Positions 1 through 32,000 of a stretch of DNA of 32,000 nt are shown in pieces. The stretch is from positions 390,001 through 422,000 of the forward strand of contig NW_008806283.1 in the NCBI RefSeq assembly GCF_000400465.1, read 5' to 3'. A program made the position numbers and the translations under genes. The notes beneath the pieces are model-generated. The model did not search any database. It was not told where the DNA came from and was given only the letters and a program-made list of their open reading frames with translations. How positions within the stretch are numbered: position 1 is the stretch's first letter; every line of letters begins with the position of its first letter. This DNA is from Wallemia ichthyophaga EXF-994 (Eukaryota; Fungi; Basidiomycota).

Positions 1-2290
1 CTGACCTCACCGCTGAGGCTGAATCTGGTAGACTTGATCCGGTTATTGGTAGAGATAATGAGATCAGAAGAGGTTAGTTGGTAATCTTTGACTCTTTCAT
101 CCAAACTAACATTTGTATAGTTATTAGAGTCCTTTGTAGACGCACTAAATCCAACCCAGTACTTATCGGTGAGCCTGGTGTCGGTAAAACTGCTGTTGTC
201 GAAGGATTAGCACAACGTATTGTCAATAGGGATGTACCTGCAAGTCTCCTTGGCAAGCTATTTTCATTAGACGCAGGTGCTCTAATGGCAGGTGCAAAGT
301 ACAAGGGCGAGTATGAAGAGCGCGTCAAGAGTGTTCTCGATGAAATTGAAAAGTTAGGCGATCAAGGCAACCCAGTTATACTCTTCTGTGACGAAATTCA
401 TCTTCTCATGGCTGGATCTGGCGATAGCTCAGGTGGTATGGATGCTGCAAACCTCTTCAAGCCAATGCTGGCACGTGGTAAAATCAGACTCATAGGTGCA
501 ACCACTCTCAATGAATTCAGACAACACATAGAAAAGGATGCAGCATTCGAGAGACGTTTGCAGCAAGTAATGGTTAACGAGCCATCAGTTAACGAATCTA
601 TCACCATTCTTAGAGGTATTTCACATAAATTGGAGGTGCACCACGGTGTGCGTATTCTAGATTCCGCTTTGGTGGCCGCATCGACTCTTGCGAGACGCTA
701 CCTTACCGGACGTAAGTTGCCTGACGCAGCTATCGACTTGATAGATGAAGCATGTGCCGGTGTGCGCGTCGCTCGTGAAACGGTACCCGAACAGGTCGAT
801 CAGCTCGAAAGATCCAAACTGCAATTGGAGGTCGCCATTCACGCACTATCTAGAGAGAGTGACAAGGAAAGCAAGGCGAATCTTGAAGAAGCTAGAAAAT
901 CAGTTGCTGCAATCGACGAAGAATTGAAACCTATGAAAGCTGCCCACGAAGCATCTAAATTCCGCGACGAAGAAATTAACGAAGCGAGACGTAAAGTTGA
1001 AGATCTCACATCCAAAGCAGATGCAGCAGAACGTCGCTACGACTTGGCGACGTCCTCGGATATCAGATTCTACGCCATCCCTGATCTCCAAAAGAAGATT
1101 GAGCAGATGGAACAGAAAAAGAATGAAGATGAAGCAGCTGAGGGTCAGGAAACTTCTATAGTCACACCAGATCAGATTGGTGAGGTTGTCGCTAGATGGA
1201 CAGGTGTTCCAGCTACGCGTATCCAGACTACCGAAAAGGAGAAACTTCTCAGACTGGAGAAACTTCTGAGCAAGAATGTGGTAGGACAACCGGAAGCAGT
1301 GAAAAGTGTCGCGAATGCCATACGTCTTTCAAGGTCGGGTTTGTCTAATGCCCAACGTCCAATCGCCAGCTTCCTCTTCTGTGGTCCATCGGGTACTGGT
1401 AAAACATTGCTGTCTAAGCAACTCGCTCAGCTACTCTTTGACAGCGAGCAGGCAATGATGAGGATTGACAGTTCAGAGTTTAGCGAGAAGCACTCCATCT
1501 CACGCCTTATCGGTGCACCACCAGGATACGTTGGTCACGGTGAAGGTGGTCAACTCACCGAATACGTCAGGCGTAAGCCTTACTCTGTCATATTGATTGA
1601 TGAGATCGAGAAGGCTTGCAGAGAGTTCATAGTTCTCCTCCTCCAAATACTCGACGAGGGTAGATGCACAGATGGTCAGGGCCGTACTGTCAACTTTAAC
1701 AACTGCGTCTTGATCATGACGTCTAACCTCGGTGCATCCCACTTGGCAGAATTGGCCGGAGATGATGGCGGAGCCCCAACGGAAGCTAAAGGGCTTGTCA
1801 TGGGTGCAGTTCAAGGCCATTTCCCTCCAGAGTTTATCAATCGTATTGTGAGTGCGACGTGAGAGTAGCTGAGACAAACTAACATGCTTACTAGGACGAA
1901 ATAATTATTTTCAGAAACTTAGCACTCGGCGATGTGAGAAGAATAGTCGACATACGCCTCGACGAGATACAAAAACGGATGAAAGCAAACGGGAAGAACA
2001 TCAAGATGATCGTTGATGAGGCGGCGAAGCACTACCTCGCATCAGTTGGCTTTAACCCAATCTACGGTGCTAGACCATTGAACCGTTCCATCCAGCAAGA
2101 GATACTGACACCACTATCCTCGCTCATTCTCGCAGAGAGGGTTCTAGACGGTGAGAGCGTCGAGATAAGTTTCGATCCACCACGCAACCGTCTTTTCGTG
2201 AAACCTAATCACGAAGGAGTGGTGGATATGGATGAGGATGATGACGATGATGATTACGACGATGATGTTGAAATCGAAGAGCTGCAGTGA
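1..2290 (+). CDS. HSP104: Hsp104 / ClpB-type AAA+ disaggregase, 5'-partial. Exons <1-72, 121-1847, 1895-2290
   Basis: Spliced read gives [37 protein letters not shown] (NBD1 Walker A), DEIH Walker B, middle coiled coil, GPSGTGKT (NBD2 Walker A), GARPLNR and an acidic C-terminal tail. Introns 73-120 (GTTAGT..CTAAC..TAG) and 1848-1894 (GTGAGT..CTAAC..TAG) join the frames exactly. Confidence 0.95.
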
Positions 2291-2401
2291 GGAGCATATG
2301 CAGTAGCTTAAGCGCACAAGGAATGAAATAGCCACGTTAGAATAATGACTGCAACTTGTATAACATAAAGAGATATTTAAATTCATTTACAGAAATTTAA
2401 T

Positions 2402-3130
2402 CTACTTGCTCATAACATTGCTTACATAGTGCTTGATGTTGCTGAAGCTGTCGAATGGAGTGTAAGGGATATTCTGCGCGGTGCAGTACTTTTCGAGGTC
2501 TTTCCCTTCACGAACGAAGAGGTGATCTGCGTGCTTAGCAGCGCTCATATCACTAACACCGTCACCAGAGAAAAAGAGAGTTGGAGGATTAGCGAGGTCT
2601 CTGTAAGGGAGAATAGCCTTAGATTTGTCATGACCGAAACCAGATTCTGGATGTCTGAAGACGATTTCCCAATCTTTACCTTCATCATCGTTAAATTTGA
2701 CATCATTTGAAATTATGTCGATCGTTTTGGCTTCCTCCTCGCCGATCAATTTAGATAACACGCTTCTAATGAAAGGTGCCATTCCACTAGAGACAATGAC
2801 AACCGGTATCTTTTGCTCCTTGGCCCAGAAATAGAAATCTTTAAATCCGGGATCGAGGACAATATCTCTCTTGAGTATCTCCATACATTCACCAAATGAC
2901 TTGACTTTGGAAACTCCCCTGAGCATCTCGTAGAATGCATCGCGGAAGTTGATACGATGTGCAAGTATCTCCACACTCAACTTTTCCCTGTTTTCCTTGC
3001 CCATTCCGTAGTTATCGATCAGATAGTCATTCGAGTCGGCTGTTGTGATTGTGCCATCCCAGTCGCTGAGGTAGACGAATGGTCCTTCTTTGATGATGAC
3101 GTCGGATGATCCTGGCAGTGGTGTGGACAT
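2402..3130 (-). CDS. PYP1: HAD-superfamily phosphatase, Pyp1/YNL010W (MtnX-like) family, 242 aa, intronless
   Basis: DWDGTIT (HAD motif I), SSG (motif II), GHDKS, GDGVSDMSAA (motif IV); the order and spacing match the yeast YNL010W/Pyp1 family as I recall it. Confidence 0.85.
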   Translation of the reverse strand: MSTPLPGSSDVIIKEGPFVYLSDWDGTITTADSNDYLIDNYGMGKENREKLSVEILAHRINFRDAFYEMLRGVSKVKSFGECMEILKRDIVLDPGFKDFYFWAKEQKIPVVIVSSGMAPFIRSVLSKLIGEEEAKTIDIISNDVKFNDDEGKDWEIVFRHPESGFGHDKSKAILPYRDLANPPTLFFSGDGVSDMSAAKHADHLFVREGKDLEKYCTAQNIPYTPFDSFSNIKHYVSNVMSK

Positions 3131-3354
3131 GTTGATTTGAGTTGCTGAGTTTATTACTTGTTTGGCGTTGGAGTGAAAGAGGCGCGCTCAGGGCGTCAAA
3201 CGCGTCATCATCGCCTCAGCAGCAGTAAGCTGCAACCATTTTATCTATTAAAATAACAAACATTACTTATATTTCTCAAATTATTTCTATTCACCTTATC
3301 ATTCTGCCCTCCCGCATATATTAGCGGCGCTGGTGAGCAGCGTCACTTATCTTG

Positions 3355-3380
3355 CTATCTATATCTATATCTATATCTAC
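3355..3380. repeat. Short (CTATAT)3 microsatellite with partial flanking units
   Basis: ctat-ctatat-ctatat-ctatat-ctac read directly. Confidence 0.7.
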
Positions 3381-3843
3381 TTTCAATCTGCTGCCTGTTT
3401 AACCATCAGCTATCCGGGGAATATGCCGTGAATACTACCTCCAGCCAGGCATACAACTGGCTATGAATATAGGTTTTACCATGTCCTACAATCCAAATCC
3501 AATGTCAAAGTCAATTCACAAACCTTGTATTTTTCTAGTTTCTGAGCTCAAACTTCTATTAAAGATGTTGTCAGCGAATTCATTTGTCATGAACTGCCCA
3601 ACAGCGTATGTACTCCTAAGAACACAATGCCTTAATGCCTTTCTCAACATTCTACATCATCTAAGCCATTACTGTAGCAGCTGCTGTGCCGTCTCCGTCG
3701 TGACATACGCTCTAAGCCGCAGTAAGGTGTATGTTCCGGATTCGACTGAAGAAACCGCATTCTTTGATTCTCATATATGTAACTTAAAAGGCTATTCAAC
3801 GTGCTCAAAACAGCAACCAATCAAATTACGCATATAAGTAAAT

Positions 3844-4786
3844 TGATGATGATGATGAAATTAAATATATTGTTAAGACAATACAAAAGTAATAACTGCG
3901 TCCATCAATACTTCCTAAAGTGTTGTATTTGAGAGAAGTGTTGATTAGAGTGGAAGTGTTTCTTGACTTATGTCGTAAAATAATTGGTGCCTCGTGTTTC
4001 TTCGAAAAATTTCTAGTTACATCGAAACACCTGGATTTCTTGCGCGTGTATTTATTTGTGGTTTGAAAAACTCGTATAGGGCTTGTAAAGCTTGCGCAAT
4101 TTTGAGAATTGGGCCTAGGTCGAACCTTATGTTTAGCTTGACTATTTTTCTTCTTAACGTGATTCTTGCCATCAAGTGTTTTTTTCTTCAGACGAAGATT
4201 CTGTGGGAAATGGTGTCGTCTACGCCGCATGTACTGCATCTCGGTGAGTCTATTATTTTGAATCGATGGCGATATGACTTAGTTATGAGGAGGTGCCCTG
4301 TGCGGAGCTGGGTGGCTAGGCAACTTGTTGCTCGTGGCAAGCCACTGAGTATCTTGGCTGTCTTTGCAGACGTCAGCTTGCCTGCCGCCGTTTTTGAGGT
4401 GTGAGACATGAGATCAGTCATACGTGAGGCTTCCACCCTGAGCGGGGCTGCGTAGCGCTTGCGCATGCTGCGTCTCATAGCTGAGAATGAAGTCCTCAGT
4501 GCAAAGTCAATAGTTGTGGTATGAGCTGTGGTTGTCCTTTCCTCATTTGCAGTTCTGTCCGCTAATTCCTTTCCGTAAATTTCAGTATGGCCTGGGATCC
4601 AATTCAGGTTGATGACAGGACTTTGGTTTCTTCTAATTGAATTTAGCTTTGTCACCTGCTCAAGTATTCTCATCACCAGGTATTGACCCGTCTTTGTTGA
4701 TTGCAGCTGAAACATGGCTGCCAGGGCCGCCTGGTTGTCCATGTGAATGATACTCATTTACAATGAATCGCCAGACAGCGTCGGTT
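3844..4786 (-). mobile_element. 5'-truncated non-LTR (LINE, Tad1/I-like) retrotransposon remnant: C-terminal half of RNase H, CCHC region, 3' UTR and simple-repeat tail
   Basis: ORF 4757-4188 has IHMDNQAAL, WIPGHTEIYGKELAD (RNase H end), TQLRTGH and C-x2-C-x7-H-x4-[stop]. The frame continues 56 codons past the TGA to TAA at 4019-4017. (TGA)5 at 3844-3858 reads (TCA)5 on the element strand. Boundaries are inferred from a candidate 7-bp duplication AGTAAAT. Confidence 0.8.
4017..4757 (-). pseudogene. Interrupted 3' end of the retrotransposon ORF2 (RNase H + zinc knuckle)
   Basis: In-frame TGA at 4190-4188 at the position of the 4th zinc ligand; no reverse transcriptase or endonuclease sequence is recognisable upstream. 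Confidence 0.75.
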
Positions 4787-4861
4787 AGTAAATAAATTTT
4801 TCACTTCATGACTATAGACGAGACACGTATATATTTCTAGAATCAATCCGTACATTATAAG

Positions 4862-4943
4862 TCGTGTATGGTGTAGTGGTTATCATATCGGTTTTTCACT
4901 TGAAAGACCACCGAAGAGCCGGGTTCGATTCCCGGTACGCGAA
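4862..4943 (+). tRNA. tRNA-Glu (anticodon TTC) with a 10-nt intron at 4899-4908
   Basis: Acceptor stem TCGTGTA/TACGCGA, D arm GTG..CAT, anticodon stem TCGGT/ACCGA, anticodon TTC at 4895-4897, T arm CCGGG-TTCGATT-CCCGG. The intron sits after position 37 and contains TGAAA, complementary to the anticodon loop. Mature length 72 nt. Confidence 0.92.
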
Positions 4944-4945
4944 CA

Positions 4946-4958
4946 TTTTTGCCTTTTT
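4946..4958 (+). terminator. RNA polymerase III terminator (two T5 runs)
   Basis: TTTTT at 4946-4950 and 4954-4958, just after the tRNA discriminator base. Confidence 0.8.
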
Positions 4959-5471
4959 AAAATAATACATAATGTTCTCTTAAGTTTTTCATTAATAGCC
5001 TTGAGATGTTTTTCACATTGTTATTCAGATGAACGTAGTTTTTGTTGAAATATAACTATGCAACCTGACATTGTCTTGAACGGTTTGAAAAAACACACTA
5101 GGGCTAAAAAGAACCTTCACGTCGTGCAAAAGGCACTTTTTTCGAGCAATTGTCGTCCAGTATAGTAGTCAGATAGCGATATAGTCAAGGTTTTACAAGC
5201 GCTCTAATACTTTATTAAATATAAATCATACGTACGACGAAAATGAGATAACGCGCTTTTGAAGAGGGAGAGTCTATAAGTCTGTGATTGCTGCGTCTAT
5301 TGCATAGTCTATAATGAATGGACCAATCTAATACTTCTGAATATTTGTGTGGTTGATGCCAGAATGCCATGCCTTGAAATGCGAGTTAATATAAGTTAAT
5401 TTAAATGCCGATAAATGTTATTGTAGTAATGTCAATGAGAGAATTATGTGTCAAGCGTCACGTGCCACGCG

Positions 5472-7677
5472 TTACGGGCTAGAGAAAGGTGATGTCGGCC
5501 AACTAACTCTATACTGACCATGTCTCGATCCAGCTCTTGTGCTATCGTCATCGTCATCTTTGTTAGCTGATACTGCAAGTGCTTGCGGTAGTGAAAGCGG
5601 GAACAGTTGTCTAAAACGAGGATCAAATGCTGTGACGCTTTGTGTCGATGGAGGTGCTGTTGAAGAAGGTTTACTCATATCATTTATTATCTTTGACTCA
5701 GTCTGACGCATAATGTTGGAATCGTCAGTTGAGATTGATGATGATCTTCTCGGTATTGGGATTGGCTTCGAAGATGACGACCTCCGACTGAATTGCAGAT
5801 TGATTTCAGGTGATGGGCTCATCATTGGCGAGGACCCTGCACAGCAAGATCCTGCAAACCTGTGATGAGGATTTGCACCTGATATCGAGGATCTGTGTGA
5901 ACTTATGCCACTGATACCACCACCCTGGCTTGAAAACGACACATTTCTTGACATTGCCAGCGGTGAAGGTTGTGAGGGTTGTGGAGGGGATGCTTGCTCC
6001 GTTCTCTTCAACCATCTATATCGGTTCTTCTGACAGTGTTCCAAAACACCATTCAGTTCTGTAATTACGGTAAGCCTGAAGATGAATTAAGCGGGTAGTT
6101 GACCCACCTGGCAAGAAGTCGACTAAAACCTGGAACAGCGGCTGAACAAACATATCGATAAAGCCAACTTGAGATTTAGCTTGTGAGACTGGATCAGCAC
6201 TACTAAATACAGTGACAGGCAAGCTGAGCTGTGTCTCTAAAGCAGCCTGTTTAGCCCATTCTTCAAGTAAAGCCTTAGACCAATGTTCGCAAACGTGGTA
6301 CGGACGAGCAGGATTACTGATATCAGCACATTTTATCAGAGCTTGCAAAAGCAGAGTTCTATCTAAAGTATCATTGCTTTCTTTGCCTTTCAAGATACGG
6401 TCGCGCATCTCTGAAAGCATCTTCATAAAATCGAAGTGCAGACTCATGTCTGTAGCCAAAACAGTCTTTGACATCAAGTTGCGAAACTGTTTAGCATCGT
6501 GACTGCCTACTCCATCATTTGTCGGTGTTGTTGGGGTCGATGGGGAGTTTGGGGTTGCAGTAGCCATCGCTGTTACATCTGATTCAACCTTGGCTGAAGC
6601 TCTCCTCATTGCATTTCCATCATTCTCTTCATGCTTTGGCTCGTATTGACTTTTTGTTATATTGATTACGTCAAATGGCGTGAGCGATGAATTTGAAGAA
6701 GCACCAATGAGAAATCCGAGATTGTGTTTCCTGAGTAACTGTACGAGCAATATGCAATGCATATTCTCTAGAACTGACTTGGATTGATAGATTTCAGAGA
6801 GCGGGGTTTGAGCATTGTTCATGAAGGTATTATTCAAACCGGGGTGACCGACGTCGTGACCAATAGCAGAAACAAGTAGAGAGAGAACATCCCAGTCTGA
6901 AAGGAGCTTTGAGGCCAGACCATCTTCAGACCTTGACCACGGTTCTTTAGTGGTGAGCGTGTCGATCGGAGGAACGACCTTCAACATGACCAAAAAAGAG
7001 TAAGTTGCTTGTAAAACGTCAATAGCGTGGGTGTAGTTGTGATAAGCATTAGGAGCGCTGTATGACTTGCGAACGGCTATCAAGAAGGAACTGAATTGTG
7101 ATAACTTGAGGTGCCTTAAAGACGGTAACTGAAGAGAAGACTCCAAGATGATAACAGCGCAATGAAAGAGTTCTTCTTTATTCAGGGCGAGAGGTTGAAA
7201 CGCCCAAGTAGACAGCTTATGAATCAGATAAGCTTTGTTGGGAATTTCAATAGAGTCCTCAGAATTTGAGCGCTCGTCAAGCTTCTTGAGCTCTTCTTCC
7301 TCCTCCTCCTCGTTTAGGTGCTTAGACTTCTTGAACAAATCCCCGATAAGCTCACCCAGGCCATCGTTTGTGTCTTTGTTGGATCTAGCCAGACCACCGA
7401 CATCGACAGATTTCCTGCGATTGTCGATAGCCTCGTAAACGTTGAGTGTGTTGAAGCATATTGGGATAGTCTTTGTGGTGCTTGCAGAAGGCTGTTGGCC
7501 CGTAGCCCGTAATAGCGCGCGGTCTGAATTGCTCATTGCAGATCTAAACGGGATTTGCTGAGTTGTTTGAGTCGTTTGAATCGGTTGCTTTGGTGATGTG
7601 CCAGGGCTCGGACAATCATCCGAATTATGTGTAATATCATAATTATTCGGGAATTTATAGTCATTTAGCTCATTCAT
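5472..7677 (-). CDS. PDE2: Class I (high-affinity) cyclic-nucleotide phosphodiesterase, ~718 aa. Exons 7677-6108, 6058-5472
   Basis: YHNYTHAIDVLQ, HDVGHPGLNN, LATDMSLHF, CADISNPARP and QVGFI motifs. Intron 6107-6059 (GTGGGT..TACAG, 49 nt) restores LPELNGVLEHCQKNRYRW. The start is the first in-frame ATG; an extra 5' exon cannot be excluded. Confidence 0.88.
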
Positions 7678-7979
7678 CTTGAGTGATGGTGTGAGCTGAG
7701 CACACTTCGCACGCTGCGAGATAAACTTGGTGGGATTCGCCTTAAAAATTTAGCGCAATTCTTTGAATTAATTTGCTGATTTACTTGCTGCAAATCTACT
7801 TAAATCTTGTGCTTGCTGCTCTATCTCTTTCCCTCGGTAGCTGGCATCGCTACAGACATCCCAGCGAGATAGAAACGTTGGCAGATCTTTACTTGTAATA
7901 ATCACCACACTATTCACTTGTATATCTCTCCATCTCCCCATCTCCACGCTTGCTTCTTCTTCCATCACGTCCATCTCAA

Positions 7980-10900
7980 ATGTTAGCAGATTTAGACCAT
8001 TATTCCAGCAATCTCACAAGCACGCAGGTCAGGCTTCTCTTTCGGCGGCGGCGGCACCGGCGGCTTTGGTTCTTCCGGCTCAGCCTTTGGCGGTAGCTCA
8101 ACTCCTGCGTTTGGTTCAGGCGGTTTTGGCCAGCAGCAATCACAGCAACCACAGCAACAGACAGGCGCTTTTGGCCAGCCAGCACAGACTCCCGCTTTCG
8201 GTGGGTGTTTATCTCTAGTTTTTGTTGAGCATCTCTCACTCTAAACCAGGCTCATCTGCTGGTGGTTTTGGGTCATCAGGCGGTGCATTCGGCCAGTCTA
8301 ATACCCCCTCTACTGGCTTATTCGGCGCTAGCAGACCTCCTCAGCAAGGCTCTGGTTTCTCTTTTGGCGGTGGTGGTTAGTTTGAGTGTATTCTTTATTC
8401 CCAGCTTACTCTTGCGAACAGCTTCAGCAGCCCCTGCAGCTCCACAAGCAAACCCATCTCCCTTCGGTGCACCTGCACCCGCTTCCACATCCACTTTCGG
8501 CCAGCCAGCTCCAACTGCCTTTGGTAGTTCTTTAGGTGCTGGCGGCGCATCTGCAGATGGTGAGCAGGCGCCGAATTCACTTTACCTGACTATACGGCTA
8601 AACTTTCTTCAGTCAAAGGCACAGACCCATTCGAAGTTAACCAGCGCGTCGAAGATCCAAAAGGACCAGACCGTATTACAGACAGGGTCAAGTTCCATTC
8701 AATTAACACTGAAGCCAAATTCCAGCCTTTCTCATTCGAGGAGTTGCGTATGATGGATTACGAAAGAGGCACAAGAAACTCCTCTCAAGCACCTTCTACC
8801 GGTGGCTTCGGTGCTTCTACTTCAGGCGGCTTTGGCAGCACATTTGGTGCTCCAAGCACCGGTAGCGCGTTTGGCCAGTCAGCCGGTACTGGCGCTGGCG
8901 CTGGCGGCTTTGGATCAAATACAGGCTCTACCGGTGGTGGATTGTTCGGTTCATCTCAGCCTCAACAAAACAGTGCCTTTGGTGGCTCCTCTGGTGGATT
9001 TGGTCAGTCGCAACCAAGTCAGCCAGCGGGTGGTGGAGGCTTGTTTGGCCAATCTAATACCCAATCCACGCCATTTGGTGGTGGCTCTACTGGTAGCGCC
9101 TTTGGGCAGCAACCTAAGCCTTCCCTATTTGGTACGTGATGATGATGCTCAGCTTAGTCAATACTTACACGAGTACAGGCTCTACATCAACAAACACTCC
9201 ATTTGGTGGCGCTGGCGGTGGTGCAGCTGGCGGATCTGCATTTGGTCAATCCAACCCACCTGCATCAGCACCATTCGGTCAATCTAGCACAGGAGGTGGC
9301 TTCGGCAGCAATACAGGTGCCAGCGGTGGTACAGGCTTCTCTTTCGGTGTGTAAACATACTTGAGATGTCAATTTTGCTTAAATTTCCAGGCCAACCTGC
9401 TAGTACTACCCCAGCAACTGGTGGATTCGGTGCTGCAGCACAACCAAGTACTGGTGGTGGCTTATTCGGACAAAGCGCACAAAAACCAGCGTTTGGTGGA
9501 GCTTCCTCAACACGTAGGTGAAGTGTTGTTCATTCTGATCGCCTAACACCTCTCAAAGCATTCGGTCAATCTTCCACTGGTGGTGGATTTGGTTCTGGTG
9601 CGACTGGCGGCTTTGGACAATCTCAACCGAGTCAACCACCTGCAGGAGGTGGTTTGTTCGGACAATCTCAGCCTAGTCAACCACCAGCTGGCGGTGGTCT
9701 GTTTGGCCAGCAGCAAAATAGCCAACAACAGCCAAGTAGTACAGGATTTGGAAGTGGTGGACTGGGTGGATTCGGCCAACAAAACAAACCAGCGACATCT
9801 GGTTTTGGTGGATTCGGATCTACCAACACTGGTGGTACTGGTGGTGGATTTGGTGCAGGTGCTAGTACTGGCGCTGGTGGCTTTGGTCAAAACCAATCAA
9901 ACACCGGCGCCTCTGGTGCTACTGGCGGCGGATTATTTGGTGGACAGCAGAACCAACAACAGCAGCCATCTACTGGTGGATTTGGCTCTGGAGGTAGTGG
10001 ATTTAGCTTTGGCCAAAACAGCCAACAACAGCAGCCACAACAACCAGCGCAACAGCAGCAGCCATCGAGTGGATTCAACTTTGGCGGTGGTTTAGGTGGT
10101 ACCCAGAACAAGCCAGCAACTGGAGGATTCGGCAGTGGCTTTGGCTCGAATACAGGCACAGGAGGATCTACTGGAGGTGGTGGACTTTTCGGTGGTGGCT
10201 TAGGATCATCAGCAAACAACAACAACACAGGAACGGGTGGTGGTGGACTGTTCGGCGGCGCTGCCAACAACACCTCAACTGGAGGTGGTCTTTTTGGTGG
10301 TGGTGGTGCATCTGCTGCTCCGAAACCAGCTGGTGGATTGTTTGGCAGCACCGGTACTGGAGGAGGGTTTGGTGGAGGGTTGGGACAGTCTTCGACTGCA
10401 CAACCTGCTCAAAACAACACTGGAGGCTTTGGCGGTGGCAGTTTGTTTGGACAGTCGACCCAGCAAAATTCACTTCAACAATCGCAACCAAATTTGAGTG
10501 CATCGGTCGATCAGTCACCTTACGGAGCCAATCCATTATTTGATCTGGGACCAAATCCACAGATTGGACCAACTGCCGTAGCGGTTGGAGGAGCATCAAC
10601 TGTGAACAAGAAAAAACCAGTGTTGAATGCATCAGCAAGTATGCGTTCACCAGCTAGACCTTTGAACAGACTGAGAGGATTCGCTGCATCACCAGGCACA
10701 CCAATTTCACCTTCAGCTGGTGTTAACTTGTCATCATCGGTGATGCCACCGTCTTCACCAAGCATGAGTGTGAACGGAGGAATGAGATCATCCCAAAGAT
10801 CATTGAATCTCTCAAGAGCTGGATCACCAGCTGCGTCGACGAATGGAGGAGTGTTGAGTGGATTGCCAAGCGAGAATGCCATGTCGCCAAATGCATTTAT

Positions 10901-11702
10901 GCCACGCTCATCAGTAAAAAAATTGGTGATTGATCGCAAACCTATACCAGATTCACCAAGCGCGGCAGCGTCAGGATCGCCTAATAGTCTCGCGCAGAGC
11001 AAGACGGGTGCAAAAGTCAGCTTCAATCCGCATCTTGAAAAAGCAGCACAAGACAGCCATAGCGTTGGCCTCGGCGATAGTATATCATCAACACCTCACG
11101 AAAATACACCACTGAAGACATCAAATACTTCACAATTCGTTAAGTCTACTACACCAACAGCCAGCCCACCACCATCAACAAATACACTCGGGTCATCAGT
11201 CGTCAGCGTAGAAGCATCACCGCAGATTGAGGAAGGCCACTACTACTCAATACCAAGTGTAGATGAACTAAACAAATACAGCTACAGGGAGCTGAAATCA
11301 GTAGAGGGATTGAAGGTCGGCCGAAAAGGATACGGTGAAATACACTTCCTTGAACCAGTCGATCTGACGACACTGGATGGATTGAATGAACTGACGGATG
11401 GACAACTCGTTGTATTTGAGAGCAGAGTGGCTTACGTGTATCCAGATGGAGTCGAAGAAGGCGAGGATAATCCAGAAAATGCACCACTCAAGCCAGCACC
11501 TGGACGTGGACTGAATGTAGCGGCTGAAATAGAATTAGAGGGCTGTTGGCCAAAAGACAAGGCGACTGGAGAGTATATTAAGGACGACTCGCATCCCAAG
11601 ACATTGTCGCATCTCAACAGATTAAAGAAAGTTTCTGGTACGACGTTTGTTAGCTACGAAAGCAGAATTGGTAGATGGGTATTCCAAGTGCCTGGATTCT
11701 GA
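7980..11702 (+). CDS. NUP98: GLFG nucleoporin of Nup98/Nup100/Nup116/Nup145N type, ~1130 aa. Exons 7980-7981, 8028-8200, 8250-8375, 8422-8559, 8613-9131, 9179-9346, 9391-9513, 9559-11702
   Basis: Many FG/GLFG repeats, GLEBS-like FSFEELRMMDYERG, SVDQSPYGANPLF, PRSSVKKLVID and a C-terminal autoproteolytic-type domain (VGRKGYGEIHFLEPVDLT..GLN..CWPKDK..GRWVFQV). Seven GT-AG introns of 44-53 nt; exon total 3393 nt = 1131 codons. Confidence 0.9.
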
Positions 11703-11776
11703 GAAAATAAAGTACTTAAAATTAATTTTTCCTGTTTTGCATTACGAGGAGGGGGTGTGAGCGTACCATCATATCA

Positions 11777-13151
11777 ATGCACGAGCGGCGTTTGAGCAAT
11801 ATGCTGCCTATGCATCGAGGATATACCACACACAATAAGAATAAGCCGAGTAGAGATGATAAGACTTCAGGAGACAGTAAACTCAAATGGAGGAATAGGA
11901 GGGTGGGGCGAGTAGCGCGAGTGGGGATGAAACTAATGCTAGTGGGTCTCGCACTCGGAGCAATATTATTCTTCTGGAGGTATGAGCTGCATATCGAGTT
12001 GGCCAAGTATAGGAGGGGCTGGGTGAAGACAACGATCAAGCAAACGGAACCGCTTGGCGGCTGCTTTGCGAGAGCGAGCGAGGATTACGAGTTGCGCCAA
12101 ATAACATCACCTAAATACAACCAGCTCCAATCTGGTTTATCTTACAAGCATGGTTTTGATTGCTACGGACACAGCAGACTGGTTCAGATGCAAGACGGTC
12201 AAGGTAAGGTGCGCTCGACTATTCATCTCTATTGGAGATCAGACATCGCTCCTCTCGGCTACAGAGAGAAAGTGCTTCTAGACTCCATTTTAGCTACCCA
12301 GGATCTTGATTTCGTTGATATTAAGCTATGGAGTAATGGCGATCTCCAACGCTTTAATGAGGAGTTCCTTGAACAGTATCTGCACGATTTTCCTCATCAC
12401 TTTAGTGTTGGTAATGTTGATCTCCATGGCTTGGCTAAGGGCACACCGCTCGAAGCGAGCGACAGACTGAATCTCAACGATCAGCGCGCTTGGCTGGATG
12501 GAGATGTTGTAAGGATACTGCTTTTGTGGAACTACGGTGGTGTCTGGGTCGACATGGATAGTATCCTCACGAGGGATCTTCAGCCACTGCTTGAGCACGA
12601 GTTTGTCACTCAATGGGATTGCTATGGTGGGCTTGATGTGCGTAGTTGTTAACTAAGCTAACCTCAAACACTAAGACAAACCTTACTCACCTTTGAACGG
12701 CGCAATGATGCATTTCAAAAAACACTCGCCATATCTCTGCGAAATGATGCACATAATGCAGTACGACCCAGAACCTCGCCAGGGATCGACAGACTGGGGA
12801 GCGCTGCTCTACCACAAGACACACCGTCGATTGTTAAACAACGATCCACCAATCAAGCCATTTGAAATATTGCCATACTGCTTCACTGATGGCAGGAGCT
12901 GCAGACTTGATAACAGGATATTGGATCCTTTTGAGAAGGACCCAAGTTATACTGACCTTCACTGGTTGCAGTTCAGAGAGAGGCTTTCGTCAATATTCGC
13001 TATACATCTACACGGCCAATACAGCAAAAAGATACCAGAAGATGGTTGGATGCAACGTGAAGTGATTGAGAATCACAGGCGCAAGATAACTAAGATTATT
13101 CCGCTAATGACATACCCTAAAACTGATACATTCAACAACTCGAACCTATAG
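11777..13151 (+). CDS. DXD-motif type II membrane glycosyltransferase (GT32-like), ~441 aa. Exons 11777-12626, 12676-13151
   Basis: N-terminal TM segment LMLVGLALGAILFFW, RILLLWNYGGVWVDMDSIL (DXD). Intron 12627-12675 gives QWDCYDKPYSPLNGAMMHF. Confidence 0.8.
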
Positions 13152-13199
13152 AATTGCTTAAATAGTGATGTTAATATAGTGTACATGGAAATTCTATAA

Positions 13200-15352
13200 T
13201 CAACGGCGGTTTCTAGATGTTGCTCCGGGCTGTTGTTGAGCTTTTGCAGCGATGGGCTCAGCGCCACTGTCTCTGATCATGGCCTCAATTTCTCGTAATA
13301 TCGGCTTGTGTTCTTCGTACTTGTCTTCTGCGAGCGTGAAGGCAACTCCTCGCAATTCCTTGGCATTCGCTTCTGGCATTTTCCGCGATGCTGCCTCCAC
13401 CCACATATCTTTGGTACGCTCGAAGAACTGGCGAAGCGTTTCACCAGGTTGTGGGAGACTTTCATCTTCAGTGTGGGTGTTTTCAGAAGGTGCGTCTTGT
13501 GCGGTTGTGTAATGGATTTGCAGCTTTTCTTGCACCTCCTCGCCATTCACTTGCTCGTCATCATCACCCTCATTTTCACTTCCCTCATCGTCGTCGTCAT
13601 CCTCGTCATCATCGTCATCCTGCTCATCTTCGATACCAACGACGTGGCACTCTTGAATGCACTTGAATCTATCCAGCTTATCGAGCGCAAGGGAGTGCAT
13701 GTCATCGAGAGTGAATTCCTGTGTCCCCTGTTCGAAAATACCACCGAATCTAGCACAGTTAGGTGTGTTTTGAGAAAGAAGTGAAACACCCACATGTAGA
13801 GAGTATTGCGAAGGATAGCCAACATGGCATTATACCGTGGCATGGGGGTGGTTTTTTGTGGATCATCTGTATCTGCATCTGTATCTATATTTGCACCTGT
13901 ACCTTGCTCATCTTCACTTTCACTCCCGTCTGGATGATTATCACTATCATCCTGCGCAGTAGCCTTAGCGGCCTTAGCAGCCTTCTTCTTGGCAGACTTT
14001 TTCTTCGCGCCTGCTTTTTTGGGTTTGCGGAGGTTGAGCGACTGCCATTTCCCTCCGCCTGGGAGATTATAGCCGAAACTAGTGTGCGTGAGATGGGGTA
14101 TATGCACAAGTCCACACTACGCACAGGTCATTGTGGAAAATAGATTGCAGCGATTCCTCAGAATCATCTATGTCAGACACACCACCGAAAAGAACACCCA
14201 TACTTTTGGCAGGCCAGTAGGTCATAGTTGCGCCTGATCGGAGGCTGTTTGTGTGAGTGTGTTGATAGCAAACCAGACGAGCAAGACATACCTTGGAACA
14301 TAACCAACTTTCTTGCGACGGTCCCATTTGAAAGACGTGATGTTGTGCTCGTCGTTAGTTATTTTTAACGCATAGCAGTCGTCGAGTGATTTAGCCACTG
14401 GACGTTTGCCTTTCTCGTATGTCTTGCAGAAGCCTGTTTATAGAGGAATAGGAGAAATTGGAATAAGACGAGCATGCTAAATTGAAACCAACCTACCTCC
14501 ATAAACCACAACTTCATTCTGCTCAGGACACGACAACAAGGAGAAACCAGACCTAGGACAAGGCTTGCGTTCGAGAGGGGACAAGTCGATCTTGCGCCAT
14601 TTGAAATCATCCATCGAGAATACCCAGAGGTCGTCTAGATACGTGGTTCTGACGCCTGTATCGTGGAAGCCCTGGGGAGGGTGATTAAGTTGGTGTTATT
14701 GGGGCAACGCGACACCTCAACTCACCCCGAAGATAATGATAAGGTTTTTGAACACAGTCATACGATGACCGGAGCGCGCAGATGGTCTAATCTTAGTATC
14801 AATCCTATCCCATTCTTTGGTTGTGATATCGAAGCACCAGAAGTCGGAGAAATGATAGAAAGTGGAGTGACCAGCAAACTCACCACCGAATAGCCACAAT
14901 TTACCACCACCTTGAGCAGTAAATACGGTCTGGTGGGCCGAGCGGGGTGCTGGAGCGTTCTTGCTCTTATATTCCCTCCACTCACCGGAATCGCCTTTAG
15001 CTGGATCGAAGCGGTAAACGTTGTGGTAGGTGTGGAGACGATGACCATCGTAGTAGTCGCCACCGATAAGCCACAGATGGGCATTTGAGGGGTCTGGAGT
15101 GAGAGTGCCGTTCGCTCGTCTACTTGGAGGGTTTTGAAGGATTTCTTCAGTGACTTGAGTATTTTCCTGTGTATCTCTTTGGAATTGCTCGAGAATTGCT
15201 TCCAAGTCCTCTTCATCGTCGTCGTTGTGCTTCTTTGCTTTCTTGTCTTTCTGCTTCTCGGCGGATTTAGCAGCCTTGTCCTTCTTTGCTGCTTTGGCTG
15301 TTGCCTTGGACGAAGCCTTTGAGTCTGAAGACTTCTTCTCTTTTTTGGGCAT
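13200..15352 (-). CDS. KEL3: Kelch-repeat protein Kel3/KLHDC4 with C-terminal DUF4110-like domain, ~632 aa. Exons 15352-14726, 14671-14497, 14433-14292, 14244-14125, 14078-13794, 13749-13200
   Basis: Lys-rich N-terminus, Kelch blades (PSRRANGTL, PAPRSAH..LWLFGGEF, PSARSGHRM..IFGGFHD, PCPRSG, PSLRSG, PMPRYNAML..YIFGG), acidic tract, PQPGETLRQFFERT. Five introns of 44-63 nt keep the frame (1899 nt). Confidence 0.88.
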
Positions 15353-15379
15353 CTTGGTTGCTAGCGGTGAACAAGCGAA

Positions 15380-16678
15380 ATGTTCAGTTCGTTATTCAGG
15401 AGGGTGAGCGTGGTGATCTTATGCGTGCCACTCCCGCTCACACATCCCACAGAAAAACAAACACACGGACTTCGAAAGCACGCTGAATGGCCTATCGAGC
15501 GACGTTATTGAACATCAAGCCAACTTGGCTGATATCAGAATACGCGAGCGACGTGCAACGCTATGGATAACTACCTGCCTCATGCTCTTCTGGGCCACAT
15601 ATGTAGCTCTCTGGTATTTTGGAATCGTCGACTGGCTAATTTCAGTGGATGGAAGTGGTTTGAGTGGTTTATACAAATTAATAGCGTGGAGCGGTGTAGT
15701 AGTTGGTCCAATTATGTAGGTCTGAGTGATATCCTGCGCTGCACCTTACTCAAACAATCCCCAGGATGCTGTTCGCTAGACGCATCGCTAAAAGCTGGTA
15801 TACGCGTATTGGATCACGGGAGGGTGAGAATGGAGTGTACACATCCCTTCATTCTATCTAACACACCCTCTTTTCTAGAAATCAGACTGCGCGACTTGCA
15901 CACTTCACTCGTCAAAACACTCGAAGAGGTAAAGGTTAAGGCACCCTACAACGAGGCTAGAAGTCTCCTCGAAAGGTATGGCCCTACGGTGGGCATGACA
16001 CCTCACGACGTTGCTCCTCTCACCCCCCAGAGCACACCAATGAAAGCAAAACACGCAACGACACCAATACCCAGGACAAAAGAGCTGCCACAGACGCCAA
16101 CTGCAGGCAGTGTAGGTACTTTAAACACTGTAAACACTGCAGGTCCAGCCACCCCAGCCACCCCACGCTCACCGCAAACACCAATAAGAACCCAGCAAAC
16201 GCAGCTAAACCCACAAACACCCACATCAGCTGACAACTTGCATACGCAAACGTCACCAGCACGACAAAGAAGTTGGTACGATAGACTAGCAGATGCAATC
16301 CTAGGCGATGATCCTAGCAATTTGAGTGGAGACGTGAGTCAGAAGTACGCGCTGATTTGCGAAAAGTGCGCAAAGCATAACGGCTTAGTGCCCAGAGAGC
16401 AATATATGGAGTTGCGATGGGAGTGCAGATTCTGCCAGCATATGAATCTACCCCCACGGAGAAAAGCGGTGGCTAGAACGGCATTACAGGGTGATGGTGG
16501 TGGTAGTGGCGGTAGTGGTAGTAGTACACATAATACACACAAGCCAAGTCCGCTAAGCCAGGTGAATCAGGAGGAGAAAGAGAAAGCTGAGCAGGAGAAG
16601 GACGAAAAAAAGGAAGAAAAGACAGAGCAGCTTCCAGCGCAGTCAAATCCAAAACCAATGCCAAAATCAAAGTCATAA
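15380..16678 (+). CDS. LNP1: Lunapark (ER three-way junction protein), ~381 aa. Exons 15380-15403, 15453-15715, 15765-15823, 15879-16678
   Basis: MFSSLFRRKNKHTDFESTL start, two TM helices, Pro/Thr-rich linker, WYDRLADAILGDDP and zinc ribbon YALICEKCAKHNGL..WECRFCQHMN. Three introns (49, 49, 55 nt) keep the frame (1146 nt). Confidence 0.88.
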
Positions 16679-16714
16679 ATGAACTGTCCTGTATAAGTTA
16701 TTGAGATATCATAA

Positions 16715-17220
16715 TTACGCTAAGAAAAGAGCTGAGAGTGCAGCAGAGGCTAGGAGGATTCCAATGCTGAGTGTATATGAGAAAGCAGAAGAAGCTGCGA
16801 TGTAGTCTTCACCCGGACCTGCATTCTTCATTCCAGAGCCGGGAGAAGGAGCTGGACGTGCTGGTGGTGTGAAATGTTAGTGGTAGTAGCATTAGCATCT
16901 GCATAGCGTAACCCACCAGCAGCTGATTTAGCTTCGTCGGAGAGGGATTCCGTCGCGGAAGGGGTGGCTGAGCCCGTGGAGGTGGAACTGTCGCTGGCTG
17001 TGTTGCTGCTGTTGGTGGTGCTTGTGGCGGTGTCGCTGTTGCTGTTGCTGTTGTTGTCGTTGTCATTGTTGTTCTCGTCGCCGTTGTTATCGCCATTGCT
17101 ATCGTCGTTATCACCACCATTATCCCCCCCAGTATCACCCCCATTATCCCCGTTGTTATCCTGTGCTGCTACCAAGACTAATAAAGCCAGCAGCAGCGCT
17201 AGAAGCAGCGTGAATCGCAT
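16715..17220 (-). CDS. Small secreted, probably GPI-anchored, Asp/Asn/Gly- and Ser/Thr-rich protein, ~149 aa. Exons 17220-16917, 16860-16715
   Basis: Signal peptide MRFTLLLALLLALLVLVAA. Intron 16916-16861 (GTGGGT..CTAAC..CAG) yields a C-terminus ..YIAASSAFSYTLSIGILLASAALSALFLA-stop, typical of a GPI signal. Confidence 0.8.
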
Positions 17221-17498
17221 GAGTTGGGTGGTGGCTGTCGATAAGGAAAAGGAAGATGCGGCGTAGCGTGGGCGTGCAGACAGCGCAGGCGAATGAAAGC
17301 CATAATCGCCATCACAGCACCAACAGACATGGCTTAATATATAAATATTACATGCTGTTAGGCGTTTAACTTGAGCTGGGTGTATCGACACGGTCTGACA
17401 TGACGAGTGTCGAATATACATTATTTAAATCACAGCAGCCAGAGCAGCAAAGAGCTGCTACACTTGAAAAGCCCCGACTTGCACGTTGTTCGAGGACA

Positions 17499-18421
17499 AT
17501 GACGACGCCGATACTCAAACTGCCGAATGAGCTGCTGATAGAGATATTACGCCAAGTGCCCAGACTAGCGTATGCCAGCAAGCGTCTCTATCCGCTCGGG
17601 TACACCTTCAACGCGTTGTCGATAGTGGGGCCCGGTGGATGCGACAGGAACGGTTTCGACAGCCGTCGCCATGCCCTACACGCGTATAAGCGATTCTCGA
17701 AATACCTCACCAGTCTCAGTCTGATTCCTTCGGCAGCTGAGTCAGTCAAGTGGGTCCGAAAGATACCGATGCCGATGACAAACATTCACAACAACGCCAG
17801 GAAGATCGCCATAGGGATGGGTAAATGCAGGACGAGGCTGAGACCTCCTCGTTACGGTCGCACGGCTTACCACACGCATATCGATGGCTGTCTCAGCAGG
17901 CTGTGTGGGTTGTAGCAAGTCACCTTGGGTGGCCTTCACCTACTGACTTGGAGAGAATCTCACTTAGCTCGACAGTCACAGATATCACTGTCACCCTCAA
18001 GAAACCTTTGAGTCGGTGGTGTGGTGTCCTGCAGACTCTACTGCATATCGCACCCGCTGCCATCAATATTCGCATCTACTTTCTGGCCGCGAGTGTAGAA
18101 GATTACATACTCGCAGCGCATGAGAACGTGGAGATAGTAAATAACGACGACAGAGACAGCCCACGTCTGGAGAGAGTAATATTCATAGTTATCCCGGCTA
18201 TGAAGAAGCCAAATACGAATGGGGAATACAAGGGATTGGAATACCCAACTGAATATGAGGATATGATCGAATCTTGCATTGTTTTTGACAAGGTGGATAG
18301 CGGTAGATTGGAGAAAAGGCTATGTGCAACGCATACCATCTACACGCTCGCTGATAGCTATGGCTTTGAGAGGTGCTTGTGTTGCGTGCAGGATGGACTG
18401 GAGGGTATGGTTGTTGTTTAG
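17499..18421 (+). CDS. F-box-like hypothetical protein; coding in two frames, junction between ~17750 and ~17980 unresolved (intron or frameshift)
   Basis: MTTPILKLPNELLIEILRQV resembles an F-box N-terminus; the second frame 17825-18421 is open for 198 codons. An upstream in-frame ATG exists at 17400. Confidence 0.45.
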
Positions 18422-18576
18422 CCCTCAAAGCAAGACAAGATGAATATTCTACTTGATCTATTACTCCTTGGCTCCATCGCAAGTGATTTGTGTGCTATAT
18501 GTGCTATTCGTGCTGTTTGTGTCATCCCCTGTGCCATTTCTCTTCTCTACTATCACCACCAAAATAAACCAAGAAG

Positions 18577-20197
18577 ATGGCTGAGAATGCAAGCCACAGC
18601 CAGGAGATAGAAGCGGGCGAGGAGAGTGGTATAGCGGAGCCCGACCAGGACCAGGAGCGGTCAAAGGAGCCGACGACAGAGCGAGATCAGAAGGCAGAGC
18701 ACACACAGCACGCAGCAGACAATGATAGCATCAGCAATACCACCAACGACAGCACCAGTAATACCACGAACGGCACCACCACCACGACGACCACCACAAC
18801 GAATGCCGCCTTGCAAGCGCAACTGTCCGCTCTTCAAAGCGACAAGAACAAGCTCGAAGCACAATACCGGAGTCTATTAGGCAAGTTATCGAGTATGCGC
18901 GATACGCTCGGGTCGAAGCTCCAAGAAGACGCCGAGGAGCTAGACCGGCGCGAGGCACAGATAGCGGAGCTGCAGACGGGGCTAAATGTGGAGCAAGAGC
19001 GAGCGTCAACAGCTGAGCGGCAGCTGCGGGAGGAAGAGGACCGCAGTGCCGGTCTAGCGAGTGAAGTGGGAGTATTGCGCTCGCGTATCTCCTCTGCGGA
19101 CAGAACGGCTCAGGAGGCGGCAGAGGCGGGCGCCCATGAGTCTGCTTCCCTTCACCGGAGACTACGCGAGATGGAGGCTCATCTCGATCGCACTAAGGCT
19201 GAGAAAGAACATTGGCAAGCTCTCGCTGATGAGGAGCACTTCAGAGCTGAGCAAGCAGAAGAGGCAGGCAGTGAGGCTCACCTGCTCCTCGACTCGCGCA
19301 CGAAGGAGTTGGACGCGGCGGGCGTTAAACTCGCTGATTGCTCAGCAGCTCAAAGGAACGTTGAAGGTCTCCTTAGTGAGGCGCAGATGGGTGCGTTGAT
19401 GTTTGAATAGAATTCGTCTTGCTCACCTCATCATCCCCCTCAAAGCTAATCAGAAGGAGTTTGACGAGATGAAACATCACTATGAGGCTCAGATACGTGG
19501 ATTAATGGAGAAGAGTGAAGATGACGCGCGACAAGCGGCAGATGCCAAGGTGAATAGCGCGGTTAAGGCTACGTTTCCCTATCTAACACTAAACACAACA
19601 TACAGGCCAGTTTAGAGATATTCAGACAAGACGCTGAGCGGACACCTGGGCTGGAGCAGGAGAGCAAAGAGAAGACGCTTCTAATAGGGAAAGTGAGGCA
19701 TGAGGGTGAGTATTTAATTACGAAGAGGCAGCTCTTGCTAACCAACTCCAGCTGTCATTCTCAATGAACATCTCACAGAAGCACTGAAGAGACTGAAAGA
19801 ATACAACACGTCAGACAGCGTGGATCGCCAACTAATATCGAACATCCTCCTCCAGTTCGTCACAACGCCGAGAAGCGACGGGAAGCGATTTGAGATGCTC
19901 ACTTTGCTCGGGTCGATACTGAATTGGAATCAGTATGAGAGAGAGCAAGCGGGAATTGTCAGAGGTGGTAGTGGAAGGTATAACAACCCATCTCTACCGA
20001 GCTCACCGTCATCGAGCTACTTGAATAGCGCTTTTCGCAGCCCCGCGAACCACGATAACGCTTCGTTCGGCCAGCTGTTTGTAGAGTTCCTGCTGAATGA
20101 GGCGGGTGATGCACACGAAGAGACAGAGAAAGAAGAAAAGGATATAGGAAAACGTCCAAGAGGATCAAGTCATGTAGAGCGAAGAGAGAATGAATAA
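18577..20197 (+). CDS. RUD3: Golgi coiled-coil protein with GRAB domain (Rud3/GMAP-210 family), ~487 aa. Exons 18577-19390, 19446-19549, 19606-19705, 19752-20197
   Basis: Long coiled coil, then TLLIGKVRHEAVILNEHLTEAL and VDRQLISNILLQFVTTPRSDGKRFEMLTLLGSILNW. Three introns (55, 56, 46 nt) keep the frame (1464 nt). Confidence 0.85.
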
Positions 20198-20275
20198 AAG
20201 AAAAGGGAATTGTGCGTGTATTTGAGTGTGTTTAGTGAGATTAAATAATCCTCTGCCCCTTACAACACCACCATC

Positions 20276-21079
20276 ATGGCACTCACGCTGAATACACCGT
20301 CACTGTACATCGACGACCAAATCAGAGACTGGGTGTTATTTCCAATTACGCTGGTAATGATATTAGTCGGGCTGCTGAGGCATTATGTGGTGCAGCTGCT
20401 AGGCGGGAAGGGGAAGAAGCAAGAAGTGAAGGGAATAAGGGAGCAGCGTGCTCTGATGCGCTCAGCGATGCTGCGTAAGAATGGTGGAGTTCTTACGCCT
20501 ACAGCCTTCTTCAAGCGCAAGCAGTTTCTTATAGAAGCGTTTAAACAGGGCAGCTATCTCAAGCAGGCACCACCGAAAGACGGCGAACAGCAACACCCAC
20601 CAAACCCATTAAACGACCCAGAACAGATGGACAGCATGATGGATGGAATGAAAAAGCAGATGGTTATGTTCATTCCTCAAACAGTAATTATGGGCTGGAT
20701 AAACTCATTTTTCAGCGGATTTATACTGATTAAGCTGCCATTCCCATTGACTAGAGGGTTCAAGAGTATGTTGCAGAGGGGAATAATGACAGATGATATG
20801 CCTGCTAGCTATGTGAGCAGTATCAGCTGGTACTTTCTCAATTTATTCGGGTTAAATAGCGTATTGAGGTTGATACTAGGCGAGGGGAACCACGCAGATG
20901 GAGTTAGAGATATGCAGACAGCTGCTCAGCTCGCAGGGACTTCGAGCCAGCCGAATCCGATGCAGAACCAGGATATGAACAAGGTGTTCAAGGCGGAGAT
21001 AGATAATCTCGAGCTATGTGAGCCTAAATTTATGATGAGTGGTGTAGGAAATAGAGTGCTAGAAAAGTATAATGGATAG
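20276..21079 (+). CDS. EMC3: ER membrane protein complex subunit 3, 267 aa, intronless
   Basis: IDDQIRDWVLFPITLVMILVGLLRHYV, GWINSFFSGFILIKLPFPLT.GFKSMLQRG, VSSISWYFLNLFGL. Confidence 0.93.
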   Translation: MALTLNTPSLYIDDQIRDWVLFPITLVMILVGLLRHYVVQLLGGKGKKQEVKGIREQRALMRSAMLRKNGGVLTPTAFFKRKQFLIEAFKQGSYLKQAPPKDGEQQHPPNPLNDPEQMDSMMDGMKKQMVMFIPQTVIMGWINSFFSGFILIKLPFPLTRGFKSMLQRGIMTDDMPASYVSSISWYFLNLFGLNSVLRLILGEGNHADGVRDMQTAAQLAGTSSQPNPMQNQDMNKVFKAEIDNLELCEPKFMMSGVGNRVLEKYNG

Positions 21080-21126
21080 TATTCATTGGGATTTGTTGCA
21101 AGTTTGTAGGTTGATTTGGGTGTGTC

Positions 21127-21660
21127 ATGGCAGAGTCAGCAGATAAAGTGGGCCAAGTGGAGCAAGTGGAGCAGCCATCGGAGCCATTGCAGCCAGAACA
21201 AGCATACACACACACACAGCTACAGCAACACACTCAACAACCCCCTAAACCCAGAAGAAATCTCAGAAAAACTAAAGAAGAAGACAGCGGAGGTATCGAC
21301 AAGTTTGAGCTACCAAAAAGCACAGTCACGAAGCTAGCTAAAGAGGGAGTGCCGGATGGTGCCAAATTTCAGAAAGACACGCTACTAGCTATACAAAAGA
21401 GTAGCTCCGTCTTTATAAACTGGCTGGCTTCGTCGGCACAGGAGAAGGCACACGATAAGAAGAACAAGACTATAAACGCAGAGAATGTTTTTGCGGCTGT
21501 CAAGGAGATGGAATTGGGTGGTGAGCTGGATGAGTTGCTTAACGATGAGTTGGCAGCGTACAGGGAGATACAAAGCACAGGCAGGAAGAAAGATAATGAG
21601 CAAGAAGAGCAAGATGTACAAGATACAAACGAATTTGATCCTAGTGTAATTGAAGAATAA
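21127..21660 (+). CDS. DPB4: Histone-fold subunit Dpb4/POLE3 (DNA polymerase epsilon / CHRAC), 177 aa
   Basis: FELPKSTVTKLAK..FQKDTLLAIQKSSSVFINWL..KTINAENVFAAVKEMEL, an H2B-like (NF-YB class) fold. Confidence 0.82.
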   Translation: MAESADKVGQVEQVEQPSEPLQPEQAYTHTQLQQHTQQPPKPRRNLRKTKEEDSGGIDKFELPKSTVTKLAKEGVPDGAKFQKDTLLAIQKSSSVFINWLASSAQEKAHDKKNKTINAENVFAAVKEMELGGELDELLNDELAAYREIQSTGRKKDNEQEEQDVQDTNEFDPSVIEE

Positions 21661-21794
21661 TCTTTATATTTTATATTTGAATTGGCATGAATCCCATTTG
21701 AATTATCCGTGCGTGCCCCTTGTACAGTCACATACCGAATAAAAAAGTGAGTCTTGTATGCGCGTGTCAAAGCCCTCTTTAAACCACTCCAGTG

Positions 21795-22938
21795 ATGGCA
21801 TCTGCAAGAAGAGGACGTAAGAGCGTAAAGAAGGGACTGCAGTTCACAGTTATGGTTGTTGGCGCCAGTGGCACTGGCCGCACGACGTTCGTCAACACTC
21901 TGTGTGAATCTGAGGTGCTTCCGCACAAGCCAAATGACAGCCCAGAAACTGCTCACATCGAAGAAGGCATCAAGATTAAGCCACTCACCGTTGAACTCGA
22001 TGAAGAGGGCTTTAGAATCGCTCTCACCATCGTAGACACTCCTGGGTTCGGCGACAACATCAACAACGAATCTAACTTCCAGGAAATTGTTGGTTACCTT
22101 GAACGCCAATACGATGACATTCTCGCTGAGGAGTCGCGTATCAAGCGTAACCCACGCTTCCGTGACAACAGAGTTCATGCTCTTCTCTACTTTATTCCTC
22201 CAACTGGTCACTCTCTCAGGGAAATGGATATTGAACTCATGCGCAAACTCTCCCCACGCGTTAATGTCATTCCTGTAGTCGGCAAAGCTGATTCGTTGAC
22301 ACCTTCAGAACTGAAAAATTTCAAAAAACGCGTCATGGAGGATATCGAACATTACGAAATACCCATCTACTCATTCCCATATGATGTTGAGGAGGATGAC
22401 GAGGATACGGTGATGGATAATTCCGAGTTGAGGGTGAGTTTTGATGTTTGAAGAGAGGTGTCTTACTCACTCATGCACACACCAGGCTATGCTCCCATTT
22501 GCCATTGTCGGTTCAGAAGAGGAAATGACGATTGATGGCGAGGTCGTAAGAGCGCGTCGCTATCCTTGGGGAATAGTCAATGTAGACGATCCCGCTCATT
22601 CGGACTTTTCGAGATTAAGATCAGCGCTGCTCAGCTCGCATCTCACAGATCTCAAAGAAATCACACACGATTTCCTCTACGAGAACTACCGTACTGAGAA
22701 GCTGTCGCGTGGGGGCGGTGAATATGGCTCACACTACCCTATTGGTAACTCATCGTCTATGGGCTCTAACCAGAACAGCGGCGAGGATCCAGAGGGTGTG
22801 CGTCACAAAGAGGAGCAGCTGCGTAGAGAAGAGGATAAGTTTAGAGAGATTGAGCTGCGCGTCCAGCGTGAAATTGCTGAAAAGAGAGCTGAACTCGCTG
22901 CCAAGGAGGAGAATCTCCGTCATCTCGGTGTGGCTTGA
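21795..22938 (+). CDS. CDC11: Septin, Cdc11/AspA type. Exons 21795-22433, 22486-22938 (a further intron 22928-22979 ending at stop 22990 is possible)
   Basis: Polybasic RRGRKSVKKG, G1 GASGTGRTT, G3 DTPGFGD, G4 VGKADSLT, septin-unique RRYPWG and C-terminal coiled coil. Intron 22434-22485 (GTGAGT..CAG). Confidence 0.85.
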
Positions 22939-23031
22939 AGGTAGGTAGTTAATGAAGTAGCTTATGATAAATAAACAAGATGAATTGTAAAGAAATGAAT
23001 CATATTCTATACCCAAGATAAGACAAAACAA

Positions 23032-23964
23032 TCAGATTAGGCTGCCGCTAATTTCCATCTCTATAGCCTTGGGGGTGAGACCGAGACGAGGCAAAACACT
23101 TTGATAACGTGTATCAGACAGGGTTTTGAGGTACTTGAGGAGTTTTGCACGGTGGTGAACGAGTTGAGAGAGAGAGCGCTTGTTTTGAGTGTCTCTAGGA
23201 TTGAGTTGGAGGTGAGTGACCAAGCTTCTTATCCTGGTAGTGAGAATAGCCGCCTGTACTTCGACTTTTCCTGAGTCACCTTGGTGTGTAGGTTGAGTTG
23301 AGTTGCCGTTAACATGGCCATCACCAAAAGCAGTGATACATCTACGGATATTCTCCAGCATGATGCCTTTAGCGGATGAGTTCCTGAGGTCGATAAGGCG
23401 GCTGAAAGTTTCTAATTTGATGCGCTCGTGCTCAACGACAGTCTCGATATCAATGTCAGAGAGGAGGCTGTTTGATTGAGTTTTCCTCTGTGCAGAGAGA
23501 GAAGGGAGGGTTTTGAATATGGACAAGAGGTCCTCAGAGCGCATTGGGGTGTTGAGCAGCTTAGGGATTTCAATACCGGGGAAGGCGTCATTAGGGTCGT
23601 CTGGAACGCCAGTCAAGTGAGAGAGGGGAGCTCTGCCAGATACGCCATTGACGTTACTGTACACTTGCTCAGGTGTCAGAACAATCTGAGCGAGTTGGGA
23701 GTTGTTCCAAATGTCTTCTTCACCCGATCGATAGCCAAGTGCAGGTGAAGGGAGGTTTGAGTGTTGAGCATCTACCACCGATTGCTTCCGAGAGATGTTC
23801 ACCTTCTTCTTCAGCCTCGAAGATTGTTTGCGCTTGCTAACGAGATTAACAGCGCTTGTTGTGAGGGTGCGGTGAGTGTTGGCTGGGAATGGCTGGTGAG
23901 AGGTGGTTGAATAAGGGGTAGAGTACTAACGCTGTGATTGAGCCAGTTTGAATACGCTCAACAT
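23032..23964 (-). CDS. MRPS28: Mitochondrial ribosomal protein uS15m, ~294 aa. Exons 23964-23931, 23882-23032
   Basis: C-terminal S15 domain DSGKVEVQAAILTTRIRSLVTHL..RDTQNKRSLSQLVHHRAKLLKYL. Intron 23930-23883 (GTTAGT..CAG) adds a basic presequence-like N-terminus MLSVFKLAQSQPNTHRTLTTS. Confidence 0.85.
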
Positions 23965-24085
23965 TTTATATTATTTTGAATTTATTTCTTGGTCGTTGGA
24001 GTACAAGATGCTTCTTCCTCCTTAGTTGTGTATGTCCAAGAGGAGCCTCGATTCTTTAGCCAGTTTCTCCAATAAATCAACAAAG

Positions 24086-27000
24086 ATGAGCGTGAACAGC
24101 AATCACAACAGCAATCACATGGCACACCACGCTAATCAATGGCGTACATCTTCGAATCAGCAGCAGCCACAACAACCACAGCAATCACAGCAAACACGAA
24201 AGCCATACTCCCTCCCTGGTCTAATCCGCAAGAAGAAATTCATTGAAAACTCGTATCCTGGCATATCTCTCCCCCCTCAAATCTCCCAGAATCCTAAATC
24301 TCCAATCGCTAACTACGTTTCTCTCAAGTGGGGCTATCAGCCATCCTACCAGACTGTAAAGTGTCTTATCGAAGGCCAACAGAGGTATAGGTGCGTCTAA
24401 TCTACTGCAATATCTGCCCCGCTAAATTTTCATTTTTTTCACAATTAGGTCATTCGTTCTGGCTGATCAATTGCCTGATAGGAATGTTGAAGGCTGCGGT
24501 GATGACGTTGTTGCTAAGACTTCTGAGCAGCTCGCTGCTTTGGACGCTCTCTATCAGCTTCAAGCGTTGGGTCTACTTGAGAAGCCAGAGACTCAAGTTC
24601 AGCCTCAGTCTCAACCCCAAGCAAAACAATTCCATCACTTCTTATCTGACGGCGCCACTGGTTTGGATTTCGAGCTCTCAAAGAGATTTATCGACTTCTA
24701 CTGCCAGAAGTTCAATATGCGTCACTTTGCAGACGCCTATCAAAAGTACTCTTCTAGCACAAAAAGTAAGAAGAAGCACTCCGATGGCTGGGAATGTGTT
24801 ATCGTCATTGCCAATCTTTCCATGGGCAGCGCAAAGCACTCCAATAAGAGGCAGGCTACGCAACTAGCCTATATTGATGCTACAAAGTATCTCGAAAAGT
24901 GCGACAATGGTTTGTGGCTCGAATTTGAACAATCCATTAAGGGTGAAAAGGCCGATAAGGCTGAGAAGGCTGCTATGGAAGCACACAAAGGTGCAACCTT
25001 ATCCTACCAAGCTTCCAATAAGGTACAAGAAATACTCAACAACATCATCGACGATACAAAATCTTCGAAATTGTACTCAAAACGTCCATATAATGATGAA
25101 GACGATGATATCACTACCCGTCCATCCACACCAACATCTCTCACTAACCCTGCTTCCAAGAAACAATTCAAACCACGTAGAGCTCCTGCTAAACGTCACT
25201 TGGAGAATAAATCTCTCTCAATGTCCAAGGACCTTGAGTTCTACAATACAAACCAGCAATTCGAAAAGATTCGCCAGCAGAGAGCTTCACTGCCTATCTT
25301 CACTCAAGCAGAGGAGGTTGTGAAAAGCGTTAATGAAAACATGATTACTGTACTCATGGCCGCCACTGGTTCAGGCAAGACTACTCAGATGCCCCAGCTC
25401 CTCCTCGACGACGCTATCCAGCATGGTAGAGGTGGCAAGTGTAACATTCTCTGCACCCAGCCAAGACGTATTGCTGCCATCTCTGTTGCTCAAAGAGTCG
25501 CTGCTGAGCGTGGTGAGAAGCTCGGCAAAAGAGTTGGCTACCAGGTGCGTTTTGAATCAAAGAAAGCTGAACCTCATGGTTCCATCAATTTTTGCACCAC
25601 TGGTGTCTTCCTCAGACGTATGCAGTCCGCTCTAGAAGAGAGTGAGAGTGTTGATTCTAATGCTGAAGGAGATGCTCAGAGGTATGGCCTACTCGACGAA
25701 ATTACTCATGTTGTCGTCGATGAGGTTCACGAACGTGATATTGATACCGACCTCACTCTCGTTGTGCTCAAGCGTCTTATCGCCGATCGTCAAGCAAGGG
25801 GGAAGCCACTCAAGGTTATTCTCATGTCAGCTACCATAGACTCCGATCTCTTCCAAAACTACTTTGCTTCTGTCAACAACGGCGTACCTGCCCCAGTTGC
25901 TGATATACCTGGACGCTCTTACCCGGTGACAAAACACTTCCTCGACGACTATCTCGAGGATCTCAAGGCAGTGCCCGAAAGAGAAGGTGGCTGGGTGTGG
26001 AGAGAGAAGAATGTCAATGAGTACATGAGAAATGAGTTTAGAAGTGAAGTCGGTGGAGATGAAATTGAAATACCATACCCACTCGTAGCTTTAACGATTG
26101 CACATGTTTTGAGCTTCTCGCGCAACGCTGACGGCCATCTGCTCATCTTCTTGCCTGGTTGGGATGAGATTAAGGCTGTGCAGACTATTCTGGAAGAGCA
26201 GCAACTCTGCGGTATAAACTTCAACGACTCTTCCAAATACTCAATTCACGTGCTGCACTCATCGGTGCCTGTCCAAGAGCAACAGAAGATTTTTGAGCCG
26301 TGTGAAGACGGTATCAGGAGGATTATTCTTTCAACAAACGTCGCTGAAACGTCAGTTACCATTCCTGACGTAGTTTACGTCGTTGATGCGGCCAGAGTCA
26401 AGGAGAAGAGATACGATGCGGAGCGTCACATGAGTCAGCTAGTATCGGCGTGGGTCGGCAAGTCCAACCTCAACCAGCGCGCCGGTAGGGCCGGTAGACA
26501 CCGTGAGGGAGAGTACTATGGTGTTCTGTCCAAGCGCAGGTATGAGTCGTTAGCAGCACACCAGACTGTCGAGATGAAGAGGGTAGATTTGAGCGAGGTA
26601 GTGCTTCGCGTGAAAGCGCTTAACTTCCCCGGTCTCGAAGTCGAGGATGTGCTAGCGCAGGCGATCGAGCCACCAGCTCCCGAAAGGGTGAAGTTGGCGC
26701 TCGATAGGCTCTATCTGATCGGAGCAATTAATAAGAAGAAGGAGCTTACGTCGCTTGGTAAGGTGTTGCTCCAGCTGCCGATTGAAGCGCCTATCGGCAA
26801 ACTGATACTATATGCGACCTTTTTCAGATGTCTCGATCCTGCACTCACTCTCGCTGCTATTCTCACCAACCGGGATCCGTTCGTCGCACCGCTTGATCAC
26901 CGCGCAGAAGCCAATGCGGCGAAGCAGAAATGGAGTCGGTTGGAGTACAAGAGCGACCCGTTCACCATCCTCAATGCATACGAAGCGTGGTGGGCGCTGC

Positions 27001-28287
27001 ATAGCGCTGGGCGCCACTCGCAGGCGTGGGACTTTGTCAACGAGAATTTCCTCTCGCGTGCCACTCTCTTGCAGATCAGACAGGTCAAGGAGCATCTCTA
27101 CAAGTCGCTCGAAAGTCTCAAGCTGACTGACTTCATGACGGCTGATCCTGCACTCAACAAGTCCAAGATCGGTGCTGAGAAGTTGCGCGCGAGGAGAGGA
27201 GAGTTGATTGTACCGGAGTATCTCAATACTAACGCTCGCTCTAAACCCCTCCTCGCGGCTCTCATCGCTATGTCATGCTCACCTAACTTTGCTCTCAGGA
27301 CGGGCGATCGCAATCATCGCATGGCAGCTGAAAAGGTGCGTGGGGTTGTATGGTATGGTATTTCACTAACATAATTACAATCTACAGAGCGTATTCATTC
27401 ACAGCTCTTCCGTTCTCCATCCTAGAAACGAAAAGGATGAAGTAGCCTACAAGAAGCAGATGGATCATTTCAACAAGCACATTGTCTCCTTCCAAGAAAA
27501 AACAAAGAATATCTCCAACCTCTCAGCAGGTCCTGGTGGGAAGGAGCCGCAAGTGATGTTGCGGATGTGTACGCGACTCGACTTGATGGTGTATGCCATA
27601 TTCGGCGCAGCGGAGATCAAGCTGGATGACTACAGCGGGGACTATGTGCTAGATGACTGGGTGACGCTGTTCGGAGGTGAGTGACAGGAGTGCTGAAGTT
27701 TGTTTAATTTACTAAACCTTGTCACAGCCACACCTCAACTCGAATCACTGCGCAGACTTAAGGCAATGGTGCACTCGTGCATGTTGCGCGCATTCGAAGG
27801 TGTACACGCGGGTAGTGCACTCGAGCAGACGGAGATGTACAATGACGAAGAGGTGTATAAGCTCGATAACATGCTGCTCCTTCAGAGTGAAGAAGAGGCT
27901 GAACAGAGCAACGAGGAGAAACTGTCACCCAAGGAGCAGGTGGAGCTTGATGTGATGGCTAACAATGTCGTCTTCCTGTTGAACCAGTTTGCAAACGATA
28001 AGGCCGAGCTGGAGGGTAAGGTATTGCGCAAACATGCTCCCTCGGCAGGCAAGAAGAATGCTTCTAGTAGTAGTTACGGTAATGGTAATGGTAATGGCAA
28101 TGGTAACGGTAATGGTGGCTTCGGTATCAAGCAAATACTGAAAAGATCTGCCCCATCTGCTTCCAGCTATAGCAGCAGACAGCCTAGTAGTGCGAGCAGT
28201 AGCAATATTAGCAGGGAGACAAGCAGAAGCAATAGCAGACCAGCAGCTACAGGTTCTCGAGGAGTGGAAGCCTCTAGGTGGAGATAG
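24086..28287 (+). CDS. DEAH-box RNA helicase (DHX30/DHX36/DHX57-like) with putative N-terminal dsRNA-binding-type regions, ~1346 aa. Exons 24086-24390, 24449-27335, 27388-27676, 27728-28287; alternative in-frame ATG at 24032
   Basis: AATGSGKTTQ (I), TQPRRIAAISVA (Ia), DEVHERD (II), MSAT (III), FLPG (IV), STNVAETSVTIPDV (V), QRAGRAGR (VI), HA2 region. Three introns (58, 52, 51 nt) keep the frame (4041 nt). Confidence 0.9.
28078..28116 (+). repeat. Coding hexanucleotide repeat (GGTAAT-like) giving a Gly-Asn run in the helicase tail
   Basis: ggt aat ggt aat ggt aat ggc aat ggt aac ggt aat ggt read directly. Confidence 0.8.
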
Positions 28288-28445
28288 ATGTATACAGAAG
28301 TATAAAATGTGATGATTAATAGATTTATTTAAATATTCTTATCTTTGCATTTGTCGCGTGTTGACATTGGCTGTACTGTACGCCCACGCCTCTCTCGCTC
28401 CACTCACACTCTCACGCCTCGCGCGCCTCTGTCGGAGATGCAGTG

Positions 28446-29972
28446 ATGCAACAGCAAAACAAAATCAGCGAAAGAATACAAGCGCTGGAGCAGTCGACGC
28501 AGTTGTCGCAGTATGCATCAGTGCGCCAGCGGACAGCGCAGTCGCGACAGAATGCATACACAGCGCAGGCCATAGACAGCAGACTGTCCGTCAAGGGACG
28601 TGCAGCGCGCTTCTCGCAATTCGACACAGGCAAGCCATTGGAACCTGTGAGGCAGAACAGTGTAAGTGGAGGTGGACAGATTATTGGCAATAGGATACCC
28701 AGAGTCAGTGTCGGTGAGGGTGGTGCGGGGGTTGCAGGTGGTGTAGGTGGTGCGCAATTAGGTGTGCAGGCTCACAGGAGCATCAGCGCGGGACCAGCTG
28801 GAGCTAGTGTCAATAACCCCGGCGATCACACCTCTACACACTCTCCAACCGCCTCACAGCGCAGGAGGTCAGAGGATATCGCTGTATTGAGTGGCTCGCG
28901 CCTTTCAATAATGTCCGATCAGAGCTCTCAGTCGATGCCAACGTGGCAGAGTCCTGCTAAGGTGCTTGGCGCCGAGGAGCAGCGCGAAAGAGAGACAGAC
29001 AGAGTGGAGACAATAGGGATGGATAAGGTGGATGAAGCGGCAGGATTAGCCAAAATAGATACAAAAACCAGCAATCAAAATCAAAATCAAAGTCGCAATC
29101 ACAGCTGCAGACGCAAACCACTGCCATCATTCGTTGTGCGTGAGAGAGAAGAGCATTTTGATAAGGAAGCGACATTCCCCAACGAAACAGACAACGGGTG
29201 GAACTATATAGCGACAAATAAATCAAAACAGTCCGACTCAGATGCCAAGGCACACGCCCAAAAAGAAACAGAATTAGCGCAAGCAGAAGACTTCGGTCCA
29301 TCGATACCACTGGAAGAACGCTTCAACTTTATATCCCTCACTGAACCACCTGCGATATCAAAGCTTGAGCCTAAGTTGATTGGTAATCACAGCAATGACA
29401 ACAGCTATGACAAGATAATACCCAATAAAAGACCGCATAACACAAGTGCAGCCGGTGATTGGAGATCACCGCATAAAGCAAGATTGTCGACTTCAGCAGA
29501 CTCAATCGCCGGCTCAACTAAATCCACTTTCAAGAGCTCAATGGGCAGGATATTTAAAGGAAGGATGTTTAGGAGAAGAAAGACGCTCGAGGGCGTGCAG
29601 ATAAATACATCGCAAAGTGATATCCCACCACTGCCTACGAGCTTCAGTCAGACTTTGCCGGCAGTGAGGAGCATTGAGCCAATGAAGATCGACCTACCTA
29701 CAGCCGAGGATATTGATCAGCGCGAGGAGAATGGGAAGAGGGAGGAGAGGCGGAGCCGCGAGAGAAAGGAGGAGATGGTTAGGAATAGGATGGTGCAGGA
29801 GGAGCGCTTGCGCAAGATAAAGGAAGCTGAGCAGCGGCGTAAGCAGGAGAAAGTGAGACATGAGAAGATAAAAGAAGATGAGACCAAACAAGAGAAGAGA
29901 AATCGAGAAAAGGAAATAGCGATTGAGGATGCTGATTGGGCAACTGCTGTGATCAGGGAGTATGGAGAGTGA
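28446..29972 (+). CDS. Hypothetical low-complexity protein with C-terminal charged coiled coil, ~508 aa
   Basis: Long uninterrupted ORF filling the space between two conserved genes; no domain recognised. Confidence 0.65.
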   Translation: MQQQNKISERIQALEQSTQLSQYASVRQRTAQSRQNAYTAQAIDSRLSVKGRAARFSQFDTGKPLEPVRQNSVSGGGQIIGNRIPRVSVGEGGAGVAGGVGGAQLGVQAHRSISAGPAGASVNNPGDHTSTHSPTASQRRRSEDIAVLSGSRLSIMSDQSSQSMPTWQSPAKVLGAEEQRERETDRVETIGMDKVDEAAGLAKIDTKTSNQNQNQSRNHSCRRKPLPSFVVREREEHFDKEATFPNETDNGWNYIATNKSKQSDSDAKAHAQKETELAQAEDFGPSIPLEERFNFISLTEPPAISKLEPKLIGNHSNDNSYDKIIPNKRPHNTSAAGDWRSPHKARLSTSADSIAGSTKSTFKSSMGRIFKGRMFRRRKTLEGVQINTSQSDIPPLPTSFSQTLPAVRSIEPMKIDLPTAEDIDQREENGKREERRSRERKEEMVRNRMVQEERLRKIKEAEQRRKQEKVRHEKIKEDETKQEKRNREKEIAIEDADWATAVIREYGE

Positions 29973-30240
29973 GATTAGTGGGGGTGTTTAGGAGGGAGGG
30001 CGTTTAGTGTTGGTCTAGCAAGACAATAGGCGATCGTAGGGAACATAACTTTTTTTTTAACCTTGGAAAGACAGGAAAACCTTCATTCTTTTACACTTAT
30101 CAACATATTTGCGTTATCCTCATTCACTCATTATACCACAACGCATATACTCAAAGAATTCATATTACATTTACATTGATACGAAATTTAGTCATACAAA
30201 TGTGTTTACCGTGTATGTCTTACTAACAGCGACTACCCCA

Positions 30241-31780
30241 CTACGCGCTAGTAGCATTGTTGAAGAGTAGAAGGTTTGGAGAGCCCTGCTCGACGTCGGT
30301 AAGCAAGCCTCTGCCAGCCAATTCGAGGAGAGACTGCTTCAGGAAGGCTGGAGAGATGGGTTCTGGGGTTGGTGGCAGTGGAGCGCTTGGCTTTGGCTTG
30401 AACCAGTCCAACCAGCCAGGGAGAAGACCGCCAATTGTGTCGAGCACGGTCTTGATTCCTGTGTCGTACATCTCCTGTGAAACTGAATTTGCGAAAGACT
30501 TATGTGCTGCGTTCGCATGGAGTGAGAGGAGATAGGCCAAAGCGCCCGCCGTGTGTGGGGAGGCCATAGACGTGCCTGAGATGGTGTTGATCGAGTTAGG
30601 ACCGCTGTTCCATACCGACAGAATGTTTAAACCAGGTGCGAATATGTCAACGCACTTGCCAACGTTAGAGAAATACGCACGCTCATCCCAAAGAGTTGAA
30701 GCACCGACAGTGACAGCTTTCTGAGAAGCGGCTGGTGAGTATTCACAGGCATCCCTATTATCGTTGCCGGCAGCGACGGCGAAAGCCAAGCCCGATTCGA
30801 CTGCCTTGTCAACAGCTCTGTCGAGAGCAGGCGACTTGCCACCACCGAGAGACATGTTGGCGACGGAGCCCTTGTGTGAAGTGGAGCCAGTCTGGCGGAG
30901 CTCTTCGGCCGCAGCGTCAGCCTTGCTCTTGGCGTCTTGGGCAGCCCAGAGGACACCGGCGACGACGTCCGACATGGTGCCTGAACCAGCTGAGCCGAGA
31001 ACCTTAACGGCGTAGAGCTGTGCTTTCTTAGCAACTCCGTACTTGCGTGAGCCTATTGTGCCGGCGCAGTGAGAGCCGTGACCATTACCATCCTCGTCGA
31101 CATCGCCCATAGGCATCGTCTTGCCCCAGTGTGCACGCCCTTCGAACTCAACGTGAGCCGTGTTGATACCTGTGTCGACTATGTACACATTCACGCCCTC
31201 TCCGCCATGTGGGTCGTAGACGTACTTGTTGAAAGTGGAGAGCGAGAGTGGGTTGTGGTGGGATATGCGCGCAAGCCCCCAAGGAGCTCCTTTTTGAGTT
31301 GCGGGAGAGTCTGCGTCGAAAGTCTCTGCCAGATCACTCACTTCATCTAATCCCTGATAGATATCCTGTGTGTGCGCAATCGAGTCACGCTCAATGTGAT
31401 CAATTTCAGGGTTTGCGCGGAGGAGGTGGACAGCGTCTTCGTCAACGTCATGGAGCGAGTAGCCGTTGAAGATGCTGTCACCCGCGTGGTCGAGGTTGTA
31501 GATATGTCCGAAGCGCCCGGCGCCGGAGCGTTTGGATAGCGAGTGGGCGAGCGTGGTGAGATGAGAGCTGGCTTTGCGAAAGTTAGATGGGCTGTGGGTT
31601 CTTTATTTACCCACTCTCAACGCCGTCCTTTAAAACGACAATGTACGAGTTGTGGACGCGTGGGTCAGTCACACCGTCGATATGAGCCTGTCCATAGATC
31701 GGTGCCAATTCCTGGGTGAATATCGGCGTGGCCAGCGTGGATGCTGCGAGCGTGAGTAATGCTAGTGTTTTCTTGATCAT
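30241..31780 (-). CDS. PRB1: Vacuolar subtilisin-like serine protease (S8A, proteinase B/cerevisin type), ~498 aa prepro-enzyme. Exons 31780-31615, 31571-30241
   Basis: Signal peptide MIKKTLALLTLAASTLA, I9 prodomain (SYIVVLKDGV), APWGLARISH, catalytic D (YIVDTG), H (DGNGHGSHCAG), S (GTSMASPH). Intron 31614-31572 (GTGGGT..CTAAC..AAG). Confidence 0.92.
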
Positions 31781-31811
31781 GGTCGTTATTCTGAGGGAGA
31801 CACACGCAATT

Positions 31812-31862
31812 GATAAATCCGGCTGATAAGCGCGATAAAACTAAAAAATCTAGTGACGTCAC
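31812..31862. promoter_or_regulatory. Cluster of three GATAA motifs and a perfect CRE palindrome upstream of PRB1
   Basis: GATAA at 31812, 31825 and 31834; GTGACGTCAC at 31853-31862. Function is inferred. Confidence 0.5.
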
Positions 31863-32000
31863 AAGGTACATATATTAAATTCGTATGTTTACTGGATTTA
31901 TTGCGTGTATTGTGCATTAGGTGTACTAGCCCTCTTTCAAATAACTCCCCTTGATGCTCGCCACACTTTCAAAGTCGTACATCCGCCGGTATCTATTGCG

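What the first reader, a model, noticed from the sequence alone, without database searches (positions are those of the whole stretch)
3844..4943. LINE remnant sitting head-to-head ~75 bp upstream of a tRNA gene: candidate tRNA-targeted retrotransposon in a compact fungal genome
Seen: the only transposon-derived DNA in 32 kb of densely packed genes lies directly 5' of tRNA-Glu, on the opposite strand, with its truncated 5' end facing the tRNA 5' end (75 nt from the candidate junction at 4786; 104 nt from the first recognisable codon at 4757). Established: gene-dense genomes have evolved tRNA-upstream targeting (Ty1/Ty3 LTR elements in S. cerevisiae, the non-LTR element TRE5-A in Dictyostelium). 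Inference: this RNase H-bearing Tad1/I-like family may use Pol III genes as safe harbours, which I do not know to be described for basidiomycete LINEs. One copy cannot prove targeting.
Basis: partly seen in the sequence, partly recalled or inferred. Interest (0 to 1): 0.7.

Follow-up and report, generated by a model that had tools for sequence, protein, structure and literature searches.

The report
tRNA-targeting LINE remnant in Wallemia
A dead 943-base piece of a jumping gene (a LINE) sits 75 bases in front of a tRNA gene in the tiny genome of the salt-loving fungus Wallemia ichthyophaga. Nine of ten related pieces I could inspect in this species sit in the same place and direction in front of other tRNA genes. 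This fungal LINE family therefore very probably aims at tRNA genes, a habit so far described for LINEs only in social amoebae.

Summary
Window 4862-4943 (+) is tRNA-Glu(UUC) with a 10-nt intron. Window 3844-4786 (-) is a 5'-truncated, stop-containing 3' fragment of a non-LTR retrotransposon (end of the RNase H domain, C-terminal CCHC knuckle, 3'UTR, (TCA)5 tail). It is flanked by a 7-bp target-site duplication and its 5' end lies 75 nt from the tRNA 5' end.

All homologues are from Wallemia, so the window is W. ichthyophaga (9.6 Mb, 1.67% repeats). I fetched every long-contig homologue. In W. ichthyophaga, 9 of 10 fragments, at 7 independent Pol III loci (Glu, three Val-AAC paralogues, Gly, Lys, a rearranged Arg), lie head-to-head with the tRNA. 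The gap is 75 to at most 107 nt for two subfamilies and about 195-201 nt for a third. Two loci show nested or tandem re-insertion. The 3' flanks share no sequence.

This is the geometry of Dictyostelium TRE5-A, in an unrelated, RNase H-bearing LINE lineage.

Exceptions: one short fragment in W. ichthyophaga, three in W. mellicola, and one full-length metagenome copy have no nearby tRNA.

The reviews and searches I ran list tRNA-targeting LINEs only in dictyostelids, and only LTR elements in fungi. Targeting is inferred from old insertions; no empty site or new insertion was seen.

The parts
3837..3843 (.). Target-site duplication, copy beside the LINE tail (AGTAAAT on the + strand)
   Evidence: An exact 7-mer directly abuts the (TCA)n tail and recurs at 4787-4793.
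3844..3858 (-). Microsatellite tail (TCA)5, the 3' end of the LINE
   Evidence: Eight of the nine aligned related copies end in the same conserved ...GTCTTAACAATATATTTAGATT followed by TCA repeats; one (L004a) lacks the tail. L011, added later, ends in the same tail.
3859..4016 (-). LINE 3' untranslated region
   Evidence: blastn homology at 70-74% to the 3' ends of W. ichthyophaga and W. mellicola copies, running up to the tail.
4017..4786 (-). 5'-truncated ORF2 remnant: last third of the RNase H domain, a linker and the C-terminal CCHC knuckle. In-frame stop at 4188-4190; natural stop at 4017-4019. Corresponds to about aa 1020-1273 of the intact 1273-aa ORF2 of L011.
   Evidence: tblastn of L011 ORF2 aa 1031-1272 against window 4751-4023, 64% identity.
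4787..4793 (.). Target-site duplication, copy on the tRNA side (AGTAAAT)
4794..4861 (.). 68-nt spacer between the duplication and the tRNA. It holds the tRNA's upstream promoter region, with TTATAAG at -11 to -5.
   Evidence: Read directly from the sequence. It shows no similarity to any LINE copy.
4862..4943 (+). tRNA-Glu(UUC) gene with a 10-nt intron after position 37 (about 4899-4908)
   Evidence: Rfam 52.4 bits. ARAGORN with introns: tRNA-Glu(ttc) i(38,10). The same gene is present in a second strain (L001).
4946..4950 (+). T5 run, the likely Pol III terminator of the tRNA gene
   Evidence: Read directly from the sequence.

Best explanation
Window 3844-4786 is a dead, 5'-truncated copy of a LINE specific to the genus Wallemia.

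The element: it is about 5.6-5.9 kb long. ORF1 carries CCHC knuckles. ORF2 carries an AP-endonuclease, reverse transcriptase, RNase H and a CCHC knuckle. A 3'UTR of about 170 nt ends in a microsatellite tail.

How the window copy arrived: it inserted by target-primed reverse transcription. The endonuclease nicked the tRNA-sense strand 68 nt upstream of tRNA-Glu, and the freed 3'-OH primed cDNA synthesis from the (UCA)n end of the RNA. Reverse transcription stopped inside the RNase H region, which produced the 5' truncation. A second nick 7 nt further upstream produced the 7-bp duplication.

Why it is there (inferred): the site was chosen by position, not by sequence. The family recognises the polar RNA polymerase III transcription complex (TFIIIB, TFIIIC or Pol III) assembled on tRNA genes. 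It integrates in one orientation in a window about 70-110 nt upstream; one subfamily uses about 200 nt. This lets it persist in a genome that is about three-quarters coding.

Shown here: the element's anatomy, the duplication, and the repeated position and orientation at many tRNA genes. Inferred: recognition of the Pol III complex, by analogy with TRE5-A ORF1 binding TFIIIB, Ty3 integrase binding TFIIIB and Ty1 integrase binding AC40.
For: 1. Anatomy. See the observation check.

2. Intact relatives. L011 has an uninterrupted ORF1 that runs off the start of the contig (at least 488 aa) and an intact ORF2 of 1273 aa. L012 has complete ORF1 and ORF2 of 531 and 1253 aa. ORF2 has Exo_endo_phos_2, RVT_1 and RNase_H.

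3. Other W. ichthyophaga fragments. Distance is from the tRNA 5' end to the first homologous LINE base, and all are head-to-head.
- L002/L010, Val-AAC: at most 84 and at most 80 nt.
- L003, a second Val-AAC paralogue: at most 81 nt.
- L003, Gly-GCC (Rfam 44.4 bits): at most 83 nt.
- L005/L006, Lys-CUU: at most 107 nt.
- L004, a rearranged tRNA-Arg(ACG): about 83-112 nt.
- L004, a third Val-AAC paralogue, subfamily B: at most 201 nt.
- L005, a subfamily-B fragment nested in the older copy with a 13-bp duplication: 195 nt.
- L003, an ORF1 5' fragment 18 nt behind the tail of the tRNA-proximal copy.

4. Independence. Flanking genes differ at every locus. The three Val genes have different introns and different upstream DNA.

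5. Variable truncation, similar distance. Truncation points differ (ORF2 aa about 912, 1020, 1031, 1081, 1103, 1184) while the distance to the tRNA stays similar. That is expected if the insertion point, not the element's length, is fixed.

6. No shared sequence in the 3' flanks.

7. Repeated insertion into one window. The newer copy lies next to the tRNA and the older one is pushed away by 13-18 nt.

8. Three divergent subfamilies show the pattern. The window type is about 70% identical to type A, and type B has a (CTAT)n tail.

9. Statistics. With about 140 tRNA genes in 9.6 Mb, p per insertion is at most 0.006, so seven independent loci give p below 1e-15. The orientation alone, 9 of 9, gives p of about 0.004 (two-sided).

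10. Precedent. [quoted passage not shown]
Against: - Only the window copy and the nested L005 copy have clean target-site duplications. The other distances are upper bounds taken from where homology starts.
- All tRNA-associated copies are old and fixed. The window copy is 98.8% identical between two strains. No empty allele and no new insertion was seen.
- Exceptions. A roughly 100-nt subfamily-C fragment (L002 11990-12087) lies 2.1 kb from the nearest tRNA, with no Pol III gene nearby. W. mellicola fragments L007b, L007 6766-6918 and L008 have no tRNA upstream. Full-length L012 has none within 520 nt of the ORF1 start.
- The youngest, apparently intact copies sit on 3-5 kb unplaced contigs, so their insertion sites are unknown. 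These are the subfamily-C copies, 99% identical between strains including the reference EXF-994, and the W. mellicola type.
- The sample is limited to fragments that were annotated as genes in draft assemblies.
- No protein-level evidence exists for contact with the Pol III machinery.
Confidence: 0.8

Rival explanations
1. Survivorship, not targeting. The LINE inserts at random, and in a genome that is about 75% coding only insertions in harmless tRNA-upstream DNA escape purifying selection.
For: The genome is extremely compact. All tRNA-linked copies are old. A few fragments do lie elsewhere.
Against: Selection cannot explain a single orientation in 9 of 9 cases. It cannot explain clustering at 75 to at most 107 nt, with about 195-201 nt for subfamily B, when intergenic spacers of several hundred nt were available. 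It also cannot explain re-insertion into the same short window. Only one W. ichthyophaga fragment lies in another kind of intergenic DNA.
Confidence: 0.1
2. Sequence-specific endonuclease. The element's AP-endonuclease cuts a short AT-rich motif that happens to recur about 70-100 nt upstream of Wallemia tRNA genes, without any contact with Pol III factors.
For: The two sites with clean duplications were nicked after ...TAAAT and ...TTAA(A). LINE endonucleases often prefer AT-rich sites.
Against: No motif is shared by the 3' flanks of the copies that retain a tail. Upstream spacers of different tRNA genes show no similarity. AT-rich pentamers are everywhere in a 45% GC genome and would not give position or orientation specificity. 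One clean insertion is inside another LINE copy, 195 nt from the tRNA.
Confidence: 0.06
3. Coincidence or a structural artefact. Either the tRNA is part of the mobile unit (a chimeric retrocopy made by template switching, as in U6-L1 chimeras), or the adjacency is chance.
For: LINE reverse transcriptases can switch templates to small RNAs (general knowledge).
Against: The tRNA genes are on the opposite strand and separated by unique spacers. They keep their introns, so they are genes and not retrocopies. They are of five to six different isoacceptor types, each with its own flanks. The chance probability is below 1e-15 (see best explanation).
Confidence: 0.02

Closest known systems
TRE5-A (and other TRE5 elements) of Dictyostelium discoideum
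   Same: A non-LTR retrotransposon in a gene-dense genome. It inserts upstream of tRNA genes of any identity, always with its 5' end facing the tRNA 5' end. It has frequent 5' truncation and occasional target-site deletions (PMC3159450; PMC5006619).
   Different: TRE5 sits about 40-54 bp upstream; here the distance is about 70-110 nt, and about 200 nt for one subfamily. TRE ORF2 is APE-RT-zinc finger without RNase H, is listed as L1-type, and ends in oligo(A) (PMC5911963). The Wallemia element has RNase H and a (TCA)n, (CTAT)n or (TAC)n tail. The host is a basidiomycete fungus, not an amoebozoan. The TFIIIB contact is shown for TRE5-A and not tested here.
Pp_NLTR-B (Polysphondylium pallidum) and Dp_NLTR-A (D. 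purpureum)
   Same: RNase H-bearing non-LTR elements unrelated to TREs that independently acquired targeting upstream of tRNA genes: about 50 bp upstream for NLTR-B and 2-6 bp for NLTR-A (PMC5006619).
   Different: They are amoebozoan, use different distances, and I found no sequence relation. All homologues above 33% identity to the Wallemia ORF2 are from Wallemia or from unnamed metagenome contigs.
Ty1 and Ty3 of S. cerevisiae, and Tj1, Tca8 and Ylt1-type LTR elements of other ascomycetes
   Same: Fungal retrotransposons that use Pol III genes as safe harbours. Ty1 inserts in a window upstream of tRNA genes; Ty3 inserts at the Pol III start site (PMC5911963).
   Different: These are LTR elements that integrate double-stranded cDNA with an integrase. 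They belong to the Ascomycota. Ty1 uses a window of up to about 1 kb upstream of the Pol III gene and inserts into nucleosomes (PMC5911963). The Wallemia element uses target-primed reverse transcription.
RNase H-bearing LINE clades of fungi and animals (Tad1, I and relatives)
   Same: Two ORFs; CCHC knuckles in ORF1; ORF2 with APE, RT and RNase H plus a C-terminal CCHC; a non-poly(A) repeat tail, as in I-factor-type elements (the last point is from my own knowledge).
   Different: The clade was not determined. The nearest named relatives (Aspergillus, Sclerotinia) share only 24-33% identity. The two fungal LINE families whose targets my reading covered, neither of them of these clades, are Zorro (poly(A) tracts or subtelomeres) and Cnl1, a CRE-type element (PMC7175516). 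Telomere association of Cnl1 is from my own knowledge. Neither is described as tRNA-associated.

Membership tests
Non-LTR (LINE) retrotransposon with APE-RT-RNase H | Reverse transcriptase and AP-endonuclease domains in ORF2 | tested here: met
   Absent from the truncated window copy. Present in full-length relatives joined to it by continuous homology: L009, L011 and L012 have RVT_1 (E 5.7e-28) and Exo_endo_phos_2 (E 4.4e-16).
Non-LTR (LINE) retrotransposon with APE-RT-RNase H | RNase H domain downstream of RT | tested here: met
   The window fragment keeps only the last third (Pfam E 0.04, model 107-139 of 141). P0007 gives 1.7e-10 and P0004 gives 1.3e-06 over the whole model.
Non-LTR (LINE) retrotransposon with APE-RT-RNase H | Hallmarks of target-primed reverse transcription: fixed 3' end with a repeat tail, variable 5' truncation, target-site duplication, no LTRs | tested here: met
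   Conserved 3'UTR plus (TCA)n in eight of the nine aligned copies, and in L011. Truncation at ORF2 aa about 912-1184. A 7-bp duplication in the window and a 13-bp duplication in L005.
Tad1 or I clade (phylogenetic assignment) | RT-based phylogenetic placement with clade reference sequences | not tested
The nearest named hits are at 24-33% identity.
tRNA-gene-targeted retroelements (functional class: TRE5-like) | Most copies lie next to tRNA genes, whatever the tRNA identity | tested here: inconclusive
   W. ichthyophaga: 9 of 10 fragments, at Glu, three Val, Gly, Lys and Arg-derived loci. W. mellicola: 0 of 3 informative fragments. L012: none within 520 nt. A whole-genome census was not possible.
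tRNA-gene-targeted retroelements (functional class: TRE5-like) | Fixed orientation relative to the tRNA gene | tested here: met
   In all 9 tRNA-linked fragments the LINE 5' end faces the tRNA 5' end.
tRNA-gene-targeted retroelements (functional class: TRE5-like) | Narrow distance window | tested here: met
   75, at most 80-84, at most 81, at most 83, about 83-112 and at most 107 nt. Subfamily B: 195 and at most 201 nt.
tRNA-gene-targeted retroelements (functional class: TRE5-like) | New integrations reproduce the preference; element protein binds TFIIIB, TFIIIC or Pol III | not testable with these tools
   Needs a marked-element retrotransposition assay and protein-interaction tests.
TRE5 family proper (Dictyostelium TRE lineage) | ORF2 architecture APE-RT-zinc finger without RNase H; oligo(A) tail; L1-type | tested here: not met
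   The Wallemia element has RNase H and microsatellite tails. TRE architecture is taken from PMC5006619 and PMC5911963. It works like TRE5 but is not a member.
Nuclear tRNA gene (tRNA-Glu UUC) | Cloverleaf above the curated score, anticodon, canonical intron position, downstream T-run | tested here: met
   Rfam 52.4 bits against 29. ARAGORN Glu(ttc) with intron i(38,10). T5 at 4946-4950. Conserved in a second strain.

The most novel reading that the evidence does not exclude
A LINE lineage restricted to Wallemia independently evolved integration directed by the Pol III complex: orientation-specific, about 70-110 nt upstream of tRNA genes, with one subfamily at about 200 nt. It would be the first tRNA-gene-targeting non-LTR retrotransposon in fungi and the first outside the Amoebozoa, and so a new case of convergence with Dictyostelium TRE5. 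Apparently intact copies still exist in W. ichthyophaga and W. mellicola, so the mechanism could be tested. The element's position could also flag unusual Pol III genes, such as the permuted or rearranged tRNA-Arg in L004.
Probability: 0.6. Interest if true: 0.75.

Novelty: new variant of a known kind. Interest (0 to 1): 0.7.

Why it matters
Targeting of tRNA genes is the textbook 'safe harbour' strategy of retrotransposons in compact genomes. In fungi it is known only for LTR elements that use an integrase. For LINEs, which use target-primed reverse transcription, the reviews I read list it only in dictyostelid amoebae (PMC5911963, PMC5006619).

A basidiomycete LINE with the same geometry would be an independent origin in a third lineage and a different LINE clade. 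It would strengthen the view that compact genomes repeatedly select for recognition of the Pol III complex.

It would also provide a second system in which to ask how a ribonucleoprotein that nicks DNA reads the polarity of TFIIIB or TFIIIC. The different distances (about 50 nt in amoebae; about 75-105 and about 200 nt here) could reveal what sets the spacing, for example the TFIIIB footprint or the first upstream nucleosome.

On the practical side, the family is missing from the published W. ichthyophaga repeat annotation, which lists only tandem repeats and DNA transposons. Its fragments are currently annotated as hypothetical proteins.

Tried and rejected
1. Default ARAGORN and the Rfam gathering-score scan missed several intron-bearing tRNAs. 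Intron-aware ARAGORN and a focused Rfam scan corrected this.

2. Target-site duplications at the other loci: exact and approximate searches found nothing convincing for L002, L003a, L005 (outer copy) or L004b. Their distances are therefore upper bounds.

3. tblastn suggested that the L004a copy reached to 13 nt from the tRNA-Arg halves. Inspection showed that the first 35 aligned residues share almost no identity. The real start is about 10031.

4. W. mellicola fragments: I looked for tRNAs, half-tRNAs, B boxes or other Pol III RNAs upstream of L007b and L008. I used Rfam at E up to 5, ARAGORN at lowered thresholds and a B-box pattern. Only implausible low-threshold calls appeared.

5. Scan of JGI metagenome contigs for more loci: 203 pattern hits, none confirmed.

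6. No RT-bearing copy from a named Wallemia genome appeared in the RT search. The cluster look-up later showed that such copies do exist, but on 3-5 kb contigs.

7. Pfam finds no domain in ORF1.

8. Empty-site comparison between strains: the three loci seen in two strains all carry the insertion in both strains (window and L001, L002 and L010, L005 and L006), so no empty allele was obtained.

9. The chimeric-retrocopy idea was rejected, because the tRNAs lie on the opposite strand, keep their introns and are separated from the LINE by unique spacers.
Full report
**What is in the window.**
Rfam finds one RNA gene in the 32 kb: a tRNA at 4862-4943 (+), at 52.4 bits against a gathering score of 29. 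A T5 run follows at 4946-4950.

On the opposite strand, ORF 4191-4757 (189 aa) gives only a weak Pfam match to the last third of RNase H (E 0.04). A protein search, however, finds 20 homologues down to E 3e-113, and every named one is from Wallemia ichthyophaga or W. mellicola. The window is therefore from W. ichthyophaga. This is a halophilic basidiomycete with a 9.6-Mb genome, 1.67% repeats and about three-quarters coding sequence (PMC3849046).

The protein alignment shows that the reading frame continues past the stop at 4188-4190. That stop replaces the last Cys of a C-x2-C-x7-H-x4-C knuckle. The frame runs on to the family's normal C-terminus at 4020.

A conserved 3'UTR follows and ends in (TCA)5 at 3844-3858. 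The 7-mer AGTAAAT at 3837-3843 recurs at 4787-4793.

Of the eight large window ORFs scanned, seven are ordinary genes and one has no Pfam match. No other LINE-derived DNA was detected.

**What the element is.**
Related metagenome contigs carry full-length versions.
- L011 has an uninterrupted ORF1 that runs off the start of the contig (at least 488 aa) and an intact ORF2 of 1273 aa.
- L012 has complete ORF1 (531 aa) and ORF2 (1253 aa).
- L009 carries most of an ORF2.
- ORF2 has Exo_endo_phos_2, RVT_1 and RNase_H followed by the CCHC knuckle. ORF1 has CCHC knuckles but no Pfam match.

The window copy corresponds to about aa 1020-1273 of ORF2. It is a typical dead, 5'-truncated product of target-primed reverse transcription. 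It is 98.8% identical over 2.2 kb to the same locus in another strain (L001), so it is an old, shared insertion.

Subfamilies differ in their microsatellite tail:
- (TCA)n for the window type, type A and the W. mellicola type;
- (CTAT)n for type B;
- (TAC)n for the L009 lineage, which I call type C.

The nearest relatives outside this group share at most 33% identity. Clade assignment (Tad1, I or other) was not tested.

I fetched every homologue that lies on a long contig. I mapped all LINE-derived DNA in these loci with tblastn and blastn, using the full-length elements as queries. I mapped all tRNAs with intron-aware ARAGORN and Rfam.

In W. ichthyophaga the results are as follows. Distance is from the tRNA 5' end to the first homologous LINE base, and in every case the LINE 5' end faces the tRNA 5' end.

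| Locus | tRNA | Subfamily | Distance (nt) |
|---|---|---|---|
| window / L001 | Glu-UUC | window type | 75 |
| L002 / L010 | Val-AAC | A | at most 84 / at most 80 |
| L003 (9796) | second Val-AAC paralogue | A | at most 81 |
| L003 (16170) | Gly-GCC (Rfam 44.4 bits) | A | at most 83 |
| L005 / L006 | Lys-CUU | A | at most 107 |
| L004 (about 10031) | rearranged tRNA-Arg(ACG) | A | about 112 to its first intact base; about 83 to the inferred original 5' end |
| L004 (12880, minus strand) | third Val-AAC paralogue | B | at most 201 |
| L005 (nested) | Lys-CUU | B | 195 |
| L003 (10700) | second Val-AAC paralogue | related to the W. mellicola type (74% nt to L011; subfamily not assigned) | ORF1 5' fragment 18 nt behind the tail of the tRNA-proximal copy, so at most about 100 before that copy arrived |

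The nested L005 entry is a 212-nt fragment inserted into the older type-A copy, with a 13-bp duplication. The L003 ORF1 fragment is described.

The loci have different flanking genes. The three Val genes have different introns and upstream DNA. These are therefore seven independent targets.

Truncation points vary from ORF2 aa about 912 to 1184 while the distance stays similar. That is expected if the insertion point is fixed. The 3' flanks share no motif.

In L003, L005 and apparently L011, a later copy lies between the tRNA and an earlier one. This is the signature of repeated use of one short window.

**Statistics.**
The genome has about 140 tRNA genes (11.55 kb of tRNA). A random site is within 210 nt upstream and head-to-head with p of about 0.0015, or about 0.006 if only non-coding DNA is allowed. 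Seven independent loci give p below 1e-15. The orientation alone, 9 of 9, gives p of about 0.004.

**Exceptions and limits.**
- A roughly 100-nt type-C fragment (L002 11990-12087) has no Pol III gene nearby.
- The W. mellicola fragments L007b, L007 6766-6918 and L008 have no tRNA upstream. L007a is cut by the contig end. The L007 fragments lie in an 8-kb stretch without called genes, at 32-39% GC.
- Full-length L012 has no tRNA within 520 nt of the ORF1 start, but its 5'UTR length is unknown.
- Only two clean target-site duplications were found.
- No empty allele was seen.
- Apparently intact, 99%-identical type-C copies exist in several W. ichthyophaga strains. One piece, of 993 aa, is in the reference EXF-994 and is annotated as 'RNA-directed DNA polymerase from transposon BS'. 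Pieces of the W. mellicola type occur in many W. mellicola strains. All of these sit on 0.6-5 kb contigs, apart from a few short fragments on long scaffolds of the reference CBS 633.66. Their flanks could not be read, because the contig look-ups were exhausted.

**Mechanism.**
Shown: insertion by target-primed reverse transcription. The first nick was on the tRNA-sense strand 68 nt upstream of tRNA-Glu and the second was 7 nt further upstream. The position and polarity are constant relative to many different tRNA genes.

Inferred: the integration complex recognises the polar Pol III transcription complex rather than a DNA sequence. The precedents are TRE5-A ORF1 with TFIIIB, Ty3 integrase with TFIIIB and Ty1 integrase with AC40 (PMC5911963, PMC3159450). 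I put this at 0.8.

Rivals:
- survivorship of random insertions (0.1; it cannot give one orientation and a narrow distance);
- an endonuclease motif (0.06; no shared motif);
- chimeric retrocopies or chance (0.02).

**Comparison with known systems.**
[quoted passage not shown] But the Wallemia element is not a TRE. It has RNase H, microsatellite tails and a larger spacing.

Dictyostelid NLTR-A and NLTR-B are RNase H-bearing LINEs that also target tRNA genes (PMC5006619). No sequence relation to them appeared.

The 2018 review's table lists tRNA-targeting non-LTR elements only in dictyostelids, and only LTR elements in fungi. It also notes that the target specificity of fungal LINEs is not elucidated (PMC5911963).

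Full-text searches for Wallemia, LINE or non-LTR together with tRNA targeting found no report. The W. ichthyophaga genome paper lists no retrotransposons.

I therefore rate this as a new variant of a known kind.

**Verdict.**
Interest is 0.7.

Noticed in passing
L004 9918-9843 (minus strand): The two halves of a tRNA-Arg(ACG) lie in permuted order: 3' half, then CTAC, then 5' half, then T4 and T5 runs. Joined in the normal order they give a perfect 72-nt cloverleaf. Rfam sees the region only as a weak Y-RNA-like (YrlA) hit. A D-arm-like remnant just 5' of the 3' half (shuffle p about 0.016) makes a rearranged tandem pseudogene at least as likely as a true circularly permuted tRNA gene. The review read lists such genes only in algae and an archaeon (PMC3978253). 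A LINE copy sits at the usual distance upstream of it.
   Followed up: partly
L012 about 6040-6061; L004 about 12235-12250; L005 about 10285-10291; L009 3993-4007; window 3844-3858: LINE subfamilies differ in the microsatellite at their 3' end, (TCA)n, (CTAT)n or (TAC)n, while the 3'UTR just before it is conserved.
   Followed up: partly
L005 10081-10291: A 212-nt subfamily-B LINE fragment is nested inside an older subfamily-A fragment, with a clean 13-bp target-site duplication TTAAGTCCAACGC. It lies 195 nt from tRNA-Lys in the same orientation.
   Followed up: yes
L003 10700-11400 and tRNA-Ala at 11471-11543 (+): An ORF1 5' fragment lies 18 nt behind the tail of another LINE copy. It breaks off about 70-110 nt before a tRNA-Ala gene that points away from it. 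This is an unusual 3' truncation whose origin (deletion or rearrangement at a second targeted site) is unexplained.
   Followed up: partly
Proteins P0145, P0151, P0152 and P0154 (W. ichthyophaga); cluster of P0024 (W. mellicola): Near-full-length LINE ORFs, 99% identical between strains, exist in W. ichthyophaga on unplaced 3-5 kb contigs; one piece, of 993 aa, is in the reference EXF-994. Pieces at least 90% identical to the intact P0024 occur in many W. mellicola strains. The family is probably still active, and short-read assemblies collapse it.
   Followed up: partly
L002 11990-12087: A short 3'UTR fragment of the L009-like subfamily has no Pol III gene nearby. It is the one W. ichthyophaga exception to the tRNA association. 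A G10 run lies just downstream of it.
   Followed up: partly
L002 9805-9907, L003 9612-9714, L004 13082-13184: Three tRNA-Val(AAC) paralogues have identical exons and each carries a 30-nt intron whose sequence differs between paralogues. Many Wallemia tRNAs have introns, which default tRNA finders miss.
   Followed up: partly
L003 1-57 (minus strand): The 5' part of a U2 snRNA gene (Rfam 56.3 bits) is cut off by the start of the contig.
   Followed up: no
L007 627-9086: An 8.4-kb stretch of W. mellicola DNA has no called genes, few ORFs and 32-39% GC. It holds three degenerate LINE fragments, two of them as inverted repeats.
   Followed up: partly
L011 5470-5537: Thirteen nt after the (TCA)8 tail of the full-length element, a 5'-truncated copy begins that is 100% identical to L011 4326-4380. 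This is either a real tandem insertion or an assembly join in the metagenome scaffold.
   Followed up: partly
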